From assembly GCA_018920305.1 (NCBI GenBank), contig JAHLMO010000001.1, positions 101,926-165,925 of the forward strand: a stretch of 64,000 nucleotides of DNA. Reading direction: 5' to 3'. The notes beneath the pieces were generated by a model. That model searched no databases. It was not told the origin of the DNA and saw only the letters and a program-made list of their open reading frames with translations. The position numbers and the translations under genes were made by a program. Positions 1 to 64,000 of the stretch are shown here, in pieces. Numbering within the stretch: the stretch's first letter is position 1; each line of letters opens with the position of its first letter. Origin of the DNA: Candidatus Aenigmatarchaeota archaeon (GTDB lineage Archaea; Aenigmatarchaeota; Aenigmatarchaeia; CG10238-14; SpSt-28).

Positions 1-954
1 AATTTTGTTGAATTAGAAACTGTATTTAGAAAACATTTTCATAAGGGTTTTTTAGGCTTTATTTTTAGTATTTTATATCCAAATTTTATAACTTTGGTAA
101 AAGGGAGAAAATATGACGTAATTCATGCAACCTCTCCAGAATTAGCATTTATTGCATCAATTTTTTACAGAAAAAAACTTGTCGTTACTTTTCACGACTT
201 GTTTCCCATTACACATTATAAAAAATTAAAATATAAAGTTGGAATATTAACACATTTATTCTCTTATATTATTTGGAAAATCGCAACAAGAGCAAAAATA
301 ATTGTTGCAAATTCATCACTAACAAAAGAGTATATTGATAAAGTTTTTCATAGAAAAAATAATATTGTGGTAATTAGTGAAGGTGTTAATGAAAATATCA
401 AACAAATAACTGAAAAAAACCATATATTAACTCTTTGTTTTGTTGGAAACTTGTCTTATAGAAAAAGAGTTGATATTGCTATAAAACTATTTAGAAAAAT
501 TAGTAAAAAAGAAAAATGTAAGTTAATAATTGTTGGTGGAAAATTAAAATCTTTATATCAAGTAAATTTTAACTTAGATGAAATTAATGAAAAAAACATT
601 GAAATCTATGATAAAGTTAATGAGGAAAAATTAATAGAAATTTACAGTAAATCTCATTTTTTAATTTTTCCATCGATAATAGAAGGTTTTGGTTTACCGA
701 TTTTAGAAGCTATTAGATGCAAGACTTTGCCTATTACTTTTAAATTTTCAGAAATCCCAAAAGAAGTTAAAAAATTTTCTATAGAGTGTAAGAATTTAGA
801 TGATGCTGCAAAAAAAATAACTAATTTATGGAAAAATAAAAAAAGATTTGAACATATCGCTAATAAATTTTATAAGTTATCTTTAAAATTTGACTGGAAA
901 AAAACATGCAATGAATACTTAAAAATATACAAAAAAGTTGCTAATTATGGGTAA
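1..954 (+). CDS. Glycosyltransferase family 4 (GT-B fold), 5'-partial. The reading frame is open from base 1, so the gene starts upstream of the window.
   Basis: C-terminal GT1/GT4 signature (FPSIIEGFGLPILEAI, i.e. the E-G-F-G-L motif). No in-frame stop lies between base 1 and the TTG at 94, so the ORF-track start is an artefact. Confidence 0.6.
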   Translation, partial: NFVELETVFRKHFHKGFLGFIFSILYPNFITLVKGRKYDVIHATSPELAFIASIFYRKKLVVTFHDLFPITHYKKLKYKVGILTHLFSYIIWKIATRAKIIVANSSLTKEYIDKVFHRKNNIVVISEGVNENIKQITEKNHILTLCFVGNLSYRKRVDIAIKLFRKISKKEKCKLIIVGGKLKSLYQVNFNLDEINEKNIEIYDKVNEEKLIEIYSKSHFLIFPSIIEGFGLPILEAIRCKTLPITFKFSEIPKEVKKFSIECKNLDDAAKKITNLWKNKKRFEHIANKFYKLSLKFDWKKTCNEYLKIYKKVANYG

Positions 955-1948
955 AATTGAAGAAATTATAAAAATTTTAAAAGAGAGGTTTAACCTTAGT
1001 GAAGAAAAAATTAGATATGAAATTAAAGAAAAACTATATGAATTTGGTGGACTAATAAGCGAAGAAGGTGCTGCCATATTAGTAGCGAGAGAATACGGAA
1101 TTGACATTAGAGAAATTAAAACTTTCTCATTTTTAAGCGAATTGGTTAGTGGAATGAGAAATGTAAATGTAAGAGTTAAAGTCTTTAAATCATTACCCCT
1201 AAAAGAATTTGAAAGAAAAGATGGAACAAAAGGATATGTTAAAATATTTTTAGTTGGAGATTCCTCAGATATTGCAAGATTAGTTTTTTGGAATGAATTT
1301 GCTGAAGAAACAGAGAATATGAAAATTAAAGATGGTGATATTTTAAAAATATATAATGCGAGAACAAAAGAAAATGTCTTTGGAGAAATTGATATAATAG
1401 TTGATAAAAATACTTATATCGAATTTGATAATAAAGATGATTTACCTAGCATAGATGTTTTATTAGAAAAATACTCAAAAGACAAATATCAAAGATTAGA
1501 ATCTTCATTAGATTCTATAGGTCATTATGAAGTTGTTGGAATTATCTCAGCAATATACGGAAATAATTTTTTCTTTAAGACTTGTCCAATATGTGGAAAT
1601 AAAGTTGGTAAAAAAGAGGAAAAATATTTTTGTGATTTGCATGGTGAAATAGAACCAAAAAATTCACTTTTTTTAAGATTTGAAGTAAATACATTTAATG
1701 GAAATTTGAGAGCTGTAGCATTTAGGGAAGTTGCAGAAAAAATTGTAGAAATTAAAACAGAAGAGCTAGAAAAATTTGAAAATTTAAAAGAATTCTTAGA
1801 AAATCTATTACTAGGTAAAATCGTATTAATAAGAGGAAGAGCTAGAAAAAACAAATTTTTAAATGTTATAGAATTGGTTGTTAACGAAGTTGAAGACGTT
1901 AATATTGAAAAAGAAATTGAAAAATTAATTCAGTCTATAGAAAATTAA
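947..1948 (+). CDS. rpa: Replication protein A (RPA-like ssDNA-binding protein) with an OB fold and a C4 zinc ribbon.
   Basis: OB-fold block [14 protein letters not shown]...[29 protein letters not shown]. Zinc ribbon CPICGN...CDLHGE. ATG at 947 lies just after the TTG at 938 used by the track. It overlaps the GT4 stop and is followed directly by radA. Confidence 0.7.
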
Positions 1949-1953
1949 ATATT

Positions 1954-2910
1954 ATGGAGGAAGAAAGAATTTCACTTAAAGATATTAAAGGTATTGGACC
2001 AAAAATTTTGAAAAGATTAGAAGAATTAAAAATTAACGATCCAATGATTATAGCGATGAGTAATCCAAAAGAATTATCTGCAATATTAGATATTGGTGAA
2101 GAAAAAGCAAAAGAAATTATCGAAAGTGTAAGAGAAGCTTTAGGTTTTAAGTTAGAAACTGCTGATAAAGTATTAGAAAGAAGAATGAAAATGAGAAAAA
2201 TTACAACTTCTTCAAAAGCATTAGATGAACTACTTGGTGGTGGTATTCCTACACAAGCAATAACAGAAGCTTTTGGAATGTTTGGTAGTGGAAAAACTCA
2301 GCTTGCATTTCAGCTCGCAATTAATGTTCAATTACCAGAAGAACAAGGCGGATTAGAGAGAGCTTGTTTGTTTATAGATAGCGAAGGTACATTTAGTCCT
2401 GAAAGAATAGTAGAAATAGCGAAAAATAGAGGATTAGATGCTGATAAAATTTTAAAAAATATTTATGTTGCAAGAGCTTATAGCAGTGAACATCAAATAC
2501 TTTTAGTTGAAAGAGCAGCTGAAATTATTAAAGAAAAAAACATCGGATTAATAATAGTAGATTCTATAACATCTCATTTTAGAGTTGATTATACAGGAAG
2601 GGGGGAATTAGCAGAAAGACAACAAAAATTAAACAAACACTTACATCAGCTACAAAGATTAGCGGATGCATTTAATTTGGCTGTTTATATTACAAATCAA
2701 GTAATGGCAAGACCAGATATTATATTCGGTGATCCGACACAACCTGTTGGTGGTCACGTTTTAGCGCATATCTCATTTTATAGAATTTATTTAAGAAAAT
2801 CAAAACAAAATTTAAGAATAGCAAGATTAGTTGATGCACCTAATTTACCTGAAAGAGAAGTTGTTTTTCAAATAACTGAAAAAGGAATTGAAGATTATGA
2901 AGAAAAATGA
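1954..2910 (+). CDS. radA: DNA repair and recombination protein RadA (RecA/Rad51 family).
   Basis: N-terminal HhH ([14 protein letters not shown]). Walker [22 protein letters not shown]. Walker [12 protein letters not shown]. 318 aa. Confidence 0.9.
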
Positions 2911-3512
2911 TTATATATAGAGGTGCTGAAGCCATAATAGAAAAGATAGACGAAAATACAATTGTGAAAAAAAGAATAGAAAAAAAGTATAGATTAAGAG
3001 AAATAGATGAAAAATTAAGAAAGGAAAGAACAAAAAAAGAAGTTAAGTTTTTAAGAGAAGTTAGAAGACTAGGAATTAATGTCCCTAAAGTTTTAGAAGT
3101 TAGTGATTTCGAGTTTAAAATGGAATATATAAACGGAAAAAAATTAAAAGATGTTTTAAATAAAGAAAATTTTAAGTTTTTTGCAGAAGAAATAGGAAAG
3201 ATTGTCGCGAGCTTACATTTACATAATATAGTTCATAATGATTTAACCCTATCTAACATGATTTTCTATGAAAGTAAGATTTATTTAATAGATTTCGGTC
3301 TAGCAAATTATTCTGTTTCGATTGAAAATAAAGCAGAAGATATTTTAACACTTTATTATTCAATAAAATCTCTTTTCCCAGAAATATATGAAGAATTTTT
3401 TAGAGTTTTTAAAGATATTTACAAGATGTTATATCCTAATGGTAATAATGTTATAGAAAGAATGAAAGAAATATTAAAAAGGGGGAGATATTCGATAAGG
3501 GATAATGGCTAA
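2907..3512 (+). CDS. bud32: Bud32/PRPK-type small protein kinase (KEOPS subunit, Kae1-associated kinase).
   Basis: Short RIO/Bud32-like kinase of about 200 aa. Catalytic loop [11 protein letters not shown] and IDFGLA (DFG). The start overlaps the radA stop. Confidence 0.6.
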
Positions 3513-3774
3513 AAAATCTTTTGCAGAAGTATTATTTAAAGATAAACCTTTAAAAGTACTTTTAGTACTATCTGATGGTATTCCAAAAAATATTACACAA
3601 ATATATAAAAAAGTAAGAACAACTTATTCGCATACATTGAATATTCTTAAAAATTTTTACGAATTAGGAATAATAGAATTTGAAAAAGTAGGAAGAAATA
3701 AAGTTGTTAGATTATCAAAAAAAGGAGAAAAAATTATTGAAATTATCAAAAAAATTTTAGTGTATTTAGATTAA
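3505..3774 (+). CDS. Small putative winged-helix DNA-binding protein.
   Basis: 89 aa and basic. Pattern resembles a small wHTH regulator (ITQIYKKVRTTYSHTLNILKNFYELGIIEFEKVGRNKVVRLSKKG). No specific family recognised. Confidence 0.35.
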   Translation: MAKKSFAEVLFKDKPLKVLLVLSDGIPKNITQIYKKVRTTYSHTLNILKNFYELGIIEFEKVGRNKVVRLSKKGEKIIEIIKKILVYLD

Positions 3775-3795
3775 TTTTAAATTAATTTCAAAACT

Positions 3796-3918
3796 TTTTT
3801 ATGAAGTTTCAGACATTTTTTATGAACATTCAAATATTTTTTATGAAGTTTCAAACATTTTTTGTGAAATTTCTGATATTTTTTATGAACATTCAAATAT
3901 TTTTTATGAAGTTTCAAA
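3796..3918. repeat. Six tandem degenerate 20-21-bp direct repeats, consensus TTTTTATGAAnnTTCAnAnAT.
   Basis: Read directly: tttttatgaagtttcagacat / tttttatgaacattcaaatat / tttttatgaagtttcaaacat / tttttgtgaaatttctgatat / tttttatgaacattcaaatat / tttttatgaagtttcaaata. Confidence 0.8.
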
Positions 3919-4191
3919 TAATTATTAGAGTAGCTATATAGTGTATGTAAAAATTGTTGAACCGCTATATAGTTTTTTGATCAACTTTAATTTTTTAAAA
4001 TTATTAATTAATATAACAGTGTAATATTTTAGTTATTATTTATAGGTAAATATAAACTTATAGTTATAGTTAGGATCAACTTTTCAGAATTTGTTTTATT
4101 ATATCTTAATTTTATTTTAGTTTTTTAATATTAAATCATTACTCAAAAAGGAATTGGAAAGTTCATAAAAATAGGCTAGATTTAATTATTT

Positions 4192-4458
4192 ATGAAGAGA
4201 GGAAGACCCTCAAAGAGATTCGAGATATATAGATTAATAGAAGAATATTTTAAGGAAAATCCTTTTCCATCTAACATAAACAGAATTTTAAGATATATCT
4301 ATGAAAAAACAGAACGAAAATATAGTTGGAATACAATTAAAAAATACTTAGAAGAGCTAACTAAGTTAGATAGGATTAAAAAAATAAAATTACCACACTC
4401 TAAAATAAAAGAAAAGGAGGGTTTGACATTATATTACTTAGAAGTAAAAAATGAATAG
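4192..4458 (+). CDS. Small basic protein with an N-terminal AT-hook (KRGRPSKR).
   Basis: N-terminus MKRGRPSKRF carries the GRP AT-hook core. 88 aa, Lys/Arg-rich. First gene downstream of the tandem-repeat array. Confidence 0.35.
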   Translation: MKRGRPSKRFEIYRLIEEYFKENPFPSNINRILRYIYEKTERKYSWNTIKKYLEELTKLDRIKKIKLPHSKIKEKEGLTLYYLEVKNE

Positions 4459-5425
4459 AATATTAGAACTAATGAAAAAGGGTTACTTTGTTCAAGATCC
4501 ACAGATACTTTCATTATTGAACGATGAAGAATTCGAAAGATTTTTATTTTTTTTACCGAAATCAAACGAACCGAAAATCTTAAAAAAGGAAGATGTTATT
4601 ACTTTTTTGCAAAAAATAAGTAAAAAGATTTCTATTAGAATTTTAGAACCTCAAATAAAACAAAAGATATCGAACTTAGATTTACTGAACATTTTAAGAG
4701 AAAGATATAATTTTTTATCATCAATTATAAAAAAGAAGCTTTTATTTTTTAATTTAATTTCTATAAACAAAATTTCGAAAAAATATAGAACATTCTCTCT
4801 TATAGGTATGGTTTATGAAATTGATGGTAAAAAAATTACGATAGATGATTTATCATCAAAAATAGATGTTTGGATAGAAGATGAGGAAAAATTAAAATTA
4901 ATAGAGGAAGATTGTGTTATCGGAGTTAAATGCTATTGGAAAGATGATGAAATTTATGCTAATGAGGTTATTTTTCCAGAATTTGAAGAAAAAAACAATT
5001 TAGAAGAAATAAAAGAACTTAGAATAGGGATTTTTAATAGAGACATAGATACAGATGCTGATGTTATTATACAGCTAGATAGGGAAACTAAAATCTCTAA
5101 AAATAAATTATATGTTAACTCTTCTTTTCCTGTTCACCAAATTTATGTTAATAACTCATTAATATTGTTGGTAGATATCAGACATGTAAACTTTAGTATA
5201 GAAAAATTCCTAAAGTTAAGATTAGTTACTTCTAAATCGAGCAAAATATTAGATTTTGGTGGAGATTTTTTCTTAATAAAAGATAAACCAAGTTTAATTA
5301 TAACTTTAAATTCTGATAGAGAAGAAATAAATAAAATAAATGATATTTTTTTGATAAGTCTAGCTAATTCATTAGAAAATAACTATCTTATTGATTTAAA
5401 AGAAGAAATCTTTATCAAAATCTAA
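4451..5425 (+). CDS. Hypothetical protein of 324 aa, co-directional with and immediately upstream of polB.
   Basis: Long ORF with typical coding composition and no recognisable motif. Its start overlaps the preceding gene by 8 nt. Confidence 0.3.
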   Translation: MNRILELMKKGYFVQDPQILSLLNDEEFERFLFFLPKSNEPKILKKEDVITFLQKISKKISIRILEPQIKQKISNLDLLNILRERYNFLSSIIKKKLLFFNLISINKISKKYRTFSLIGMVYEIDGKKITIDDLSSKIDVWIEDEEKLKLIEEDCVIGVKCYWKDDEIYANEVIFPEFEEKNNLEEIKELRIGIFNRDIDTDADVIIQLDRETKISKNKLYVNSSFPVHQIYVNNSLILLVDIRHVNFSIEKFLKLRLVTSKSSKILDFGGDFFLIKDKPSLIITLNSDREEINKINDIFLISLANSLENNYLIDLKEEIFIKI

Positions 5426-5480
5426 ATTAACTATAATAAAGGATAGAAAAAAATATTTGAGGGTAGAACAAAAAAATATC

Positions 5481-8195
5481 ATGAATGTTAAATTTTTTCT
5501 TTTAGATGTTGATTATGACATTGTTGATGACAGACCGATAATTAGAATTTTTGGAAGAGATGAAAATGGAAGTTCTGTAACAATTTTTGTTAAAGATTTT
5601 TTCCCATATTTTTATGTAAAAGTTAAAGATGAAGAAAAATTTCTAGAATTCTTAGAAAAAAATTTTAAAAATTTAATAGTTAAGGTCGATACTGTAGAAA
5701 AGTTTTTACCAATAGGTTATCAAGAAAGGAAAACTAGATTATTTAGAATATTCTTAAAAAATCCATCAAAAGTTCCTTTAGTTAGAGAAGAATTAATGCT
5801 ACAAGATTTCGTTGAAAATACGTACGAAGCTGATATTCTTTTTAAGTATAGGTTTATGGCAGATAAAGATCTTAGTGGCTGTAAATGGTACGAAGTAGAG
5901 GGAACTTTTGTCAATAATACAAGTGTTGTGTTTACAAATAAAAAAATAGAAGCACTAAATATTAAAGAAATAGATCGTAATGAAATTCCTAAGTTTAAGA
6001 TTTTATCAATTGATATAGAAGTAGCCAATAAAGAAGGTATTCCAGATCCAAAAACACATCCAATTAGTATAATTTCATTGGCTTTTTATCCAGAATATAA
6101 TGGAATGAGAAATTTAGTCTTAATATCTAAAAGGGTAAATGTAAATTTAGAATATGTTTTATCGTTTGAAAACGAGAAGAAAATGTTAGAAAGTTTTATT
6201 AATATAATTAAAGATTATGATCCAGACTTTATAATTGGATATAACATTAACAATTTTGATATCCCTTATATAATCGAAAGATTAAAACAAAACAAAATAA
6301 AACCATATTTAGGAAGAGCAAAAAAAGTTGCAAAAAGTCAAAGAATAAGCGAAGAGAGATATAAAAATACTATTGTGGGGAGAGTAATCATAGATTTTTA
6401 TGATATTTTAAAAGAATTTTCTAAAAAAGGTATGTTTAAGACAAAAAGATTAGGTTTAGGTGATGTAGCAAAAGTATTAATAGGTAGAGGAAAAGAAGAT
6501 GTAGAACATAGTGAAATAATCAAACTATGGAATGGAGATGAAAAAGATTTAGTAAGGCTTATAAATTATGCAAAAACAGATGCAGAATTAGTTTTAGAAA
6601 TAATGCTTAGTAAAGATTTTATTTCTCAATACATAGAAATATCTAGGTTAAGTGGCTTATTATTACAAGATACTTTATCTGGTTCTGAATCTTCTAGAAT
6701 AGAACAATTTCTTCTAAAAGAGTTTAATAAAAACGATTTTGTAATTCCTAACAAACCAAACAAAAGAGAATTAAAAGAAAGAGAAAAACAAGAAGTTAAA
6801 GGTGCTATAGTTTTAGAACCAAAAATAGGTTTGCATGAATTTGTTGCTTATCTCGATTTTAAATCTCTATATCCAAGTATAATAATAGAATATAACATTT
6901 GTCCAACAACTTATTTAAAAAATAGAAAAGAAGGATTGGATTTAATTATATCTCCAATTAATACATATTTTGTTTCAAAAAACGTTAGAGAGGGAATATT
7001 TCCAAGAGTTTTAAAGAGATTAATAGAAGAAAGAGACAAGATTAAAAAAATAATGAAAGATGAGAAAGATCCAAACAAAAAGATTTTACTAGAAGCAAAA
7101 CAATTGGCACTAAAATTATTGGCGAACGCATTTTATGGATATACTGGATTTTTAAAAGCTAGATTTTTTGTAGCTGATATAGCAAATACTATAACAGCTT
7201 ATGGAAGATACTGGATTACTAATGTTAAAAAATTTGCCGAAGAAATAGGATATGAAATTGTTTATGGTGATACAGATTCAATAATGGTAAAAACGAATGC
7301 AAAAAGTTTAGAAGAGGCTTTCAAAATTGGAACAGAATTAGAAAAATTAATTAATTCAAAAACACCTCAAAACATTAAGATGAAAATAGAGGGAATAATG
7401 AAAAAAATTCTTTTCGTAGCAAAAAAGAAGTATGTTGGTTATTTGTTTGAAAGCGAAAATGATAATGGTAAAATAGTAATGAAAGGAATTGAAACTATAA
7501 GAAGGGATTGGTGCGAATTAGTTTCAGAAACTTTATCAAAAGTTATAGAAATTTTATTGATTACTGGAAGTGAAAGAGAAGCTTTTGAATACGTTAAAGA
7601 AGTTTTTAGAAAGTTGAAAAATAATGAAATAGATGTAGAAAAACTTGCTATTGTTAAATCAATTTCAAGACCTCTTAACAAATATAAGGGTCAGCAACCT
7701 CATATAGAACTTGTTAAAAAAATGATGAGAAGAGGGGATCCAAATATTCCTGGAGTAGGAGATAGAGTTAGTTATGTTATAGTTGCTGGTCCACAAAAGA
7801 TTGTTGAAAGAGCAGAGAGTGTTGAATATGTAAAAAAATATAAAATACCAATTGATGCTGAATACTATATTTATCATCAGTTATTACCACCTCTAGAAAG
7901 AATATTTAATGCTATTGGAATAACACCTTCTCAATTTATTACAGGCACTAAACAGAAATCTATTATTGGTATTTTACTTCAAAACGGAAATGGAACTAAT
8001 AAAAATCAATCTAATGTGGTTATTAAAGAGGGATTTGTTAATGAAATAAATATAAAGGAACTTGTTGGATTTATGTGTAGTAAGTGTAATAGCGTTTATA
8101 AAAGAATGCCATTAAGTGGAGTATGTAATTTGTGTAATGGAGAAATTGTTTTTTATTCTGCTAATGCGAAATCAAAGATTATTTCATTAAATTAA
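5481..8195 (+). CDS. polB: Family B DNA polymerase (PolB).
   Basis: Exonuclease motifs (FDIET-like ILSIDIEV, YNINNFDIPYI). Polymerase motifs DFKSLYPSII, KLLANAFYGY and YGDTDS (IVYGDTDSIMV). C-terminal CxxC...CxxC zinc module. No intein. ATG at 5481; the track uses an upstream TTG at 5457. Confidence 0.9.
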   Translation: MNVKFFLLDVDYDIVDDRPIIRIFGRDENGSSVTIFVKDFFPYFYVKVKDEEKFLEFLEKNFKNLIVKVDTVEKFLPIGYQERKTRLFRIFLKNPSKVPLVREELMLQDFVENTYEADILFKYRFMADKDLSGCKWYEVEGTFVNNTSVVFTNKKIEALNIKEIDRNEIPKFKILSIDIEVANKEGIPDPKTHPISIISLAFYPEYNGMRNLVLISKRVNVNLEYVLSFENEKKMLESFINIIKDYDPDFIIGYNINNFDIPYIIERLKQNKIKPYLGRAKKVAKSQRISEERYKNTIVGRVIIDFYDILKEFSKKGMFKTKRLGLGDVAKVLIGRGKEDVEHSEIIKLWNGDEKDLVRLINYAKTDAELVLEIMLSKDFISQYIEISRLSGLLLQDTLSGSESSRIEQFLLKEFNKNDFVIPNKPNKRELKEREKQEVKGAIVLEPKIGLHEFVAYLDFKSLYPSIIIEYNICPTTYLKNRKEGLDLIISPINTYFVSKNVREGIFPRVLKRLIEERDKIKKIMKDEKDPNKKILLEAKQLALKLLANAFYGYTGFLKARFFVADIANTITAYGRYWITNVKKFAEEIGYEIVYGDTDSIMVKTNAKSLEEAFKIGTELEKLINSKTPQNIKMKIEGIMKKILFVAKKKYVGYLFESENDNGKIVMKGIETIRRDWCELVSETLSKVIEILLITGSEREAFEYVKEVFRKLKNNEIDVEKLAIVKSISRPLNKYKGQQPHIELVKKMMRRGDPNIPGVGDRVSYVIVAGPQKIVERAESVEYVKKYKIPIDAEYYIYHQLLPPLERIFNAIGITPSQFITGTKQKSIIGILLQNGNGTNKNQSNVVIKEGFVNEINIKELVGFMCSKCNSVYKRMPLSGVCNLCNGEIVFYSANAKSKIISLN

Positions 8196-8196
8196 T

Positions 8197-8760
8197 ATGA
8201 TTATAAAAGAAATGGTTAGTCTAGTAGATGAAGCATTTTTTAATTTTATTAGTCTTTTCGATTTTTCTAAAATATACTTTATATCATTTTTAAGTTACTA
8301 TTTTTTTTATTTGATATTTTTGATTTTTGTGATTTATATTTATTTTTTTGAGAGAAAAACAAAAGTTTTAAATTTGTTAATTATCTTATCAATTCTTGGA
8401 TTTTTAATAATTTATCTTATAAAGTATACAGTAAAAAGAGAGAGGCCTTATGGTATAATAGAAAAGATAGATTATTCTTTTCCTTCTTCTCATTCGTATT
8501 TCGCAACTTTAATAATTTTATTTTCATATTTCTATCTTAAAAATTATATTTTCAAATCATTATTTGTTATATTTGGTCTTTTTTCAATTTTCTCTATTTT
8601 AATTCTTAAAATTCATTATTTATCTGATGTAATCTTTTCAATTTTCCTCTCTTTATTTCTATTCTATCTTTTTAATAATAAAGACTCCTTGATAAAATAT
8701 ATAGAAAAACTACGAGAAGTAAAGAAAAAGAAATTAAACTATTTGAAAAGAACAGAATAA
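8197..8760 (+). CDS. PAP2-family membrane phosphatase (type 2 phosphatidic acid / polyprenyl-pyrophosphate phosphatase-like).
   Basis: All three PAP2 motifs in order: KRERPYG (KX6RP), FPSSHS (PSGH) and KIHYLSDV (SRX5HX3D-like). Multiple TM segments. Confidence 0.6.
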   Translation: MIIKEMVSLVDEAFFNFISLFDFSKIYFISFLSYYFFYLIFLIFVIYIYFFERKTKVLNLLIILSILGFLIIYLIKYTVKRERPYGIIEKIDYSFPSSHSYFATLIILFSYFYLKNYIFKSLFVIFGLFSIFSILILKIHYLSDVIFSIFLSLFLFYLFNNKDSLIKYIEKLREVKKKKLNYLKRTE

Positions 8761-10108
8761 GAGAAATAGATGCGTAGATTAATAGTGAAGCTGCTTCAAA
8801 ATTTTTAAATCTGTTTATAAACAGATTTATAAGAACAAAAAAGCTTAAAGATAAGAAGAGAATTGAAAAAGAAAAGTAAATTTTTTGAAGATAAAATAAG
8901 AATAAGAGAGTTGAGACAAACGTATAAAATAGAAGCCTAAAGTCAATAGTTTTTTTATTTAAAAGAGTAAAGAAAAAGAGTATTGAAAAGAAGATTGGTA
9001 TAGTTAATTCAAAAAAGAAAGATAAAATTATATAAGGTAAGAAATAAAACAAACTTAAATTTTTAGTTTTTAAAAAGAAAAAGATAAATAAAATAAGAAA
9101 TATTATTACTAAAACAATATCTAATTTTAAAATTTTAAAATAACTTTCTGTTTTTATTTCCTCAGCTTTCAGAAGTTGCGCAGCTATTATTTTCTTTAGT
9201 TCATTAGGATTTTCTAAATTTGTTATTAAAATGGAAATGTAATTTTCATAGTTTCCATATGGTAATGGATAACTTAAAATAGTTATATTGTTAATCTTTA
9301 TAACTAATTCTGCATCATAATATTTCTCCAATTGAATTAATCTAAAGGGAACTTCTTTAAGATTTTCTAATAATATTTTACTAGCATTTTGATTTATTTT
9401 AAATGTTATGTTTACAAAGTTAATTGCAACAGGATAAAAATATCTGATCTTAAAATCAAAATCTTCTATAAAATCTTGATTAAATAAATATTTTCTAACA
9501 GTTACATTCTTTTCTCCTATAATAACTTCGTCAAAGATTTCATATAATTCGTTTATATGAAACTCTTTATCCATTAATTTTACATTTTCGTTTTCTTTTT
9601 CTAAATTTCTTTCTAGATAAAAATCTAATTTTCCAGGAGCTGTTAATAACAAATATAGCTTCTTATCGTATGGTAAAATTATTTTATCAAAATCTATAAG
9701 ATAATAATTATAACCTAGCAAGTTAAGTATTTTTAAATTTCTTTCGTTATTTTCTAAAACAATTCTTTCTAGATTTATTGGTTTGAAGTATGTTGTTTTT
9801 TCAATTTCTATTACTTCTATGTCAAAATCTTCGAGTGCATTACATCTAACAATTTTATTATCTAATATAATGAAAAATGTTTGATTTGGTCTTAGCTCTT
9901 TTTTTACATTCTCAAAATCTTCAATAGTTTTTATATCTATATTGTTAATAGAAGATATTTTACTTCCAATTTTTATAATTTCATCACATTCAATATTTTT
10001 AAAATCTTTAATTATAATTTCTGTTGTAGGTTTAGATAAAAAAAGAATGAGCAATGGAATGAGTAGCGAAAGTGTTACTATTAAAATTTTTGATAAATTT
10101 TCTTTCAT
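8672..10108 (-). CDS. Membrane protein (N-terminal signal/TM, large soluble middle domain, C-terminal polytopic region).
   Basis: 478 aa. Hydrophobic N-terminus and about six C-terminal TM helices. Adjacent to aglB. Its 3' end overlaps the PAP2 gene by 89 nt. Confidence 0.35.
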   Translation of the reverse strand: MKENLSKILIVTLSLLIPLLILFLSKPTTEIIIKDFKNIECDEIIKIGSKISSINNIDIKTIEDFENVKKELRPNQTFFIILDNKIVRCNALEDFDIEVIEIEKTTYFKPINLERIVLENNERNLKILNLLGYNYYLIDFDKIILPYDKKLYLLLTAPGKLDFYLERNLEKENENVKLMDKEFHINELYEIFDEVIIGEKNVTVRKYLFNQDFIEDFDFKIRYFYPVAINFVNITFKINQNASKILLENLKEVPFRLIQLEKYYDAELVIKINNITILSYPLPYGNYENYISILITNLENPNELKKIIAAQLLKAEEIKTESYFKILKLDIVLVIIFLILFIFFFLKTKNLSLFYFLPYIILSFFFELTIPIFFSILFFFTLLNKKTIDFRLLFYTFVSTLLFLFYLQKIYFSFSILFLSLSFFVLINLFINRFKNFEAASLLIYASISLILFFSNSLISFSLLLVVFLYILSRSLYY

Positions 10109-10111
10109 ATT

Positions 10112-12448
10112 TTAGTTAAAACTAACCTTATATATTTTAACTTCTGGATTGTCAAACACTAACTCAAATTTTTCTAAATCAATTCCATTAAGGAAGTACA
10201 ATCTCGTAAACATTGAGTTCATTATTTCTTCATTAGCTAAAAATATATATCTAAAACTAGGATCAATGATAACCATTGCATTAATATCTGATTTTATTCC
10301 AAATTCTTCTTGATTAATTATTATTGGTTTATTATCTTGGTAATACACTAGATACTTTATTCTTTCTCTATTCATAAAATATGGTACTAATACAGTTTGA
10401 TTGTTTATATTTTCTGTTTTTATACTTATATCTATTTCTATTATTCTTCCACCAACATTTGTTCTGGTAGAGTAAACTAATATACCCCTATTTATATCCG
10501 ATTTCTGTATATTTAAAATAAAAATAGAATATGCATTACCTTCACCTTTTTTATTTATATAGAAAAAGTTTTCGATTCCTTTTCGTGTATAGCATATTGA
10601 ATTTTCTGGATAGTATTTTCTCAAACAAGAAGAAAAATAATATGGCCAATAGTATTTAAATATTAAATCTTGGCTTACAATAAAATAAATTTTATTAATC
10701 GTAATATTACAGATACTTTCATTAAATAAAGTTGGAAATCTTTCTTTTACTCTTTTGCAATCTTCTTCAGAAATTCTAGTATATTTTTTTAATAGTTCGT
10801 ATGCTTCTGTTTCATTAGAAGTTGTTAGGATTCTTCCCATATCTTGAATTCTTATATCGTGATTATAAGGAATACACGAATCCCAATCGCAATGAGCACC
10901 ATCTGCATGAACTTTAACATTCGCATATCCAGCAATTATATGGCCTGGGTCCCACCAGGTTGCAACTAATGTATATTCGTCTGAATTATTTTTAATAAAA
11001 TCTAGTGCAGCTCTCCAATTTTCATTTATTTCCATTCCTTTCATGGCATTTGCGATTTTAAACGAATGATCTAAATAATAGAATATAAAAATAGCTAGAA
11101 AAGAAAAGAAAAATAAGTTAAATATTCTTAGAACTTTTTGTGATTTTTGAAGAATCTCGATTATTATAGAATGCAAAGTAAATATGGAATAAGATGCAAC
11201 AATAGCTAAAGATGTTGCAAATAAGAGAGAAAATCTAATTCCTTGAGAAATTAAATATAGAGAATATATAAACCAAACAATTAAAAAAATTTCTTTCCAA
11301 TCTAGAATTCTTTTAAAGAAAAAATTATAGACAAATATTGGAAAAATCAGAAAAGATAATAGAAATGGTATTAAACCTACTCTAGATGCTATTTGTTTAA
11401 TTCCTTCTATGCTAAATGGATTTAAAACTTGTAGCTCTGCAACGGAAATATTTACTAATTTATCATATTTTAAACCACCCTTTATTGCTAAATCAAATTG
11501 CCATAATATAGTTGTTATTGGATGTGGTAGGGATGTATTAAAAGTTCTTTCTATCAAAAATGTTAACAATTCTGTGAAAAGTATTAACGTACCTAATACA
11601 ATAGAAACACCTAAAATTTTTGTTAGATAATTTTTAGAGTTCGTTTTTTCTATTGTTTTCTTTTTTGAAGGATTTACATAGGAATCAAAAACTATTGATA
11701 AAATTAAGTATAAAATTAAAAATCCACCAATTATAGGAATGAAATAGTATGCAGAATTCCAATTCCATGCAAATAAGATGTAAGAAATAGAAGCAAAAAT
11801 AAAATAAGGTACTAGTTTTTTTATAGCAGATAATATATTTGAATGTTTTATATTTATATTTTCAATCGTATTTATACTTTTTTCTATTAATAAAATAGTT
11901 GAAAGCAAGACTAAATAAGTATAAAAAACGTATACAACATCGCTATCTACATATCCTGCCATCGATACAATTAAAAAAGCGGGACTAAATGTTATTAAAA
12001 ACGCGGCAAACAATCCAGCCAAGTTGTTTTTTGAAAGAATTCTAGCTAAAAAGAATGCTGGAATTGCTGTTAAAGCGGAGAAGATAGCAACGAAATATAC
12101 AGAATATTTTTCTAGAGAAATTTGTATAATATCTCTTACTAATAAATAAGTTAAAGCAATTGTATAACTATATCCATCATAATATATTGGTCTTCCTGGT
12201 GGAAAATAACTTTTTTCATCCCAAGTAGATAGTACAAACTTTTTTTCTCTATCCCATCTTTCTACTATATCTCTTGCATGTCTAAAAAACCACCATGGAT
12301 CGTAGTCTAATGGAATATCTACATATGCAGTTTTCAATCTTATAAAAAAAGCAAAATAAATAATTAAAAGTAGTAACAAAGGAATAACAAAATAGTTAAT
12401 CTTCTTGGCAACATTTTCTTTGATTTTTTCTATATTTATCAGATTCAT
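10112..12448 (-). CDS. aglB: Oligosaccharyltransferase AglB/STT3.
   Basis: Polytopic N-terminal domain with an acidic first loop (DIPLDYDPWWFF). Catalytic WWDxG motif (ATWWDPGHIIAGY). Large C-terminal soluble domain. 778 aa. Confidence 0.7.
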   Translation of the reverse strand: MNLINIEKIKENVAKKINYFVIPLLLLLIIYFAFFIRLKTAYVDIPLDYDPWWFFRHARDIVERWDREKKFVLSTWDEKSYFPPGRPIYYDGYSYTIALTYLLVRDIIQISLEKYSVYFVAIFSALTAIPAFFLARILSKNNLAGLFAAFLITFSPAFLIVSMAGYVDSDVVYVFYTYLVLLSTILLIEKSINTIENINIKHSNILSAIKKLVPYFIFASISYILFAWNWNSAYYFIPIIGGFLILYLILSIVFDSYVNPSKKKTIEKTNSKNYLTKILGVSIVLGTLILFTELLTFLIERTFNTSLPHPITTILWQFDLAIKGGLKYDKLVNISVAELQVLNPFSIEGIKQIASRVGLIPFLLSFLIFPIFVYNFFFKRILDWKEIFLIVWFIYSLYLISQGIRFSLLFATSLAIVASYSIFTLHSIIIEILQKSQKVLRIFNLFFFSFLAIFIFYYLDHSFKIANAMKGMEINENWRAALDFIKNNSDEYTLVATWWDPGHIIAGYANVKVHADGAHCDWDSCIPYNHDIRIQDMGRILTTSNETEAYELLKKYTRISEEDCKRVKERFPTLFNESICNITINKIYFIVSQDLIFKYYWPYYFSSCLRKYYPENSICYTRKGIENFFYINKKGEGNAYSIFILNIQKSDINRGILVYSTRTNVGGRIIEIDISIKTENINNQTVLVPYFMNRERIKYLVYYQDNKPIIINQEEFGIKSDINAMVIIDPSFRYIFLANEEIMNSMFTRLYFLNGIDLEKFELVFDNPEVKIYKVSFN

Positions 12449-12459
12449 TAAATAAATAT

Positions 12460-14160
12460 ATGGAAATAGAAATTAAAATCGATGAAAAAATTATAAAAAA
12501 CGCATATTATACTTTTATAATTCTCTTCTTCTTAATTTTCTCCTTTTTAATTTTCTATAATAATTTGAGTGTTGTTTGGAATTATCCAATTGTTTTTGGA
12601 GACGAAGGTTATCATATGAGAATTTCTAAGGAATTTGCACTTAGAAAAGAATATTTGCATTATTTAGATTTTATACAGCCAAACCCTTCAGCATATGGAT
12701 ATATCTCTATTTTTCATTTTCTAGAAGCTTTTGGTTTTTTAATTTCGGAATCTTTTGCAAAATTTTTATTACCACTTATTATTTTTGTAACATCCTTTTC
12801 TATTTTTGTAATTTTTTGGAAAATATTTGATGAAAAAATTGCATTATTATCTTCTATATTATTTCAAACATTTCAATCGACAATAATATATTCGGTAACT
12901 TTCTATGTAGATAGCCTATTTGTTTTATTTATCTTTCTATCTTTTTCTTTTCTTTTTTTGTTTTTAAAGGAAAATAAAATAGAATATTATTTTCTATCTT
13001 CAATATTTTTAGGTTTATCTTTTATTGTAAAACCAACTTTACCTTTTGCTATATCTTTCGGAATAATTTTTCTAGTGTTTTATTACTATTTTTTGAGGAA
13101 AATTAATTTTAAAGAACTTTTGATGTTTTTTCTTTTTCCAATATTTACTATCTTATCATTAATAGTTTTTAATATATTAGCTTACAATAAAATTTGTGTC
13201 GGTTTTTGGATAATTGCAGAATTTTTAAATAAATATTTGGATGGAAGTTGTGAAATTAAAAATATAGAATATAAAGATATATATAGCTTTGCTGGTAGAA
13301 CAGAACAAAGAGGTAGCGAATTAGATGTTTTTTCTTTTGGATTGAAAGAGTATATCGATTTTGCATATGGTTATTCGTCTTTTATTATTTTATCATCGAT
13401 AATTGGAATTTTTATTCTAATTTATCATAAGAGATATGAACTTCTATTTCCATTAATACCATTCTTCCTTTTAACTGTCGTTTGGTTAATAATTATATAT
13501 CCATTTAGTAACGATTTAGGAGTTCTTTATAGAGCAGAGGATACAGCAAGATATCTATATTTTCTTAATCCTTTTATTGCATTATATTCCTCTTTATTCT
13601 TATATTCCTTAAAAGAAATTTTGGATTTGATAAAAAACGCAAGAAATTCTTCGATAGTAAAAGTAGTGTTTCTATTAATTTTTCTTATATCACTTTTTAT
13701 AATAACTTACTACTTTTTTATTTCATATTCCTTTAAGCTTGAAATAATGAAAAGAGTAAAAACTTTTTCGGAATATTTTTTTGAAGCTTGCGAGTATATA
13801 AAAGAAAGAACAGAAAAAAATACAACTCTAATGAGTTTATGGGGATATAGAGTTTTATATGCTTGCGAAAGAAATATAGGAGGAACAGCTGATTTAAGAT
13901 TGAGTAATAGTTCAACATTCATAAATGAGTTGGCGAAAAATTTTGGTATAGATTATTTTTTTGTTGAAAAATTTAGTATAGATCCATTAAACAGAAATTT
14001 ATCTGAAATGTATAATTTAGATTGGGTAAAATTGCTATTAAATTCGAAGGAATATTTTGAGATTTTTTATGAAAATGGTGTTCCAATAGATGATTGCATT
14101 AATAATTATTTACCAATAGGAATACCATGTGATGGTGTAATAATTTTTAAGATAAAATAA
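12460..14160 (+). CDS. GT-C fold membrane glycosyltransferase (PMT/ArnT/GT39-like).
   Basis: 566 aa polytopic protein. First-loop acidic motif VFGDEGYHMRI resembles the PMT VFDEVHF motif. Divergent from aglB with only about 11 nt between the starts. Confidence 0.45.
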   Translation: MEIEIKIDEKIIKNAYYTFIILFFLIFSFLIFYNNLSVVWNYPIVFGDEGYHMRISKEFALRKEYLHYLDFIQPNPSAYGYISIFHFLEAFGFLISESFAKFLLPLIIFVTSFSIFVIFWKIFDEKIALLSSILFQTFQSTIIYSVTFYVDSLFVLFIFLSFSFLFLFLKENKIEYYFLSSIFLGLSFIVKPTLPFAISFGIIFLVFYYYFLRKINFKELLMFFLFPIFTILSLIVFNILAYNKICVGFWIIAEFLNKYLDGSCEIKNIEYKDIYSFAGRTEQRGSELDVFSFGLKEYIDFAYGYSSFIILSSIIGIFILIYHKRYELLFPLIPFFLLTVVWLIIIYPFSNDLGVLYRAEDTARYLYFLNPFIALYSSLFLYSLKEILDLIKNARNSSIVKVVFLLIFLISLFIITYYFFISYSFKLEIMKRVKTFSEYFFEACEYIKERTEKNTTLMSLWGYRVLYACERNIGGTADLRLSNSSTFINELAKNFGIDYFFVEKFSIDPLNRNLSEMYNLDWVKLLLNSKEYFEIFYENGVPIDDCINNYLPIGIPCDGVIIFKIK

Positions 14161-14179
14161 TTTAATTTAAATTATAGAT

Positions 14180-14283
14180 AGCCCCGTCGTCTAGTGGCCA
14201 AGGATGCCGGGCTTTGGTCAAGCCAAAGCTTTGAAAATAATGAAAGAAACCCGGAGACCCCGGTTCGAATCCGGGCGGGGCTA
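14180..14283 (+). tRNA. tRNA-Gln (anticodon UUG) carrying a 31-nt intron at the canonical 37/38 position.
   Basis: Acceptor AGCCCCG/CGGGGCT. Anticodon stem CCGGG/CCCGG. Loop CUUUGG interrupted by tcaagccaaagctttgaaaataatgaaagaa. T-arm CCCGG-TTCGAAT-CCGGG. No encoded CCA. Confidence 0.8.
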
Positions 14284-14922
14284 TTATTTTTTAAATATAA
14301 CGTAGTAATTGAATTTATCTTCAAGAATTTCAAAGTTCTGAATATTTAGTATTCTTAAATCTGATATCAATTCTTTTTTCGAATAAGTATGATAAAATCT
14401 TTTTAATTTTTTTCCTTTATAGTTCCAAGTTAAGAAAATATCTCCAAAGTTATGTAGCTTAAGAAAATCTATAAACAAGCGAAAAAATGTTAAGGATGAA
14501 TATCTTTTTAGCACAGAGAATAAGCACAAATCTTTAGTAACCCTTAAAATTTCTTTTATTGCTTTTATTCTTTCAATTCTTTTCTTAATATGATGAATTG
14601 TTGCGATACTAAAAACAAAATCAAATGAATTTTTTTTTAAAGGTAAATATCTTGCATCTGCTAATATAAAATAAATTTTAATATTTCTTTTGTTTACATA
14701 TTCTTTTGCATGTTTTATCATGTTTTTCGAAAAATCAATTCCAATCAAAAAATTATCTTTAAATTCGATTAGTTGGGTTGCTGTTCCACAACCAACTTCG
14801 AGTATTTTCTTGTTTTTTAAATTCTTTAATTTTTTTAATATTTTAAATTTTTGTCTAATATTTATCCAACTATCTGCGACTTTTTCATAAAAATATTTTA
14901 CGTACTTTTTTTCTATATCCAT
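14284..14922 (-). CDS. Class I SAM-dependent methyltransferase.
   Basis: Motif I VLEVGCGTATQL, then an acidic motif II (IGIDFS) and a motif-III-like DFVFSIATIHH. Confidence 0.6.
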   Translation of the reverse strand: MDIEKKYVKYFYEKVADSWINIRQKFKILKKLKNLKNKKILEVGCGTATQLIEFKDNFLIGIDFSKNMIKHAKEYVNKRNIKIYFILADARYLPLKKNSFDFVFSIATIHHIKKRIERIKAIKEILRVTKDLCLFSVLKRYSSLTFFRLFIDFLKLHNFGDIFLTWNYKGKKLKRFYHTYSKKELISDLRILNIQNFEILEDKFNYYVIFKK

Positions 14923-15019
14923 AATGAAAATTTTTGTTAATTATCTATATTTTTTACAATTATTGTTTATTACCAACGAATAGTAAAAAATATATAAGGA
15001 CATGTTCATATTATAAATT

Positions 15020-15199
15020 ATGGAAAGAGAAAGAAATTTAAATTTAATTCAAACTCAAAATATTAAAAAAATGTATCTTAAGGAAATTGAAAAAGCGAAA
15101 AAGGCTTTATTAACAGCAAAAAGTCCTAGAGAAATTAGGGCACTACAAGCTAGAATAAAATATTTGGAAAATTTATTAAGGAAAACTTCTGAAGAGTAG
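15020..15199 (+). CDS. Possible 59-aa helical small protein, missed by the ORF track.
   Basis: ATG at 15020, TAG at 15197. Translation MERERNLNLIQTQNIKKMYLKEIEKAKKALLTAKSPREIRALQARIKYLENLLRKTSEE. Sits in the gap upstream of elp3 on the same strand. Confidence 0.2.
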   Translation: MERERNLNLIQTQNIKKMYLKEIEKAKKALLTAKSPREIRALQARIKYLENLLRKTSEE

Positions 15200-15217
15200 T
15201 TTTTATTTAATAGATTT

Positions 15218-16792
15218 ATGGAAAAAGCTTTAAAAATAGATGTACCTATAGAATATTTAAAAGAATTATCGAATGCTAAAAATAAGAACGAATTCGAAAA
15301 ATTAAAAATTCTTTTAGCAAAAAAATACGGAATACCTGTTTTAAAGACGATGGAATTAATAAAACTTATAAAAGAAAAAATAGGTATAGACATTACAGAA
15401 AATATAAAAAGTAAAACTATTAGAGCAAGTAGTGGAGTATTAATAATAACTCTAGCAACAAAGCCTGGAAATTGTGGGGGAAATTGTATATACTGTCCAA
15501 CTTTTTCAAACGTTCCGAAAAGTTACACACCTAATGAACCAGCGATTCAAAGAGCAAAAAGATTTGAATATGATCCATATTTACAAGTAAAGAATAGATT
15601 GATGCATTATGAATTGATGGGTTTATTGAAAGAAAACTCAAAAATAGAAGTAATAATTCTTGGAACTTTTTTAGCTTTGGATGAAGAATATAAAAAATGG
15701 TTCATAAAAGGAATTTTTGATGCTTTAAACGAAGAAGATAGTGATTCTTTAGAAGAGGCACAAACGAAAAATGAAAAAGCTAAATATAGATGTGTCGCAC
15801 TAACAATTGAAACAAGACCAGATTTATGCTTTGAAAAGCATGTTGATGAAATGCTTTCTTATGGAGTTACGAGAGTAGAGATAGGAGTTCAGAGTGTTTA
15901 TAATGATGTTTTAGATTTTGTGAGAAGAAATCATACAATTGAAGATGTCATTAAGGCAACAAAAATTGCAAGAAATGCTGCACTAAAAATTACTTATCAT
16001 ATAATGCTAAATCTTCCAAAAAGTGATATAGATAGAGATTTAGAAATGTTTAGAATTTTATTCGAAGATGAAAATTTTAGACCAGATTACTTGAAGATTT
16101 ATCCCTTACAATTATTTAAAAACACTGAGCTTTGGAAGTTATATGAAAGAAAAGAATTTAAATTGTATGAATTTGAGGAATTGGTAAATTTATTGACAAA
16201 ATCTTTTAAATTTATTCCAAAATATGTTAGAGTTCAAAGATTAGGGAGAGATTTACCAAAAAATGATATAGATGCAGGATATACTTTTACTAATTTAAGA
16301 GAGTATGTAGAAAAAAGAGCTAAAGAAATGGGAATAGAATGTAAGTGTATAAGATGTAGGGAAGTTGGAATAAGAATTAAAAACGGAGTTAAACCGCATT
16401 TGGAAAGCATACATTTAGAAAGAATTGATTACATAGCTAATAATGGTAATGAAATATTTCTTTCTTTTGAGGATAAATTCGAAACTATATATGCATACTT
16501 AAGATTAAGAATTCCAGATACATCTCATAGAAAAGAAATAGATTCTAAATCTGCATTAATAAGAGAGTTAAAAGTTCTTGGATTTCATTTACCAATAAAC
16601 TCTTTACCATTAGAATTTAATTTTCAGCATAGAGGTTTTGGAAAAAAATTGATGAAAATCGCAGAAGAAATAGCGTTAAACGAATTTGATAGAAAGAAAA
16701 TGGTTGTGATAAGTGCTATAGGAACAAGGGAATACTATAGAAAATTAGGTTATGAATTAGAGGGACCCTATATGGTTAAAATACTAGAATAA
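15218..16792 (+). CDS. elp3: Elp3-like radical SAM plus GNAT acetyltransferase (tRNA wobble-uridine modification).
   Basis: Radical SAM cysteine motif NCGGNCIYCP. C-terminal GNAT motif A (QHRGFGKKLMKIAEEIA). 524 aa. Confidence 0.85.
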   Translation: MEKALKIDVPIEYLKELSNAKNKNEFEKLKILLAKKYGIPVLKTMELIKLIKEKIGIDITENIKSKTIRASSGVLIITLATKPGNCGGNCIYCPTFSNVPKSYTPNEPAIQRAKRFEYDPYLQVKNRLMHYELMGLLKENSKIEVIILGTFLALDEEYKKWFIKGIFDALNEEDSDSLEEAQTKNEKAKYRCVALTIETRPDLCFEKHVDEMLSYGVTRVEIGVQSVYNDVLDFVRRNHTIEDVIKATKIARNAALKITYHIMLNLPKSDIDRDLEMFRILFEDENFRPDYLKIYPLQLFKNTELWKLYERKEFKLYEFEELVNLLTKSFKFIPKYVRVQRLGRDLPKNDIDAGYTFTNLREYVEKRAKEMGIECKCIRCREVGIRIKNGVKPHLESIHLERIDYIANNGNEIFLSFEDKFETIYAYLRLRIPDTSHRKEIDSKSALIRELKVLGFHLPINSLPLEFNFQHRGFGKKLMKIAEEIALNEFDRKKMVVISAIGTREYYRKLGYELEGPYMVKILE

Positions 16793-16796
16793 TTTA

Positions 16797-17390
16797 ATGG
16801 GAAAGTATATTGTAATAGAAGGAATCGATGGTGCTGGAAAAACAACTATTTCTAACATTTTGGTCAAAGAACTAAAAAACTCGATAACAATTAAAGAGCC
16901 ATCGAATAGCGAAATAGGCGAATTTATAAGAAATTCGTTAGAGAATAAAAAGGAGTTTATGAAAAATTATATAATATCTTCTTTACTTTTTTTTGCTGAC
17001 AGAATACAACTAAAAGAAAAAATAAAAAAATTAAGAGAAGAATATGATTATATAATTTCTGATAGATGTTTTTTATCTACATATGCATATCAGAACGCTT
17101 TAATAAAAAATGAGGAAGAGAAAAAAATTTTTAATAAAATATTTAATATTTTACTTCAGTTCGTTGAAATGCCTGATGCTATAATTATTTTAGATGTAGA
17201 TGTTGAAGTTGCGTTGGAGCGATTGAAGGAAAAGAAAAAAAGTATTTATGAAGAAAAAGAGTTTTTAAAAAAGGTTTTAGATAATTATAGAAATTTTGAA
17301 TTAGATTTAAAAAATGTTTACTTAGTTGATGCTAATAGAAACATTGAAGAAGTAAAAAAAGATGTAATCAAAATTATACAATTACTTTAG
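16797..17390 (+). CDS. tmk: Thymidylate kinase.
   Basis: P-loop IVIEGIDGAGKTT. DRC-like motif ISDRCFLSTYAYQ. 197 aa. Confidence 0.8.
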   Translation: MGKYIVIEGIDGAGKTTISNILVKELKNSITIKEPSNSEIGEFIRNSLENKKEFMKNYIISSLLFFADRIQLKEKIKKLREEYDYIISDRCFLSTYAYQNALIKNEEEKKIFNKIFNILLQFVEMPDAIIILDVDVEVALERLKEKKKSIYEEKEFLKKVLDNYRNFELDLKNVYLVDANRNIEEVKKDVIKIIQLL

Positions 17391-18480
17391 CTTCCACATT
17401 TAACAATTCTTTTAAACAAGTTTCAAAAAATCTAATGTTTACTCCTTTATTACCTATAATTATTGGTCTTTGTTCTTTTGTTGCATATATATACAAGTAT
17501 GGACCCTTTAATTCAATATCTTTTAACTCTTTTGCTAGCTTTCCACTTGGATGAAAAACTCTAAAATATTCCCTTAAATCTAATGTAATTTCTAAAACTC
17601 TTAAAGTTAAGTTTAATTTATTTTGTAAGTTTTGAATTGTTTGACCTTGTTTACCAACTAATTTTCCAGCTTGATTTTCTTTAACAATAATAACAACATC
17701 TGGAACAGTTTTAGATTGTATTCCAACCTCTTCTTTTATTTTTCTTAAATCTAAAACATTTATTATATCTATATTTTCTACTTCTTCCATTATTAAATCT
17801 GCTATTTCTTTTTCCTCTTTGCTCATTTCTCTTCTTCTTAATCTAGTTTCTAATAGTAATTTTAATCCCAATTTTGCACCTTCTCTAATAACATCTTTTA
17901 ATCCCAACTCTACGATATAAGAATTTGATTGGTTAGATAAAACCTCTTTAAGAATTTTTATTGTTTGATAATATTCTGCTTGTAATAAAGGATCACCAGC
18001 AATTATTAATCTAGAATTGCTTCCTACCCTCATTAAAATTTCAATAATTCTCTCTGGCTTAACTAATTGAACATCATCGACAAAAATTATTGAATCATCA
18101 AAACTTCTTCCAGATAAAGAAGAAAAATCAGATATTATAATTCTTTTTTGATTAATATATTCTTCTATTTCTTTCCAATCTTCTTTTAGAGAATCTACAA
18201 CATCTTTTAAATATTGTTTAATATTTTCAAAGTATAAACTACCTAATTCAGAAATTGTATACTCTTTTTTAGTAGAAGGATCGATTAAGGGCTTAATCAA
18301 TATCAATTTTTTACTCTTGGACTGTCTTAGAATTCTTATGACATAATCTATAACAAAAAAAGTTTTTCCTGTTCCTGTTGGTCCAAAAATCGCTAAATAA
18401 GTTATTCTTTCATTATTTAATGCATTATATAATTCTTTCTGATTTTCAGTTAAGGGTTTTGCTGGCATAATACATAGCAT
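17374..18480 (-). CDS. PhoH-like ATPase fused to two C-terminal KH domains.
   Basis: Walker A LAIFGPTGTGKTF. Walker B IIFVDDVQ. Two KH GXXG loops (VGKQGQTI and IGNKGVNI). Confidence 0.65.
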   Translation of the reverse strand: MLCIMPAKPLTENQKELYNALNNERITYLAIFGPTGTGKTFFVIDYVIRILRQSKSKKLILIKPLIDPSTKKEYTISELGSLYFENIKQYLKDVVDSLKEDWKEIEEYINQKRIIISDFSSLSGRSFDDSIIFVDDVQLVKPERIIEILMRVGSNSRLIIAGDPLLQAEYYQTIKILKEVLSNQSNSYIVELGLKDVIREGAKLGLKLLLETRLRRREMSKEEKEIADLIMEEVENIDIINVLDLRKIKEEVGIQSKTVPDVVIIVKENQAGKLVGKQGQTIQNLQNKLNLTLRVLEITLDLREYFRVFHPSGKLAKELKDIELKGPYLYIYATKEQRPIIIGNKGVNIRFFETCLKELLNVEAKVIV

Positions 18481-18627
18481 TTCGTAATTTAAATTTTTTA
18501 GTTATGATTTACAATCTGTAATATGACTAAACTTGTAAAATAGTGTAAAACAAGCTATGAAATAACAAGGATTAGCAATTTTATTATTGTAAGCGACACA
18601 AAAAGTGGAGAAATTATAAAGGTAATA

Positions 18628-18635
18628 TTTAAATA
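18628..18635 (+). promoter_or_regulatory. Archaeal TATA box (tttaaata) about 21-28 nt upstream of the EF-1alpha ATG, implying a leaderless or short-leader transcript.
   Basis: Sequence ggtaatatttaaatacttttttagataataacttt followed by ATG. A purine-rich BRE-like stretch lies just 5' of it. Confidence 0.4.
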
Positions 18636-18655
18636 CTTTTTTAGATAATAACTTT

Positions 18656-19933
18656 ATGACAAGAAAACCACATCTAAATATAGTAATTGTAGGACATGTA
18701 GATCAAGGAAAATCAACACTAGCTGGTAGGTTATTCTATGAAACAGGAGCGATAAGGGAAGATGAGTTAAAGAAGCTAAGAGAACTTTCACAAGAATTTA
18801 AAATAGAAGGAGGAGAATTTGCATATATTTTAGATAGAGAAATAGAAGAAAGAAAAAGAGGAATGACAATAGATATAGCTCATAGACCATTCGAAACACA
18901 AAAATACTTCTTTACAATAATAGACGCACCAGGTCACAGAGATTTTGTTAAAAACATGATTACAGGAGCTTCTCAAGCAGATGCTGCAATATTAGTTGTA
19001 AGTGCAAAGCCTGGAGAAGGAATTCAGGCTCAAACAAGAGAACACGCATATTTAATAAGATCTTTAGGAATTAATCAGTTAATTGTTGCTATTACTAAGA
19101 TGGATACAGTAAATTATGATGAAAGTGCTTATAATAAATTAAAAGATGAAGTTTTAAATACACTTTTAAAGCCATTAGGATATCCAGTAGATAAGATACA
19201 TGTAGTACCTGTAAGCGCACAATATGGTGAAAATATAACTAAAAGGAGCGATAAAATGCCATGGTATAAAGGACCTTGCTTAGTTGAAGCATTAGATATG
19301 TTGCAAGCACCACCAAGACCTGTTGATAAACCATTAAGAATTCCTATACAAGATGTATTTAGCATTACAGGTGTAGGTACTGTACCTGTTGGAAGAGTTG
19401 AAAGCGGAAGATTAAAGGTAGGAGATACTGTAATATTTGAGCCAAGTGGAGTAAAAGGTGAAGTAAAATCTGTAGAAATGCACCATCAACCAATGCAAGA
19501 AGCATTACCTGGAGATAATATTGGATTTAACGTTAGAGGTGTAGCAAAAACAGATATTAGAAGAGGAGATGTTGCTGGACATCCTTCGAATCCACCAACT
19601 GTTGCAAAAGAGTTTATAGCACAAGTAGTTATTTTAGAACATCCAACATCTATTTCAGTAGGTTATACTCCAGTATTTCATATACATACAGCTACAGTAG
19701 CAGGAAAAATAGTTGAAATTATTGCTAAAATAGACCCAAAAACAGGACAAGAAATAGAAAAAAATCCACAATTTATTAAAAAGGGAGATGTTGCAAAAAT
19801 AAGAGTTCAACCATTAAAGCCAGTAGTTGTTGAAAAGTTTTCAGAGTTTCCAGCTTTAGGAAGATTTGCAATGAGAGATATGGGAATGACAGTTGGAGCA
19901 GGAATAGTATTAGATGTAGTAAAGGCTAAATAA
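18656..19933 (+). CDS. tuf: Translation elongation factor EF-1alpha.
   Basis: G1 VGHVDQGKST. G3 DAPGH. G4 NKMD-like TKMD. 425 aa with canonical domain II/III sequence. Confidence 0.9.
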   Translation: MTRKPHLNIVIVGHVDQGKSTLAGRLFYETGAIREDELKKLRELSQEFKIEGGEFAYILDREIEERKRGMTIDIAHRPFETQKYFFTIIDAPGHRDFVKNMITGASQADAAILVVSAKPGEGIQAQTREHAYLIRSLGINQLIVAITKMDTVNYDESAYNKLKDEVLNTLLKPLGYPVDKIHVVPVSAQYGENITKRSDKMPWYKGPCLVEALDMLQAPPRPVDKPLRIPIQDVFSITGVGTVPVGRVESGRLKVGDTVIFEPSGVKGEVKSVEMHHQPMQEALPGDNIGFNVRGVAKTDIRRGDVAGHPSNPPTVAKEFIAQVVILEHPTSISVGYTPVFHIHTATVAGKIVEIIAKIDPKTGQEIEKNPQFIKKGDVAKIRVQPLKPVVVEKFSEFPALGRFAMRDMGMTVGAGIVLDVVKAK

Positions 19934-19950
19934 TTCTTTTTTTATTTTTT

Positions 19951-20643
19951 ATGTGGTTAAAAAGATTAAATGCATCAAAATTTTGGAGGCAAGATCCAAA
20001 AAAATATAAATATTCCGTTAATCCCTCTTGTGGCCCTCATCCAAAAGATTATTGTATACCGCTAGCAACTATTATTAGAGATATATTAAAATACGCAGAA
20101 AATTTGAAAGAAGCTAAACAAATTATTAAACAAGGAAAAGTTCTTGTGGATCAGAGAGTTGTAACAAATTATAAGTTTCCATGCGGATTATTTGATGTAA
20201 TTTCTTTTCCAGAAATTAACGAGCACTATAGAATTACTGCAAATAAATATGGGTTGTATTTAATAAAAATAAAGGAGGATGAAGCTAGTTTAAAAATAGT
20301 TAAAGTAAAAAGAAAAACAAAAATATCCAATGATACTTATCAATTAACTTTTCATGATGGAAAAAATATTTTAACAAAAGACAATTCAATTAAAACTCAC
20401 GATAGTTTATTGATAGAATTATCTTCTTTTAAAATTTTAGATCATCTAAAAATTGAGAAAAATTCTTTAGCTTTTGTCTTTAGAGGAAACAATAGCGGAA
20501 AAACAGGTAAAATTGTTAATATAAATGAAGGAGGTTTTAATAGAGCATGGTTAGTGGAGATAGAAGCTGAAATTGAAAAAATATCTACAATAAGGGATTA
20601 TGTAATTATAGTTGGAAAAGAAAATCCTTTAATAACAATATAA
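19951..20643 (+). CDS. rps4e: Ribosomal protein S4e (eS4).
   Basis: N-terminus MWLKRLNASKFWRQDPKKYKYSVNPSCGPHPKDYCIPLATIIRDIL is characteristic of S4e. 230 aa. Confidence 0.8.
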   Translation: MWLKRLNASKFWRQDPKKYKYSVNPSCGPHPKDYCIPLATIIRDILKYAENLKEAKQIIKQGKVLVDQRVVTNYKFPCGLFDVISFPEINEHYRITANKYGLYLIKIKEDEASLKIVKVKRKTKISNDTYQLTFHDGKNILTKDNSIKTHDSLLIELSSFKILDHLKIEKNSLAFVFRGNNSGKTGKIVNINEGGFNRAWLVEIEAEIEKISTIRDYVIIVGKENPLITI

Positions 20644-20647
20644 TAAA

Positions 20648-21148
20648 ATGGAAAAAGAAAATATAATGAGAAAAAAAATATTTTTAGAGAAGGTGGTTAT
20701 AAATATAGGTTGTGGTGGTGATATGGAAAAAATAGAAAGAGCTAAAAAATTATTAGAAAAAATGTTTCCAAATAGAAAATTTGCTATTACCTATTCTAAA
20801 AAAAGATCTACATTTGGTGTTCCTAAAGGAAAACCTATAGGAGTCATGTTGACATTAAGAGGAAATGAAGCAATAGAATTTGCAAAAAAAGTTTTTAAGG
20901 CATACGAAAACAAAATTCCTTCGAGCGTTTTTGATGATTATGGAAATTTCAGTTTAGGAATTAAAAAATATATTGACTTGGGAGTTAAGTATGATCATAC
21001 TATTGGATTATTGGGTATGGATGTTTGTTTTTCGTTAAGGAGACCAGGATATAGATTAAGAGATGGAACATTTTCTAAAAAACAAAGGGTTACAAGAGAG
21101 GAGGCAATAAAATTTGTAAAAGAATTCTTTAATGTTGAGGTTGTTTAG
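20648..21148 (+). CDS. rpl5: Ribosomal protein L5 (uL5).
   Basis: 166 aa. Conserved blocks KVVINIGCGG and GVPKGKPIGVMLTLRG, and the C-terminal KYDHTIGLLGMDV. Confidence 0.8.
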   Translation: MEKENIMRKKIFLEKVVINIGCGGDMEKIERAKKLLEKMFPNRKFAITYSKKRSTFGVPKGKPIGVMLTLRGNEAIEFAKKVFKAYENKIPSSVFDDYGNFSLGIKKYIDLGVKYDHTIGLLGMDVCFSLRRPGYRLRDGTFSKKQRVTREEAIKFVKEFFNVEVV

Positions 21149-21177
21149 ATAAATTTATAGATTTCTACTTCATTATT

Positions 21178-21378
21178 ATGGGTTTTGAAGACAAAATAAT
21201 AAAAGAAGAAATAGCAGGAATAGTAAACGCTCTTTTAATGTTAAAAATAAAAATAGAAGGAAAAGTAGTTTTTGATAAAATATCAAAAAATCTAGAAAGC
21301 GTAATTTATAATGTTTTAGAAAAGGGATTTGTTGATGAACTAGATGCACTAAGTATTTTTGGATTTGTAGCATATTAA
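21178..21378 (+). CDS. Hypothetical 66-aa protein between rpl5 and rps14.
   Basis: ORF in sense with the flanking r-protein genes. It is in the position occupied by no gene in the canonical S4e-L5-S14 order. No motif recognised. Confidence 0.2.
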   Translation: MGFEDKIIKEEIAGIVNALLMLKIKIEGKVVFDKISKNLESVIYNVLEKGFVDELDALSIFGFVAY

Positions 21379-21380
21379 TT

Positions 21381-21560
21381 ATGGATTCATCATTAAGAGT
21401 TCCGTTTCAACCAAAAAAGAAAAGGACATATGGAAGAGAAAATTTTAGATGTAGAAAATGCAATTCAACAAAAGGAGTTATAAGAAAATATGGAATAATG
21501 CTTTGTAGGAAATGTTTTAGGGAAGAAGCAAAAAGATTAGGATTTGTAAGATATAATTAA
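21381..21560 (+). CDS. rps14: Ribosomal protein S14 (uS14, zinc-binding short form), absent from the ORF track.
   Basis: Hand-translated as MDSSLRVPFQPKKKRTYGRENFRCRKCNSTKGVIRKYGIMLCRKCFREEAKRLGFVRYN (59 aa). CxxC...CxxC zinc knuckle and conserved FRE motif. Canonical position after L5. Confidence 0.75.
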   Translation: MDSSLRVPFQPKKKRTYGRENFRCRKCNSTKGVIRKYGIMLCRKCFREEAKRLGFVRYN

Positions 21561-21814
21561 TCTTCTATTATAACTTTTTTCATTAGTGCATAACCGCTTA
21601 AACCTTCTCTAAATCTTACTAAAACTCTTCCCTTATTTCCATGAGCTCTTATAATTTTTCCAATCTTCTTTTTATTATTAATCTCTAAAATTACTTTTTT
21701 TCCTATTAATTTTAATGCATCTTTTCTATTATTTATTCCATCTATTTCTACAATTACTTGATTTCTGTTTTTATTATGATTGCTTAATCTAAAGTTTAAT
21801 ATTATTCCTTCCAT
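21557..21814 (-). CDS. rpl35ae: Ribosomal protein L35Ae (eL33).
   Basis: 85 aa. Conserved RAHGNKGRVLVRFREGL block. Confidence 0.75.
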   Translation of the reverse strand: MEGIILNFRLSNHNKNRNQVIVEIDGINNRKDALKLIGKKVILEINNKKKIGKIIRAHGNKGRVLVRFREGLSGYALMKKVIIED

Positions 21815-21817
21815 ATT

Positions 21818-22099
21818 TTAGATTAATCCTTTTGACTTTAATAAAGTTTCTAATCTATCTAGCTTTGAATTAATCATTTCTAAATAAATTCTTAAATTTT
21901 CAATTTTTGTTTCTATTAAAAAGAGTCTATCTTGTGGATTTTGTGAATGTGATTGAATTGGTAAGGAAATTTCTGAAAATTTTTGAGTATTTTCAGTAGG
22001 TTTTGGTAACTCAAACTCTCTAAACTCTCTAAATTCTTTGTCGATACTTTTCAATTCTTCTCTTTTTTCTTTTTTCTTGAAAATATCAAATAAAGCCAT
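21818..22099 (-). CDS. Hypothetical coiled-coil protein.
   Basis: 93 aa with heptad-like C-terminus (IENLRIYLEMINSKLDRLETLLK). No family recognised. Confidence 0.3.
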   Translation of the reverse strand: MALFDIFKKKEKREELKSIDKEFREFREFELPKPTENTQKFSEISLPIQSHSQNPQDRLFLIETKIENLRIYLEMINSKLDRLETLLKSKGLI

Positions 22100-22120
22100 A
22101 AATTATATATTAAAATATTA

Positions 22121-23350
22121 TTATTCTTTTTTTCTTTCTAAATTTTCTAAAACTTTTGCAACATCTCTAATCATTAATCTAACACTTTCTCTCAATTTAT
22201 ATACCTCTTCAAAATTTACCTTATGAATTTTACCTTCTAGTATTAAAGAATAAATTTCGTCAATTCTTTTTAATATTTCTATATAATCTGGAGAAATATA
22301 TTCATTCTTAATGAACTTTTCAATAAAGTTTCGAACTAAATTTTCTTCATTAAATTCTACATTTAATGTTTTTAGAGCTCTTTTCATCAATTCTCTTGAA
22401 ACTTCTCTAGTTTTTGAAGCAATACTTTCAATCTTTTTAATTTCCAAAACACTTAATAGTATTATCATTTTTTCTACAAATTTTTGAGCTCTTTCAATCC
22501 ATAAGTCAACCTCCTCGCCTTTTATATCTCTTATTTCTTGGTGTTCAATTTTTTTTCTTAATTCTACAATTTCTCTTATCCACTCTGCATATTCTTGTTC
22601 TACTAAATTTTTATCAACTAATTCTTTTTTAAATTCTTCATATAATTTTGATGGTGTTGGAGGAGCTTTTCCTAAAAACATTAATAGCGCTTGTGCTGAA
22701 TTAACGATTGCATAATAACAATCTTCAGCTATTTGTAATAATTTTACTGATTTTGCTCTGATAATCTTTTTTGGTGCATCTTCTATATATTTTTCTATTG
22801 CCTCTCTAGTTAATGGTATTTTTCCATTTAGCCATAAATTTTGAAAAGTTCTAAAAGTTCCATCATCTATTACTGCATATCCATCTTTTATAAAATTATA
22901 AACTATAGGATGACCACTTCTTACATAATCCCAAAATTCTGTTAGTTTATATGATGGTTGAAGCGATATTAAATTAATAATCTTTTCTTCATTAGTTACT
23001 TTATCTTTAATTTTTATTCTTGCTTCATCTATACTATTTGCAATTTTTTCTAATTCTTTATCTATTTCTTCTAGATAGTTTTCTAAAATTCCAGTTCTTA
23101 ATATATTCCCACATCTTGGACATTTGTCTATTTTATTTTCCAAATCTATTACATGTTCAAAATCTTTTTCGCAATGCTTAACTATGGTATCATCTATTAT
23201 TACTAATATATCGATATCACTTCTCTCTTTAAATTCTTCTCTTAATGAAGATCCAAATATTACAACACTTTTTATTAAATCTTTAAATTTTTCTTTAGCC
23301 AATCTCCCAAATTTTCTTGCTATTTCTATTCTTTGTTCTTTTGTTAGCAT
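22121..23350 (-). CDS. Fused minimal nucleotidyltransferase (Pol-beta superfamily) plus HEPN-like protein, with an inserted CxxC/HC zinc ribbon and a long helical C-terminal extension.
   Basis: NTase motif VVIFGSSLREEFKERSDIDILVIIDD (GS...DxD). Zn ribbon HCEKD...CPRCGN. HEPN Rx4-6H motif ELRKKIEHQEI. 409 aa. Confidence 0.55.
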   Translation of the reverse strand: MLTKEQRIEIARKFGRLAKEKFKDLIKSVVIFGSSLREEFKERSDIDILVIIDDTIVKHCEKDFEHVIDLENKIDKCPRCGNILRTGILENYLEEIDKELEKIANSIDEARIKIKDKVTNEEKIINLISLQPSYKLTEFWDYVRSGHPIVYNFIKDGYAVIDDGTFRTFQNLWLNGKIPLTREAIEKYIEDAPKKIIRAKSVKLLQIAEDCYYAIVNSAQALLMFLGKAPPTPSKLYEEFKKELVDKNLVEQEYAEWIREIVELRKKIEHQEIRDIKGEEVDLWIERAQKFVEKMIILLSVLEIKKIESIASKTREVSRELMKRALKTLNVEFNEENLVRNFIEKFIKNEYISPDYIEILKRIDEIYSLILEGKIHKVNFEEVYKLRESVRLMIRDVAKVLENLERKKE

Positions 23351-24150
23351 AGTTTAGAAAACACCTTAATAAATTCATCCGTAATTTTTATCGCTTTATC
23401 TAAGATATTTCCATCAACTTCTTTTATTTCTTTATGTTCAATTTTTTTCCACAGAAGATCAATTTCTAAATATTTATCTAAAAAATCCTTTGAAATAATG
23501 TTTTCATTAATCATTTTCTCTAAGTATTGTGGAATTGTTTTTGGATCAGGAATATAATTATATTTTTTCATAATAACGGCTTGTGCTATATCTATTACAC
23601 AATATCTTAAATCAAAAATCATTGATTTTAAATCTTCTTTTATTCTTTCAAATCTTATTATTGAATTTCTCTTTTTAAGTTCTATAGATTCTTCTGATGG
23701 TGAGATTAATCCTAAATTTAACATTCTTTGCGTTGGTTTTAAGAACCCAGAATCAAATATAATTAAGCTATATCTTAAAAAATTAACTAATTCTGGACTT
23801 CCCTTGGAAATTAAACTCCAAAAATCTGTTATTTTAGTAACTTGTACATGTAAACCAAATTCTTCTCCGCTTAATCTTATTTTAAATGATATGTTTTCGA
23901 CATCTTGTGAAGTTTTAAGAGGAGTATCATCTATTATTATCCAAACATCTATATCGCTGGTTTTTTTCATTTTTCCCTTCGCTGCGGATCCAAAAATACT
24001 TACAGATTTTATTAAATTTCCATATTCGCTAATAATTTTTTTTGTAAAGTTTATAACTTTTGGTAGAACTTCTTGCTTTAATTGTTTTTTTTGGTCTTCA
24101 GTTTTTATTTCTAGTTCTTCTAATTGTTTTTCTAGTTCTTCTATTTCCAT
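23344..24150 (-). CDS. Fused minimal nucleotidyltransferase plus degenerate HEPN-like protein, paralog of the downstream gene.
   Basis: NTase motif VSIFGSAAKGKMKKTSDIDVWIIIDD. HEPN-like block LLWKKIEHKEI where W replaces the conserved R. 268 aa. Overlaps the next gene by 7 nt. Confidence 0.55.
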   Translation of the reverse strand: MEIEELEKQLEELEIKTEDQKKQLKQEVLPKVINFTKKIISEYGNLIKSVSIFGSAAKGKMKKTSDIDVWIIIDDTPLKTSQDVENISFKIRLSGEEFGLHVQVTKITDFWSLISKGSPELVNFLRYSLIIFDSGFLKPTQRMLNLGLISPSEESIELKKRNSIIRFERIKEDLKSMIFDLRYCVIDIAQAVIMKKYNYIPDPKTIPQYLEKMINENIISKDFLDKYLEIDLLWKKIEHKEIKEVDGNILDKAIKITDEFIKVFSKLC

Positions 24151-24176
24151 AAAATAAGTAAGAATTATAATAAAAT

Positions 24177-24464
24177 ATGGAAAAAGAAAAAATATTAGAA
24201 AAACTAAAAGAAGTAATAGATCCAGAATTAGGTTTTGATATTGTTTCTTTGGGATTAATAGAAGAAATCAGTATAGAAAAAAATAAGGTAAAAATAAAAC
24301 TTTTGCCAACAACACCATTTTGTCCATATTTACCTCTTATTATAGAACTGATTGAAAATAAATTAAGGGAAATTGGATTTGAAAGCGAAGTAGAGATAGA
24401 TTTTGAAAATGTATGGAGCTTAGAGAGGGTAGATAAAGAAGTCAAAAAATCTTTAAATCTTTAA
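24177..24464 (+). CDS. DUF59/MIP18-family protein (Fe-S cluster assembly, SufT/PaaD-like).
   Basis: 95 aa. Blocks LKEVIDPELGFDIVSLGLI and TTPFCPY (conserved Cys) are typical of DUF59. Confidence 0.65.
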   Translation: MEKEKILEKLKEVIDPELGFDIVSLGLIEEISIEKNKVKIKLLPTTPFCPYLPLIIELIENKLREIGFESEVEIDFENVWSLERVDKEVKKSLNL

Positions 24465-25150
24465 TCTTCTATAGATTTTAAGATAGTTTCTGCAAATTGA
24501 TTTTCTGGTATTGCACCTTCAATATAATCTTTAATTTCATTTTCATGAATTATTACGGTCTTTGGAACTGCTAATACATCAAATTTATCAGCTAAGTTTG
24601 GAAATTGCTCAGCTTCTACAACAATTCCTCTAATTTTTTTGTTTAGAAAAGCAAATTTATGAGATGGTAAGCTCATGTATGGACAATACGGACAGCTTGA
24701 TGTAACAAAAACAAGAACATCCACTTCTTTATTTATTTTTGAGATAGTTTTAGCTAAGCTTAATGGAATAGATAATTGTTGAGATGAAATAAATTCAATT
24801 TCCTCTAAAAATACAGGAAATTCCATACCCAAAGGAAATCCAAAATGAATTATATTAGGATACTTTTTATAAAATAATATCGGACCGTTTAATTTTTTAT
24901 CTAGTTTTAAATTATATTTTTCTATAATTTCTAGTGTTTTTTTATCTTTACTATCATAAAAGTTAAATTTTAGCTTATCATTTAACTCAGAAATTTCTTT
25001 ACATAAATGCTCAGTTAAATGCGAAAATTCGAAGTTATTTTCGTAGTCCAATATCACCTCAATTTCTATTTCATTTTTTAGTTTTTCATTTAATATTCTC
25101 TTTAATTCTTCTTTTTCGTTTTTAGATAAGTGAGAATGATCCCCCATCAT
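24461..25150 (-). CDS. Thioredoxin-fold protein disulfide oxidoreductase (PDO/glutaredoxin-like).
   Basis: CPYC active site (VTSSCPYCPY) in the C-terminal thioredoxin-like unit. 229 aa is consistent with a two-unit archaeal PDO. Confidence 0.55.
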   Translation of the reverse strand: MMGDHSHLSKNEKEELKRILNEKLKNEIEIEVILDYENNFEFSHLTEHLCKEISELNDKLKFNFYDSKDKKTLEIIEKYNLKLDKKLNGPILFYKKYPNIIHFGFPLGMEFPVFLEEIEFISSQQLSIPLSLAKTISKINKEVDVLVFVTSSCPYCPYMSLPSHKFAFLNKKIRGIVVEAEQFPNLADKFDVLAVPKTVIIHENEIKDYIEGAIPENQFAETILKSIED

Positions 25151-25177
25151 ATTTATATTAAAAATATTTATATATCT

Positions 25178-26389
25178 TCATATTCCTAATAATAAAAGAA
25201 ATTTAGAATAAAAATTAGTGTAAATTAATATTGTAGAAAAAATTAAGCTGCCCATCAAGTAACTTCTTTTAACATTCAAAAAAATTGCAAATAACGAAAG
25301 AGATGTTGAAGTAAGAAGAATTATTATTCCAATATAACTCGAAAAGATAAATACAATAGTTATTATTATCAAAATTATCAAAATATTTAATATTTTAAAG
25401 TTAATTTTTTGAAAAAATTTAAATAATCTTTTATAAAAAAATATGAATAATAAACAGCCAAAAAATGTAGATAAAGAAAAAATTGATAGAATTAATATAA
25501 AAATTTCGTATGTAGGTTTTCCAAATGCTTGTTCGAGATAAACACTTAATCCACTTCTTGGATTTCCTATAGTATATGTAGAAGACGCAGAAAAAATTTC
25601 ATTTGAGAATGAAACAGCAGAATTTAATAGTAAGAACATTCTATCATTCAGTATTGGTTGAAAAATTAAAATTATTTGTGAAGTTCCTAAAGATGGTAAT
25701 AATCCGCTGATCATTCCTAAAAACAATGCCAATAAAATTCCAAAAAATAATTCTTTTTTGCTTATTTTTATTTCTACATCTTCTATTTGATTTTTTAGAA
25801 AGTTTTCTTTTTGAAATAAGTTAAGTATAGCTTGGGAAAGTGCAAAAAAACCACTAAATAGAGCTAGAACAGCTTTATTAAAATCTAGTAAATTAAATGA
25901 GATTATACCTAGGAATCCTGCTAAAATAAATATTAATAAGCTTTTTATTTTTTCTTTTTCAAAAAAGAAGATTGTATAAACCGCTATCAAAAGAATTAAT
26001 CCGATATAATCTTTTAGAGCTACAAATACTTTTGATATATAATAATTGAAAAACAAAACAAATATAATAGTAATTGGAACAATGATAACAGCTGAAATCA
26101 AATATATTTTTAGCGCTTCTAATAATAATCCTTCTTTTGCGAGTCTTTGAGAAGGTAGCGTAGATAATGATAGATCTTCTGGAGGAGATGATAGATAAAA
26201 GCTAGAGATTGCATTTCCAAAATTCTGAGAGATTGCTAAAGAAACTAAAAAAGATATTGCTAAAATTTCGTTATGAAGAAATAGAGGGATAAAAATAGGA
26301 ATTAATAAATTTTGATGTAAAGATGGTATTAATCCGCTAAAAAATCCTACTAAACTTCCAATTAAACAAAAAATTATTATTTCAATCAT
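25178..26389 (-). CDS. Polytopic membrane protein, TctA/DUF112-like internal duplication.
   Basis: Two copies of the G-x3-G-x-(I/L)P-S-L motif (GFFSGLIPSLHQN and GMISGLLPSLGTSQ) and more than 10 predicted TM helices. Confidence 0.4.
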   Translation of the reverse strand: MIEIIIFCLIGSLVGFFSGLIPSLHQNLLIPIFIPLFLHNEILAISFLVSLAISQNFGNAISSFYLSSPPEDLSLSTLPSQRLAKEGLLLEALKIYLISAVIIVPITIIFVLFFNYYISKVFVALKDYIGLILLIAVYTIFFFEKEKIKSLLIFILAGFLGIISFNLLDFNKAVLALFSGFFALSQAILNLFQKENFLKNQIEDVEIKISKKELFFGILLALFLGMISGLLPSLGTSQIILIFQPILNDRMFLLLNSAVSFSNEIFSASSTYTIGNPRSGLSVYLEQAFGKPTYEIFILILSIFSLSTFFGCLLFIFFYKRLFKFFQKINFKILNILIILIIITIVFIFSSYIGIIILLTSTSLSLFAIFLNVKRSYLMGSLIFSTILIYTNFYSKFLLLLGI

Positions 26390-26759
26390 TTATAATTTTA
26401 ATATTATTTTGGCTTTGCAATATTATTTGCAAATTTCCTCTATAAGAACTTAATGTTCCAGTTATTTTTACAGTTTTTCCTATTTCAATTTTATCTTCTA
26501 TTAGTTTAAAAATGTCTGGAAAAATTGTAATCGTAAAATTTTTTATTTCATCGGTTATAATTACGTAATTAACTCTTTCTCTTTTAATAATATCAATTAT
26601 TTTTCCAGTTACACTTATTCTTGCTCCTAAATATTCTTCACTAATTTCTGAAGGCTTTAATTCTTTTGGTTCGTAAAGATATAAGAAATATAAAAGAATG
26701 GAAATTCCAATTATAAATGAAATAAAAGAAAACATTAGTACAAAAATTTCAAAATTCAT
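26382..26759 (-). CDS. Membrane-anchored OB-fold protein.
   Basis: N-terminal TM helix, then an OB-fold-like beta pattern (RISVTGKIIDII...KTVKITGTLSSYRGNLQIIL). Overlaps the upstream membrane gene by 8 nt. Confidence 0.35.
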   Translation of the reverse strand: MNFEIFVLMFSFISFIIGISILLYFLYLYEPKELKPSEISEEYLGARISVTGKIIDIIKRERVNYVIITDEIKNFTITIFPDIFKLIEDKIEIGKTVKITGTLSSYRGNLQIILQSQNNIKIIND

Positions 26760-26789
26760 AAATTCAATTTTATATTACAAATTTTATAA

Positions 26790-26861
26790 GGGCCGGTAGC
26801 TCAGTGGAAGAGCGCTCGCTTGGCATGCGAGAGGCCGCGGGTTCGAGTCCCGCCCGGTCCA
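26790..26861 (+). tRNA. tRNA-Ala (anticodon GGC).
   Basis: Acceptor GGGCCGG/CCGGTCC with the G3:U70 alanine identity pair. Anticodon loop TTGGCAT. T-loop GGTTCGAGT. No encoded CCA. Confidence 0.85.
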
Positions 26862-26879
26862 AATTTAATAATTAAAAAA

Positions 26880-29738
26880 CTATTTCTTTATTTCGATAAA
26901 AATTTTGATACCATCTAAATCTAATTCATATTTACTTGCTTTTTCAAAAAACAATATCGAATTAGTTTCGCTTTCGATTATTTCTTTATGTTTTTCTATT
27001 AATTTCTTAAATTCTTCATTACTTATATCTATAGCTATATTAATTTTTTCAAAAATACTTAGATTTTCTTTTTTTCTTACTTCTTGAATTTCTCTTATTA
27101 TTTCTCTTAAAATTCCTTCTTCTTTAAGTTTTTTGTCAATTTTTTTATACAAATATACTGTATAGTTTTCTGTATCAATTATTTCATAATCTTCTTTTGC
27201 TTCAAATGAATCTTTAAATTCTATTTTTTTAATATTAGTTAAAATAGATATTATTCTTTTTGCTTTTTTGGCATTCTTTATTTCTTCTTTCTTATAAACG
27301 ATAATAACCTTTTTTAATGGCTGTCTAATTTTTATTTTTGCTTTATTTCTCGCTTCTAAAATATCTTGTATTATTTTTTTTGCAACTTCTACAATATTTT
27401 CAATTTCACTTTTTATAAAACTTTTTTTGGGCTTTGGATAATTCTCTAGATGTACGCTTTCAAAATTTTTAATAAATGAAATTTCTTGGTAGTAATATTC
27501 TGCTAAAAATGGTGTGATAGGAGCTAATATTTTTAGAGATTTGTCAAGGATTTCTAATAATGTATATAAGGCACCTTCTTTATCTTTTCCATTATAGTTG
27601 ATCCAAACTCTATCTCTTATAATTTTTATATAGAATCTCGAAACATCTTCAACTAAAAATTCGAAGAATTTTTTGTTTAATACAAACAACTTATCTAATT
27701 CATAATTCTTTAATGCTTGATTATATTGTAATATTAAGCTATGAAGTTTCGAAAGTATATATTTATCTTCAATCTTTAAATTTTTCTTTTCTGGTTTTTT
27801 ATTAACATATAGTTTTATGAAATTAAATACATTTCTTATAATATTTAATTTTCTATTAATTTCTTCAACTTCTTTCCAATCAAAATAGTAATCTTCCCAT
27901 GGAAAACCAAGAAGAAAATACGCTCTTAAAACATCTCTTCCATACTTATCGATAATTTCTTCTGGAGCTACTATATTTCCTAAACTTTTACTCATTTTTC
28001 TTCCATGTGCATCTAATACGAAACCATGCATTACAATTCTTCTATATGGAGCTTCTCCAAGAGTCATATAGCTTGTAATAATTTGTGAATTCCACCAACC
28101 TCTAATTTGATCTGGACCTTCTATTTCTAGTTGTACTGGCCAAAATTTCTTAAAAAGTTTTTTGTTCTTATGTAAACCTATAGATGCCCACGGCGCAACA
28201 CCACTATCAAACCAAACATCTAGAACATCTTTAATTCTTTCCATTTCGCTTTTACATCTTTCGCACTTTAATTTTATTCGATCAATATATGGTCTATGCA
28301 AATCTTCTATTTCTATTCCTAATTCTTTAACACTTCCAATTACTTTTATATTTCCACAGTTTTTACATTCCCAAATTGGTAATGGAATACCCCAATATCT
28401 TTGTCTAGAAATTGGCCAATCTGATAAGTTTTGTAACCAATCTTTCATTCTATATTTAGCAGAATTTGGATACCAAACAACCTTTTCGATTTCTTCCAAT
28501 AACTTATCTCTAAATTCTGTAACTTTGAAAAACCATTGATGTATTGTTATTATATATAATGGACTTTTACATCTCCAACATATTGGATATTCATGCTTTA
28601 TTTTTTCTTCTTTTAATAGTGCATTTCTTTCTCTTAAAATTTTTATAACAATTTCGTTTACTTCTTTAATTGTTTTATCTTTAAAAATTCCAAAATTGAA
28701 AGTTCCATTTATATTTACACTATTTATAATTGGTAAGTTATATTCTTTGCAAACAATATAATCTTCTTTTCCATGTGCTGGTGCTGCATGAACTAAACCA
28801 CTACCTTCTGTTAAGCTAACAAATCTTTCGCTGAGAATTACTTTGTAAATATTTGATTTATCAAATTCTAATAAATCGCTAAATGGATGTTCATACTCTT
28901 TAAATTCTAATTCCTTTCCTTCAAATTCTCTTATTATTTCATAATTTGCCCAATTAAATTCTTTTGCTAATTTTTCTAACAAATCTTTTGCTACAATATA
29001 AATTTTATCATCAACTTTAACTTCTACATATTTTGCACTTGGTTTTACCATAATTGCTTCGTTATCTACTAAAGTCCATGGTGTTGTAGTCCAGATTATT
29101 AAATATTTATCTTCCTCTTTTAATTTAAATAGAACATAAATTGATGGATCTTCTAATTCTTCATATTCAATTTCGTTATAAGCTAAAACAGTTTCACATC
29201 TAGGACAAATGTGAACTGGATAAAATCCTTTAAACAAATATCCTTTTTTGTATGCTTCTTTAAAAGTATACCAGGCACCTTCAATATATTCATTTGTTAA
29301 AGTTAAATATGGATTATCGAAATTCATCCAGACTCCTAAATTTTTAAATTGTGAGTTCATTACTCCAATAAATTTTGTTGCAAAATTTTTACATTCTTTA
29401 ATAAAATTTTCTATTCCAAAATTTTCAATATCTTTTTTACTCTTAAAATTTAATTGTTTTTCTACTTGATATTCAATTGGTAAGCCATGAGTATCATAAC
29501 CTGCTTGATCCCAAACATTAAAACCATACATTTTATAAATTCTTATAAAAAAGTCTTTCAAAATTTTATTTAGAGCAGTACCCATATGAATGTATCCTGT
29601 AGCATAAGGAGGTCCATCTAAGAAGTAAAAAATTTTTTTATTTTTTAATTTTTCTTTTTGTTTATAATAAATTTTGTTTTCTTCCCAAAAATTTAAAATT
29701 TTTTCTTCTTGAATTTTAAAACTCATTAATAAAAACAT
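26880..29738 (-). CDS. ileS: Isoleucyl-tRNA synthetase.
   Basis: Class I core with PPYATGYIHMGTA (HIGH region, variant HMGT). DWPISRQRYWGIPLP (IleRS-type WCISRQ block). KMSKS (GRKMSKSLGN). Zinc-binding CPRC / CWRC motifs. Confidence 0.85.
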   Translation of the reverse strand: MFLLMSFKIQEEKILNFWEENKIYYKQKEKLKNKKIFYFLDGPPYATGYIHMGTALNKILKDFFIRIYKMYGFNVWDQAGYDTHGLPIEYQVEKQLNFKSKKDIENFGIENFIKECKNFATKFIGVMNSQFKNLGVWMNFDNPYLTLTNEYIEGAWYTFKEAYKKGYLFKGFYPVHICPRCETVLAYNEIEYEELEDPSIYVLFKLKEEDKYLIIWTTTPWTLVDNEAIMVKPSAKYVEVKVDDKIYIVAKDLLEKLAKEFNWANYEIIREFEGKELEFKEYEHPFSDLLEFDKSNIYKVILSERFVSLTEGSGLVHAAPAHGKEDYIVCKEYNLPIINSVNINGTFNFGIFKDKTIKEVNEIVIKILRERNALLKEEKIKHEYPICWRCKSPLYIITIHQWFFKVTEFRDKLLEEIEKVVWYPNSAKYRMKDWLQNLSDWPISRQRYWGIPLPIWECKNCGNIKVIGSVKELGIEIEDLHRPYIDRIKLKCERCKSEMERIKDVLDVWFDSGVAPWASIGLHKNKKLFKKFWPVQLEIEGPDQIRGWWNSQIITSYMTLGEAPYRRIVMHGFVLDAHGRKMSKSLGNIVAPEEIIDKYGRDVLRAYFLLGFPWEDYYFDWKEVEEINRKLNIIRNVFNFIKLYVNKKPEKKNLKIEDKYILSKLHSLILQYNQALKNYELDKLFVLNKKFFEFLVEDVSRFYIKIIRDRVWINYNGKDKEGALYTLLEILDKSLKILAPITPFLAEYYYQEISFIKNFESVHLENYPKPKKSFIKSEIENIVEVAKKIIQDILEARNKAKIKIRQPLKKVIIVYKKEEIKNAKKAKRIISILTNIKKIEFKDSFEAKEDYEIIDTENYTVYLYKKIDKKLKEEGILREIIREIQEVRKKENLSIFEKINIAIDISNEEFKKLIEKHKEIIESETNSILFFEKASKYELDLDGIKIFIEIKK

Positions 29739-29837
29739 TAAATTTAAAAAATAAATATTTTTGTTGAAAAATAGAAATTTATTAGTTAATTTTTGACTAT
29801 TGACATTTATTGTTCATACAAGAACATCTATAATTTT

Positions 29838-30185
29838 TCAAATTTTCATAACATGACTTCCAAACACACATAGAAAAATTTCTTCTGAAAGATTTCTGCA
29901 AATTTCTCTTGAACATCCATTATTAATTTCATTTTTATTATAGTCTACAAATCTTATTTTTTTGCTTATGTTTGCATTATATATTTTAACTATTTTTTTA
30001 CATAAACATCTACATATTACTCCATCTTTTTCAACTTTAACTTTTATCTCATCAGTACAGTAATTAACACTAATATAAACATTTGTTGTTTTATTTGATT
30101 CGTTTATAAAATAATAGTTTTTATATTCTTCTAAATCGAAACATTCTGTAATTTCAAAAATTTCTTTGATCTCTTTTGTTTTCAT
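29838..30185 (-). CDS. Hypothetical Cys-rich small protein.
   Basis: 115 aa with about 10 Cys (ITEC, YCTD, ICRCLC, GCSREIC). No family recognised. Confidence 0.25.
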   Translation of the reverse strand: MKTKEIKEIFEITECFDLEEYKNYYFINESNKTTNVYISVNYCTDEIKVKVEKDGVICRCLCKKIVKIYNANISKKIRFVDYNKNEINNGCSREICRNLSEEIFLCVFGSHVMKI

Positions 30186-30210
30186 AAAAATACTATAAAA
30201 CTATAATAAA

Positions 30211-30283
30211 TGGGGCCGCTGGGATTTGAACCCAGGTCACTGGTACCCGAAACCAGCGTCCTTCCAAGCTAGACTACGGCCCC
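30211..30283 (-). tRNA. tRNA-Pro (anticodon CGG).
   Basis: Reverse complement GGGGCCG...CTGGT-TTCGGGT-ACCAG...CTGGG-TTCAAAT-CCCAG-CGGCCCC-A. The GGATTTGAACC signature is on the plus strand. Confidence 0.85.
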
Positions 30284-30388
30284 ATAATCGGTTAATTTTG
30301 TTTAATATGCTTATTTTTTCAGCTTTTCATTTTTAATTATGATGAAGCCGGTATTATCTGAGAAATGATGAAGAAGGTTTCGTCTGAG

Positions 30389-32554
30389 TTATTCTAATTC
30401 TCTATAATCTATTTTTAAATCCTTCAATATTTTTTGATTTAGTAGTTTTTCATCTCCAACGATACTTTTAACTTTCTCAGCTGTTTTTGGGCCTAAAATT
30501 AAAGATAAAGTAGCCAATGGAATTTTTCTTAATTGTTCAATAGTTCTTATTCCATAGTTATATAATTTTCTTGCTCTAGCTTTTCCAATTCCTTCAATTC
30601 TTATTAATGGTATTAATTCCTCCTTTATACCATATTTTACTCTAATCCTTAATTTCTTAATCTTTTTTAATATTTCTAATTTACCTAACAATAAGGCAAG
30701 CTCATGTAAGCTATATAGCATCCAATCTGCAATTTCTAAAATTCCTCTTAATTCTCCAGGTGTTATTTTAAATTCTTTTAAAATTTCATCTTCGTTTTTT
30801 TCATTAATCCAAGAATCTAATATTAATGATAATTTAAATGTTGGTAAAAAATATTCAAATTCTAAGTCAAATTCATTTGGAATTTCTATTAAAAATTTTC
30901 CTAAATTTGAATAATAAAAATTCAATAGCTTTTCATATTCTTTATCTCTAACATTAACTAAAAATTTCATTTCTGTAGTGCTTGAAATTAATTGAAAAAT
31001 CAAAATTTCTTTTGTTTCTTCATTTATTTTTTGAATTCCATTTATTAAAATTTTTGCACTTAATGGATCTATATATAATTCGCTAACTCTTTTTCCAATT
31101 CTTGTTGCTCTTAATTCTTTTTCTTTTTCTTCAATAAACTTCCAATTTTTTAATAACTTAATTATTTCTTTTGATTTTGTTTCTAAAAATTTTTTGTTTT
31201 TTGTTTGATAATAAAAGAAAGATGTTTTTAAAAATTCAACTAATTCTTTTTCGTCTTTTACAAAATTCGAAGAAATTAAAGATAATATTTGAGATCTTAA
31301 TATAACTTCGTTTCCAATTTTTGAAATTATTTCTTCTAAATCTCCAAAAATATATCTCTTAAATAACATTTTGGCTTCTGCTTTTGTTTTTGCAAATAAT
31401 AATCCTATACCAAATTTATCATATGGAACTCTTCCAGCTCTACCGACCATTTGCTTATATTCTATATTTGAAATAAACTCTTTTTTTCCAGATTCAAATC
31501 TTTGATAATTAGCTATTAATACGCAAAAGCTTGGTAAATTTAATCCCATAGATAACGTTGTAGTAGAAACCAAAACCCTTATTTTTTTATTTCTAAACAA
31601 ATCTTCTATGATTTTTCTCTGTTTATATACTAAACCAGCATGATGAAATGCAATCCCATTTTTTAACAATTCAGATAATTTTCTACATTGTTCTGTAGGT
31701 ACTTCTAGCGCATTTAAAATTTCTTTAGAAAAGTGAGTTAAGTCTTCTCTAACATATTTTTTTGTTATTTCACTTAATTTTTTAGCTAAGTTTTCAGCTT
31801 CTTTTCGTGTTGAACAAAAGATTAATATTTGTTTATCTTTATCTAATAGAGTTTTAATTAATCCTTCTATACCATTTTCTTTTAATTTTATTTTTTTATA
31901 GTTATTTAAATAGATATAGTTATTTAATAAAACACCTTCGTATAAATTTACAGGTCTAAAATCTGTTTTATAAAAATTAATATTTAGCCAATTTGCGATT
32001 TCTTCAACATTTTTTATTGTAGCACTTAATCCAATTATTTTTATGTTTGGAATAATTTTTTTAATTTTCATTATAAGAAATTCTAATGTTGGACCTCTAT
32101 GAAAATCGTTTAGTAAATGAATTTCATCAATAATTATTAATCCCACTTGAGAAATCCAATTAGCTTCATGTCTAATTAAAGAATCTAATTTTTCATATGT
32201 AGTAATAATAATATCATAATAAATTAGAAAATCATCCGCACTATCATAATCTCCAACACTAATTGCAACTTTATAATTTTTAAATATATTTTTGAATTCT
32301 TCGAATTTTTCATTCGCTAATGCAACTAGAGGAACACAGTAAACAACTTTATTATTTTTTTCTAATTCTTTTGCAATAGATAATATTGTTAATAAAGTTT
32401 TTCCACTATTAGTTGGAGCAGAAATTATATAACTGCTATCTATAAATTTTAAACATTCTTTTTGATATTCGTAAAGTTCATTAATTCCTTTTTGCTTTAA
32501 AGAATTAATTATCGAGGAATCTATTTTAAAATTAATCAAATCTTCTATTTTCAT
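30389..32554 (-). CDS. hel308: Hel308/Ski2-like DNA helicase.
   Basis: Walker A APTNSGKT. DEIH box (IIIDEIHLL). Motif VI QMVGRAGR. About 720 aa with a C-terminal winged-helix/HhH region, typical of archaeal Hel308. Confidence 0.8.
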   Translation of the reverse strand: MKIEDLINFKIDSSIINSLKQKGINELYEYQKECLKFIDSSYIISAPTNSGKTLLTILSIAKELEKNNKVVYCVPLVALANEKFEEFKNIFKNYKVAISVGDYDSADDFLIYYDIIITTYEKLDSLIRHEANWISQVGLIIIDEIHLLNDFHRGPTLEFLIMKIKKIIPNIKIIGLSATIKNVEEIANWLNINFYKTDFRPVNLYEGVLLNNYIYLNNYKKIKLKENGIEGLIKTLLDKDKQILIFCSTRKEAENLAKKLSEITKKYVREDLTHFSKEILNALEVPTEQCRKLSELLKNGIAFHHAGLVYKQRKIIEDLFRNKKIRVLVSTTTLSMGLNLPSFCVLIANYQRFESGKKEFISNIEYKQMVGRAGRVPYDKFGIGLLFAKTKAEAKMLFKRYIFGDLEEIISKIGNEVILRSQILSLISSNFVKDEKELVEFLKTSFFYYQTKNKKFLETKSKEIIKLLKNWKFIEEKEKELRATRIGKRVSELYIDPLSAKILINGIQKINEETKEILIFQLISSTTEMKFLVNVRDKEYEKLLNFYYSNLGKFLIEIPNEFDLEFEYFLPTFKLSLILDSWINEKNEDEILKEFKITPGELRGILEIADWMLYSLHELALLLGKLEILKKIKKLRIRVKYGIKEELIPLIRIEGIGKARARKLYNYGIRTIEQLRKIPLATLSLILGPKTAEKVKSIVGDEKLLNQKILKDLKIDYRELE

Positions 32555-32571
32555 AAATTATTTGAAATAAC

Positions 32572-33129
32572 TTAACTTTCTTTTTCTATTTCAAAAATTA
32601 TTTTAAATTGTTTGTTTTCATTTTTTAATTTTTCTATAATTCTTCTATCTATATCTATTGCAGCTTTTGTAGATAATATTGCTGCGGTTCTATCATCTAT
32701 ATAATCACTCTTTCTAATTACTATTGATTTATCGTTAGTTAATTTTAATGCTGGTGAACCAAATGCATAAAATGTATCTTCAAGTTCATCTACTTTAATT
32801 GTAATTTTTACTTTTGCTCCACTTTTTAAAGCAATTTTAAATTCTTCGCTAAAATCATTTACACTTTTATTTGCTTTTATTCCAATAATACAATCTCCTT
32901 TTTCTGTTAAGAAATTTTCTTTCGTAATTTCTAAAGTAGATTCGTGAGTAGCTTGTATATTTGGATGACCATAAGCAATAACTTCTTCTTTAATACTTTC
33001 AAAAATTTTAACTATTCTCCATCTATTTCTTTCTAATTCAAAAATTCCAAAAGCAGAACGAAAATAAGGAATATTTTTTTCTTCTAGTCTTCTTATAATT
33101 TCAATTCTTTCTTGAAATTTATCAACCAT
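32572..33129 (-). CDS. DUF371-family protein (archaeal, function unknown).
   Basis: Conserved blocks AYGHPNIQATHESTLEITKE and GDCIIGI match the DUF371 pattern. 185 aa. Confidence 0.5.
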   Translation of the reverse strand: MVDKFQERIEIIRRLEEKNIPYFRSAFGIFELERNRWRIVKIFESIKEEVIAYGHPNIQATHESTLEITKENFLTEKGDCIIGIKANKSVNDFSEEFKIALKSGAKVKITIKVDELEDTFYAFGSPALKLTNDKSIVIRKSDYIDDRTAAILSTKAAIDIDRRIIEKLKNENKQFKIIFEIEKES

Positions 33130-33165
33130 AAAAAATAAATTAAAAAAAAATAGGGTGTTAAGGAA

Positions 33166-33426
33166 TTATTCCGCTTTTATTTTTATATACTTATGAAGGA
33201 AGAAGTTATATATTAAAGCCACTATTATGCCACCTATAAATCCTGATATGAATCCTACTATTGGACCGAGTATAAGCATTGGTAAACCAACTGCCATTCC
33301 TAAAGCTCCTGCTAAAGCCGCTACTCCAAGAGTTGATATTAGTCCAAAAACAAAAGAAAGTATTGCTGATATTACTCCCATTACTAAGCCAAAAGATACA
33401 TAGTCGAGCTTTTCTATTTCTTTCAT
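33166..33426 (-). CDS. Small glycine-zipper membrane protein.
   Basis: 86 aa with two TM helices and GxxxG repeats (GVAALAGALGMAVGLPMLILGPIVGFISGFIGGII). Confidence 0.3.
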   Translation of the reverse strand: MKEIEKLDYVSFGLVMGVISAILSFVFGLISTLGVAALAGALGMAVGLPMLILGPIVGFISGFIGGIIVALIYNFFLHKYIKIKAE

Positions 33427-33432
33427 AATATA

Positions 33433-34275
33433 TTATAACTTTTTATTTAAATATATAATGTTGTTTCTTCCTCTTTTTTCAACGCTTACTATTCCTCTTT
33501 GCTTAAAAGACGAAATTATTTTGCTTATTTTTGCTTTAGAAAGTTGAGTTAATTCTACTAATTTTTTTTGATTTATTGGATTGTTTTTCATTAATATTTC
33601 TAAAACTTTTCTTTCGTTTATATCTAAAACTTCAATTATTTTCTTTCTTTCTTTTTCTAATTTAATTTTATAGTATAGATAAAGTATTGCAATAATAATT
33701 AGGGAAGCTATTACTATTATTGTTATTATTGAATAAGGTAATGGGATTATTTTTTCTATCTTCTTTAATGTAAAACTTAATTCAAAAGTTGTTATATTAT
33801 TTTTTCTTACAAATAAAATAATTCTTTTTCCATCGCTTAAAAAAGTTATATTTTCTGCAATTTCTTCTTTTTCTTCTTTTACAGCATATCCAATTGGTAA
33901 AAAAATAGATATATAAAATCTTTCTGCTTTTGTTAATAATTTAAATTCATATCTATTTTTTTCATCTACTATTTTATCTGTTTCTACTGAAATTTTAAAA
34001 GAAATAGGTAAATCTGAAATATTTAATACTTCGCAAATTATTGAATTTTTTTCAAAAAGATTACAATTAACTTTATCGCTTCCTTCTAATATTTTTAGAT
34101 TATATAATTCTTTGTTAAAAACCATTGAAATATCTTTTTCTTTTAAAGTTATTGTTATGTTATTAATTGTTTTTAAATCTTCTGTTATATATTGATCTAT
34201 CGATATTATATTGTTACTTAAAGCAAGTGGTAAAATTAGTATTGCTATAATCACGATTTTAGCGAGTTTATTCAT
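33433..34275 (-). CDS. Membrane-anchored transcription regulator with a C-terminal winged HTH.
   Basis: N-terminal signal/TM, extracytoplasmic domain, second TM helix, then a cytoplasmic TrmB/ArsR-like wHTH (ERKVLEILMKNNPINQKKLVELTQLSKAKISKIISSFKQRGIVSV). Confidence 0.45.
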   Translation of the reverse strand: MNKLAKIVIIAILILPLALSNNIISIDQYITEDLKTINNITITLKEKDISMVFNKELYNLKILEGSDKVNCNLFEKNSIICEVLNISDLPISFKISVETDKIVDEKNRYEFKLLTKAERFYISIFLPIGYAVKEEKEEIAENITFLSDGKRIILFVRKNNITTFELSFTLKKIEKIIPLPYSIITIIVIASLIIIAILYLYYKIKLEKERKKIIEVLDINERKVLEILMKNNPINQKKLVELTQLSKAKISKIISSFKQRGIVSVEKRGRNNIIYLNKKL

Positions 34276-34329
34276 ATTTTAATTAATAAATTTAAAATTT
34301 TTAAGTTTTTTCTTTTTGTATTTTAAAAA

Positions 34330-34445
34330 ATCAAAAAAATTTTAATTTTTATTTAATTTTCTAAAAAAATTTTAATTTATAAACATTTTTCTAAAAAATT
34401 TTTAATTTATAAACTAAAATCTAAAAAAATTTTTTAATTAAAAAA
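34330..34445. repeat. Degenerate tandem A/T repeats (unit about ctaaaaaaatttttaatttataaac, about 3 copies) upstream of the S-layer-like gene.
   Basis: Read directly: ...ctaaaaaaattttaatttataaac / atttttctaaaaaatttttaatttataaac / taaaatctaaaaaaattttttaatta. Confidence 0.7.
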
Positions 34446-34500
34446 TTGGCTGTAAACTGTTTACTGATCGATTTAAATAACCCTACCCCTTTCTTTATTT

Positions 34501-34551
34501 ATGGAAAATCCTTACCAGAGCTATGTAGCAATGAAGGTAAGGATTTTCCAT
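34501..34551 (+). promoter_or_regulatory. Perfect 16-bp inverted repeat (ATGGAAAATCCTTACC ... GGTAAGGATTTTCCAT) with a 19-nt spacer, ending 16 nt before the S-layer-like gene start.
   Basis: Read directly. The two halves are exact reverse complements. A 20-codon ORF (MENPYQSYVAMKVRIFHAAK, stop at 34561-34563) spans it. Confidence 0.6.
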
Positions 34552-34566
34552 GCTGCTAAATAAACC

Positions 34567-36708
34567 ATGACGCTCGTAAAAAAACTTGGTGCAATAGCAC
34601 TTGGAAGCATTTTATTAGCTTCAACTCTAGTACCTTTAGCAGCTGCACAATTAGATGTTAAAACAGCTGTAGAAAGATTAGGAGCTCCTGGAGATTATTG
34701 GATAGTAGTTGGAAGAGATGCACTAGTTGATGATATTATATCTGCTATTGATTTAGCAACAAGATTTGCAGGATTTGCAACAACAGAAAAACAATTAACT
34801 GGAACAAAAGAATATGAAATAAAAGGATGGGATGTAAGATTAAATCTAGATTCTGATGATTTAGAAACTGGATTACCAGGATTTATAAGTATATATGATA
34901 AAAATGTATTGCCACAATTAAAAGATAATTTAGTAGTTAGAAACGGAACAAGATCAATTAGCGGAGTTGCAGAATATGTAAAATTAGGAAAAGATAATGG
35001 CGATAAAGCTATTCAATTAGCTTCAGAAATTTATGCTAATTCAACATTAGCTATAGCTTTAAGTCCACAAGGTGAAGGTAAGTATTACTTAAAATATTAT
35101 GTAGCATTAGATGATAATACTTGTAAAAACAGAATTTATGCAGATGCTACTCAAGGTTTATTAGTAAGATTTAAATTAGCTGGTAAAGATGTTGTAATTT
35201 CTGAAGTAGGAAATAATGAAGTAAAATTATTAAGTGGTTTTGGACCAGAATGGATAAATGCAGGTGATGTAAGAGATATTACAGGAACATCTTATAAATT
35301 AAGATTAGATAATGTAATTGGTTTTGGAAGCGATGCAGTAGTTCAATTATCTGTAATTGATGAAAGAGGAGTAGCATATCCATTAGTATTATATCCAGGA
35401 CAATATGATGTTGAACCAACAACAGAAGTAAAAGTAGTTGTTTTAAGAGCATTTGGATTTGGAGACACAAAAATGGCATATTTAGTCGCTGGAGTTGAAA
35501 GTGAAGTTAAAGATGGAGATAGATTAGACAATATATTCAAATGGTATGTTGCAACTTGTAGTGGTACAGGTGTTAATTACTTAAAAGAAATAGGATACAA
35601 ATTAGCTCCAAATGAAACAGTATATTTAGAACCAGGACAATCAATAGCATTTCCAAATAATTACTTGAAATTACAATACTTAGGATTAACATTAACTGAA
35701 AAAGATTATTTAGCTACAGTAAACTTTAGAGTTGTTGATATGCCAACTGATAAAGATAAATACTATGGAGTATGTTCTGATCTTAGTTCTGTAAGTGGTG
35801 TTGGAGTAGAAATTAGTGGAGTACCATTATATACGAAAGAAAAAGTCTATGACAAGCTATATGCAATTCATGCTACTTGTAGCAGCCAAAATATTTCAGC
35901 AATAGTTGCATATGATTCAAAAGATCAAAAATATGTAAAGTTAGATCTAGATAACTATCCTGTAACTGTTGGACCAACAGGTTTAAGTTTAGGTAGTAAT
36001 TTAGAGGGTGATGATGATGATAAAGACATTAAGGTAACACTATCAAAAAGTGGAAGTAATCTAGATATAATAGTTGATGATGAAGATAAAGTAATTACAA
36101 ATGTAGTTGGAGCAAGGAATAGCGATTTCCAAATAGGAGTAGATAATTTAATAAGTAATTTCAATAATACTTGGGTATACACAGCATTTGGTCACAAAAT
36201 ATTTGTATCTAGCGATGCAAAATCATTAACATTAAAGTGGACTCCAGTTCAAGGATATGCAAGAGTTGTATTAGGAGAAGCTACTGAAAAAGTAGCTGGC
36301 GGAGAAGTAGTTAGAGTATTAGATGTAAATAGATTACAAGTTCCAGTTGCAAAATTAGATACAGAGGTTAATTTAGCTACAGCAGATAAAAATCTAGTAG
36401 TTGTTGGAGGTCCATATGTTAACAGAGTTGCAGCAGCATTATTAAATGTACCATATAGAGATGATAGTGCAATAAGAGCATTATATGGAGATTTAGGAGC
36501 AATAGAAAGAGGATTAATAAAAGCTTTTGATTTAGGAGGAGGAAAAGTTGCATTATTAGTAGCTGGATGGAGAGCAGAAGATACAAGATTAGCAGCTAGT
36601 GTATTACAACAATACGAAAGATTTGCAGATAGATTAGCAGCTGGAGATACATTAATAATTGGAGGAACTAGAGAAGCTCCAACAATAGAAGCAAAAACTT
36701 CCAAGTAA
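34567..36708 (+). CDS. Secreted cell-surface protein, S-layer protein candidate.
   Basis: N-terminal signal peptide (MTLVKKLGAIALGSILLASTLVPLAAAQ). 713 aa. Composition shifts to A/G/V/D/T/L-rich and K-poor compared with the other proteins in the window. Long structured upstream region and a T-rich terminator. Confidence 0.55.
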   Translation: MTLVKKLGAIALGSILLASTLVPLAAAQLDVKTAVERLGAPGDYWIVVGRDALVDDIISAIDLATRFAGFATTEKQLTGTKEYEIKGWDVRLNLDSDDLETGLPGFISIYDKNVLPQLKDNLVVRNGTRSISGVAEYVKLGKDNGDKAIQLASEIYANSTLAIALSPQGEGKYYLKYYVALDDNTCKNRIYADATQGLLVRFKLAGKDVVISEVGNNEVKLLSGFGPEWINAGDVRDITGTSYKLRLDNVIGFGSDAVVQLSVIDERGVAYPLVLYPGQYDVEPTTEVKVVVLRAFGFGDTKMAYLVAGVESEVKDGDRLDNIFKWYVATCSGTGVNYLKEIGYKLAPNETVYLEPGQSIAFPNNYLKLQYLGLTLTEKDYLATVNFRVVDMPTDKDKYYGVCSDLSSVSGVGVEISGVPLYTKEKVYDKLYAIHATCSSQNISAIVAYDSKDQKYVKLDLDNYPVTVGPTGLSLGSNLEGDDDDKDIKVTLSKSGSNLDIIVDDEDKVITNVVGARNSDFQIGVDNLISNFNNTWVYTAFGHKIFVSSDAKSLTLKWTPVQGYARVVLGEATEKVAGGEVVRVLDVNRLQVPVAKLDTEVNLATADKNLVVVGGPYVNRVAAALLNVPYRDDSAIRALYGDLGAIERGLIKAFDLGGGKVALLVAGWRAEDTRLAASVLQQYERFADRLAAGDTLIIGGTREAPTIEAKTSK

Positions 36709-36742
36709 TCTCTTCTCCTTTTTTTCTTTTTTATTTTTTAAA
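36709..36742 (+). terminator. Oligo-T tract (archaeal-type terminator) after the S-layer-like gene.
   Basis: Sequence tctcttctcctttttttcttttttattttttaaat immediately after the TAA. Confidence 0.45.
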
Positions 36743-36798
36743 TAAAAATAAAATTTAAAATTTTTTATGCGATGATATAGCTGTCCCAGAATGAATTT

Positions 36799-37272
36799 TT
36801 AATGATTAAAGGGGTAGCTTTTGAGCTCTTTTATTTTATTAACGAAATCTTCTAAGCTAATTAACAAAAAGCTTTTATTTATTTCTTTAATAAAAATTTT
36901 TTTTGGTAAATCCTTAACATCTTTCTTAGAAAAAGAAATATATTTTTTACTTTCTCTTTCAATAGTTCCTAAATTTTCATCTCCATTTATAATAAAAAAT
37001 GGTTTAGTTCTAAATAATCCAAAACATAAAAAATCAATTAATTTATTTGATAATTCTATGAAATCATTTAAAGGAATTGAAACATATTTTTTCTTTTTAC
37101 TAGTTTTTAATTTTCCTCTTAGCTCATTATTATTAATTTTTATAATTATATCACAGCTTGGATAAAACTCACTTCTTTTTCCGCTAAGTGGAACTCTTTT
37201 AGCTTCAATTCCAAATTCTTTTAATTTATAAATAACATGATATTCAAATCTTCTTCCAACTCTATAACTCAT
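36799..37272 (-). CDS. hjc: Holliday-junction resolvase Hjc-like endonuclease.
   Basis: From the MSYRVG start, the N-terminus YRVGRRFEYHVIYKLKEFGIEAKRVPLSGKRS...CDIIIK matches the Hjc pattern (E ... S-G-S ... D). The third catalytic E-x-K block is not cleanly recognisable. Confidence 0.45.
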   Translation of the reverse strand: MSYRVGRRFEYHVIYKLKEFGIEAKRVPLSGKRSEFYPSCDIIIKINNNELRGKLKTSKKKKYVSIPLNDFIELSNKLIDFLCFGLFRTKPFFIINGDENLGTIERESKKYISFSKKDVKDLPKKIFIKEINKSFLLISLEDFVNKIKELKSYPFNH

Positions 37273-37297
37273 AATAAGTTTAAAAAGAAATATAATT

Positions 37298-37843
37298 ATG
37301 GTTGTAAAACTCAAAGATATAATGTCTACAAAGTTAATGACTATAGATGAAAATAAAACTATTGAAGAAGCAGCTAAGAAAATGAAAAAAGTTTCTTCGC
37401 TATTAGTAAAAAGAAAAGGAAAAATTTATGGAATTATTACAGATACAGATATTGTTAAAAAAGTTGTTGCAAAAGGTTTAAATCCAAAAAAAGTTAAAGT
37501 CAAAGATATAGTTAGCACACCATTAATAACTTTAGATGAAAACGAAGATGTAAGAAAAGCATCTTATATAATGACAAAAAGAGGAATTAAAAGAGTTGTT
37601 ATAACTCGAAATGGAAAAGTTGTTGGAATTGTTACTGCTACAGATATTGCAAGATATATTCCAGATTATATTGATTTATTAGAAATAGGTAAAAAATATG
37701 CTGGTGTAGAAAGACCAATATTAGAAAATTTGGAAGATGAATTATTAATTGGAGAATGTGAAGAATGCGGAAATTTAACTTCTGATTTAAAATTAGTTAA
37801 TGGTAGATGGCTTTGCGAAGATTGTAGGGAGGAATGGAAATAA
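37298..37843 (+). CDS. Tandem CBS-domain protein with a C-terminal zinc ribbon.
   Basis: Two CBS repeats (MSTKLMTIDENKTIEEAAKKM... and STPLITLDENEDVRKASYIMTKRGIKRVVI). C-terminal CEECGN...CEDC. Confidence 0.6.
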   Translation: MVVKLKDIMSTKLMTIDENKTIEEAAKKMKKVSSLLVKRKGKIYGIITDTDIVKKVVAKGLNPKKVKVKDIVSTPLITLDENEDVRKASYIMTKRGIKRVVITRNGKVVGIVTATDIARYIPDYIDLLEIGKKYAGVERPILENLEDELLIGECEECGNLTSDLKLVNGRWLCEDCREEWK

Positions 37844-38556
37844 GAGAGATATATAAGAAGAAAATTACTCCATTAAATTTAGATAATTCTTTGAAAGACG
37901 CAATACTAAAAGTTATAATCATTAATAGAAAAGTTCCTATAGTAGATAAAAACAATTTAGTAGGAGCTTTGACAGATAGCGATTTGCTAGGAATTATAGT
38001 AACTAAAAAATACGGATTAAATGAAAGATTAAAAAATATAGACTATATTTCTTTTCCAATAACAATAAATAAGAATGAAAATATAGTAGAAGCAATAAAA
38101 ACGATAAAAAAATATAATTTAGGTAGTTTAATAGTTATAAATGGAAATAATTTTCCAGAATATGTTCTGAAAGATTATGAATTATTAGATTTTATAGAAG
38201 TTGACGGAATTGCAAAAGATTTTATGACAAAAAATCCAATATGTGCAAAATTAGATAAAGAAGAAGATTTATTAAAAATGTTAGTTTTTTCAAAATTTAG
38301 AAATTTGCCAGTTATAGATAAAGAGAAAAACTATCTAGGAATTTTAAATGTAAATAAAGTTTTAAAATCTATATATCTAAATAATTTTCAAACTCCAAAA
38401 AACATAATTCAAAAAACAAAAACTTTTGATGAGTATGAAGATATTAAAGTAATAAAAAAATATTTAAAAGAAAACGAAGCAGCAATTATAACAAAAGAAA
38501 ATAAAGTAACAGGAATTATAACCCCTTACGATATTATAAAGGAATTTCGTGAATAA
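37834..38556 (+). CDS. CBS-domain protein.
   Basis: CBS-like repeats (VPIVDKNNLVGALTDSDLLG and NLPVIDKEKNYLGILNVNKVL). 8-nt overlap with the upstream CBS gene. Confidence 0.5.
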   Translation: MEIREIYKKKITPLNLDNSLKDAILKVIIINRKVPIVDKNNLVGALTDSDLLGIIVTKKYGLNERLKNIDYISFPITINKNENIVEAIKTIKKYNLGSLIVINGNNFPEYVLKDYELLDFIEVDGIAKDFMTKNPICAKLDKEEDLLKMLVFSKFRNLPVIDKEKNYLGILNVNKVLKSIYLNNFQTPKNIIQKTKTFDEYEDIKVIKKYLKENEAAIITKENKVTGIITPYDIIKEFRE

Positions 38557-39049
38557 TTTCATATATTGGACCACTAAAAGTTAAAGTACTTTTTACTAAG
38601 CAAATTTTATCTATAACAAAATTTTCCTCAAAATTAAATGAATTAACAAATTCAAAAATTTTATTTTTATTAATTACATTTTTTACTCTACATAAAGTTA
38701 AGTGTAGTGGTTTACTATCACCACCAATTTTTTTATAAATTTCTCTTCTAAGTTTTTCACCCTCTTCACTTTCAACATTAATTGCAATAACTCTAAAATA
38801 TTCTTTGCTAGGAATTAGTATAATATTTTTTAATTTTGCCTCAATTTTTCCATAATTTTTAAATTCTTTCAACTTCTCTATAATTTCGTTTAAATTGTTT
38901 ATTTCTCCTAAAAAAGTAAAAGATATATGTAAATTTTCTCTTTCAACAAATTTAGCTTTTATTGCATTCAAATTTTCTAAATCTTTTTGTATTTTAACTA
39001 TTTTGTTTTTTAGATTTTCGTTCAAAAAATATGCAATAAAAACTCTCAT
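38534..39049 (-). CDS. ligT: 2'-5' RNA ligase / 2H phosphoesterase (LigT/ThpR).
   Basis: Two H-x-T/S-x motifs (LHISFTFLG and LHLTLCRV). Start moved to MRVFIAYF, typical of the family. The track's upstream extension is hydrophobic and would overlap the next gene. Confidence 0.7.
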   Translation of the reverse strand: MRVFIAYFLNENLKNKIVKIQKDLENLNAIKAKFVERENLHISFTFLGEINNLNEIIEKLKEFKNYGKIEAKLKNIILIPSKEYFRVIAINVESEEGEKLRREIYKKIGGDSKPLHLTLCRVKNVINKNKIFEFVNSFNFEENFVIDKICLVKSTLTFSGPIYEIIHEIPL

Positions 39050-39083
39050 TAAATATTTATATATTTGATTTTTGAATAAAATT

Positions 39084-39344
39084 ATGGCTGAAAAGAGAGT
39101 TAAAGTTAACGAAATAATAGGAAAAGTAATTGTTGGGGAAAGTGGCAAAAGAATGGGAATAGTAAATAGTTTAACTTTTATAGTAGAAACAGGGGAAATA
39201 TTAAATGTCGTTGTAGAACAGCCAACAAAATATTTAGAAGAATTTAATCTAAAGAGGGATGATAATGGAAGATATTTAATACCATTTCATGCAGTAAAAA
39301 GCATTGGAGATTTTGTAATAGTAAACGAAAACGAATTAGTTTAA
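39084..39344 (+). CDS. PRC-barrel-like small protein.
   Basis: About 86 aa. Pattern GKVIVGESGKRMGIVNSLTFIVETGEILNVVV resembles PRC-barrel domains. Confidence 0.4.
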   Translation: MAEKRVKVNEIIGKVIVGESGKRMGIVNSLTFIVETGEILNVVVEQPTKYLEEFNLKRDDNGRYLIPFHAVKSIGDFVIVNENELV

Positions 39345-40324
39345 ATCCAAATTATTTCTACTTCATCCACTCTCCAATTTCTTTTAATTGAAGAATTTTC
39401 TATGTTTATAGAATATCCATGCTTATAAGCTAATAATGCATTTATTGCGATCATAACACCATTATCTGCTGCGTATTTTTGAGGCACAACCTTTAATTCT
39501 GCATTTCTATCTTTACACATTATTTCAAACATTTCCTGTAATCTTTTATTTGCAGCAACACCACCAACTAATAATACTTCATTTTTTTCTAGCATAGCCA
39601 TTGCTCTTTCACTAACTTCGACAATCATTGAAAATATAGTTTCTTGAAAGCTAAATATTATATCTTCTAAACCATATTTTCCTTCTTTAATTAATTTTTT
39701 AACATAAGTAACTATTCCGCTAAAACTCAAATTCATACCCTTTACGCTATATGGCATTTCAACATATTTCTTACCTTTTTTTGCTAATTCTTCTATTTTT
39801 GGTCCTCCTGGCATTTCAAAATTCAAAAATCTTGCAACCTCATCTATAGCATTTCCTATAGCAATATCTTCAGTTTCTCCAAGAATTCTATATCTTTTAT
39901 TTACTAATGAAATTATTTGAGTATTTCCTCCAGATAAATAAACAATTATAGGATCTTTTGAATTTGTTAACCATTTACCAATTTCTATATGGGCAACTCC
40001 ATGATTTACATCTACTAAAGGCTTATTAAAAGTAAGAGAAATATATCTAGCAAAAAAAGCACCAACTCTTAATGCGTTTGGTATTCCCATCCCTCTAGAA
40101 AATCCTATAACATCGATATCTTTTAGATCTATTTTTGCTTCATCTAAAGCTTTAAATAATAATTCATTAAATTTTTCTAAATGATGATTAAACATTTCTC
40201 TAGGTAAATAACCTTTACCTTTTTCTGTTTTTAATGTATCTCTAACATCAGCTAATATTTCTTTTTCATTAACTATACCAATTCCTAAAGTATGTGCGGT
40301 GCTTTCTATCCCTAAGGAAATCAT
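39341..40324 (-). CDS. kae1: Kae1/TsaD tRNA N6-threonylcarbamoyladenosine synthase.
   Basis: N-terminus MISLGIESTAHTLGIGIV. ASKH-fold metal-binding His pair (HGVAHIE). GGVAAN motif. 327 aa. Confidence 0.85.
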   Translation of the reverse strand: MISLGIESTAHTLGIGIVNEKEILADVRDTLKTEKGKGYLPREMFNHHLEKFNELLFKALDEAKIDLKDIDVIGFSRGMGIPNALRVGAFFARYISLTFNKPLVDVNHGVAHIEIGKWLTNSKDPIIVYLSGGNTQIISLVNKRYRILGETEDIAIGNAIDEVARFLNFEMPGGPKIEELAKKGKKYVEMPYSVKGMNLSFSGIVTYVKKLIKEGKYGLEDIIFSFQETIFSMIVEVSERAMAMLEKNEVLLVGGVAANKRLQEMFEIMCKDRNAELKVVPQKYAADNGVMIAINALLAYKHGYSINIENSSIKRNWRVDEVEIIWI

Positions 40325-40902
40325 AAAAATTGGTTTACAAAAGTTAACATAAAAAAGCGTATTTGGGGAAACATAAAAGAGAAAGGAATATTAGGACTAA
40401 TGCTAATTCAGATTTTCATAGCTTTATCTCTAGGTCTAATAGGTCCTATATATGCTCTATATTTCGAAAAATTATCTGATTATATTGGATTTTTGTTGGT
40501 ATTTTAGAACCAATTTTTGGAAATATATAGATATTAATAGGTAAGAAAAGGAGTTTTATAATCGGTTGTATAGTAACATCTTTTGCAATAATTCTATATA
40601 GCACAAATTATAGCTGCTATAGGTTATTCCTTAGAAACACCATCTTATTATTCGATAATAGCTGAATTAACAAATAAGAAAATAAGAAAAGAAGAGGTGT
40701 TGAAATTATGAAAGGTAGATAGAATTGGAAATATAATTTATGGATTATCTGCACTACTATCTGCGCATTTTTATATTATACTAATTTTGAGATTTTGTTT
40801 TTTATTTCTAGTTTTTTGTATTTACTAGCAGGAATTTTTGCAGTAAGACTAATTAAAGATATTTAAAATAAATTTATATTTAATCCTTTAATAATTTTTA
40901 AC
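40325..40902 (+). pseudogene. Decayed MFS-type transporter gene. Membrane-protein coding signal survives, broken by stops and frameshifts, with no intact ORF.
   Basis: Three-frame reading gives TM-helix-like peptides (GILGLMLIQIFIALSLGLIGPIYALYFEKLSDYIGFLLVF*, ...IAAIGYSLETPSYYSIIAELTNKKIRKEE..., ...IIYGLSALLSAHFYIILIL...) interrupted by multiple stops. The ORF track shows no ORF in 578 bp. Confidence 0.45.
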
Positions 40903-41217
40903 ATGGTAATAGATGTTGGAACAATATGTGTAAAGATTGCCGGAAGAGAGGCGTCAAGATATTGTGTAGTAGTCAAAAAAATAGATAATAATTTCGTACT
41001 AATTACTGGACCTAAGCAACTAACTGGAGTAAAGAGAAGAAAATGTAATATAATGCATTTAGAAGCATTGCCATATAAATTAGATATAAAAGAAGATGCT
41101 AGCGATAAAGAAGTTTTAGAGGCTTGGAAAAAGAGTGGATTATATAAAAAATTTAATTTAAAGTTACCATCTGAATATCAATTAAAAGAGACCGAAAATA
41201 AGAAAAAAGAAAAATAA
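40903..41217 (+). CDS. rpl14e: Ribosomal protein L14e (eL14).
   Basis: Blocks VGTICVKIAGREASRYCVVV, NFVLITGPKQLTGVKRRKCNIMHLE and ASDKEVLEA match archaeal L14e. Confidence 0.75.
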   Translation: MVIDVGTICVKIAGREASRYCVVVKKIDNNFVLITGPKQLTGVKRRKCNIMHLEALPYKLDIKEDASDKEVLEAWKKSGLYKKFNLKLPSEYQLKETENKKKEK

Positions 41218-41221
41218 GAAA

Positions 41222-42205
41222 GTGGAAAAAGTTGAATGGTTGTATAAAACCTTTGATGAAGAAACAGATGAGAGATTTGGAAAAGACCCTTCTCAAAGAA
41301 ATTTAGAAGAATTAAAAAATACTGGAATTATAAATATCGATAAGCATACTGGACCTACGAGTCATTTAATTTCTGAGTATGTTAAAAACATATTAAAAAC
41401 TAAAAAAAGTGGTCATATAGGAACTTTAGATCCAAACGCAAGCGGAGTTTTGCCTATATTGCTTGATAGAAGTACAAGATTAGCTCCGTTATTTCAAAAA
41501 TTAGATAAAGAATATATTGGAATAATGCATTTGCATAAAGATATTAGCGATGAAATTCTTATAGAATTTGTTGAAAATAAGTTTATAGGAAAAATTCAAC
41601 AACTTCCTCCGAGAAGAAGTGCTGTAGCTAGAGTTTTAAGAGGAAGATATGTTTATGAAGCAAAAGTATTAGAAAAAGATGGTAAAGATGTTTTGTTTAG
41701 AATAATTTGTGAAAGCGGTTTCTATGTTAGAAAATATGTACATGATATAGGACAAAAACTAAAAATAGGAGCTCATTTAAAAGAACTAAGAAGAGTTTCC
41801 ATAGGAAAGTATGATTTTGAAAATAATCAATATCTTAAGATTTTTGATGAAGAAAATTCTATAAGTTTATTTGAGCTTGCAAAAATTGCTGATGATGAAG
41901 ATAAATTAAAAAAAGTAATATTACCTGCAGAGTATTGTTTACCTCACATAAAAAAAGTTTTTGTAAAAGATACTGCGATTTATAATATAACTTTAGGTTC
42001 TCCATTATATGTTGCTGGTATTACAAGAGTTCAAAAGGGAATAAAAAAAGATGAGTTAGTAGCGATATTTAGCTTAAAAAATGAGTTAATAGCTTTTGGA
42101 AAATCAATGATGAGTGATGAAGAGATGATTAAAGCAAAAGAAGGAGTTGCTGTTAAAGTAGATAGAGTTTTTATAGAAAAAGGTATATATCCAAAGCTAG
42201 TCTAA
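41222..42205 (+). CDS. cbf5: Cbf5 (H/ACA snoRNP pseudouridine synthase, TruB family) with a PUA domain.
   Basis: Catalytic Asp motif GHIGTLDPNASGVLPI. C-terminal PUA (FVKDTAIYNITLGSPLYVAGI). 327 aa. Confidence 0.85.
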   Translation: MEKVEWLYKTFDEETDERFGKDPSQRNLEELKNTGIINIDKHTGPTSHLISEYVKNILKTKKSGHIGTLDPNASGVLPILLDRSTRLAPLFQKLDKEYIGIMHLHKDISDEILIEFVENKFIGKIQQLPPRRSAVARVLRGRYVYEAKVLEKDGKDVLFRIICESGFYVRKYVHDIGQKLKIGAHLKELRRVSIGKYDFENNQYLKIFDEENSISLFELAKIADDEDKLKKVILPAEYCLPHIKKVFVKDTAIYNITLGSPLYVAGITRVQKGIKKDELVAIFSLKNELIAFGKSMMSDEEMIKAKEGVAVKVDRVFIEKGIYPKLV

Positions 42206-42254
42206 AATTCTGAAATTGAGAGGTTATTTTAATAAATTATGAGTAATTTCTATT

Positions 42255-42329
42255 GGACCCGTAGCTCAGCTTGGATAGAGCGCTGGCTTGCGGAGCCAGA
42301 GGTCGCGGGTTCAAATCCCGCCGGGTCCG
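42255..42329 (+). tRNA. tRNA-Arg (anticodon GCG).
   Basis: Acceptor GGACCCG/CGGGTCC. Anticodon stem-loop CTGGC-TTGCGGA-GCCAG. T-loop GGTTCAAAT. Discriminator G. Confidence 0.85.
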
Positions 42330-42335
42330 AAAAAT

Positions 42336-42605
42336 TTAAATAATTTCTTTAACTTCTTTTTCTCCCTTTTTCAATTCTTCTTCTTGTTCTTTATCAATTT
42401 CTAATAATAGACTTAAAAATTCTCCTACATGTGTTTTTTCTTCTTTCGCTATGTCTAATAGAATTTTTTTAATTTTTTCGTTTTTTGCTTTTGAAGCTAA
42501 CTGTTCATATAAATTTATTGCGTCTAATTCTGCAATTATTCCTAATCTTAGAATTTGTTTGTCACTATCTTTTTCATCTATTTCTGTTGGTTTCTCAGAT
42601 AGCAT
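42336..42605 (-). CDS. Ferritin-like mini-protein (half di-iron site, EncFtn/rubrerythrin-like).
   Basis: 89 aa. E-x2-A-I-x2-Y (ELDAINLYEQ) then E-E-x2-H (AKEEKTHVGEF), the signature of a single ferritin-like helix pair. Acidic termini. Confidence 0.4.
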   Translation of the reverse strand: MLSEKPTEIDEKDSDKQILRLGIIAELDAINLYEQLASKAKNEKIKKILLDIAKEEKTHVGEFLSLLLEIDKEQEEELKKGEKEVKEII

Positions 42606-42654
42606 GAATTATTATAATTTTTAATAATTTAAATAAATTAATTAAATTAGCATT

Positions 42655-43059
42655 ATGAAAGTATTATTATCTCATTGTGACTTTATAGAATTTAAACCAA
42701 CAAGAAAAGAATTAAAAGATGCGGAAGATGTAGAAATTAAATTAAGTAGATACGAAGAAATTCTTGTTGCATTTACTTGCATAGAAAAAGACGATAATGA
42801 AGAAAAAACTTTAAAAATGGTAAAAGAAATAGAAAATGTAGCTAATAGAATTGGAGTTAAAAGAATCTTAATATATCCTTTTGCTCACTTAAGTAATAAT
42901 TTAGCAAATCCAAATGAAGCAAAAAAATTAATTAATATTTTGGGGGAAGAATTAAAAAAGATAAATTTTGAAGTTTATTTTGCTCCCTTTGGATGGTCTA
43001 AAGAATTGCATATAAAAATAAAAGGTCATCCTTTAGCAGAAAACTTAAGAACTCTTTAA
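42655..43059 (+). CDS. Free-standing ThrRS editing domain (ThrRS-ed, archaeal DTD-like fold).
   Basis: 134 aa, nearly collinear with the N-terminal editing domain of archaeal ThrRS (MKVLLSHCDFIEF...ILIYPFAHLSNNLANP...FAPFGWSKELHIKIKGHPLAE). Confidence 0.8.
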   Translation: MKVLLSHCDFIEFKPTRKELKDAEDVEIKLSRYEEILVAFTCIEKDDNEEKTLKMVKEIENVANRIGVKRILIYPFAHLSNNLANPNEAKKLINILGEELKKINFEVYFAPFGWSKELHIKIKGHPLAENLRTL

Positions 43060-43092
43060 ATTTTTGAGTAAAGATAATTTATTTAATATGAT

Positions 43093-43165
43093 GCCGGGGT
43101 AGCTCAGTTGGTAGAGCGTCCGGCTGTTAACCGGAAGGTCGCCGGTTCAAATCCGGCCCCCGGCG
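43093..43165 (+). tRNA. tRNA-Asn (anticodon GUU).
   Basis: Acceptor GCCGGGG/CCCCGGC. Anticodon stem-loop TCCGG-CTGTTAA-CCGGA. T-loop GGTTCAAAT. Discriminator G. Confidence 0.85.
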
Positions 43166-43257
43166 AATCAACAAACAACAATAAATATAGAAAGAATAGC
43201 CACTAAAGTTTTTGACCAAACAACACAAATTTATATAACAGTAAAAATTAATTTTTT

Positions 43258-43330
43258 ATGCCCTACCTCGCCAGCCTCTGACGAGCTATGAGTCAAGCTA
43301 GCTATGACTCGGATGCACAGGGTAGGGCAT
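43258..43330. ncRNA. GC-rich 73-nt structured element (candidate small RNA). A 10-bp closing stem ATGCCCTACC/GGTAGGGCAT encloses an internal GAGTCA/TGACTC stem.
   Basis: Read directly. Local GC far above the roughly 25% GC surroundings, with nested inverted repeats. Sits between tRNA-Asn and the 3' end of a minus-strand gene. No class assigned. Confidence 0.3.
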
Positions 43331-43342
43331 AGCGATTGTATA

Positions 43343-44317
43343 CTATATTGAAGTTAATATGTTTTTAATTATTAGATTTTTTGTTTTTTCTACAAAACTA
43401 TCTTTTATTAGATTTATATTATCGACATACGAATGATAGAACGAATAGAAAAAGTATAAATTTTTATTGTTTATAGATGTAAATAAATACGTTTTATTCT
43501 TAATTTTTTCAAAGTTTAACAAAGTAAAAGCTTCATATACAAGGTCATCATTATAAATAATAGAGCATTTATCGAATCCTATACAATCTACAACAAATAT
43601 CTTTTTTGATTTAATCAGAACATCTAAGTTTTCTTTTTCAAAGACTCTGTATCCATAACACCAATAATAAGGTTTATCGTAGGATAATTCTGTTGAGCCA
43701 GAAAGAACAATAAGAACTTCTTTTAATATTTTATCTCTCGTTTTTTTACTCAATATAATATCCAATAAGGTAGATATGGAAGTAGAATTATCTACTACTC
43801 CATTTAGTACCGTATCATAATGAGAAAAGATTAAAATCTTTGGGTTTTTAGTATTTCCTATTAAAATGTTTCCAGTTTTATATTTTTCTTTTTTGATTTT
43901 AACGTAACCTTCAATAACTTCTGCATCTAATACTTTTTTAACATCCTCTCTTCTTATATTTATTGAAGGAGAAAAGTAAAAAGTTGCCAATGAAAAATCT
44001 TTACAATATGGATTGTAAGATATGCTTGGAGTATTGAAATTTTCCTTAATAATTATATTGCTTATCAAATTTTTTTCTTCAATTTTTCCACTTACGAAAG
44101 AAGCTGGAATAGACTCTATTTCTTTACCATCTATATACAATCTACTTTTTCCATTTGGTATTGTATTTTCGAACTTTTGTATTTCGAAATATATATTATT
44201 CTCTTCTAGTATTTCAGAGATAGTTCTAATAACTTCTTTTTCTTTCTTTCCTCTTATAGGATACTGTTTAATTAAAAAATTGAGAATAGATTTCCAAGTT
44301 ACTTCTTTCATAGCCAT
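43343..44317 (-). CDS. M28/M20-like metallopeptidase-fold protein.
   Basis: Blocks ILIFSHYDTV (H-x-D) and VDNSTSISTLLDI (D-D/N-x-S-G-like), in the order expected for M28-family zinc ligands. Rest of the protein not recognisable. Confidence 0.35.
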   Translation of the reverse strand: MAMKEVTWKSILNFLIKQYPIRGKKEKEVIRTISEILEENNIYFEIQKFENTIPNGKSRLYIDGKEIESIPASFVSGKIEEKNLISNIIIKENFNTPSISYNPYCKDFSLATFYFSPSINIRREDVKKVLDAEVIEGYVKIKKEKYKTGNILIGNTKNPKILIFSHYDTVLNGVVDNSTSISTLLDIILSKKTRDKILKEVLIVLSGSTELSYDKPYYWCYGYRVFEKENLDVLIKSKKIFVVDCIGFDKCSIIYNDDLVYEAFTLLNFEKIKNKTYLFTSINNKNLYFFYSFYHSYVDNINLIKDSFVEKTKNLIIKNILTSI

Positions 44318-45549
44318 TCTTCAATAATTATATTGTCTTTCGATAAATTTTTAAATTTTATTTTTTTATTTTCGAATGCAGTTTCGAAAACTTTGATGCT
44401 AATTGTTTGTTGCAAATCTCCTATAGATAAGTTATCTATGTCTATTTGATTTAATAGTTTGTCGACATTTTCTTTAATCATATTCAAAAGTTGATGCGAA
44501 AAATATGGTTTATAAATTAATTCATAGGCATCTTTGCTTAAATTTCCTATGAGTATATTCTTTGTTCTTTGTGATAGTTTTAATAAGGTAGAATCGTTTG
44601 GATATTCGAGCTTTACAATAAAATTAGTGATGAATTTAGGATCTATTTTTAATAACCATTCAAAAAATTTATTTTCAGCATTATTTTCTCTTTCGTAAGT
44701 ATCTATCATTGTTTTACTAAATCTTAATAAACCAGTTATATACGCTGGATAATAATCGTTAGCTGAAGGTCTCCAATATAAACCTCTTATTAAAGTGTCT
44801 AAATCTTCTTTACTTTTGATTTCAATTTCCTTAACAGTTTTTTCTTCTTTATTATAGTAATAAACATATTTTGGCAATTTTTTGCTATGGCGCCATATCG
44901 TATACATGCCTAAAGAAAACAAACTAGAAACATCTATAGGCTGTATGTTGTAACTTTTCCTTATAATGCTATGATAAAACTCTGGAAGCGTAAGATTAGT
45001 TGTACTTCTTATAGTAATAAATTCATATGGCATACTAAGTGGTATTTCTGCAGCCTTTAATTTTTTTATTACAATGACTTCATCTTTTCTATTCTTATCT
45101 ACTTCTAATGTTGCAAAGATTGGATTAAATTTATTAAAATCCTCTGGATAATTTTCTATCGCACTTTTTCTAGCTTCGAGTGTTACAAAAGAATAAAGTG
45201 GAGATAGATTATTTTTGTCATTATTAACATATTTTTCTAGATGCATTGTAATAATAGTTTGAAGAGATGGTGCTATAATACAATCATGAAATCCAAAAAA
45301 ACTTGTTTGTGAATTTTCGTAATTAGTTTGTTGCTTTAGTATTTTTGATTTGAGATCTTCTAACTCTCCAATTACATTATTTATTTCGTTTTCTTCTACG
45401 TAATATATTTTTCTTAATACTTCTTGTTGTATTTTTTTCACTCTTTCTTCATATTCTTTACTCTCTACATATCTTTTAAATTCTGAAACTCTTATATTTC
45501 TATTAAAGTATAATTCATTAATTAGAACTGTTAGTGAGCTGTAAAACAA
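44308..45549 (-). CDS. Hypothetical protein (413 aa), co-operonic with the peptidase-like gene.
   Basis: Long ORF with no motif recognised. 10-nt overlap with the downstream gene. Confidence 0.3.
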   Translation of the reverse strand: MFYSSLTVLINELYFNRNIRVSEFKRYVESKEYEERVKKIQQEVLRKIYYVEENEINNVIGELEDLKSKILKQQTNYENSQTSFFGFHDCIIAPSLQTIITMHLEKYVNNDKNNLSPLYSFVTLEARKSAIENYPEDFNKFNPIFATLEVDKNRKDEVIVIKKLKAAEIPLSMPYEFITIRSTTNLTLPEFYHSIIRKSYNIQPIDVSSLFSLGMYTIWRHSKKLPKYVYYYNKEEKTVKEIEIKSKEDLDTLIRGLYWRPSANDYYPAYITGLLRFSKTMIDTYERENNAENKFFEWLLKIDPKFITNFIVKLEYPNDSTLLKLSQRTKNILIGNLSKDAYELIYKPYFSHQLLNMIKENVDKLLNQIDIDNLSIGDLQQTISIKVFETAFENKKIKFKNLSKDNIIIEEWL

Positions 45550-45586
45550 AAACTCGAATGAATATATTTCTCTTTCAATGATTTTT

Positions 45587-45619
45587 GGGGGGTTTTTGGC
45601 AATTTAGTGCCAACCCCCC
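45587..45619. other. GC hairpin GGGGGG-TTTT-TGGCA-ATTTAG-TGCCA-A-CCCCCC in a divergent intergenic region.
   Basis: Read directly. G6/C6 outer stem plus TGGCA/TGCCA inner stem, in otherwise AT-rich DNA about 40 nt upstream of the minus-strand ORF start. Confidence 0.3.
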
Positions 45620-45829
45620 GTTAAATGTCCAGTTAGATTAATAAAAAAGACTAAAGACCAAAATAATATTAGTATTAGTAATAATTGATATGGTTTTCTA
45701 ATTTTTTGCCAAATATTTAATTTATCTAATATTATCTTATTACTCATAAAATAGTTAGTTATAATATAGGAAAGCTTTTAATATTTTTCTATTTTCAATA
45801 TGATTTAAATAAAAATCAAAAATTGTTTT

Positions 45830-46777
45830 ATGATAAGAATAACTTTTCTAGGAACTTCTGCAGGAGTACCAACTTTTAATAGAATGCACCCTTCTATAGC
45901 TATAGAATATTTTGGAAAGGATTATAAACTATTCTTATTTGATTGTGGCGAGGGAACTCAATTGCAACTAATGAAAGCTGGAATTAATTTTATGAAAATT
46001 AATTCAATATTTATAACACATTGGCATGCTGATCATTTTGCAGGATTAATTCCTTTAATTCAAACGATGAATATAGAAGGAAGAACTAAAGAGTTAAAAA
46101 TTTTTGGACCAGAAGCTAGTAGATATGTAAAAAACATACTTAGTTTATATGAATATAAACCATTTTTTGAAATAGTACCAATAGATGTTAAATTATCAAA
46201 AGATCCAATAAAAATTTTTGAAGATGAAGAAATTGAATTTTATTCTATAGAAGTTACACATAGTATTAAAAGTGTTGCATACGCTTTTAAAGAAAAAGAT
46301 AGATATAGCATAGATGAAAATAAACTAGAAAAACTTAATTTAAAAAAGGGAAGATGGTTAGAAATTATAAAAAAACAAGGAATTTACAAGATTAATAATA
46401 GAGAGATAAGGATTGAGGAAATTGCAAATTTGAAAAGAGGCATAAAAGTAACTTATAGTGGAGATACAGTTTTTGATGAAAATTTAGTAAAATTGGCTAA
46501 AGAATCTAAAATATTAATTCATGAAGCGACTTATGCTGAAAAAGATAAAGATGTTGAAAAGCTTCATTCATCTTGTAGTGATGCTGCAAAAATTGCAAAA
46601 TTAGCTAATGTAGAATTATTAATTTTAACTCATCTAAGTAGAAGATATCAAAGCGAAGAGGACATTCAAAATATTTTAGTTGAAGCAAAAAAAATATTTT
46701 CAAATACAATAGTTGCTGAAGATTTTTTAACTATAGAAATTTTGAAAAATGAAATAAAAATATATAAGAGGATATGA
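45830..46777 (+). CDS. rnz: Ribonuclease Z (tRNA 3' endonuclease, metallo-beta-lactamase fold).
   Basis: HxHxDH motif (ITHWHADHFAGL). N-terminal ITFLGTSAGVP. Short-form RNase Z of about 315 aa. Confidence 0.8.
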   Translation: MIRITFLGTSAGVPTFNRMHPSIAIEYFGKDYKLFLFDCGEGTQLQLMKAGINFMKINSIFITHWHADHFAGLIPLIQTMNIEGRTKELKIFGPEASRYVKNILSLYEYKPFFEIVPIDVKLSKDPIKIFEDEEIEFYSIEVTHSIKSVAYAFKEKDRYSIDENKLEKLNLKKGRWLEIIKKQGIYKINNREIRIEEIANLKRGIKVTYSGDTVFDENLVKLAKESKILIHEATYAEKDKDVEKLHSSCSDAAKIAKLANVELLILTHLSRRYQSEEDIQNILVEAKKIFSNTIVAEDFLTIEILKNEIKIYKRI

Positions 46778-48654
46778 AAAAAGAAATTTCTATAACTTTT
46801 ATAGAAATAGAAAAGTGGTTAAGAGAAAATAAGGAAATTTTAATAAATTCTATTATTAAAAAAATAAAACAAAAGGAAAATATTTTCTATTTTAAATTAT
46901 TTAGGGGAAAAAATTTTCATCTAATTATTTATTTACCATATTTTTTATTTTTCTCAAATTCTTCCACTAGAATAGAAAAACCATCGAGTTTTCAAATGAT
47001 TTTAAGAAAATATATAGAAAATCAAAAAATAGTTAATGTTATTCAAAAAGAGTTTGACAAAATTGTTATATTCGAATTATCGAATTCAATAAAACTCATT
47101 ATCGAATTTTTCTCCGATGGAAATATAATAATTTTAGACAGCGAAGGAAAAATTATAGATGCACTAATAAAAAGGGAATGGAAAGATAGAAAAATAGATA
47201 AAAATTTAGAATATAAGTTTCCACCAATAAAGAATTTATTAAAAAAATCTTTTCATGAAATATTCGAAATTTTAAAAAAAGAAGAAAAAAACATAATAAA
47301 CTTTTTGATGGAATATTTTGGTTTAAATTATTACTATTCTCAAGAAATATTGAAAAAATTAAATATAGATAAAAACAAAAAATGTAGTGAAATATCCCAA
47401 AAAGAAATAGATTTAATTCTTAAAGAGATTGAGGAAATTAGAAATTCCAAAATTTTCTTTTTGAAAGAAAATGATATTATTTGGATTGGTAGTTTAGAGG
47501 TAGAGAATTCTATAAAATTTGAAAAGATTAACGAAGCTTTTATATATTCCTATAATAAAATTGAAAAGAAAAGAATCGAGAAAAAAATTAAAGAAGAAAA
47601 AGAAAAGTTAGAAAAAATCTTAGAAAAAATAGAGGAAAAGAAAAAAGAGATAAATTTAGAAATAAATGAAATTTCATTAGTTATTGATACTATCCAAAAA
47701 AATTATATTAAAATTAATGAAATCTGTGAAAAGATATTAAGTTTAAGAAAGATGAATATTGATTGGAATGATATTAAGAATATAGTTAAAAAGCAATATA
47801 ATGAAATTCTAGATATTAACGAGCATAAAGGCATTCTAATTTTAAATATAGAAGGAAAGAAAATTGAAGTAGATTTCAAAAACTTAAGAGGATATATAAA
47901 CGAATTGTTTGAAAGAAGAAAAAAATTAAAAGAAAAATTAGAAAGAATTAAGCAAAAATCTTTAGAAGAAATTAAAATAGATACAAAAAATCAAATACAA
48001 GAAGAAAGAGAGGAGATAAAAGAACAAAGACAATGGTATGAAAAATTTAGATGGTTTATAAGTTCAGATGGTTTTTTAGTTGTTAGTGGAAAAGATGCTG
48101 AAACAAATGAAGAATTAATAAGAAAATATACTAGAAAATATGATTTAGTATTACATGCAGATATTCATGGATCACCATTTACTGTAATTAGAAACGATAA
48201 AAAAGGTGTAATTCCTGCACAAACTATCTATGAAGCAGCTCAATTTACAGCTTGTTATTCGCAAGCATGGGATTTAGGCTTAGGAACAATACATGTATAT
48301 TATGTTAATCCAGATCAGTTAGTAAAAGCAAATTTACCTAAGGGAAGTTTTTTGATTAAGGGCGAAAGAAATTGGCTAGAAAAAGTTAAATTAAGATTAT
48401 CAATTGGAATTTTGGAAGAAAAAGGAAGTATAAAAGTTTTTTCTTCTCCACCTGTTGCTGCTAGAAAGAAAACTCAATATATAATAACTTTAGTTCCTGG
48501 CGATAGAAGTGCAGATGAATTAGTTAAGGAAATAAGAAAACATTTTGAAAGTATTCTACCTTTTGAATTAAGAAGTTTATTTGAAAAAATTAGTGATGAA
48601 GAAATAAAAAAATTAATCCCTTTTGGCAAGGGTGAATTAGTTAAAGTTTTATAA
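46774..48654 (+). CDS. NFACT-family protein (Rqc2/FbpA/Tae2 homolog: NFACT-N, coiled coil, NFACT-R/DUF814).
   Basis: Central long coiled coil (KKIKEEKEKLEKILEKIEEKKKEINLEINE...). DUF814/NFACT-R block WFISSDGFLVVSGKDAETNEELIRKYTRKYDLVLHADIHGSPFTVI. 4-nt overlap with rnz. Confidence 0.7.
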   Translation: MKKEISITFIEIEKWLRENKEILINSIIKKIKQKENIFYFKLFRGKNFHLIIYLPYFLFFSNSSTRIEKPSSFQMILRKYIENQKIVNVIQKEFDKIVIFELSNSIKLIIEFFSDGNIIILDSEGKIIDALIKREWKDRKIDKNLEYKFPPIKNLLKKSFHEIFEILKKEEKNIINFLMEYFGLNYYYSQEILKKLNIDKNKKCSEISQKEIDLILKEIEEIRNSKIFFLKENDIIWIGSLEVENSIKFEKINEAFIYSYNKIEKKRIEKKIKEEKEKLEKILEKIEEKKKEINLEINEISLVIDTIQKNYIKINEICEKILSLRKMNIDWNDIKNIVKKQYNEILDINEHKGILILNIEGKKIEVDFKNLRGYINELFERRKKLKEKLERIKQKSLEEIKIDTKNQIQEEREEIKEQRQWYEKFRWFISSDGFLVVSGKDAETNEELIRKYTRKYDLVLHADIHGSPFTVIRNDKKGVIPAQTIYEAAQFTACYSQAWDLGLGTIHVYYVNPDQLVKANLPKGSFLIKGERNWLEKVKLRLSIGILEEKGSIKVFSSPPVAARKKTQYIITLVPGDRSADELVKEIRKHFESILPFELRSLFEKISDEEIKKLIPFGKGELVKVL

Positions 48655-49390
48655 AATTTTTAAGATTTCTCTTTAATTGCCTAATTAACTTTTCTTCTTT
48701 AATTTTATAGAAATTAGAAATTTCTTTAACAACTTCTATTACATCTATACTACTCATTTTTATATTTTTATATTCATATGGACCATCGCTTTCGGTTAAT
48801 ATATTTTTTATATCCAATACCTCTAAAGCTTTTTTATGATTTTCTTTATTCTTTATTGTTATATTGAAAGAACAAAAATATCCTAAGTTTTTAATTTCTT
48901 CTAAATAAGAAGAATAATTTACCCAATGAAAATTTACTTTTTTTATATCAAACTTTATTACTAAATCTATAACTTCTTTTAACGTTTTTAGCGAATGAAC
49001 ATTTATAGCTAAATCGTATTCTTTTGCAATTTTTAGTTGTTCTATAAAAATTTCCTTTTGTTTTTCAAAGTTTTTTCCGAAAACTTTATCTAATCCTATT
49101 TCTCCTATTCCAACAATGTTTTCAAATTTTATTATTTTATTTAGAAAATTTATATCGTTTTTAGAAATTTTTTCTGAATTCCATGGATGAAATCCAACAA
49201 ATATTGGTAAATTATAATTTTTGCTAATTTCTAAATTCTTTTTTATACTTTCTAAATCTTCGCTTACCGAAAAAATCAAAATTTTATTATTCAAAAAATA
49301 TTCAATTTCATTTAAAGAATATTCATAAGCATGACAATGAATATCGAAATATTTAAAATTAAACTTGAATTTGTGCTGTTCCGCCGGCAT
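48641..49390 (-). CDS. tatD: TatD-family metal-dependent deoxyribonuclease.
   Basis: N-terminal DIHCH motif (FDIHCHAYE). Conserved GEIGLD. NVHS (His) and HW pattern. 249 aa. Confidence 0.75.
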   Translation of the reverse strand: MPAEQHKFKFNFKYFDIHCHAYEYSLNEIEYFLNNKILIFSVSEDLESIKKNLEISKNYNLPIFVGFHPWNSEKISKNDINFLNKIIKFENIVGIGEIGLDKVFGKNFEKQKEIFIEQLKIAKEYDLAINVHSLKTLKEVIDLVIKFDIKKVNFHWVNYSSYLEEIKNLGYFCSFNITIKNKENHKKALEVLDIKNILTESDGPYEYKNIKMSSIDVIEVVKEISNFYKIKEEKLIRQLKRNLKNFIKL

Positions 49391-50639
49391 GCCAGCTTAA
49401 TCTAGGCCTAATTACTGCTGTAAATATTCTTTCTAAATTATCATCTAATATTAAAGCTGCTCCATGAATTCTTGGTAATTTATTGAAATAGTATTGAAAA
49501 TCTTCTTCCATATATGTCTGCATTACAGAATGCAATGCTTTTAAATCTTCTCTAGAAGTTAATCTAAAAGAAATTACTATGTCTGTTTGACTTAATAGGT
49601 CTTGATGTAATTTGTTTGGCATTTGTGTTATACAAATTAAATTAACTCCTGGTTCTCTTCCTTGTTTTGCTATAGTTAATATTGGCTCTAATGCAATAGT
49701 TTTTTTATCACTTGGAGCAAAATTTTGTGCTTCTTCAAAAACTAACCAAGTAATTGGGAAAAAATATTTTTGTTCTCTACCTTCTATTTTCGCTAACTCT
49801 TCTTCTTTTCTTGATAAAACTCTTTTAAAATAAGTATTTGAAGTAATCCAGGCAGCTATCATATTCATTATAGCGTTACTCTTAACTCTAGATAAATCTA
49901 TTACACTAACTTTTCCTGGAATTACTATATCTTCTATTTTGTTACCTTCCTTTTCAAAAATCCCCCAACTATCAACAGTTTTGAAAATAGATATTAAAGT
50001 TTTTTTGACGTTTTCATCTATTTCTTTATCTTCTTGAAGTTTTCTAATAATATCTTTTAAATCGTATTTTTCGACTTCTTTTTTCAATTCAGCCAAAACT
50101 TTTTCTAAAGAAATTGCTAAATTTGAAGTTCTATCCCATTCAAATGTTTTAACCCAATCTTCAATTGTAAAATCGCTAGTAGTTAATGTTAATGGCTTAT
50201 CTACAGGTATACCACTGGCTATATAATCTTGAAGCAAACCTTTTGGAACAAAAACTTCAATATAATCTTTAAATCCTTTAGGTTCGAGATCCCATTGTTT
50301 TAATAAATTTTTTTGCTGTTCATTTGGAAATTTTATACTCCAATAAATACCCATTGGATCTAAAATAACGATTGCAGATTTTTTTCTAATTTCATCTTCT
50401 ATTTGGCAAAACTCTTCAATTATTACACCACTAGAATAACTTTTTCCGCTACCCCTTTTTCCACAAATTAAAACTACATGACTTTTAGTAAAATCAAAAT
50501 AAACTTTTGTAGTTAGCTGCCAATCATATTCACCAATAACCAAATGTCTTCCTATATAACCAGCGCCTTTAGTTCCAATCTTCTTTTTTTCTTCTTCACT
50601 TCTTCCAATAATTGTTTCAACAACTTCTGAAATAACCAT
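49359..50639 (-). CDS. DUF87/HerA-FtsK-like P-loop ATPase.
   Basis: Walker A LICGKRGSGKSYSSG. Walker B (LVFEEAQNFAP). Arginine-finger region. 426 aa with only a short N-terminal segment before the ATPase core. Its stop overlaps the tatD start by 32 nt. Confidence 0.6.
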   Translation of the reverse strand: MVISEVVETIIGRSEEEKKKIGTKGAGYIGRHLVIGEYDWQLTTKVYFDFTKSHVVLICGKRGSGKSYSSGVIIEEFCQIEDEIRKKSAIVILDPMGIYWSIKFPNEQQKNLLKQWDLEPKGFKDYIEVFVPKGLLQDYIASGIPVDKPLTLTTSDFTIEDWVKTFEWDRTSNLAISLEKVLAELKKEVEKYDLKDIIRKLQEDKEIDENVKKTLISIFKTVDSWGIFEKEGNKIEDIVIPGKVSVIDLSRVKSNAIMNMIAAWITSNTYFKRVLSRKEEELAKIEGREQKYFFPITWLVFEEAQNFAPSDKKTIALEPILTIAKQGREPGVNLICITQMPNKLHQDLLSQTDIVISFRLTSREDLKALHSVMQTYMEEDFQYYFNKLPRIHGAALILDDNLERIFTAVIRPRLSWHAGGTAQIQV

Positions 50640-50671
50640 AAATATTTAATTTTTAGAGCAGAGAATTATTT

Positions 50672-51958
50672 ATGACAAACATCAAGGAAGCTTTAGAAAA
50701 AGATTTAAAAGAAGTAAGTTTAAGAGGGTGGATTTATAGGAAAAGGGAATTAAAAGATAAAATTTTTGTTGTTTTAAGAGATAAAGATGAAATAATTCAA
50801 TGTGTTTTTTCTAAAGAAAATTTTGATGAAAAAAGTTGGAAAGAATTATTGGAACTTCAAATAGAAGCATCTATAGAAGTTTTTGGATTTGTAAGAGAAG
50901 ATCCAAGAGCCCCCAATGGAAAAGAAGTTGAAGTTAAAAATTATAAAATATTCGATAAAGGATTGCCATTTCCATTACATGGAAGAGAGGAAGTAAGTAC
51001 TATAATGAAATATAGACATCTTTGGATTAGGAGTAGAAAATTTAATGCAATACTAAAAATTAAAGCAACATTAATGCAAGCGTTAAGAGAATGGCTAGAA
51101 AAAAATGAATATATAGAAGTAAACCCACCAATAATTATTCCTGTTGCAGTAGAAGAGGTTCAAACACTTTTTGAAATTAATTATTTCGATAAAAAAGCTT
51201 ATTTAACTCAAAGTTCTCAATTATATTTAGAGGCATTAATTTATTCGTTAGAAAAAGTTTATTGTTTAGCTCCAAGTTTTAGAGCAGAAAAATCGAGAAC
51301 AAGAAGACATTTGCATGAATATTGGCATTTAGAAATAGAAAGTGCATGGTATGATCTAAAAGATATAATGAGAGATGCTGAAAGTATGGTAAAATATGGA
51401 ATTGAAAAAGTTATTGAAAAAAATGAAAAAGAACTTAAATTTTTAAAAAGAGATACTAAAATTCTTGAAAATTACGTTGAAAAACCTTTTGAAAAAATAA
51501 CATATGAAAAAGCAATTGAAATATTGCAAAGTAAAGGTTTAAACATAAATTATGGAGATGATTTAGGTGCAGATGAAGAAAGAGTTTTAACACTAGAATT
51601 CGAAGTCCCTATCTTTGTTACTCATTATCCGAGAAAACTAAAAGCATTTTATATGAAAGAAAGTGGTAATGGAAAAACAGTCGAAAATTTTGATTTATTG
51701 GCTAGCGAAGGTTATGGAGAAATAATTGGTGGAAGTCAAAGAGAGGATGATTATGAAATTCTCAAAAATAAAATAATCGAATGGAATTTGCCATTGGAAA
51801 AGTACGAATGGTATTTAGATTTAAGAAGGTATGGTTCTGTTCCTCATAGTGGATTCGGATTAGGAATAGAAAGAATGTTAATGTGGGTTTGTAAATTAGA
51901 ACATATTAGAGATACTTTACCATTTCCAAGATTAAGAGAAACTGAAATATTAATTTAG
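50672..51958 (+). CDS. asnS: Asparaginyl-tRNA synthetase (class IIb).
   Basis: Near-collinear with archaeal AsnRS: SFRAEKSRTRRHL (motif 2), GYGEIIGGSQRE, LDLRRYGSVPHSGFGLGIERMLMW (motif 3). Confidence 0.8.
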   Translation: MTNIKEALEKDLKEVSLRGWIYRKRELKDKIFVVLRDKDEIIQCVFSKENFDEKSWKELLELQIEASIEVFGFVREDPRAPNGKEVEVKNYKIFDKGLPFPLHGREEVSTIMKYRHLWIRSRKFNAILKIKATLMQALREWLEKNEYIEVNPPIIIPVAVEEVQTLFEINYFDKKAYLTQSSQLYLEALIYSLEKVYCLAPSFRAEKSRTRRHLHEYWHLEIESAWYDLKDIMRDAESMVKYGIEKVIEKNEKELKFLKRDTKILENYVEKPFEKITYEKAIEILQSKGLNINYGDDLGADEERVLTLEFEVPIFVTHYPRKLKAFYMKESGNGKTVENFDLLASEGYGEIIGGSQREDDYEILKNKIIEWNLPLEKYEWYLDLRRYGSVPHSGFGLGIERMLMWVCKLEHIRDTLPFPRLRETEILI

Positions 51959-51997
51959 CTTATTTTTCTAAGAAAGAAATTAAATTAATTGATTTTA

Positions 51998-52068
51998 TGC
52001 GCCGGCCGGGATTTGAACCCGGGCTACCGGCTTGGAAGGCCGGTGTCCTACCGCTAGACGACCGGCGC
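51998..52068 (-). tRNA. tRNA-Gly (anticodon UCC).
   Basis: Reverse complement GCGCCGG...CCGGC-CTTCCAA-GCCGG...CCGGG-TTCAAAT-CCCGG-CCGGCGC-A. GGATTTGAACC on the plus strand. Confidence 0.85.
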
Positions 52069-52104
52069 ATATAAAAATAATCTAAATAATAAATTTTATC
52101 TTAT

Positions 52105-52175
52105 GGGTCCGTAGTCTAGCGGTAGGACGCCGCCCTGACGCGGCGGAGATCCCGGTTCGACTCCGGGCGGACCCA
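52105..52175 (+). tRNA. tRNA-Val (anticodon GAC).
   Basis: Acceptor GGGTCCG/CGGACCC. Anticodon stem-loop CCGCC-CTGACGC-GGCGG. T-loop GGTTCGACT. Discriminator A. Confidence 0.85.
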
Positions 52176-52187
52176 TTAATTTTAAAA

Positions 52188-54992
52188 TTAGAAAATAATA
52201 ACTATAGATGGTTTTGCTGGTAACGAATCTTTTGCCTTTATCTCATTACTTTCTTCTTCTTTTTCAATAGTGATTTTACATTTAAACACTTTTTCTAAAA
52301 ATTCTTTATATTGAGATAATATTTCAAATTCTTCTTCTACCAAATAATTCAATATTTTTGGTTTTTTAATTATCCTTTTTGCAACATCATTATCTGAATA
52401 TTTCTTAATTAATTCGTTTAGATTTTTACCGCTGTCTATTTCTTCTTTAATCTTTTTAGCTATTTCTAATTTCTCCCTATTTGCTACAATTATTTTTATT
52501 TCTTTATAATTTGTACCTTTAATCTTTAATATCTCTCTTATATCACTAATCACAAATTCTATATACTCTTCACTCTTTAAAATACCTTCATCTATTTTTT
52601 CTACTTTTGGCCAAGATATGTTTAATGGATCCTTTCCAATTTTTTCAAGAATTTCAGAAGTTATATGTGGAATTATTGGATACAATATAATATTTCTAAC
52701 TTCAATATAATAGTTTAAAACTTCTCTGTTTGGGATGTTAACACTATATAAATATTTGTTGAATTTATTTTCTAATTCGAACCAAGCTTTTTGAATTATG
52801 TTTTTAAAATTTAGATTTTCATATTCATTTTCAACCTCTTTTACAATTTTCTTAATAACGTTTTCGAACCAAAAGTCTATAATTTCTTTTTCTTCTCTTC
52901 CTTTGTTATAATTTTCTATACAAAAATTGTACCATTCTTTTAAGTAGCCTTCAATTTTTTCTGCCAAATTTAATTCTATATTTAAATCTTCTAGTCCAGA
53001 ATTTCCTGCATAAGCACTTAAAAATCTTAATATATCTGCTGAATACTTTTCAATTGCATCTAATATAGGAATAAAATTTCCTTTTGATTTACTCATTTTT
53101 TCTCCATTAATTAATAAAAATCCATTAATTCCAACTCCTTTTGGCCAATATTCTTTTGGAAATATTGCAGCATGATGAAAAATCATAAAAGACAAATGAT
53201 TGGGAATTAAATCTTTTCCACTAATTCTTAAATCCATAGGATACCAATATACAAACTCTTTTCTCATTTCTTCTAAAATTTTTTCATCGATTCCATATTT
53301 TTTAGAAATTTCTTTTGAATTTCCTCTTCCTAAAAATATAAAATCGAAAACTTCTTCATTAAGTTTTTCGGCATCTATATTTTTAATCAAATGAGCGATT
53401 GTATAATATGCCATGTAAATAGTTGAATCAGATAAACTTTCGATAATCCATTCTTTATCCCAAGGCAAAGGAGTACCTAAGCTTTCTTTATGTGTAAAGG
53501 CCCATTCTCTTAATATTTTTATAGAATTTTCAAAATTTCTTCTAGCAATTTCAGGAATTATTTTCATTTGAGATAAACATTCTAGAGCCAATTTTTTCCA
53601 TTCTTCATTAGAATAATCTAAAAACCATTGATCGCTTAATATTTTTACTATAACTTTATTTTTATATCTAGATTCAAATCTTATAGGTAACGTATAATGC
53701 TTCTCAGCAATTGTTAGAGAAATTAATTTTTCGGCAAATTCGTTTTTTATTTCATAAATTTTTCTATTCGAAAATTCTCCAAAAATTTCTTTAGTAAATG
53801 CATTATAAAATTCTTTAGAATAAATTTCTTCTGTAGCTTTTTCTAATTTTTCTTTTTCGTTTTGAGAAGAAATTTTCATTTTTTCAACAATATCTTTTGC
53901 TGGAAAGTCTGAAAATCCTTCTAATTTAAATAGAGATTTCATATTTTTTAGGCATTTTTCGGCAACTTCTTTATACTTTTTATTTTCTGATTTTGTTAAG
54001 TCTATTAATCCAATATAATCGTAAGGAGCATGTGCTGGTACACTCATTACTATTCCTGTACCAATTTCAATATCGACAAAATTAGCTGGTAATATTGGAA
54101 CTTTTTCTTTTGTTAAGGGATTTTCTGCAAAATTCAGAATAACATTTTCTATATCAACTTTTTCTAACACTTCTACATTTTTCTCTTGATTTTTAATTTC
54201 TTCAATAACTATAGAATTTGGTAATAACCAGAATTCTTCATTTACTTTTGCAATTATATATTCATAATTTGGATTTATCCAAATGTTAGTAACTCCATAA
54301 ATAGTTTCTGGCCTTAATGTAAAGCATGGCAATATTATTTCTTTATCTTTATAATAAAATTTAAACTTTATGATATATCCTTCTATATAATCAATTCCAA
54401 CAAAATCATCAGGTCTATCATGATCTCCAATAACTTTTTTAACTTTTGGGTCCCAAATTACTGGATGTTTACCTCTTTTTATAAAACCTTTTTCTCTTAA
54501 TTTAAAATATTGCCATTCGATAAATTTTGAATAATGATTATTTAAACTAGTTGTAAAAAATTCCCTTCTCCAATCTATAGAATATCCTAATTTTTTAAAA
54601 GCTTCTTTTGCTTTTGGAACAAAATATTCAATCCAATATGTTGGATCTTTAAACTTTTCAATTTCTTTTTCGTTAACGTGCATTAGTTCTATTAATTCTT
54701 TTTTAATTTTTTCTTCCCCCTCTCTTAATCTATATGCTGCAGCTATTATTGGAGAGCCTGTTGCATGAAATCCTTGTGCGAACAAAACATTATAGCCTAA
54801 TAATCTTTTAAATCTAGCGATAAATTCGACTCTAGAAGAAGTTGTTAAATGACCTAAATGCAACAATCCATTTACATATGGATATGGAAATGTTACAAAA
54901 AATTTTGGTTTATTTGAAGCATTTGTTTCAAAAACCTTATTTTCTTCCCATATTCTTTGCCATTTTTCTTCGATATTTTTTAGATTTATCAT
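52188..54992 (-). CDS. leuS: Leucyl-tRNA synthetase (archaeal type).
   Basis: HIGH region FPYPYVNGLLHLGH. KMSKS (GEKMSKSKGN). 934 aa with a CP1 editing insertion. Confidence 0.85.
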   Translation of the reverse strand: MINLKNIEEKWQRIWEENKVFETNASNKPKFFVTFPYPYVNGLLHLGHLTTSSRVEFIARFKRLLGYNVLFAQGFHATGSPIIAAAYRLREGEEKIKKELIELMHVNEKEIEKFKDPTYWIEYFVPKAKEAFKKLGYSIDWRREFFTTSLNNHYSKFIEWQYFKLREKGFIKRGKHPVIWDPKVKKVIGDHDRPDDFVGIDYIEGYIIKFKFYYKDKEIILPCFTLRPETIYGVTNIWINPNYEYIIAKVNEEFWLLPNSIVIEEIKNQEKNVEVLEKVDIENVILNFAENPLTKEKVPILPANFVDIEIGTGIVMSVPAHAPYDYIGLIDLTKSENKKYKEVAEKCLKNMKSLFKLEGFSDFPAKDIVEKMKISSQNEKEKLEKATEEIYSKEFYNAFTKEIFGEFSNRKIYEIKNEFAEKLISLTIAEKHYTLPIRFESRYKNKVIVKILSDQWFLDYSNEEWKKLALECLSQMKIIPEIARRNFENSIKILREWAFTHKESLGTPLPWDKEWIIESLSDSTIYMAYYTIAHLIKNIDAEKLNEEVFDFIFLGRGNSKEISKKYGIDEKILEEMRKEFVYWYPMDLRISGKDLIPNHLSFMIFHHAAIFPKEYWPKGVGINGFLLINGEKMSKSKGNFIPILDAIEKYSADILRFLSAYAGNSGLEDLNIELNLAEKIEGYLKEWYNFCIENYNKGREEKEIIDFWFENVIKKIVKEVENEYENLNFKNIIQKAWFELENKFNKYLYSVNIPNREVLNYYIEVRNIILYPIIPHITSEILEKIGKDPLNISWPKVEKIDEGILKSEEYIEFVISDIREILKIKGTNYKEIKIIVANREKLEIAKKIKEEIDSGKNLNELIKKYSDNDVAKRIIKKPKILNYLVEEEFEILSQYKEFLEKVFKCKITIEKEEESNEIKAKDSLPAKPSIVIIF

Positions 54993-55007
54993 AAATAATT
55001 CTATTTT

Positions 55008-56876
55008 ATGGCAAATTCATATATTTTAGCGGATAAAGGAGTTTTTTTCCATAGATTTATTAATGGCGAATTTCTAACGAAATGGTGTGGTCTATGGAAT
55101 AAGAATAAGAAATACTTAGAATATTTTGCTATAAGAATAAATGATGATTGGTTATCTAGGGAAAATCAAGTTGGTTTTGTTAAAGGAATTAATTATGTTG
55201 TTCATTTTTATGAAACAAACGATTTTTTAATAAAAGAAAGAATTAAATTAAAAGACTCACTTATTATTTCTTTGAGAATTTTAAACAAAACGTTAAACAC
55301 TAAGAATTTTAGATTATTTTTAGAATTTGCTGTAAACTTTAGAAATTTTGATGAAGGAATTGTAGAAAAAGATTATAGAACAGAATATTATGAAAATTCA
55401 GTTAAAATTAGCGATAATGAAAGAAGTTTGATTTTTAAAAGTAGTAAAAATGGAATTTTTATTGGAAACGAATTCTATAAAGTTCATTATCCGAGTAATC
55501 AAGCTTTTAAATGTTTTTTACCTAAAAGCTTCGTTATTTACGATTTTATAGATAATGTTTATAGAGTAGATTTTTTCTTTTTAATAGACAAAAAATATAA
55601 TAATTTTTCTGAAAAGTCAGGTAAATCAAGTAAAAGTAAAAGTTATAACAATTTGTTATTAAAAAACAAACTAGAAACTAATATAGAATTTATCAATGAT
55701 TTATATAAAATAGCTATATTAAATTTAAAAAGTTGCTACGATGGAAACTCTTTTATTGCTGGATATCCATGGTTTGCATATTATTGGTCTAGAGACACAG
55801 CTTTTTCGATAATTGGAGCTTCTTTAACTTCTATGCAAAACTATGCTAAAAATTCTTTAATATTTTTCTTTAAATATTTCGAAGATAAATTTCCAAATTT
55901 TATATTAGAGAATAAAGTTGCTTATAATACGAAAGATTCATTACCTTTATTTATTATTGCTTTATATGAATACTTTAAAAATTCTGGAGATATTGAAATT
56001 ATAAAATTATTGAAAAATAAGCTAATAAAATCTTTAGATTGGTATAGAAAAAATTCTAGCGATCATGGCTTTATTTATAGCGAATCTAATGAAACATGGA
56101 TGGATACGATAAATAGAGAAGGATATAATTTGGAAATTCAAGTTTTTTGGTATTATGCTTTGAAGTGTTTATCTAAATTCTTTGAAATTTTAAATTTAAA
56201 AGAGTTAGAAAATTTATCGAAAATCTATTCTCAAAAACTAAAAGAAAACATTTTGAAATATTTTTTGAAAAACAATGTTTTTGTTGATAATTTAAAAACT
56301 AATAAAATAACTATAAATTCTATTTTTCCTTTCGTTTTTGGAATTACTAGAGATAAAGAAATATTTGAAAATGTAGAAAATCATTTAAAAGAAGAATATG
56401 GATTTCTAAGTTTATCTAAATACGATAATGAATTTAATGAAAGCGAATATCATAAAGGAGCGAGTTGGTATCATTTAAATGCATTAGTTTCTTATGTTTA
56501 TTTTGAGTTAGGAGAATTTGAAAAGGGTTTAGAAATGTTGAAAAATTTGTATGAATTAAAAGATGCATATTGTAAAGATTGTTTAATAGAAGTATATAAT
56601 GCAAAGAATAAAAGTATAATGATTAAAAAACCTATTGGAATCGAAGAAACTTCATATTTACAAGCTTGGAGCGCAGCTAATATTATCTATGCTATTCAAA
56701 AGGGAATATTAGGATTAGATGTAAATATTAGTTCAATTTCTCTAAAGCCTTATATTAATTTTAGTATAAATAGAAAAATAGGAAATGATATAGTAAGAAT
56801 AACTTATTTCAATAATAAAATTTCCTATAGCAGTTTAAAGAACAAAAAATACAGAATATTACTTAAATATATTTGA
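55008..56876 (+). CDS. Amylo-alpha-1,6-glucosidase / glycogen-debranching-enzyme (GDE C-terminal domain) family glycoside hydrolase.
   Basis: Signature AGYPWFAYYWSRDTAFSIIG (GDE-type GYPWF...RDT). The (alpha/alpha)6-barrel region shows the WYH/EXW pattern. 622 aa. Confidence 0.6.
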   Translation: MANSYILADKGVFFHRFINGEFLTKWCGLWNKNKKYLEYFAIRINDDWLSRENQVGFVKGINYVVHFYETNDFLIKERIKLKDSLIISLRILNKTLNTKNFRLFLEFAVNFRNFDEGIVEKDYRTEYYENSVKISDNERSLIFKSSKNGIFIGNEFYKVHYPSNQAFKCFLPKSFVIYDFIDNVYRVDFFFLIDKKYNNFSEKSGKSSKSKSYNNLLLKNKLETNIEFINDLYKIAILNLKSCYDGNSFIAGYPWFAYYWSRDTAFSIIGASLTSMQNYAKNSLIFFFKYFEDKFPNFILENKVAYNTKDSLPLFIIALYEYFKNSGDIEIIKLLKNKLIKSLDWYRKNSSDHGFIYSESNETWMDTINREGYNLEIQVFWYYALKCLSKFFEILNLKELENLSKIYSQKLKENILKYFLKNNVFVDNLKTNKITINSIFPFVFGITRDKEIFENVENHLKEEYGFLSLSKYDNEFNESEYHKGASWYHLNALVSYVYFELGEFEKGLEMLKNLYELKDAYCKDCLIEVYNAKNKSIMIKKPIGIEETSYLQAWSAANIIYAIQKGILGLDVNISSISLKPYINFSINRKIGNDIVRITYFNNKISYSSLKNKKYRILLKYI

Positions 56877-56891
56877 GTTTGTTTATGAATT

Positions 56892-58376
56892 ATGTATGAA
56901 GATTTAATAAAAGCTGTAAATAATTTTTTAGAGGCAAATGTTGTAGAAAAAGGAAAAAAAGAAGATAAATATTTTGTTGATTTTGATTGCAGAGTTTTAT
57001 ACAAAGATGATATAGAAAAAATTCAAAAGTATTTAGATGAAAATTCGAAATTTCATTATGTAATACTTTCTTTCTCTTCTTCTTTTTCTAAATCTTTAAA
57101 TAAAGCAACACAAAGAATTTATTTTAAAGTTTTTGAAACTAAAGAAGAAAAGGAAAAATTTTTAAAAGAATTAGAAGAGGCAAAAAAAAGAGATCATAGA
57201 TATTTAGGAGAAAAATTAGATATTTTTCATATTGAAGAAGAAATAATTGGTAGTGGATTGCCTTTATTTCATTTCAACGGAGCAATAATAATAGATGAAT
57301 TAAAAAAACTGATCAAAGAAGTTAATAATAGATTAGGCTATAGAGAAGTAATTACTCCACATATCTCTAAAACATTTTTATGGAAATTAAGTGGTCATTA
57401 CGAAAAATATAAAGATAGAATATTTTTAATTCAAGAGGATGATGAAGAATTTGGATTAAAACCAATGAACTGTCCTATGCATTTAATGATATTTAAGTCT
57501 AGAGTTAGAAGTTATAGAGATTTACCTTTTAGAATTGCTGAATTTGCTACAGTTTATAGAAGAGAACAAAGTGGAGAATTGCATGGATTAACTAGAGTTT
57601 GGAGTATAACGCAAGATGATCATCATTGTGTATTATCTATGGAACATCTAAAAGATGAAATTAAAAGAATTATTAATGAAATAATTAATGTTTATAAAAT
57701 TTTTGGTTTAGATGTTAAATTTAATTTATCTACAAGACCAGAAAATTTTATCGGAAATTTAGAGGATTGGGAATTTGCTGAAAAAACTCTAAGAGAAATA
57801 TTAGAAGAATTGAATGTAAAATACGAAATAAAAGAAAAAGAAGGCGCCTTCTATGGTCCAAAAATTGATATAGATGTTAAGGATGCATTTAATAGATATT
57901 GGCAATTAGCGACAATTCAATTAGATTTTAACATGCCAAGAAGATTAGATATAACTTATGTTGATAAAGATAATAAAGAAAAATATCCAATAATGATTCA
58001 TTTTGCTATTCTAGGCTCTTTTGAAAGATTTGTTGGTATAATTTTGGAACACTTTGCTGGCAAGTTACCATTATGGTTAGCTCCAATTCAAGTTAGTATT
58101 TTGCCATTATCTGAAAAATATGAAGAAGAAGCAAAAAAACTTTTCGAAGAATTAACAAAAGAAAATATAAGAGCAGAAATATTAAGCGAAGGTACAATAG
58201 AATATAGAGTTAGAGATGCTGAAACAAGATATATACCATATATAATAGTTATAGGAAAAAAGGAGATAGAATCTGGTAATTTAACTATAAGATATAGAGG
58301 TACTTTATTTTCTATGAATAAAGAAGAGTTTAAAAGCAAAATTATAGAAAAAATTAGAAATAGGGAAAGAGATTAA
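56892..58376 (+). CDS. thrS: Threonyl-tRNA synthetase, catalytic and anticodon-binding part only (ThrRS-cat). The N-terminal editing domain is missing.
   Basis: Class II core with GLKPMNCPMH (ThrRS zinc site), FRIAEFATVYRRE (motif 2), GAFYGPKID and the C-terminal anticodon-binding domain. 494 aa, about 130 aa shorter than fused archaeal ThrRS. Confidence 0.85.
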   Translation: MYEDLIKAVNNFLEANVVEKGKKEDKYFVDFDCRVLYKDDIEKIQKYLDENSKFHYVILSFSSSFSKSLNKATQRIYFKVFETKEEKEKFLKELEEAKKRDHRYLGEKLDIFHIEEEIIGSGLPLFHFNGAIIIDELKKLIKEVNNRLGYREVITPHISKTFLWKLSGHYEKYKDRIFLIQEDDEEFGLKPMNCPMHLMIFKSRVRSYRDLPFRIAEFATVYRREQSGELHGLTRVWSITQDDHHCVLSMEHLKDEIKRIINEIINVYKIFGLDVKFNLSTRPENFIGNLEDWEFAEKTLREILEELNVKYEIKEKEGAFYGPKIDIDVKDAFNRYWQLATIQLDFNMPRRLDITYVDKDNKEKYPIMIHFAILGSFERFVGIILEHFAGKLPLWLAPIQVSILPLSEKYEEEAKKLFEELTKENIRAEILSEGTIEYRVRDAETRYIPYIIVIGKKEIESGNLTIRYRGTLFSMNKEEFKSKIIEKIRNRERD

Positions 58377-58415
58377 AGATTTAAATATTTTTTTGTATTA
58401 TTATATTAAAATAAT

Positions 58416-59570
58416 ATGTTCCTAATCTTTGATCCAATATTTTTGATATTAGCAATCTTTGGATATGTGATAATGCTTATCTTAGCTGCTTATATAGCTC
58501 CGAGAGTTGCAAATAAATTTGCTGGCAAATTCTCTTTATACACATCTATGTTTATCCTAGGTGCTATGATTATATTCTCTTTTAGTCTTGTAATTATTAT
58601 CGTTATTTATGCGATAAATTCTTTATATGGTCAATTTGGGCCAGAATTTTTATCTTCGCTATTTTTGAATGTTGCTATCTTAGTTTTTATAAGTAATGTA
58701 ATAATGTATCTACTATCGCCGCTAATAATAAATTTCTTATACGGTGCAAAAGAAGATAGCAGAATACAGAAATTAGTAGATGAAGTTAAAGAAAAGCTGA
58801 ATTATAAAGGAAAAATAAAAGGTATGATAACTACCAATTTTAATTTACCTAACGCTTTTGCATATGGTAATTTTATTTTCGGTAAATATGTGGCTGTAAC
58901 TCCTGGAATGTTAAATCTAGTAAACGAAAAAGAACTAAGAGCAGTTATAGGACATGAAATAGGACATCATATGCATAGGGATAATGCTATAATGCTCCTT
59001 TTTGGATTAATACCTTCTATACTATACTTTTTGGGATATTCTTTAATAAGAACTTCAATGTTTTCTGCTTCTGAAAGAGATTCTATGGTAGGTATAATTC
59101 CATTAGTTCTTGGTATATTTGTTGTTGCAATGTCATTTATAATTCAGATATTAGTTTTAGCGTTTAGTAGATTAAGAGAATATTTTGCAGATATAGAGGG
59201 TGCAAAGTCTGCTGGAAAGCTAAGCATGCAAACTTCCCTTGCTAAATTACATTACTATTATCGAGCAAATCTAGAAGCTTTAGAAGAATTAAAAGATAAT
59301 AAGACAAAAACTCTATTAGTATATGCATTTACACAAGCGCTAGCAAATCCTATTGCAGATATGGATGATATACTCGATAGTTTAGATACAGATTCTGATA
59401 AAGAAGAAAAGAAGAAGAAGAAAAAGGAAAAGAAGAAAGAAAAAATTAAAGACATAGAGAAAAAGCTGGAAGAAATAAAAAATAGTGAAGTATCATCAAT
59501 AGAAGAATTTTTATCTACACATCCACCAATCCCAAAAAGATTAAGATTTTTAGATACTTTACCATATTAA
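58416..59570 (+). CDS. htpX: HtpX-like M48 zinc metalloprotease with a Lys/Glu-rich C-terminal low-complexity tail.
   Basis: HEIGHHMH (HExxH) between TM helices. A second acidic ligand block EYFAD. Tail EEKKKKKKEKKKEKIKDIEKK. Confidence 0.75.
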   Translation: MFLIFDPIFLILAIFGYVIMLILAAYIAPRVANKFAGKFSLYTSMFILGAMIIFSFSLVIIIVIYAINSLYGQFGPEFLSSLFLNVAILVFISNVIMYLLSPLIINFLYGAKEDSRIQKLVDEVKEKLNYKGKIKGMITTNFNLPNAFAYGNFIFGKYVAVTPGMLNLVNEKELRAVIGHEIGHHMHRDNAIMLLFGLIPSILYFLGYSLIRTSMFSASERDSMVGIIPLVLGIFVVAMSFIIQILVLAFSRLREYFADIEGAKSAGKLSMQTSLAKLHYYYRANLEALEELKDNKTKTLLVYAFTQALANPIADMDDILDSLDTDSDKEEKKKKKKEKKKEKIKDIEKKLEEIKNSEVSSIEEFLSTHPPIPKRLRFLDTLPY

Positions 59571-59577
59571 AGCATTT

Positions 59578-60744
59578 ATGTTTAAAGATGAAAAGATAAG
59601 TAAGTTTATCTTAGAAAACAAGATAGAAATAGAAAATATAAAACCTCTTTGTAAGCATTTTGAAAAATGTGGCGGATGTATATTTCAAAACATTTCATAT
59701 AGAACAGAAAAAGAAATTAAATTAAAGATTGCTGAAAAAAATCTAAATTTTATAAATAATTTGAAATTAACTTTCTTTGAAAGTAAAAAAAGAATATACT
59801 ATAGAAATAGGATGGATTATTCTATTGTTAGAAAAGATAACGATATATTAATAGGTTTGAAAGAATATGGAAAATGGTATGAAGTAGTAAATTTAGATGA
59901 ATGCTATTTACTTAGCGAAGAAACAAGCGAAATATTAAAAAGAACTAAAGATTTTATTATAAAAAATAATTTAGAGGCATATGATTTAATAAATAAAACT
60001 GGTAACGTAAGATATATAGTAATAAGAGAAGGTAAAAATACTAAAAAAAGATTAATTTCAATAATAGTAAAAGAAAGCTTTCCTATTGAAAAGTATTCAG
60101 AAGAAATGAAAGATATGGCAAATTCTTTTGTTCTAGCTATAAATGATACATTAGCTGATGTATCTTTTGGAAGAATCGAAAAATATATTGGAGAAACATT
60201 TAGTGAAAAAGTTTTAGATAAAGAATTTATAATTCCTCCGTTTTCATTTTTTCAATCAAATACTGAAATGGCTGAAATTATGATTAAAGAAGCTAAGGAA
60301 TTTTTAGATGGTAAATCTTTAGCAGATTTATATTGTGGCGTAGGATTATTTGGAATAAGTTTTGCTGAGAATTTTGAAGAGATTATTGGAGTTGAAATAG
60401 ATAAAGAAGCTATAAAAGCGGCAAAATTAAATTCTATTATTAATGGAATAAAGAACGCTAGTTTTGTTGAAGCCAAAGTTGAAGATAAAATAAAAGATAT
60501 TAAAAGCGATTTTATAGTTGTTGATCCACCAAGAGCTGGTTTATCTAATAAAGTTATAAAAGGAATTATAAGTAATAAAAATATAAAGAAAATTCTTTAT
60601 TATTCTTGTAATATAGAAACTTTTGCTAGAGATTTGAAAAAACTTTCTAAAAACTTTAAAATACATGAAAACATAAAAATTTTTGATCAGTTTCCTTTAA
60701 CTAAGCATTTTGAGCTTCTTGCTTTTCTAGAGAGAGAAGAATAA
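59578..60744 (+). CDS. RNA (uracil-5-)-methyltransferase, TrmA/RumA (RlmD) family.
   Basis: N-terminal Cys cluster (CKHFEKCGGC). SAM motif I DLYCGVGLFG. Catalytic DPPRAG. C-terminal nucleophile Cys region (YYSCN). Confidence 0.7.
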   Translation: MFKDEKISKFILENKIEIENIKPLCKHFEKCGGCIFQNISYRTEKEIKLKIAEKNLNFINNLKLTFFESKKRIYYRNRMDYSIVRKDNDILIGLKEYGKWYEVVNLDECYLLSEETSEILKRTKDFIIKNNLEAYDLINKTGNVRYIVIREGKNTKKRLISIIVKESFPIEKYSEEMKDMANSFVLAINDTLADVSFGRIEKYIGETFSEKVLDKEFIIPPFSFFQSNTEMAEIMIKEAKEFLDGKSLADLYCGVGLFGISFAENFEEIIGVEIDKEAIKAAKLNSIINGIKNASFVEAKVEDKIKDIKSDFIVVDPPRAGLSNKVIKGIISNKNIKKILYYSCNIETFARDLKKLSKNFKIHENIKIFDQFPLTKHFELLAFLEREE

Positions 60745-61093
60745 ATATTTACTATTTAGTAATAATTATGAGGACAAAAGAATTAATTAATCTCTTACTT
60801 ATGAAATAGGCCATATACACTTGTTGCATGCGAAAAAAATAATGATATACTAATTATTCTTGGAGGACTAATTTTTACTTTAGTATTTTAACTTTTGGAA
60901 AAGAGTTTTATATTTTATCACTATCTATTTCTTTTCTTTTAGCTCTAGAAGATTTAAGTCTTTTCGTTAACACTTATTATATAATAATTTTTTCTTCTAT
61001 ACTTTCTTTTTTTGGATATTTAAGATTTTTTGAAAATGTAAACAAAAAGAAATATAAATAAGTTTTGTTATTTGTTTTTTGTATTTTTCGAAT

Positions 61094-62374
61094 TTATGTT
61101 TTTTCTTTATAACTTAGACCAAAAAGAGTTTTAACTTTTTGTCTAGTTTCTTTATAATTAACTATAGGCGGAAAATATCCTGGTATTCTATAAGTTATGG
61201 GATCGTGCAAATAAATACAAGGGACATCTTTTAATTCTGGTATATAAGTTTTGATGTATTCACATTTTGGATCTAATTCCTTGGATTGTTTAACTGGGTT
61301 AAAAATTCTTATAGCATAATCTGTTCCTACAGAAGCTACCCATTGCCAATTTCCAACGTTTACAACTTCGTCATAATCTATAAGATGCTTACTGAAGAAT
61401 TTTTCTCCCAGGCGCCAATCTCCTCCTAAATCTTTTGTGAAAAAACTAGCTAGTAACATTCTAAGTCTGTTGTGAATCCATTTTTCTGATTTTAATTGTC
61501 TTATAGCAGCATCAATAATAGGATATCCAGTTTCTCCATTATAAAAAGCATCTAAGCATAAATTATCCCATTTTATATTTCTTCTATCTTCTCTAAGCTC
61601 TAAGTTGTTCATATACGGATATAAATTTTTTAATGCATACCAATATTCTCTCCAAGCAAGCTCTTTTACAAATTTTTCACTAATTTTGCCCAAATTATAA
61701 ATATGGCGTATCGATAATATACCAAATCTAATATATGGAGATAAGCGTGTAGATCCGTTTAAAAATTTTCTTAATTTTCTATACTTCGAAAAATCATATT
61801 TCAAAAATTTTTCTGCATCGTATGCATTAAATTTATTAATTTCGTATTTTAACTTCTTAGTTGCTTCTTGCCAAGTTGGTTCTTCTTTTGGATTAAGAAA
61901 TTTAACGTTAAATTTCCCTATAATTTCTAAATCTAGTTTTTCTTTCCATTTTTTGTAAAAACTCGAAAATGACCAAAAATTTTTTATTTTTCTAAAATCA
62001 GCTAAAAAATTATCGAAGATTTTAACAAATCTCACTTTTTTATTAATAGCCAGCGTTTCAACTTTTTTTAATCTTTCTTCCCCACTCCAAGTAAAGGCCT
62101 CAGCTGTAACAATTGCTTTTGGTTTATATTTTTCTATTAGATAATCAAAAATTTCTAAAGTCTTACCTACGTAAACTTTTAGTGGAATTTCTTCAGAAAG
62201 TTTTTGTAGTGCAGTTATTATAAAACCTAGTCTTAAATCGTAAGCTTCAAATTTATCGAGTATATCAGTATCTATAATAAATATTGGTAGTACTTCTCCC
62301 AATTTAGATGCTGCGTATAGAGCTCTATTATCATATACTCTAAGATCCCTTTTAAACCAAAATATGATTGTCAT
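61094..62374 (-). CDS. phr: DNA photolyase / cryptochrome-family flavoprotein.
   Basis: N-terminal FWFKRDLRVYDNRALY. FAD-binding blocks (TGYPIIDAAIRQL, HNRLRMLLASFF, NWQWVASVG). Start placed at MTIIFWF. The track's upstream 22 aa are hydrophobic and atypical. Confidence 0.75.
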   Translation of the reverse strand: MTIIFWFKRDLRVYDNRALYAASKLGEVLPIFIIDTDILDKFEAYDLRLGFIITALQKLSEEIPLKVYVGKTLEIFDYLIEKYKPKAIVTAEAFTWSGEERLKKVETLAINKKVRFVKIFDNFLADFRKIKNFWSFSSFYKKWKEKLDLEIIGKFNVKFLNPKEEPTWQEATKKLKYEINKFNAYDAEKFLKYDFSKYRKLRKFLNGSTRLSPYIRFGILSIRHIYNLGKISEKFVKELAWREYWYALKNLYPYMNNLELREDRRNIKWDNLCLDAFYNGETGYPIIDAAIRQLKSEKWIHNRLRMLLASFFTKDLGGDWRLGEKFFSKHLIDYDEVVNVGNWQWVASVGTDYAIRIFNPVKQSKELDPKCEYIKTYIPELKDVPCIYLHDPITYRIPGYFPPIVNYKETRQKVKTLFGLSYKEKT

Positions 62375-62662
62375 AAAAAATAATTGTATTATATGTATGT
62401 TAGAATAACTTGAAAGGGAGATAGAAATTATAGAAAGCATTATTATAGTAGTTTTGTTCGTGATTTCGATGTTTTTATTATTTATAAAATAATAGAAACC
62501 GCACTTTCAGAAGTTGGTATGTTCCTGATGATTGAATTCTTAGTGATATTTTCTGTTTTTGTTTACGTTTTGAGATAGATTAATAAAAATTCTGAATAAA
62601 ATTAGAAAATTTGAGCGAATCTCAATATAAAATAGGATAAAAAAATAAAACTATGAATTGGT

Positions 62663-62938
62663 TTGGGGAAGTCATACGAATTTTATTTTAGTAAGATTAT
62701 GTATATGATTATGATAAAAAAGATAGAAAAAGAAATATATTCTTTAATAGGTATCTTCACGTTAGTTTTTATAGGAATTATTATGATTTATACTATTTAT
62801 CTGGTGTTGAAAGCTATATTTCCAGATTTAGATAATCTTACAAAAATAGTATTATTATCTATATTTATTGCTTTTATCTTTGTTATGAGAGATAGAATTT
62901 TAAAAATTCTGAATTTTGCAAAGAGCGAACGAAACTAA
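62663..62938 (+). CDS. Hypothetical small membrane protein.
   Basis: 91 aa with two predicted TM helices. The true start is probably internal (MYMIMIKK). Lies just upstream of the CRISPR leader. Confidence 0.25.
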   Translation: MGKSYEFYFSKIMYMIMIKKIEKEIYSLIGIFTLVFIGIIMIYTIYLVLKAIFPDLDNLTKIVLLSIFIAFIFVMRDRILKILNFAKSERN

Positions 62939-63096
62939 GTTTTCAAGAATAATGTAATTTTATTTATTTCTACTTCTATCGAAAAATACTTCTCTTTATT
63001 CCCTTAAATATTAAATAGAATCAAATCGAAAATATATATTTTTTGTTATAAATTTCGTATTCATAGTAGCGGTTTGTTTTTATATTATAAATTTTG

Positions 63097-63138
63097 TCGT
63101 GGATCTCCTAGCATTTTTCCATCTTTATAGATCCACGA
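63097..63138 (+). promoter_or_regulatory. 10-bp inverted repeat (TCGTGGATCT ... AGATCCACGA, 22-nt spacer) in the CRISPR leader, about 55 nt upstream of the first repeat.
   Basis: Read directly in the AT-rich leader. Confidence 0.4.
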
Positions 63139-63193
63139 TAACGATCTATTTATTTTTAATCCTAAAGATATAATATTATTGAGATTTACGCGA

Positions 63194-64000
63194 GTTAGAA
63201 TCAGACTAATGTAGGATTGAAAGTCATTTGCAAATCTCCACGCCCCATTTATTTTATTTAGTTAGAATCAGACTAATGTAGGATTGAAAGTCACTCAAAT
63301 ATTTAATATCAAAATCTTGCAAAATGTTAGAATCAGACTAATGTAGGATTGAAAGTTTCAATTTTCCCATTATTACCCCTTACTCCAGCAAGTTAGAATC
63401 AGACTAATGTAGGATTGAAAGAATTATTATCAATTATAAATTCGTTATTAATTTTTACTGTTAGAATCAGACTAATGTAGGATTGAAAGCTGAAATGTAT
63501 TGGTTTAATATTTTTATAGTTTTTTTGTTAGAATCAGACTAATGTAGGATTGAAAGATATTAAAAAACTCATTGCCAGCAAAAAACATACTCAAGTTAGA
63601 ATCAGACTAATGTAGGATTGAAAGTAAATATTTAATAAAAATATTATTTATTATGGTTTCTGGTTAGAATCAGACTAATGTAGGATTGAAAGAATTATTA
63701 TATCAAAATCTCTTATTTCTACATCTTTTATAGTTAGAATCAGACTAATGTAGGATTGAAAGAAAGTAAAAATTCATTATTTCCTTCTATTTTCATATTC
63801 GTTAGAATCAGACTAATGTAGGATTGAAAGTAACATTATCGTAATGTTATAATATTTAAAGATTTTTATGTTAGAATCAGACTAATGTAGGATTGAAAGG
63901 AATGTAAACGAAAGAATAAAAACGAAATTGATTGAAGTTAGAATCAGACTAATGTAGGATTGAAAGTTTTTCGTTTGGAGAATAAACATTTACGAAATTA
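63194..64000 (+). CRISPR. CRISPR array with 30-bp repeat GTTAGAATCAGACTAATGTAGGATTGAAAG. 12 complete repeats, spacers of 35-40 bp, and a 13th spacer truncated by the window end.
   Basis: Identical repeats start at 63194, 63261, 63326, 63392, 63460, 63527, 63595, 63663, 63733, 63801, 63870 and 63937, all read directly. The repeat ends in ATTGAAAG (the 8-nt crRNA 5' tag produced by Cas6 in type I/III systems). An AT-rich leader lies 5', so the array is transcribed on the plus strand. Confidence 0.95.

What the first reader, a model, noticed from the sequence alone, without database searches (positions are those of the whole stretch)
34501..34566. Perfect 16-bp palindrome and 20-codon mini-ORF abutting the start of the S-layer-like gene
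ATGGAAAATCCTTACC and GGTAAGGATTTTCCAT are exact reverse complements separated by 19 nt (34501-34551). A short ORF (MENPYQSYVAMKVRIFHAAK) starts in the left arm and stops 3 nt before the ATG of the 713-aa secreted protein. A 16/16 palindrome is far beyond chance in 64 kb. It could be an operator for a dimeric regulator (a membrane-anchored wHTH regulator is encoded 200 bp upstream on the other strand), a 5'-UTR stabilising hairpin of a highly expressed mRNA, or a translational-coupling leader peptide.
Basis: seen in the sequence. Interest (0 to 1): 0.55.

Follow-up and report, generated by a model that had tools for sequence, protein, structure and literature searches.

The report
Kink-turn hairpin on S-layer mRNA leader
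The palindrome is real; it is the DNA copy of a conserved RNA hairpin, tipped by a kink-turn (a motif bound by the archaeal protein L7Ae), at the predicted start of the S-layer protein's mRNA in Aenigmarchaeota, where it most likely protects or controls that message rather than acting as a repressor site or a small-peptide gene.

Summary
In detail: arms 34501-34516 and 34536-34551 are 16/16 complementary (17 bp with a U·G at 34500/34552). The 20-codon ORF ends 3 nt before the ATG of a PF05124 S-layer gene. The window comes from a Candidatus Aenigmarchaeota (DPANN) genome with 25% GC.

The hairpin lies upstream of the S-layer gene in every homologous locus recovered that reaches that far upstream. 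That gives 10 distinct sequences, with S-layer proteins 40-85% identical. Of 20 pairs, 12 show compensatory double changes and 95.8% of cells are paired, against 29-50% in slid controls.

The apex is invariant where the stem is not: CC-N-GA-GC…GC-RAU-GA-R-GG. This is the sequence signature of a kink-turn: a 3-nt bulge, tandem G·A/A·G, and C:G at -1b:-1n. A second, very divergent S-layer clade has an unrelated stem capped by a K-loop with the same GA…RAUGA.

The TATA box (34472-34479) places the predicted transcription start at the base of the stem.

The mini-ORF's ATG is absent from most homologues. The arm sequences covary rather than stay fixed, so the operator and leader-peptide readings are not supported.

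Best reading: a 5'-terminal, probably L7Ae-bound, stabilising or regulatory hairpin of the S-layer mRNA. Transcription start, L7Ae binding and function are inferred, not shown.

The parts
34333..34433 (+). Three ~30-nt A/T-rich direct repeats, each ending in ...TTTAATTTATAAAC; an upstream promoter-region element of unknown role
   Evidence: family D1, spacing 30 and 30 nt. The ATAAAC cores are conserved in clade-1 homologues.
34453..34465 (.). 13-bp palindrome GTAAAC-T-GTTTAC, 6 nt upstream of the TATA box; candidate DNA operator or activator site for the neighbouring wHTH protein (inferred)
   Evidence: The core AAAC-N-GTTT is conserved in sequence, not by covariation, in all 7 sequences of A5, six distinct clade-1 loci. 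A similar AAATTGTTTCAAG sits at the same distance from the TATA box in clade 2.
34472..34479 (+). Archaeal TATA box TTTAAATA of the S-layer promoter
   Evidence: Invariant in all clade-1 loci and 28-31 nt upstream of the stem base. In this window the same octamer starts 26-28 nt before the ATG of three apparently leaderless genes.
34500..34516 (+). 5' arm of the long (NC) helix. The predicted transcription start is A34501 (range 34498-34503), so the transcript starts at the stem base
   Evidence: The start position is inferred from the TATA distance; it was not measured.
34517..34519 (+). Non-bulged strand of the kink-turn: A(3n) G(2n) A(1n)
   Evidence: The GA is invariant in all 14 distinct sequences of the two clades.
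34520..34529 (+). Short C-helix hairpin GCU-AUGU-AGC that caps the element
   Evidence: G34520:C34529 is invariant. The second pair is C:G in 9 sequences and U:A in 1, a compensatory change. The loop sequence is variable.
34530..34535 (+). Bulged strand of the kink-turn: AAU (L1-L3), G(1b) A(2b), A(3b); resembles a C box (RUGANG)
   Evidence: A-U-G-A is invariant in all 14 distinct sequences. L1 is A, U or G; 3b is A or G.
34536..34552 (+). 3' arm of the long (NC) helix
34553..34566 (+). A-rich, unstructured 14-nt spacer between the hairpin and the start codon; no Shine-Dalgarno sequence
   Evidence: The spacer is 13-18 nt in all clade-1 homologues. There is no SD-like motif.
34567..36708 (+). 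S-layer protein gene (713 aa, signal peptide, PF05124)
34501..34563 (+).
   Evidence: The start codon is absent in L005, L006, L010-L013 and in clade 2. L004 has a stop in the loop.
33433..34275 (-). Divergent gene for a membrane-anchored winged-helix protein (DUF7343); a conserved neighbour of the S-layer gene and a possible transcriptional regulator of it
   Evidence: Adjacent to the S-layer gene in every locus with enough flank.

Best explanation
The palindrome is the DNA image of a cis-acting RNA stem-loop that makes up the first ~53 nt of a ~66-nt 5' leader of the S-layer mRNA in Aenigmarchaeota.

Anatomy. A long helix of 14-18 bp starts at, or within one nucleotide of, the predicted transcription start. 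Its top is a kink-turn. The non-bulged strand is 5'-CC-N-G-A-GC. The bulged strand is 5'-GC-(A/U/G)AU-G-A-(A/G)-GG. This gives a 3-nt bulge, tandem sheared G·A/A·G pairs and a C:G pair at -1b:-1n, closed by a 2-4 bp C-helix with a small loop. A 13-18 nt A-rich single-stranded spacer with no Shine-Dalgarno sequence leads to the AUG.

Proposed mechanism. The ribosomal/sRNP protein L7Ae binds the kink-turn. The resulting 5'-terminal helix-protein complex shields the 5' end of this very abundant mRNA from 5'-end-dependent decay by archaeal 5'-3' exoribonucleases. The hairpin ends just outside the ribosome's footprint on the start codon, so initiation stays open. Binding of L7Ae could in addition tie S-layer mRNA fate to the free L7Ae pool.

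Shown here: the hairpin exists, it is conserved by compensatory change, the K-turn signature is invariant, there is one copy per locus, and it always precedes the S-layer gene.

Inferred: that it is transcribed from A34501, that it kinks and binds L7Ae, and that the effect is stabilisation. My sub-confidences are 0.9 for a transcribed structural RNA element of the leader, 0.7 for a K-turn/K-loop, 0.55 for L7Ae as the ligand, and 0.4 for mRNA stabilisation as the main function.
For: Structure. In 10 distinct homologous leaders (S-layer proteins 40-85% identical), 95.8% of cells pair and 12 of 20 pairs carry compensatory double changes. The covariation score is 0.41 against 0.02-0.07 when partners are slid by 1-3 columns, and no shuffle out of 500 reached the observed value on four of the five measures; for further pair types 5 of 500 did. 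RNAalifold independently predicts the 14-bp core helix, a 3x6 internal loop and the 2-bp cap. Every homologue folds the same way on its own, at -24 to -28 kcal/mol and z -5.9 to -7.7.

K-turn signature. GAG…C.AUGA.GG is invariant while the stem varies. This matches the published definition: a 3-nt bulge followed by tandem G:A and A:G pairs, with -1b:-1n usually C:G (PMC6298567). It also matches the C-box-like Kt-b and D-box-like Kt-n strands found in L7Ae-bound mRNAs (PMC5539422). Four sequences read a perfect D box, CUGA.

Independent clade. L014, L017, L018 and L019 have S-layer proteins with almost no detectable similarity to the window's. They carry an unrelated 11-12 bp stem capped by GA-UAAAA-(G/A)AU-GA, a K-loop, with one compensatory pair and one U·G. 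L7Ae binds both K-turns and K-loops (PMC7994747).

Strand. The covariance model scores 69 bits on the + strand and 36 on the - strand. G·U pairs occur on the sense strand.

Position. The TATA box starts 28-31 nt before the stem base in clade-1 loci with an unambiguous TATA assignment. In this genome the same box starts 26-30 nt before the ATG of apparently leaderless genes. There is no oligo-T terminator between the hairpin and the ATG.

Specificity. There is one copy in the window and one per locus, always upstream of the S-layer gene.

Precedent. 5'-UTR stem-loops stabilise bacterial S-layer mRNAs (PMC10221546), and 5'-terminal stem-loops stabilise bacterial mRNAs (references in PMC3997798). 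Archaea have 5'-3' exoribonucleases (PMC3792030 and PMC7144898). L7Ae/sRNP assembly is thought to protect C/D sRNA bodies during trimming (PMC7994747).
Against: There are no transcript data, so the transcription start rests on promoter geometry alone.

The K-turn is recognised from sequence and secondary structure only; neither kinking nor L7Ae binding can be tested with these tools. The L7Ae gene is not in the window or the fetched loci, although it is universal in archaea.

In clade 2 the best TATA candidate would leave about 18 unpaired nucleotides before the hairpin. That weakens the strictly 5'-terminal part of the model.

The clade-1 stem is stable without protein: -25 kcal/mol at 37 °C, and still about -5 to -8 at 80 °C. 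It is therefore unclear what L7Ae would add.

All sequences come from one phylum and from few samples, so phylogenetic independence is limited.

No archaeal S-layer mRNA with a K-turn was found in the literature searches. That means no direct precedent.
Confidence: 0.55

Rival explanations
1. It is a conserved 5'-leader RNA hairpin, but the apex is not a functional kink-turn. The conserved internal loop would be the site of some other factor (a nuclease, an initiation factor, an unknown RNA-binding protein) or a tertiary motif of another kind. The element would act simply as a structural stabiliser or processing signal.
For: The same covariation evidence applies. K-turn assignment from sequence is acknowledged to be error-prone (PMC5539422). 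The stem needs no protein to fold.
Against: All six diagnostic nucleotides (G2n, A1n, L2 A, L3 U, G1b, A2b) are invariant in all 14 distinct sequences. The C:G at -1b:-1n and the 3-nt bulge geometry are kept in all clade-1 sequences; clade 2 has a K-loop in their place. The GA…RAUGA signature persists in that second clade, which has an unrelated stem and a K-loop architecture.
Confidence: 0.2
2. It is an L7Ae-responsive translational or abundance control element rather than a stabiliser. Free L7Ae, a read-out of ribosome and sRNP assembly, would bind the leader and lower or raise S-layer synthesis, as in l7ae autoregulation.
For: L7Ae represses translation through 5'-UTR K-turns in archaea, and 32 mRNA fragments were enriched with L7Ae in S. 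acidocaldarius (PMC5539422; PMC6298567).
Against: In the known cases the K-turn hairpin overlaps or abuts the Shine-Dalgarno site and is unstable without protein. Here there is no SD, the hairpin ends 13-18 nt before the AUG, the K-turn lies 14-17 bp further away at the tip, and the stem is stable on its own.
Confidence: 0.12
3. It is a DNA operator. A dimeric regulator, for example the adjacent membrane-anchored wHTH protein, would bind the two arms at the transcription start and repress the S-layer promoter.
For: It is a perfect palindrome overlapping the predicted start site. A wHTH gene is a conserved neighbour.
Against: Arm sequences differ at 11 of 17 positions between homologues while staying complementary, which is the pattern of base pairing rather than of a protein-read half-site. 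The strictly conserved part is the asymmetric centre. Half-site centres are 35 bp apart. Stem length varies from 14 to 18 bp. A better, sequence-conserved 13-bp palindrome lies just upstream of the TATA box.
Confidence: 0.05
4. It is a leader peptide or upstream ORF. Either the 20-codon ORF from 34501 or the 10-codon ORF from the invariant AUG at 34531 would be translated, coupling ribosomes to the SD-less main start codon by termination-reinitiation.
For: The genome is mostly leaderless, so a 5'-terminal AUG could be used, and the main AUG lacks an SD. An ORF of 9-11 codons from the invariant AUG ends within 10 nt of, or overlaps, the main AUG in 8 of 10 clade-1 sequences.
Against: The 34501 ATG is replaced by TAG in six clade-1 sequences and is absent in clade 2. 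The inner ORF is 3 codons in L012, fused in frame to the main ORF in L004, and 2-3 codons in clade 2. Peptide sequences follow the stem changes and are not conserved. Both AUGs are buried in a helix or K-turn of -25 kcal/mol.
Confidence: 0.04
5. It is a separate small RNA gene (C/D-box-like, H/ACA-like or other L7Ae RNP) that merely lies upstream of the S-layer gene.
For: C-box-like and D-box-like strands are present and the element has its own TATA box.
Against: There are no terminal C and D boxes, no single-stranded guide regions, no pseudouridylation pocket and no ACA box. There is no oligo-T terminator before the ATG. No Rfam family matches, even at E ≤ 10. The only promoter-like TATA for the S-layer gene is the one in front of the hairpin.
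Confidence: 0.03

Closest known systems
L7Ae-binding kink-turns in archaeal mRNA 5' leaders (l7ae autoregulatory K-turn; Daume et al. 2017, PMC5539422; Huang, Ashraf & Lilley 2019, PMC6298567)
   Same: A hairpin in a 5' UTR containing a standard simple K-turn: a 3-nt (G/A)AU bulge, tandem G·A/A·G, and C-box-like and D-box-like strands. In some of the known cases, as here, the terminal loop is on the C-helix.
   Different: It is on the S-layer gene, not on l7ae. It does not overlap a ribosome-binding site. The NC helix is 14-18 bp and thermodynamically stable without protein, whereas the known ones are marginal and fold only on L7Ae binding. -1b:-1n is C:G here and in none of the six l7ae examples. 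It is predicted to sit at the very 5' end.
K-loop of the C'/D' motif of archaeal box C/D sRNAs (Nolivos et al. 2005, cited in PMC7994747)
   Same: The order D'-like strand, short loop, C'-like strand. The clade-2 version (GA-UAAAA-GAU-GA) is a K-loop in the strict sense. L7Ae is the known ligand.
   Different: There are no terminal C/D boxes and no guide sequences. The flanks pair with each other in a long helix. The element is part of an mRNA.
5'-UTR stabilising stem-loops of bacterial S-layer mRNAs (Lactobacillus slpA; review PMC10221546) and 5'-terminal stem-loops such as ompA (references in PMC3997798)
   Same: A stable hairpin at or near the 5' end of an extremely abundant envelope-protein mRNA, leaving the start region accessible. 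This is the same functional logic: a long-lived message.
   Different: The domain of life and the decay machinery differ. Those elements have no protein-binding K-turn apex. Here stabilisation is inferred, not measured.
Palindromic operators of archaeal wHTH regulators (TrmB/MarR/Lrp-type)
   Same: A perfect inverted repeat near a promoter, next to a wHTH gene.
   Different: The arms covary instead of being sequence-conserved, the centre is asymmetric and conserved, and the spacing is too wide. The neighbouring 13-bp GTAAAC-T-GTTTAC fits this class better.

Membership tests
Kink-turn / K-loop RNA motif | Two helices (C and NC) separated by a three-nucleotide bulge on one strand | tested here: met
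   The consensus structure has a 3x6 internal loop between a 14-17 bp helix and a 2-4 bp capped helix. Read as a K-turn, this gives a 3-nt bulge (A/U/G)AU. In clade 2 the C-helix is replaced by a loop, which makes it a K-loop.
Kink-turn / K-loop RNA motif | Tandem G·A and A·G pairs (1b·1n, 2b·2n) directly after the bulge on the NC side | tested here: met
   The required G, A (non-bulged) and G, A (bulged) are invariant in all 14 distinct sequences from two clades. This is a sequence-level test only.
Kink-turn / K-loop RNA motif | Watson-Crick -1b:-1n pair closing the C-helix (C:G in most natural K-turns) | tested here: met
   C34529:G34520 is invariant in all 10 clade-1 sequences (pair 25-34). 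The rule is taken from PMC6298567.
Kink-turn / K-loop RNA motif | Tightly kinked three-dimensional geometry with cross-strand A-minor contacts | not testable with these tools
   Needs FRET, chemical probing or crystallography.
Kink-turn / K-loop RNA motif | High-affinity binding by an L7Ae-family protein, lost on GA mutation | not testable with these tools
   Needs EMSA or RIP. L7Ae is not encoded in the window or the loci held.
l7ae-type autoregulatory 5'-UTR K-turn | Lies in the leader of the L7Ae gene itself | tested here: not met
   The downstream gene is an S-layer protein.
l7ae-type autoregulatory 5'-UTR K-turn | The K-turn hairpin overlaps or abuts the Shine-Dalgarno site, so that protein binding occludes it | tested here: not met
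   Clade 1 has no SD. The hairpin ends 13-18 nt before the AUG and the K-turn is at the distal tip. In clade 2 the SD lies about 10-20 nt (varying by locus) downstream of the hairpin.
l7ae-type autoregulatory 5'-UTR K-turn | The stem-loop is unstable in the absence of protein | tested here: not met
   -24 to -28 kcal/mol at 37 °C and -5 to -8 at 80 °C in clade 1. It is marginal only in clade 2 at high temperature.
Box C/D sRNA | Terminal C and D boxes plus internal C'/D' and 10-12 nt single-stranded guides | tested here: not met
   Only one D-like/C-like pair is present, the flanks are base-paired to each other, and there is no Rfam hit.
H/ACA sRNA | Hairpin with a pseudouridylation pocket, and an ACA box 3' of the stem | tested here: not met
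   The helix is continuous with no internal pocket, there is no conserved ACA after the stem, and there is no Rfam hit.
5'-terminal mRNA-stabilising stem-loop | Stable stem-loop within the transcribed leader | tested here: met
   It lies downstream of the only conserved TATA box and there is no terminator before the ORF.
5'-terminal mRNA-stabilising stem-loop | [quoted passage not shown] | tested here: inconclusive
   Predicted to have 0-1 unpaired nt from the TATA-to-stem distance (28-31 nt), compared with the TATA-to-ATG distance of leaderless genes in the same window (26-30 nt). There are no experimental 5' ends. In clade 2 about 18 nt may precede the stem.
5'-terminal mRNA-stabilising stem-loop | Removal shortens mRNA half-life | not testable with these tools
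   Needs reporter or rifampicin-type decay assays in an archaeal host.
Palindromic operator of a dimeric regulator | Half-site sequence conserved among orthologous promoters | tested here: not met
   11 of 17 stem positions change in both arms together.
Leader peptide / regulatory uORF | Start codon and reading frame conserved among homologues | tested here: not met
   The ATG at 34501 is present in only 3 of 9 distinct clade-1 sequences that cover the site (window, L001, L003; L004 is cut off before it) and in no clade-2 sequence. The inner AUG ORF varies from 2 to 11 codons or fuses with the main ORF.

The most novel reading that the evidence does not exclude
In these reduced, largely leaderless and SD-less DPANN archaea, the L7Ae-K-turn complex at the 5' end of the S-layer mRNA would be an active expression device rather than a passive cap. 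It would either recruit or position the translation machinery on a leadered, SD-less mRNA, or make the cell's most abundant mRNA a sensor and sink of the free L7Ae pool. Envelope synthesis would then be coupled directly to ribosome/sRNP assembly. This would be a class of archaeal post-transcriptional control that has not been described.
Probability: 0.12. Interest if true: 0.8.

Novelty: new variant of a known kind. Interest (0 to 1): 0.55.

Why it matters
Very few cis-acting mRNA elements are known in archaea, and almost none in DPANN lineages, which cannot yet be manipulated genetically.

This element has covariation support and a recognisable protein-binding motif. It has a fixed position on the mRNA of what is presumably the most abundant protein of the cell, and it recurs in two deeply diverged S-layer gene clades.

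If L7Ae binds it, the set of natural L7Ae-mRNA interactions extends beyond l7ae autoregulation to envelope biogenesis. It would also be a natural example of a K-turn used as a 5'-end cap rather than as an RBS switch.

It gives a compact, testable RNA of 53 nt for in-vitro work with recombinant L7Ae. It could also serve as an expression or stability module for archaeal genetic tools.

The conserved promoter architecture next to it (operator-like palindrome, three 30-bp repeats, conserved membrane-anchored wHTH neighbour) offers a second testable hypothesis about S-layer gene regulation.

Tried and rejected
- Rfam, at gathering thresholds over the whole window and at E ≤ 10 over 34200-34800: only tRNAs and chance-level hits, no family for the hairpin.
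- Covariance model R1, full-sensitivity search of the window and of 17 loci: no second copy anywhere, so there is no regulon within the ~155 kb held.
- Generic K-loop/K-turn pattern scan of the window: 9 hits against 5.8 expected by chance, and only the S-layer hairpin stands out.
- Leader-peptide reading: rejected on start-codon and frame conservation.
- Operator reading for the 16-bp arms: rejected on covariation and asymmetry.
- C/D and H/ACA guide RNA readings: rejected for lack of guides, pocket and ACA box.
- Intrinsic terminator or attenuator: no oligo-T follows the hairpin.
- RNA thermometer or RBS-masking switch: the start codon and spacer lie outside the helix.
- Second promoter giving a leaderless S-layer mRNA: no TATA-like box 26-30 nt before 34567.
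- Literature search for K-turn or L7Ae together with S-layer mRNA: no precedent found.
Full report
**Observation**

ATGGAAAATCCTTACC (34501-34516) and GGTAAGGATTTTCCAT (34536-34551) are perfect reverse complements separated by 19 nt. As RNA the helix gains a U·G pair at 34500/34552. The ORF 34501-34563 encodes MENPYQSYVAMKVRIFHAAK and stops 3 nt before the ATG at 34567.

The downstream 713-aa protein has a signal peptide and a PF05124 S-layer domain. The database names it an S-layer protein of a Candidatus Aenigmarchaeota MAG.

The window has 25% GC and an intron-containing tRNA, as expected for such an archaeon.

The divergent gene 33433-34275(-) encodes a protein with an N-terminal hydrophobic segment, a second one near residues 180-205, and a C-terminal winged helix (DUF7343).

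The palindrome is the only perfect inverted repeat of 16 nt or more with a short loop in the window. Composition-matched simulations give 0.03 such repeats per 64 kb, and about 0.001 for arms of this base composition. The RNA fold is -24.7 kcal/mol, z = -6.7.

**Conservation**

Protein searches, contig look-ups and two collection scans recovered every relative of the S-layer gene that these tools could reach. All are Aenigmarchaeota-like. In every locus that extends upstream of the gene, the hairpin is there.

There are ten distinct sequences: window (=L002, L015), L001 (=L007, L016), L003, L004 (contig starts inside the 5' arm), L005 (=L008), L006 (=L009), L010, L011, L012 and L013. Their S-layer proteins are 40-85% identical to the window's.

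On the MAFFT alignment A2, the structure I wrote has 95.8% of cells paired, and 12 of 20 pairs carry compensatory double changes. Versions with partners slid by 1-3 columns pair at 29-50% and have 0-3 such pairs. No shuffle out of 500 reaches the observed values on four of the five measures; on further pair types 5 of 500 do. RNAalifold, which was not given my structure, predicts the same 14-bp core helix, a 3x6 internal loop and a 2-bp cap. Each homologue folds the same way on its own.

Base pairing, not arm sequence, is therefore what selection keeps.

**The apex is the conserved part and reads as a kink-turn**

While 11 of 17 stem pairs vary, the "spacer" contains the invariant columns: GAG … C.AUGA.GG.

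Drawn on the consensus structure:
- The 5' strand is CC-N-G-A-GC.
- The 3' strand is GC-(A/U/G)-A-U-G-A-(A/G)-GG.

This gives a short C-helix whose closing pair is C:G, a three-nucleotide bulge, G·A and A·G at positions 1 and 2, a variable 3b·3n (A·A, G·U, A·U or A·C), and then the long NC helix starting with G:C.

[quoted passage not shown] It equals a D-box-like strand (CUGA exactly in L006, L010, L011 and L013) facing a C-box-like strand (AUGANG). These are the Kt-n and Kt-b strands that Daume et al. found in L7Ae-bound mRNAs (PMC5539422).

**A second clade confirms the signature**

A further search from a distant hit (P0010) gave a second S-layer clade: L014, L017, L018 and L019. P0010 matches the window's protein over only 11% of its length.

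Its leader has a hairpin with a completely different 11-12 bp stem, CUGUUUACU(A/G)U… / …A(U/C)AGUAA(G/A)CAG. The stem shows one compensatory A-U to G-C change and one U·G. It is capped by GA-UAAAA-(G/A)AU-GA. This is a K-loop, the variant in which the C-helix is replaced by a loop, as in the C'/D' motif of archaeal C/D sRNAs. L7Ae also binds K-loops (PMC7994747).

The six diagnostic nucleotides are therefore invariant in 14 distinct sequences from two clades with unrelated stems. I take this as good, though purely sequence-level, evidence for a K-turn/K-loop. Kinking and protein binding could not be tested.

**Position in the transcript**

An invariant TTTAAATA (34472-34479) lies upstream of the hairpin in all clade-1 loci. 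It starts 28-31 nt before the stem base.

The genome appears to be mostly leaderless and without Shine-Dalgarno sequences. The same octamer starts 26, 27 and 28 nt before the ATG of three other genes in the window, and one-mismatch versions lie at 29-30 nt.

Applying that distance puts the S-layer start at 34498-34502. A pyrimidine-purine step at T34500/A34501 fits, so the RNA would begin with the first nucleotide of the stem. L005 and L006 likewise have a Y-R step 0-1 nt before their stems.

No oligo-T follows the hairpin. A 13-18 nt A-rich spacer without SD leads to the AUG.

The S-layer mRNA is thus an exception in this genome, with a ~66-nt leader of which ~53 nt are the hairpin. All of this is inference from promoter geometry; there are no transcript data. 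In clade 2 the best TATA candidate would leave about 18 nt before the hairpin, and an SD (GAGGU) follows it. The "exactly 5'-terminal" feature may therefore be specific to clade 1.

**Rejected readings**

*Leader peptide.* The ATG at 34501 is present only in the window's near relatives and L003. Six clade-1 sequences have TAG there, and L004 has TAA in the loop. The other invariant AUG (34531) belongs to the K-turn strand. The ORF it opens is 9-11 codons in 8 of 10 clade-1 sequences, but 3 codons in L012, fused to the main ORF in L004, and 2-3 codons in clade 2.

*Operator.* Half-sites that change at 11 of 17 positions, an asymmetric conserved centre, a 35-bp centre-to-centre distance, and a 33-bit strand asymmetry of the covariance model all argue against a DNA site.

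*Guide RNAs.* There are no guides, pocket or ACA box, and no Rfam hits.

*Regulon.* The covariance model finds one copy in the window and one per locus, always before the S-layer gene. A generic K-loop scan finds nothing else above chance.

**Mechanism**

The best-supported mechanism is a 5'-terminal structured RNP.

- Stable 5'-UTR stem-loops are what give bacterial S-layer mRNAs their long half-lives (PMC10221546).
- 5'-terminal base pairing protects bacterial mRNAs generally (references in PMC3997798).
- Archaea possess 5'-3' exoribonucleases of the aRNase J/aCPSF2 type.
- L7Ae-based RNP assembly is thought to protect C/D sRNA bodies from trimming (PMC7994747).

The conserved 13-18 nt gap to the AUG is what one expects if the hairpin must not intrude on the initiating ribosome.

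The role of L7Ae is the least certain step. The clade-1 helix is stable alone: about -25 kcal/mol at 37 °C, and still -5 to -8 at 80 °C. The clade-2 helix is marginal at high temperature and would profit from a protein clamp.

A regulatory role, with free L7Ae as a growth signal, is a live alternative. However, the geometry differs from the known l7ae switch: there is no RBS overlap and the stem is stable.

**Comparison and novelty**

The element works like two known things at once: L7Ae-bound K-turns in archaeal mRNA leaders, and bacterial 5' stabiliser hairpins of S-layer mRNAs.

It fails the defining features of the l7ae autoregulatory class (gene, RBS occlusion, protein-dependent folding) and of C/D and H/ACA sRNAs. 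It meets the sequence-level features of the K-turn/K-loop motif.

I found no report of a K-turn on an S-layer mRNA and no Rfam family for it. I rate it a new variant of a known kind, of moderate interest. It is a clean, covariation-supported archaeal cis-RNA with a concrete, cheap biochemical test.

**Limits**

- All sequences come from one phylum and from a few hot-spring or sediment samples.
- The transcription start, the kinked geometry, L7Ae binding and the effect on the mRNA are all untested.
- The lineage's own L7Ae gene and leader were not available.

Noticed in passing
window 34453-34465 (also L003, L005, L006, L012, L013; clade 2 L014 about 2873-2885): A 13-bp palindrome GTAAAC-T-GTTTAC lies 6 nt upstream of the TATA box. 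Its core AAAC-N-GTTT is conserved in sequence, not by covariation, in every clade-1 locus. A related AAATTGTTTCAAG sits at the same distance from the TATA box in clade 2. This is the more plausible operator or activator site for the neighbouring wHTH protein.
   Followed up: partly
window 34333-34433: Three ~30-nt A/T-rich direct repeats at 30-nt spacing, each ending in TTTAATTTATAAAC, lie upstream of the S-layer promoter. The ATAAAC cores and the spacing are conserved in clade-1 homologues. They could be extra regulator sites, a UAS, or tandem TATA-like promoters.
   Followed up: partly
window 33433-34275 (-); L001, L003, L008, L011-L014, L016-L019: A membrane-anchored protein (extracytoplasmic domain, transmembrane segment, C-terminal DUF7343 winged helix) is the immediate upstream neighbour of the S-layer gene in every locus with enough flank. 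It is divergent in clade 1 and co-directional in clade 2, at 29-96% identity. This conserved pairing suggests an envelope-sensing one-component regulator of S-layer expression.
   Followed up: partly
whole window (e.g. genes starting at 18656, 42655, 45830, 56892, 59578): Almost no gene has a Shine-Dalgarno-like motif. TTTAAATA-type boxes start 26-30 nt before several ATGs, so the genome appears to be largely leaderless. The S-layer gene's ~66-nt leader is an exception.
   Followed up: partly
L014 2934-2957 versus window 34455-34473: In clade 2 the 5' arm of the leader hairpin (GAACTGTTTACTATCGAT) is nearly identical to the window's promoter segment (AAACTGTTTACTGATCGAT), which contains the operator-like palindrome, although the two lie at different positions relative to the TATA box. 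This is unexplained. It may be a second operator copy inside the transcribed region, or shared ancestry of the two elements.
   Followed up: partly
L014 2920-2937, L017-L019 equivalents, versus window 34501-34519: The predicted 5' ends of the two clades' mRNAs look alike: A(A/U)GGAAAA(A)UCC…C-GA-G. In clade 2 this stretch is not part of the hairpin. The significance is unknown.
   Followed up: no
window 14180-14283 (+): Rfam reports a 104-nt tRNA match (50.8 bits) that ARAGORN did not report. It is presumably an intron-containing archaeal tRNA.
   Followed up: no
window 34474-34483 and 34557-34566: TAAATAACCC in the TATA region is repeated as TAAATAAACC immediately before the S-layer ATG (family D4). 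It is not conserved in more distant homologues and is probably chance.
   Followed up: no
L014 1-1812 and L017 1-1311 versus L018 302-1309 and L019 301-1308: The radical-SAM gene upstream of the wHTH gene carries an intein with a LAGLIDADG domain in two clade-2 genomes (794-796 aa). It is intein-free (335 aa) in the other two.
   Followed up: no
window 42212-42250 (+): A weak K-loop-like hairpin (7-bp stem, AGA…UAUGAG) lies between the ORF ending at 42205 and tRNA-Arg at 42254. It is at chance level in the pattern scan.
   Followed up: no

Follow-up and report, generated by a model that had tools for sequence, protein, structure and literature searches.

The 64-kb stretch of DNA analysed here (hereafter, the window) has a G+C content of 25%, and its exact proteins recur in several MAGs labelled 'Candidatus Aenigmatarchaeota archaeon'; for two of its large proteins, matching by exact sequence gave no hit, probably owing to different start-codon calls. 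Two of its genes are the subject of this work. A small gene at 42655..43059 (+) encodes a stand-alone archaeal threonyl-tRNA synthetase (ThrRS) editing domain of 134 aa with a DTD-like fold (tRNA-Thr-ED, hereafter ED), and a gene at 56892..58376 (+) encodes a 494-aa ThrRS of the bacterial-like 'ThrRS-C' type (ThrRS-cat). They lie on the same strand and 13.8 kb apart, in agreement with the spacing of about 14 kb given in the initial annotation of this DNA. The thrS gene is one of four aminoacyl-tRNA synthetase genes found inside 32 kb of the window; the others encode a 952-aa class I enzyme with a DUF5915 tail (26880-29738, minus strand), an Asp/Asn-type class II enzyme (50672-51958, plus strand) and a 934-aa class I enzyme (52188-54992, minus strand). 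The window also holds seven tRNA genes and the genes for EF-1alpha, ribosomal proteins S4e and L5, Cbf5 and Kae1. The seventh tRNA gene (14180-14283, plus strand; 104 nt; 50.8 bits in Rfam) was missed by ARAGORN and carries an insertion of about 34 nt in the anticodon arm. Its anticodon loop, read by eye as CUUUGG, identifies it as a tRNA-Gln(UUG) with an intron, and its discriminator base is A. In other Aenigmatarchaeota MAGs (L083 19679-19768 and L087 4057-4153), ARAGORN reported genes of 90-97 nt as 'tRNA-???' with four-base anticodons (ccta, tccg); in all probability, these are tRNAs with introns that the bacterial mode of the program misread.

A tRNA-Arg gene is located upstream of the ED gene, and a tRNA-Asn(GTT) gene (43092-43166, plus strand; ARAGORN; 78.5 bits in Rfam) follows 33 nt past its stop codon, directly downstream as originally described. 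This direct 3' adjacency of tRNA-Asn is found only in the window's species and in a 96% relative (L014). In L016 and L005, the tRNA-Asn gene is 1.2 kb and 2 kb away from the ED gene, respectively, with genes intervening, and it is absent at the ED/thrS loci of L009, L012, and L017, where tRNA-Gln is a recurrent neighbour. As the adjacency is confined to the closest species, we rejected a functional tie between the ED and tRNA-Asn; the arrangement is local synteny outside the editing system. A tRNA-Thr gene was found neither in the window (ARAGORN and Rfam) nor at 16 related loci (ARAGORN). Between the tRNA-Asn gene and the next gene lies a G+C-rich hairpin of about 75 nt (43256-43332, plus strand; MFE -32.5 kcal/mol, z = -2.9) that has no Rfam match. 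It is conserved in relatives, with 79 nt aligning at 95% in L014 and 55 nt at 89% in L005/L015, at varying distances to the ED gene, and compensatory changes preserve two of its base pairs, making it a candidate structured small RNA.

The small ORF starts with ATG, and its product contains FAPFGWSKELHIKIKGHPL. The protein matches the Pfam profile PF08915 (tRNA-Thr_ED) with 146.4 bits (cutoff 30.2; E 7.3e-43) over its whole length, with residues 1-133 aligned to positions 1-136 of the 137 in the profile. The solved ThrRS editing domains of P. abyssi, M. jannaschii, and A. pernix match it with E values of 2.5e-29 to 1e-20 (best 1y2q, E 2.5e-29), and the P. abyssi domain is 46% identical over the full length. 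It is a single domain without a catalytic or anticodon-binding domain (no PF03129 match) and thus agrees with the definition of a stand-alone tRNA-Thr-ED as the editing domain alone (Mukai 2017). The reading of 42655-43059 as a free-standing ThrRS editing domain, already made in the initial annotation, is therefore confirmed from end to end. Membership in the crenarchaeal ThrRS-ed family (NF011500, PRK14938) was rejected, as the protein reached only 106.8 bits against a cutoff of 362 and covered only positions 1-129 of the 387 in the model.

Fifteen orthologues of 133-140 aa were identified, for which NCBI uses the name 'threonyl-tRNA synthetase editing domain-containing protein'. All but one of them are 133-135 aa long, with identities down to 51%; the most distant homologue (P0015, 140 aa, 40% identity) has an alanine at the position of E134. 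Similar small ED proteins are also present in Culexarchaeia and Odinarchaeia. The seven residues that form the substrate pocket, P80, F81, A82, H83, Y120, K121, and E134 in P. abyssi numbering, lie within 6 Å of the scissile bond (Ahmad et al. 2015, PMC4491819). Six of the seven are identical in the 134-aa protein, and these six (P80, F81, A82, H83, K121, and E134) are also identical in the 14 orthologues of 133-135 aa; fused ED relatives have the same pocket residues except for conservative F81Y changes. The seventh, Y120, is replaced by serine. Throughout the clade, this position (residue 115 of the 134-aa protein) is occupied by Ser, Ala, Thr, Asn, or Cys in stand-alone and fused EDs alike, and canonical domains keep the tyrosine. 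Early work suggested that position 120 aids in the rejection of threonine, which counts against the editor role proposed below; Y120A mutants retain both activity and the discrimination between serine and threonine (Ahmad et al. 2015, PMC4491819).

Both genes are under purifying selection, with a dN/dS of 0.17 for the ED compared to its 78%-identical orthologue in L005 and of 0.13 for the ThrRS between the same two genomes, so that constraint on the ED is comparable to that on the ThrRS itself. These values, together with the pocket, bear on the suggestion that the small protein has no role in threonine fidelity at all, being either a decaying relic of an ancestral archaeal ThrRS or a general D-aminoacyl-tRNA deacylase (DtdA/DTD). 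Reduced genomes often hold gene fragments, and the ED fold is related to DTD, which would be in keeping with one or the other. A relic or pseudogene is contradicted by the conserved length: in 15 orthologues, with identities as low as 40%, the ORF stops exactly where the domain does, and the DNA downstream of it consists of a tRNA gene rather than of ThrRS remains. The conserved serine-pocket residues and the dN/dS of 0.17 instead indicate that the gene is a maintained, intact editing domain. As for a deacylase, the corresponding profile (PF02580) stays below its cutoff of 25 at 13.7 bits (E 0.079), no individual stretch passing alone, versus 146 bits for PF08915. A better alignment to DtdA, the outcome that the initial annotation had named as one that would overturn its reading, is thus not observed. 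Taken together, a relic or a general deacylase is scarcely credible.

The 494-aa protein encoded at 56892-58376 is a ThrRS, as the initial annotation had it: it matches TIGR00418 with 511.9 bits (cutoff 383.65; model positions 1-76 unmatched) and contains a class II catalytic core (residues 181-388 by Pfam, 57432..58055, plus strand; PF00587, E 1.8e-47) and an anticodon-binding domain (residues 400-486, 58089..58349, plus strand; PF03129, E 1e-17). The archaeal model PRK03991 reaches 219.8 bits, and the E. coli enzyme (1qf6) scores 378 bits compared to 209 bits for A. pernix ThrRS-1 (3a31). Judged by these scores, the enzyme is of the bacterial-like lineage, the 'ThrRS-C' of Andam and Gogarten. 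Its catalytic core starts near residue 100, at RDHRYLG. The zinc ligands C194, H245, and H370 do not vary across an alignment of 42 sequences and correspond to the residues that E. coli has within PMNCPGH, TQDDAH, and MIHRAILGS. With these ligands and the class II motifs conserved, the synthetic site looks functional. The zinc site of ThrRS shuts out valine, not serine; by analogy with other ThrRS, the 494-aa enzyme should thus still make some Ser-tRNA(Thr).

The initial annotation held that the ThrRS begins roughly where the catalytic core starts, and this needs to be corrected. The approximately 96 residues that precede the core (residues 1-96, 56892..57179, plus strand) were assigned by alignment, AF2 model, and fold search to a folded vestige of the bacterial N2 domain. 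The AF2 model has a pLDDT of 90.4 overall and of 86-93 across residues 1-96, which are predicted to fold into a helix, two strands, a helix, and two further strands, followed by a linker helix. The TM-score of the model is 0.85-0.88 to the full-length enzymes 1qf6 and 1nyq and 0.76-0.78 to core-only chains. In alignments with bacterial ThrRS and with the graded relatives described below, the N-terminus of the protein begins just past the position of the HxxxH motif, and an internal deletion of about 70 columns takes out CxxxH. Neither of these two bacterial editing-site motifs is present in the 494-aa ThrRS, all four motif residues being gone in the alignment, and no Pfam match to PF07973 (tRNA_SAD) was found in it. 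By alignment and structure prediction, residues 1-96 are thus a remnant of the bacterial N2 editing domain without a working editing site. The other outcome named in advance as fatal to the original reading, a functional editing domain retained in the N-terminal 100 aa of the ThrRS, is accordingly contradicted by the loss of both motifs.

Two proteins that rank among the nearest homologues of the window ThrRS, P0182 (713 aa) and P0053 (712 aa), contain an ED, a degenerate N2, and a catalytic core in one chain, and their core is 59% identical to that of the window enzyme. Of the fused EDs, that of P0182 also scores highest against the window ED (131 bits), ahead of every canonical archaeal ThrRS. 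Further arrangements were found in relatives in which the two genes are separate. In the Aenigmarchaeota MAG L009, a thrS gene encoding 561 aa with a degenerate N2 precedes a gene for a 134-aa ED, whose ATG overlaps the thrS stop by 4 nt (ATGA). In L017, the ED gene comes first, and 312 nt separate it from a co-oriented thrS-cat that encodes 499 aa; in L005/L008 (the 78% relative), ED and thrS are on one contig, 19 kb apart. No ED gene is found near the thrS locus of L010/L011, a close relative, so the ED is either located elsewhere or missing there. A thrS-TrmB-DNA ligase neighbourhood is common to L009, L010, L011, and L012, and the occurrence of this shared locus with and without an ED indicates that the ED has moved in and out of one locus.

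The N2 motifs of these enzymes form a graded series. Aligned with bacterial enzymes, P0245 and P0209 have intact HxxxH and CxxxH motifs. Erosion is seen in P0031, which has HTSAH and the C but no H of the second motif, and in P0182, P0053, P0181, and P0184, and the motifs are wholly absent in the window-type enzymes of 488-499 aa. Fusion, operon formation, and adjacency are classical signs of a functional partnership. Their occurrence in relatives, together with the dead N2 site, makes trans-editing of Ser-tRNA(Thr) the best explanation for the pair of genes in the window. The claim of the initial annotation that editing is supplied in trans is thus well supported, a separate intact ED occurring alongside a ThrRS without a working cis-editing site, and its overall reading stands with corrections.

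We therefore propose, with a probability of roughly 0.8, that the 134-aa ED edits Ser-tRNA(Thr) in trans for a ThrRS whose own cis-editing site has been lost, a reading drawn from comparative sequence analysis. It is based on the domain identities of the two proteins, the loss of the N2 motifs, the conservation of the ED pocket, purifying selection, and the genomic coupling of ED and thrS in relatives. According to this proposal, the organism, an uncultured member of the Aenigmatarchaeota (DPANN) with a tiny genome, would charge tRNA-Thr via the bacterial-like ThrRS, and some Ser-tRNA(Thr) would be made in the process. The ED, predicted to act as a homodimer by homology with the P. abyssi, M. 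jannaschii, and A. pernix domains, would bind the seryl-A76 end of the released Ser-tRNA(Thr) and hydrolyse it while rejecting Thr-tRNA(Thr). Hydrolysis may be aided by the A76 2'-OH of the tRNA itself, since the published mechanism of the ED is an RNA-assisted catalysis via this group. With no anticodon-binding domain in the 134-aa protein, the tRNA would have to be recognised by its acceptor end. According to reviews, the P. abyssi domain on its own is active in vitro on Ser-tRNA(Thr) in preference to other Ser-tRNAs, and the discriminator base U73 is a possible basis of this selectivity (PMC11295145; PMC8762117).

As tRNA-Cys also has U73, the 134-aa protein could instead clear Ser-tRNA(Cys) arising from the SepRS/SepCysS pathway and not serve the ThrRS. 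In some Euryarchaeota and DPANN, ED-only proteins occur in linkage with SepCysS genes of clade VII, and Mukai et al. propose such a Ser-tRNA(Cys) role for them (PMC5424206 Text S1; PMC8762117). The window ED does not fall into this SepCysS-associated subgroup of tRNA-Thr-EDs, its gene neighbours being Cbf5, tRNA-Arg, an EncFtn-like gene, and tRNA-Asn. SepRS and SepCysS genes were found neither in the 64-kb window nor beside the ED in any relative examined; instead, the ED of relatives is fused to, overlaps with, or adjoins thrS, and the partner ThrRS has no editing site of its own. We consider a dedicated function in Ser-tRNA(Cys) clearance very unlikely.

Another possibility is that a full-length, cis-editing ThrRS is encoded elsewhere in the genome and that the 134-aa and 494-aa proteins are accessory or redundant paralogues, for example, stress isoforms. 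Canonical ED-fused ThrRS-R enzymes are common in other Aenigmatarchaeota MAGs, and the part of the genome covered here is the 64-kb window. Several observations argue mildly against such redundancy. No paralogue of either protein was detected within the window by tblastn, none of the 120 listed ThrRS-R matches is on a contig carrying genes of the window clade, and each of the four species with a stand-alone ED appears once among the best 80 species-level ED loci from up to 600 rows, with no second ED locus among these 80. Purifying selection on both genes is as strong as on a housekeeping enzyme, which likewise weakly speaks for a central role rather than a redundant one. A second, self-sufficient ThrRS thus seems unlikely, and we infer that the 494-aa enzyme, with the ED editing in trans, may be the only ThrRS of the organism.

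Fusions of about 565 aa that combine an ED with a C-type core (for example, those in L019, L061, and L076) occur in Nitrososphaerales, Micrarchaeota, and other Aenigmatarchaeota. Some DPANN ThrRS, of which those with a named source are labelled Micrarchaeota, have two editing-type domains in tandem: P0083 (800 aa) has an archaeal ED and a YbaK/ProRS-INS-like PF04073 domain, P0055 (784 aa) and P0131 (772 aa) have an ED and a tRNA_SAD-like domain keeping CxxxH, and P0031 (710 aa) has an ED and an N2 domain keeping HxxxH; P0105 (723 aa) also belongs to this group. Archaeal-type ThrRS-R enzymes without an ED were observed as well (P0304 (488 aa, Micrarchaeota), P0323, P0324, P0326, and P0350), which suggests that the ED has been separated from the core on the ThrRS-R lineage, too. 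In another Aenigmatarchaeota MAG (L018, 8492-10028), an ED-core thrS is split into ORFs of 218 aa and 303 aa within the catalytic domain, and this break may stem from a frameshift, from pseudogene formation, or from faulty assembly.

The initial annotation compared the arrangement in the window to that known from Sulfolobales and Aeropyrum. The trans-editing logic of this comparison holds. In the crenarchaeal split of ThrRS into ThrRS-cat and ThrRS-ed, reported for Sulfolobus solfataricus and Aeropyrum pernix (Korencic 2004; Shimizu 2009, as cited in PMC7373986 and PMC5424206 Text S1), a ThrRS without cis-editing is, according to these citing accounts, likewise accompanied by a separate DTD-like ED that hydrolyses Ser-tRNA(Thr) in trans, the activity predicted here for the 134-aa protein. 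The catalytic enzyme is bacterial-like in both cases, and the ThrRS-cat of Acidianus (P0196) is 48% identical to the window ThrRS. The comparison fails with respect to the editor: crenarchaeal ThrRS-ed is a protein of about 390-400 aa with an anticodon-binding domain, whereas the window editor is the 134-aa domain alone. The anticodon-binding domain of ThrRS-ed is thought to confer tRNA specificity. To our knowledge, trans-editing of Ser-tRNA(Thr) has been demonstrated experimentally only for crenarchaeal ThrRS-ed.

ED-only proteins have been catalogued before as tRNA-Thr-ED, which have no anticodon-binding domain, unlike all characterised Ser-tRNA(Thr) hydrolases (Mukai 2017 mBio, PMC5424206 Text S1). 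The window ED resembles these catalogued proteins (Mukai 2017, 2022 Front Genet), including the 'Ser-tRNA(Thr) hydrolase' of Ignicoccus hospitalis (WP_011998431), in consisting of the ED only and in its conserved pocket residues; the Ignicoccus genome paper (Podar 2008) holds nothing on ThrRS. It differs from them in its partner, as the emphasis in the catalogues is on SepCysS-linked genes with a possible Ser-tRNA(Cys) role, and the partner here is a thrS with a dead editing domain. The identity to the P. abyssi ED and the six shared pocket residues are described above. In Pyrococcus, the ED forms the N-terminal part of a ThrRS-R of 625 aa and edits in cis, and it has Tyr120 where the window protein has serine. 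The chimeric ThrRS of DPANN and Nitrososphaerota that join an ED to a C-type core (e.g. P0182, 713 aa; P0031, 710 aa) are made of the same two building blocks as the window pair, P0182 being the nearest fused relative of both window proteins; unlike in these single polypeptides, the blocks are encoded in the window by two genes 13.8 kb apart, and the N2 vestige is shorter. Yeast mitochondrial MST1 (PDB 3ugq), composed of a catalytic core and an anticodon-binding domain, is also a ThrRS without a functional editing domain. In contrast to MST1, which has neither a dedicated trans editor of the ED family nor an N2 vestige, the window encodes a putative trans editor and an N2 vestige. Thus, the ED-only proteins themselves, the functional logic of the Sulfolobus/Aeropyrum split, and the common fusions of an ED with a C-type core are already known. 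No description of an ED-only protein paired with thrS was found for Aenigmatarchaeota in the literature searched, and compared to this literature, the pairing of a bare ED with a C-type ThrRS that has an N2 vestige, the graded series of N2 decay, and the repeated rearrangement of ED and thrS are new.

The evolutionary history of the split is less clear-cut than a single event. In a neighbour-joining tree of the catalytic cores, read without bootstrap values, forms with and without the fusion are intermixed within the Aenigmatarchaeota clade, with P0182 grouping with P0184 and P0053 being sister to P0181/P0182/P0184, and the Acidianus ThrRS-cat (P0196) falls outside this clade. For the ED, 66 of 100 bootstrap trees join the window clade to the DPANN fused forms and 12 join it to the Sulfolobales ThrRS-ed, the window clade itself being recovered in 22 of 100, so the grouping of the ED with DPANN rather than Sulfolobales sequences is suggestive only. 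The trees point to a split that would be independent of the one in Sulfolobales. A model in which an ED-thrS fusion was split just once was discarded as oversimplified: the ED is located downstream of thrS in L009, and this order, together with the interleaving of fused and unfused forms in the core tree, requires several rearrangements.

One scenario for these rearrangements is that the ED joined a ThrRS that still had N2 (as in P0031), that N2 then decayed (P0182, P0184), and that it persists as a vestige in the window enzyme, with the ED being repeatedly fused, shifted downstream, shifted upstream, or dispersed relative to thrS. About as likely as not is this wider proposal, in which the bare 134-residue domain would be the sole proofreader of a bacterial-like ThrRS and the lineage would record the stepwise displacement of one editing domain by another. 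The graded relatives, from an ED with a near-complete N2 through an ED with a degenerate N2 to operonic, adjacent, and dispersed (14-19 kb) arrangements, document that, in one enzyme family, an editing domain has given way to a non-homologous one. For genome annotation, they imply that enzymes of about 490 aa called 'threonine--tRNA ligase' in DPANN are editing-deficient and that fidelity then rests on a small gene, which is easily overlooked or lost in incomplete MAGs. A system with a bare ED would also directly test whether recognition of the acceptor end (U73) suffices for specific proofreading in a cell. If the wider proposal is true, the pair of genes described here would have reinvented the crenarchaeal split independently and in minimal form, and would offer a test, set by nature, of the minimum protein needed for tRNA-specific editing in trans.

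Follow-up and report, generated by a model that had tools for sequence, protein, structure and literature searches.

A probable gene for a single-hairpin box H/ACA guide RNA in Aenigmatarchaeota

The window, a 64,000-nt stretch of an Aenigmatarchaeota contig, has a GC content of 25.3%, whereas the 73-nt segment at positions 43258-43330 has 56.2%, which bears out the GC enrichment that was the starting point of the earlier note. Stretches of 50 nt with at least 50% GC form 12 islands in the 64 kb, six of which contain the seven tRNA genes and four of which lie within open reading frames; the remaining two are a hairpin at 45587-45636 and the present element. As the earlier note had described, the element is located between tRNA-Asn, which was identified with ARAGORN, and the 3' end of a minus-strand gene for a 324-aa protein, which ends 13 nt from the element (Table 1). 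The gene for Cbf5 is located 1 kb upstream and encodes a PUA domain, and the matching gene call in L001 (related loci are designated by L numbers) contains the DKCLD, TruB_N, TruB_C_2 and PUA domains. The closeness of cbf5 had been pointed out before and is real in the window, but it is specific to this clade and not general to the RNA family. Nop10 and L7Ae were searched for in the window with crude motifs, and all matches were false positives. A gene for L7Ae (PF01248) is found at positions 6718-7092 of L101, in the sister MAG GCA_039001335.1, roughly 3 kb before the start of the window, and the same MAG carries a 99% identical element.

The neighbouring tRNAs were detected by ARAGORN and the Rfam tRNA models, but neither method identified a tRNA at the element, in line with the previous statement that it does not fit a tRNA; tRNA, split tRNA and tRNA-like readings were rejected for this reason. 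The Rfam scan proposed in the earlier note gave no match to any family, archaeal H/ACA families included, at gathering score on the element in the window, and none at E <= 10 in the region 43170-43420, and the element therefore represents a new sequence family. A box C/D sRNA had been argued against, correctly, since terminal C and D boxes are missing, there is no Rfam match, and the sole GA/GA pairing is internal, atop the upper stem. A hammerhead ribozyme is equally ruled out: there is no GAAA and no Rfam match, and CUGACGA, which consists of the 5' strand of the upper stem and the GA of the K-turn described below, is CUAACGA, UUAACGA, CUGUGGA or CUUUGGA in the homologs. The plus strand folds with a minimum free energy of -29.9 kcal/mol (z = -3.1; 2 of 200 shuffles fold equally well).

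Homologs were collected from related Aenigmatarchaeota MAGs and metagenomes, and the ten sequences obtained form, together with the window, a set of 11 distinct sequences in three clades. Among the MAGs with the element are JAWBAK01 (ZZQ_201901_bins_25), GCA_039001335.1, GCA_038735415.1 and GCA_038997915.1. A genome scan based on Cbf5 led to one close relative, L008. In the metagenome scan, 15 of the 18 matches were chance occurrences in unrelated GC-rich DNA, and a scan of viral contigs with the core pattern gave chance matches only. The element was not found by BLAST in L009, where Cbf5 is 67% identical, or in about 50 loci from Woesearchaeota and Nanoarchaeota, and the covariance model did not detect it in L009-L015 and L017. 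It is also missing from L068-L071, which are RNase Z loci with 58-62% identity in which the synteny has been lost.

The alignment of the homologs (A5) has 95.3% of its cells paired, and compensatory double changes, which the earlier note had proposed to look for, are present in 10 of the 18 pairs, with the qualification that the 11 sequences represent about three lineages, and several of these changes may each stem from a single evolutionary event. None of 500 shuffles matched the observed percentage of paired cells, the numbers of doubly changed pairs or cells, or the covariation score, while the count of further pair types was not above that in the 500 shuffles. Controls with slid partners were only 32-49% paired. 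The same three helices were obtained independently with RNAalifold, which adds two invariant pairs within the pocket that would be possible for the free RNA.

The sequence contains both stems quoted in the earlier note, ATGCCCTACC/GGTAGGGCAT and GAGTCA/TGACTC, but they fared differently in the alignment. The proposed closing stem of 10 bp is backed by covariation only at positions 3-11 and 63-71, which form a lower stem of 9 bp (P1/H1) with 100% of the cells paired and compensatory changes in six of the nine pairs across the 11 sequences; its outermost A-U and U-A pairs, on the other hand, use the first two bases of an A-Y-A box. The proposed inner stem of 6 bp (GAGUCA/UGACUC, around a 9-nt loop) shows no covariation, is broken in several homologs and is not a conserved structure. 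The upper part consists instead of UCUGA/UCRGA (P2/H2), the sheared pairs G26·A50 and A27·G49, and thereafter GCU/AGC. Three pairs of P2 contain compensatory changes (C-G to U-A; G-C to A-U and U-A; A-U to U-A), and its sixth position varies, in agreement with what a K-turn would show at 3b·3n. The canonical stem of the K-turn, which RNAalifold also predicts independently, changes from C29-G44 to U-A in L066. The invariant G26·A50 and A27·G49, the 3-nt bulge and the covarying canonical stem of 3 bp correspond to the K-turn of H/ACA RNAs and suggest, from sequence-derived geometry, a predicted binding site for L7Ae. Two other K-turn registers were rejected: in G23·A50/A24·G49, residue G23 is an A in L063 and L066, and in A34·G49/G33·A50 the stem toward the pocket is unpaired.

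Table 1. Positions in the window of the predicted RNA, its putative structural elements and the neighbouring features.
Feature	Position	Strand	Comment
cbf5	41222-42205	+	327-aa ORF; predicted protein partner, H/ACA pseudouridine synthase
tRNA-Asn	43092-43166		ARAGORN
Candidate archaeal TATA box TTTATATA	43230-43237	+	-30 to -23 from G43260; 8/8 match
Predicted H/ACA sRNA core	43260-43331	+	G3 at base of lower stem to last A of ANA box; alignments A4, A5
Lower stem P1/H1, 5' strand GCCCUACCU	43260-43268	+	Partners 43320-43328
5' guide strand of pseudouridylation pocket CGCCAGCC	43269-43276	+	AGCC invariant
Upper stem P2/H2, 5' strand UCUGAC	43277-43282	+	Partners 43308-43313
K-turn, non-bulged strand G26 A27	43283-43284	+	Invariant in 11/11; placed for sheared pairs with A50, G49
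K-turn canonical stem, 5' strand GCU	43285-43287	+	Partners 43300-43302
Apical loop AUGAGUCAAGCU	43288-43299	+	Core UGAGUCAAGC (10 nt) invariant in all three clades
K-turn canonical stem, 3' strand AGC	43300-43302	+	Alignment, RNAalifold
K-turn bulge L1-L3 UAU, then G49 A50	43303-43307	+	GA invariant; bulge UAU, AAU or GAU
Upper stem P2/H2, 3' strand CUCGGA	43308-43313	+	Alignment
3' guide strand of pocket UGCACA	43314-43319	+	UGCAC invariant in 11/11; final base A or G
Lower stem P1/H1, 3' strand GGGUAGGGC	43320-43328	+	Alignment
ANA box, AUA in window	43329-43331	+	A-Y-A in 11/11 sequences
324-aa ORF	43343 (stop codon)	-	

The conserved fold is that of the plus strand. The alignment contains G·U pairs that are exclusive to this strand (U11·G63, U22·G54 and, in L063, G3·U71), and the covariance model scores 104 bits on the plus strand versus 19-24 bits on the minus strand. 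A run of at least four T residues occurs within about 35 nt downstream of the element on the plus strand in every homolog. The upstream candidate TATA box, which in such AT-rich DNA can only be a putative assignment, is matched at 8/8 positions in the window; L087, a distant homolog, has an 8/8 match equally far upstream, and the box is weaker or shifted in the other homologs. The TATA-like box at -30 and the downstream T-runs point to expression of a predicted sRNA.

Archaeal H/ACA RNAs have an H1 stem of 7 bp or more, with 7-9 bp in canonical motifs, pocket strands of 5-11 nt and an H2 stem of 5-6 bp, and their ANA box is placed 14-16 nt from the pocket (PMC2377435, PMC4652768). The element conforms to all of these rules, with an H1 of 9 bp, pocket strands of 7-8 nt (5') and 6 nt (3'), and an H2 of 5-6 bp, made of five Watson-Crick pairs and the variable sixth position. 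Nine of the 11 sequences have 15 nt between the ANA box and the pocket (43314-43328 in the window), and L087 and L097 have 16 nt. All 11 contain the ANA trinucleotide on the 3' side of the lower stem; six have AUA and five have ACA. In nine sequences the box directly adjoins the stem, in L087 and L097 it is separated from it by 1 nt, and the sequence 3' of the box is unrelated between the clades. The 5' guide varies by clade upstream of AGCC, being GCCAGCC, ACCAGCC or NNAAAGCC, and this variation, together with the invariant UGCAC of the 3' guide, fits the dominance of the 3' guide that has been reported (PMC2377435, PMC7075261).

Two features sit less comfortably with the H/ACA assignment. 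Apical loops of H/ACA guides are usually free to vary, and an invariant loop core of 10 nt is not expected for such a guide; the invariance is, however, partly a product of sampling, because the metagenome homologs were fetched with a pattern that fixed the core. Counted from the pocket up to the second G·A pair, the GA stem comprises 8 layers; this number is within the natural range but at its lower bound, and is a caveat on the assignment. Natural motifs have 8-11 layers and all crystal structures 10 (PMC4652768), and Toffano-Nioche et al. argue that a GA stem of 10 is needed for activity (PMC4652768).

Because the element is a conserved unit with covarying stems and has all the sequence and structure hallmarks of the archaeal H/ACA motif, we consider it likely that its plus strand is an unannotated gene for an archaeal box H/ACA guide sRNA with a single hairpin and a length of about 72 nt. 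The kind of gene is familiar, but the sequence family is not yet in Rfam. Comparison of the homologs, in which the element is a self-contained unit with covarying stems in varying contexts, supports the structural small-RNA gene proposed in the earlier note, and the H/ACA-like hairpin guide that it had offered as speculation gains substance from the lower stem, the pocket, the K-turn upper stem, the ANA box and the 15-16 nt spacing.

The closest parallels are the single-hairpin box H/ACA sRNAs of Thermococcales, such as Pab91, Pab160/Pf9, Pab21 and Pab19 of P. abyssi (PMC2377435). Like the element, they consist of a single hairpin whose lower stem has 8-9 bp, with pocket strands of 5-11 nt, an H2 stem of 5-6 bp that leads into a K-turn or K-loop, and an ANA box that immediately follows the stem on the 3' side, 14-15 nt from the target position; they are also GC-rich intergenic genes, first found by the same reasoning from GC islands. 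However, there is no detectable sequence similarity, and the element differs in having AUA for ACA in about half of the homologs, an invariant apical loop core, and a GA stem of 8 layers rather than the 10 of the crystallised Pyrococcus and Archaeoglobus H/ACA RNAs. Its host also differs, being a DPANN archaeon with a genome of 25% GC. A GA stem as short as 8, as in the element, is drawn for sR-h45 of Haloferax volcanii, another archaeal H/ACA guide (PMC7075261; lengths quoted in PMC4652768). Unlike the element, sR-h45 has two hairpins; its targets are 23S helix 69 and position 2605, and the sequences are unrelated.

The mode of action may be proposed from the known biochemistry of the H/ACA family, in which guide RNAs direct Cbf5 to convert one specific uridine to pseudouridine. 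The RNA would fold into the 9-bp lower stem, the internal loop of the pocket and the upper stem of 5-6 bp topped by the K-turn. L7Ae would bind the K-turn, the PUA domain of Cbf5 would bind the lower stem and the 3' AUA/ACA box, and Nop10 and Gar1 would complete the RNP. The pocket strands, 5'-..GCCAGCC-3' and 5'-UGCACR-3', would pair with a substrate RNA on both sides of a uridine, which, about 15 nt from the ANA box, would be placed in the active site of Cbf5 and converted to pseudouridine.

The canonical target predicted from the guide strands is 5'-(Y)GUGCA-U-N-GGCU..-3'. Its 3' flank, as the complement of the 5' guide, would read GGCUGGC, against GGCUUUA in L087 and GGCUUUC in L097. The sequence 5'-GUGCA-U-N-GGCU-3' is missing from the 16S, 23S and 5S rRNAs of E. 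coli (L081) and Haladaptatus (L082, from a plasmid-borne operon). Nor does it occur in the window or in any of the loci fetched for the clade, the 5S rRNA and nearby tRNAs of the lineage (L101) among them. If only the U is left unpaired, the top match in both reference 16S rRNAs is the same site in helix 34, and the uridine equivalent to E. coli U1056 is the best candidate target in the reference rRNAs, in an atypical register. A resemblance between the complement of the apical loop and E. coli 23S rRNA around position 2340 was dropped, as it is not conserved in the archaeal 23S rRNA examined here.

Pab19 of P. abyssi and sR136 of S. islandicus guide modification of U1017/U1009 in 16S rRNA, and target, through non-canonical pairing, what is described as an A-site segment (PMC2377435, PMC11077068). 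From the quoted 5'-UGC-3' context, we infer that this segment is part of helix 34 and precedes the best atypical match of the element by a few nucleotides. The uridines are not the same, since the putative candidate of the element would be about 4 nt downstream, and the guides differ as well: in Pab19 the 5' guide is 15 nt long and an additional 5' stem-loop is present, and sR136 is classed among the atypical guides. Atypical geometries do function in sR-h45, where the N may be paired if the ACA box is present and the target may be up to 17 nt from the box (PMC7075261). The element could be an sRNA with an H/ACA scaffold that is specific to this thermophilic Aenigmatarchaeota lineage, with its short 8-layer GA stem and invariant 10-nt apical loop core. 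Such an sRNA may either direct ACA-box-dependent pseudouridylation at the decoding-site helix (the U1056 equivalent in 16S helix 34, with only the target U unpaired) or offer the conserved loop as an additional surface for interaction, in the manner of an rRNA-folding chaperone or for an extra protein contact. We regard this atypical variant as unlikely.

An RNA that binds L7Ae through a K-turn and has an H/ACA-like shape may also have another job altogether, either as an rRNA-folding chaperone that acts through the apical loop or as a degenerate "orphan" guide that has ceased to direct pseudouridylation. The loop core that is invariant across clades whose stems have changed, the GA stem of 8 rather than 10 layers and the lack of the canonical target in all RNAs scanned are in keeping with this explanation. 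The last of these weighs little, because the scans of the lineage itself covered its 5S rRNA, nearby tRNAs and the fetched loci. Against it, the invariant pocket strands, UGCAC in particular, and the invariant A-Y-A show the conservation pattern of an active guide, and the spacing of 15-16 nt is retained in every homolog. Another job is, on balance, improbable, and a guide RNA is preferred.

The surroundings of the element vary: it is retained in all 11 sequences while both flanks and the neighbouring genes change. In L008, L062, L065, L066 and L096, a co-oriented gene for RNase Z begins 35-80 nt downstream, an arrangement that, with the K-turn in the element, recalls the 5' leader of the archaeal L7Ae mRNA, which also has a K-turn within a hairpin directly upstream of a protein gene (PMC6298567). 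The element might by analogy be a cis-regulatory leader of the RNase Z mRNA, in which the L7Ae-bound K-turn controls translation. However, the element is not bound to one downstream gene. In the window, 2.5 kb with two genes on the opposite strand lie between it and RNase Z, a 299-aa ORF intervenes in L063, and no RNase Z is present within the stretches of about 2.5 kb in L087 and L097, where the neighbour is a convergent 236-aa ORF for a putative metallophosphoesterase. The T-runs, moreover, stand between the element and the start codon of RNase Z, and a leader would leave the lower stem, the pocket with its conservation and the ANA box, the full H/ACA scaffold that the L7Ae leader does not have, without explanation. 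We therefore consider a leader function very improbable.

A miniature inverted-repeat mobile element or integration scar, with terminal inverted repeats of 10-11 bp and variable gene content beside a tRNA gene, would account for the perfect inverted repeats at the termini and for the gene content between tRNA-Asn and RNase Z, which differs between the window and L008, but has next to no probability, since no second copy of the element occurs in the 64-kb window or in any locus, metagenome contigs have one copy each and viral contigs none, matches are strand-asymmetric, and the termini change by compensation and are less conserved than the interior, the reverse of a transposable element. The further copies that the earlier note had named as the sign of a MITE were accordingly not found in the window, the loci or the viral contigs. 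Equally improbable is an RNA from the minus strand, in which the hairpin would serve the 324-aa gene as a terminator or in its 3' UTR: this strand folds slightly better (-32.0 kcal/mol, z = -3.0) and has a T5 run after the element, but the gene is missing in L008, L062-L066, L087 and L097, where the element is retained, A·C mismatches take the place of the conserved G·U pairs on this strand, and the model scores are far lower. A three-way junction on the minus strand was likewise rejected, as its second hairpin gains an A·C mismatch in L001, L003 and L008.

To our knowledge, the annotation of DPANN metagenome-assembled genomes hardly ever includes guide RNAs. In the literature consulted, the sole H/ACA record from DPANN is a citation for Nanoarchaeum equitans. 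The family described here adds a structurally well-supported H/ACA RNA for Aenigmatarchaeota, with an alignment and a covariance model that are adequate to seed an Rfam entry, and 5'-GUGCA-U-N-GGCU-3' is a concrete and testable target prediction. If the helix-34 candidate is true, it would be a natural case of the "N-paired" guide-target geometry, which has hitherto been shown only with engineered substrates and for which the predicted site would read 5'-GUGCA-U-GGCU-3'; in other respects the element is an unremarkable gene whose class is well understood. Its presence suggests that these small, host-dependent archaea retain RNA-guided pseudouridylation, beyond the guide-independent activity of Cbf5.

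The element (window 43258-43330) comes from a lineage within Candidatus Aenigmatarchaeota (DPANN) that is known from metagenome-assembled genomes. Its GC content is 56.2%, as compared to 25.3% for the window, which confirms the GC-rich island described in the earlier note, together with the sequence quoted for it. A scan for 50-nt stretches with at least 50% GC identified 12 islands in the 64 kb; six of these hold seven tRNA genes, four are in the interior of ORFs, one contains a hairpin (45587-45636) and one contains the element. The hairpin (about 45586-45636, GGGGGGUU...UGGCA/UGCCA...AACCCCCC) is the second non-tRNA intergenic island and is placed in the divergent region between the gene for a 413-aa protein and the RNase Z gene, with folding z-scores near 45586-45619 of -3.4 on the plus strand and -3.9 on the minus strand. 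The folding of the element beats shuffled controls on both strands (z of about -3). As previously described, it is surrounded by tRNA-Asn (43092-43166) and a minus-strand ORF of 324 aa with its stop at 43343, with cbf5 at 41222-42205. ARAGORN calls no tRNA at the element, and a covariance-model scan with Rfam 15 gave no match to it at the gathering score or at E ≤ 10. A 104-nt tRNA gene at 14180-14283, presumably intron-bearing, scores 50.8 bits with the Rfam tRNA model and is missed by ARAGORN. A check for repeats revealed one copy only of the element within the window. Repeats elsewhere in the window include about seven 21-nt units in tandem at 3787-3933 (TTCAAAYMTTTTTTATGAASW) and a CRISPR array at 63164-64000, which continues past the window end and has at least 12 copies of a 30-nt repeat (GTTAGAATCAGACTAATGTAGGATTGAAAG) spaced by about 67 nt; where the spacing is instead about 134 nt, as in a few cases, a repeat copy was probably missed.

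Seven near-identical strains (L001-L007) contain the element at 98-99% identity. Another related locus, L008, has a Cbf5 with 97% identity and an element with 95% identity, yet the DNA on both flanks is different. The RNase Z gene begins 70 nt 3' of the element in L008, and in the window the two are separated by two minus-strand genes, encoding 324 aa and 413 aa without Pfam matches. The element is the sole common piece of the interval from tRNA-Asn to RNase Z (window 43167-45829; L008:6947-7706), and L008 contains one unrelated 167-aa ORF on the plus strand between tRNA-Asn and the element and lacks both the two-gene insert and the hairpin near 45586-45619. Diverged copies are present in L062, L063/L064, L065 and L066/L067, on contigs reached via RNase Z homologs with 66-78% identity. 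Downstream of RNase Z-NFACT-TatD, L065 encodes a DUF87 ATPase homolog of 866 aa with intein and LAGLIDADG domains (L065:5379-7979); the homologs of L063 and L066 lack the intein and have 426 aa. Further copies came from metagenomes, scanned for a pattern drawn from the K-turn and loop region only: one in L096, and those of L087 and L097, which form a third clade in which the lower-stem sequence is entirely different and the neighbour gene is a convergent 236-aa ORF. No copy was found in loci from more distant Aenigmatarchaeota, Woesearchaeota and Nanoarchaeota, nor in a scan of viral contigs. Since copies persist across homologs with changed flanks and neighbour genes, the element is a self-contained unit, conserved in its own right as its surroundings change.

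Features of the structure model (position 1 = window 43258)
Feature	Positions	Description
P1 (lower stem)	3-11 / 63-71	9 bp
Pocket, 5' strand	12-19	..GCCAGCC
Pocket, 3' strand	57-62	UGCACR
P2 (upper stem)	20-24 / 52-56	5 Watson-Crick pairs
Variable position	25 · 51	3b·3n position of K-turn
Sheared pairs	G26·A50, A27·G49	invariant
Bulge	46-48	3 nt
C-stem	28-30 / 43-45	3 bp
Apical loop	31-42	12 nt
ANA box	72-74	A-Y-A

The comparative alignment suggested previously showed compensatory double changes in 10 of 18 pairs, with 95.3% of the cells paired, in 11 sequences that represent only about three lineages and were fitted to our model, which favours it. None of 500 shuffles matched the observed percentage paired, the doubly changed pairs or cells, or the covariation score, while the count of further pair types was not above the shuffles. 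P1 is paired in all 11 sequences and six of its nine pairs covary, the variants being CCCUACC/GGUAGGG, CCCCAACC/GGUUGGGG, CCCCACC/GGUGGGG, CCCCAUCC/GGAUGGGG and GCCUUGCYY/RRGCAAGGC; three covarying pairs are in P2 and one is in the C-stem. We argue that the covariation signal is real, because pairing falls to 32-49% in controls with the 3' partners slid by 1-3 columns, and because RNAalifold, predicting its own structure, arrives at the same three helices. The inner stem proposed earlier, GAGUCA/UGACUC, can form in the window sequence, but no compensatory change supports it; five of the 11 sequences break its middle pair, and in L087 and L097 most of the stem is lost.

Three observations lead us to favour the plus strand: the conserved wobble pairs (U11·G63, U22·G54 and, in L063, G3·U71) become A·C mismatches if read from the minus strand; the motifs GA/GA and A-Y-A make sense on the plus strand only; and the covariance model scores 104 bits on the plus strand versus 19-24 bits on the minus strand. 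A perfect TTTATATA is located at -30 to -23 relative to G43260, and the distant homolog in L087 has a perfect TTTAAATA at the same distance, while the motif is weaker or displaced in the remaining homologs. A T-run of at least four is found within about 35 nt downstream in every homolog. In DNA with 75% AT, these are only suggestive as candidate expression signals.

For archaeal box H/ACA motifs, Muller et al. 2008 (PMC2377435) require an H1 of 7 bp or more, 5-11 nt in the loop strands, an H2 of 5 or 6 bp that leads into a K-turn or K-loop, and, beside H1, an ANA box (mostly ACA) located 14-15 nt from the target; in Toffano-Nioche et al. 2015 (PMC4652768), the lower stem is 7-9 bp and the distance 14-16 nt. 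The element has an H1 of 9 bp, loop strands of 7-8 nt and 6 nt, and an H2 of 5-6 bp. All 11 sequences carry AUA or ACA as the box, at a distance of 15 nt from the pocket, except in L087 and L097, where it is 16 nt. Its 3' half corresponds to the common "x/6/9" arrangement (PMC4652768). Cbf5, with DKCLD, TruB and PUA domains, is encoded 1 kb upstream. A sister genome with a 99% identical element encodes L7Ae in the usual L7Ae-S28e-L24e cluster (L101:6329-7092, GCA_039001335.1), roughly 3 kb upstream of where the window starts. Since the anatomy fits the published definition point by point and genes for the partners Cbf5 and L7Ae are present, we assign the element to the box H/ACA guide sRNAs, a reading that we consider quite probable. 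The previous claim of a structural small RNA, with a speculative H/ACA guide function, is in this way supported by the conserved fold, once its secondary structure is corrected.

The element departs from the textbook form in its stack above the pocket: counted up to the second G·A pair, this comprises eight layers, the lower limit in natural motifs (8-11), as against 10 in all crystal structures; 10 layers have been argued to be necessary for activity (Toffano-Nioche et al. 2015, PMC4652768). AUA takes the place of ACA in about half of the homologs. The core of the apical loop (window 43288-43299), UGAGUCAAGC, is invariant across the three clades, which is unusual in a guide RNA, and part of this invariance is due to sampling, because the pattern used to find the metagenome homologs already fixes the loop. 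Its complement, AGCUUGACU, occurs near GUGCA at about position 2340 of the E. coli 23S rRNA; the match was rejected, as the archaeal 23S rRNA used for comparison does not conserve this stretch.

By analogy with the family, L7Ae would bind the K-turn, and Cbf5-Nop10-Gar1 would contact the lower stem, ANA box and pocket. A substrate would have an unpaired U-N preceded by a match to the 3' guide and followed by one to the 5' guide, which predicts 5'-(Y)GUGCA-U-N-GGCU...-3'. The 3' guide UGCAC is invariant, and the 5' guide retains AGCC and varies farther upstream among the clades, a pattern that fits the greater weight reported for the 3' guide (PMC2377435, PMC7075261). The canonical site, 5'-(Y)GUGCA-U-N-GGCU-3', was not found in the E. 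coli rRNAs, the haloarchaeal rRNA operon from a Haladaptatus plasmid, the lineage's own 5S rRNA or nearby tRNAs (L101), the window or any clade locus; the loci collected ahead of the reference rRNAs contain no rRNA. The 5S rRNA gene (L101:1828-1946), upstream of the window start, is located alone beside SRP54 and FtsY; with no 16S or 23S rRNA gene nearby, the rRNA genes appear to be unlinked in this genome. If U alone is left unpaired, the site that ranks first in each of the two reference 16S rRNAs is one and the same position in helix 34, E. coli U1056 (GCUGCA-U-GGCUGUCG) and Haladaptatus U993 (GGUGCA-U-GGCCGCCG). Pseudouridylation with a paired "N" has been demonstrated in the presence of an ACA box (PMC7075261). 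Known H/ACA guides, Pab19 of Pyrococcus (U1017) and sR136 of Sulfolobus (U1009), act on a uridine of an A-site segment of 16S rRNA (PMC2377435, PMC11077068); from the quoted 5'-UGC-3' context we infer that this uridine is about four nt upstream of the helix-34 candidate. Scored on the two reference 16S rRNAs, helix 34 is a possible target, with the balance leaning against it.

That the element is instead a non-guide or orphan K-turn sRNA of H/ACA shape seems improbable. Less plausible still is that the element serves the RNase Z mRNA as a K-turn leader; this would explain the adjacency to RNase Z in five homologs but does not suit the window, L063, L087 and L097, and leaves the lower stem, pocket and ANA box unexplained. 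We give hardly any credence to a MITE or integration scar, as the element is single-copy in the window and in every locus, with covarying termini around a conserved interior. Equally hard to credit is a terminator on the minus strand, against which stand the strand asymmetry and the loss of the neighbouring gene in other homologs.

The putative box H/ACA guide adds a new sequence family, outside the curated Rfam families, to a well-known class. The family is found in DPANN, where, to our knowledge, guides of the H/ACA type are rarely annotated.
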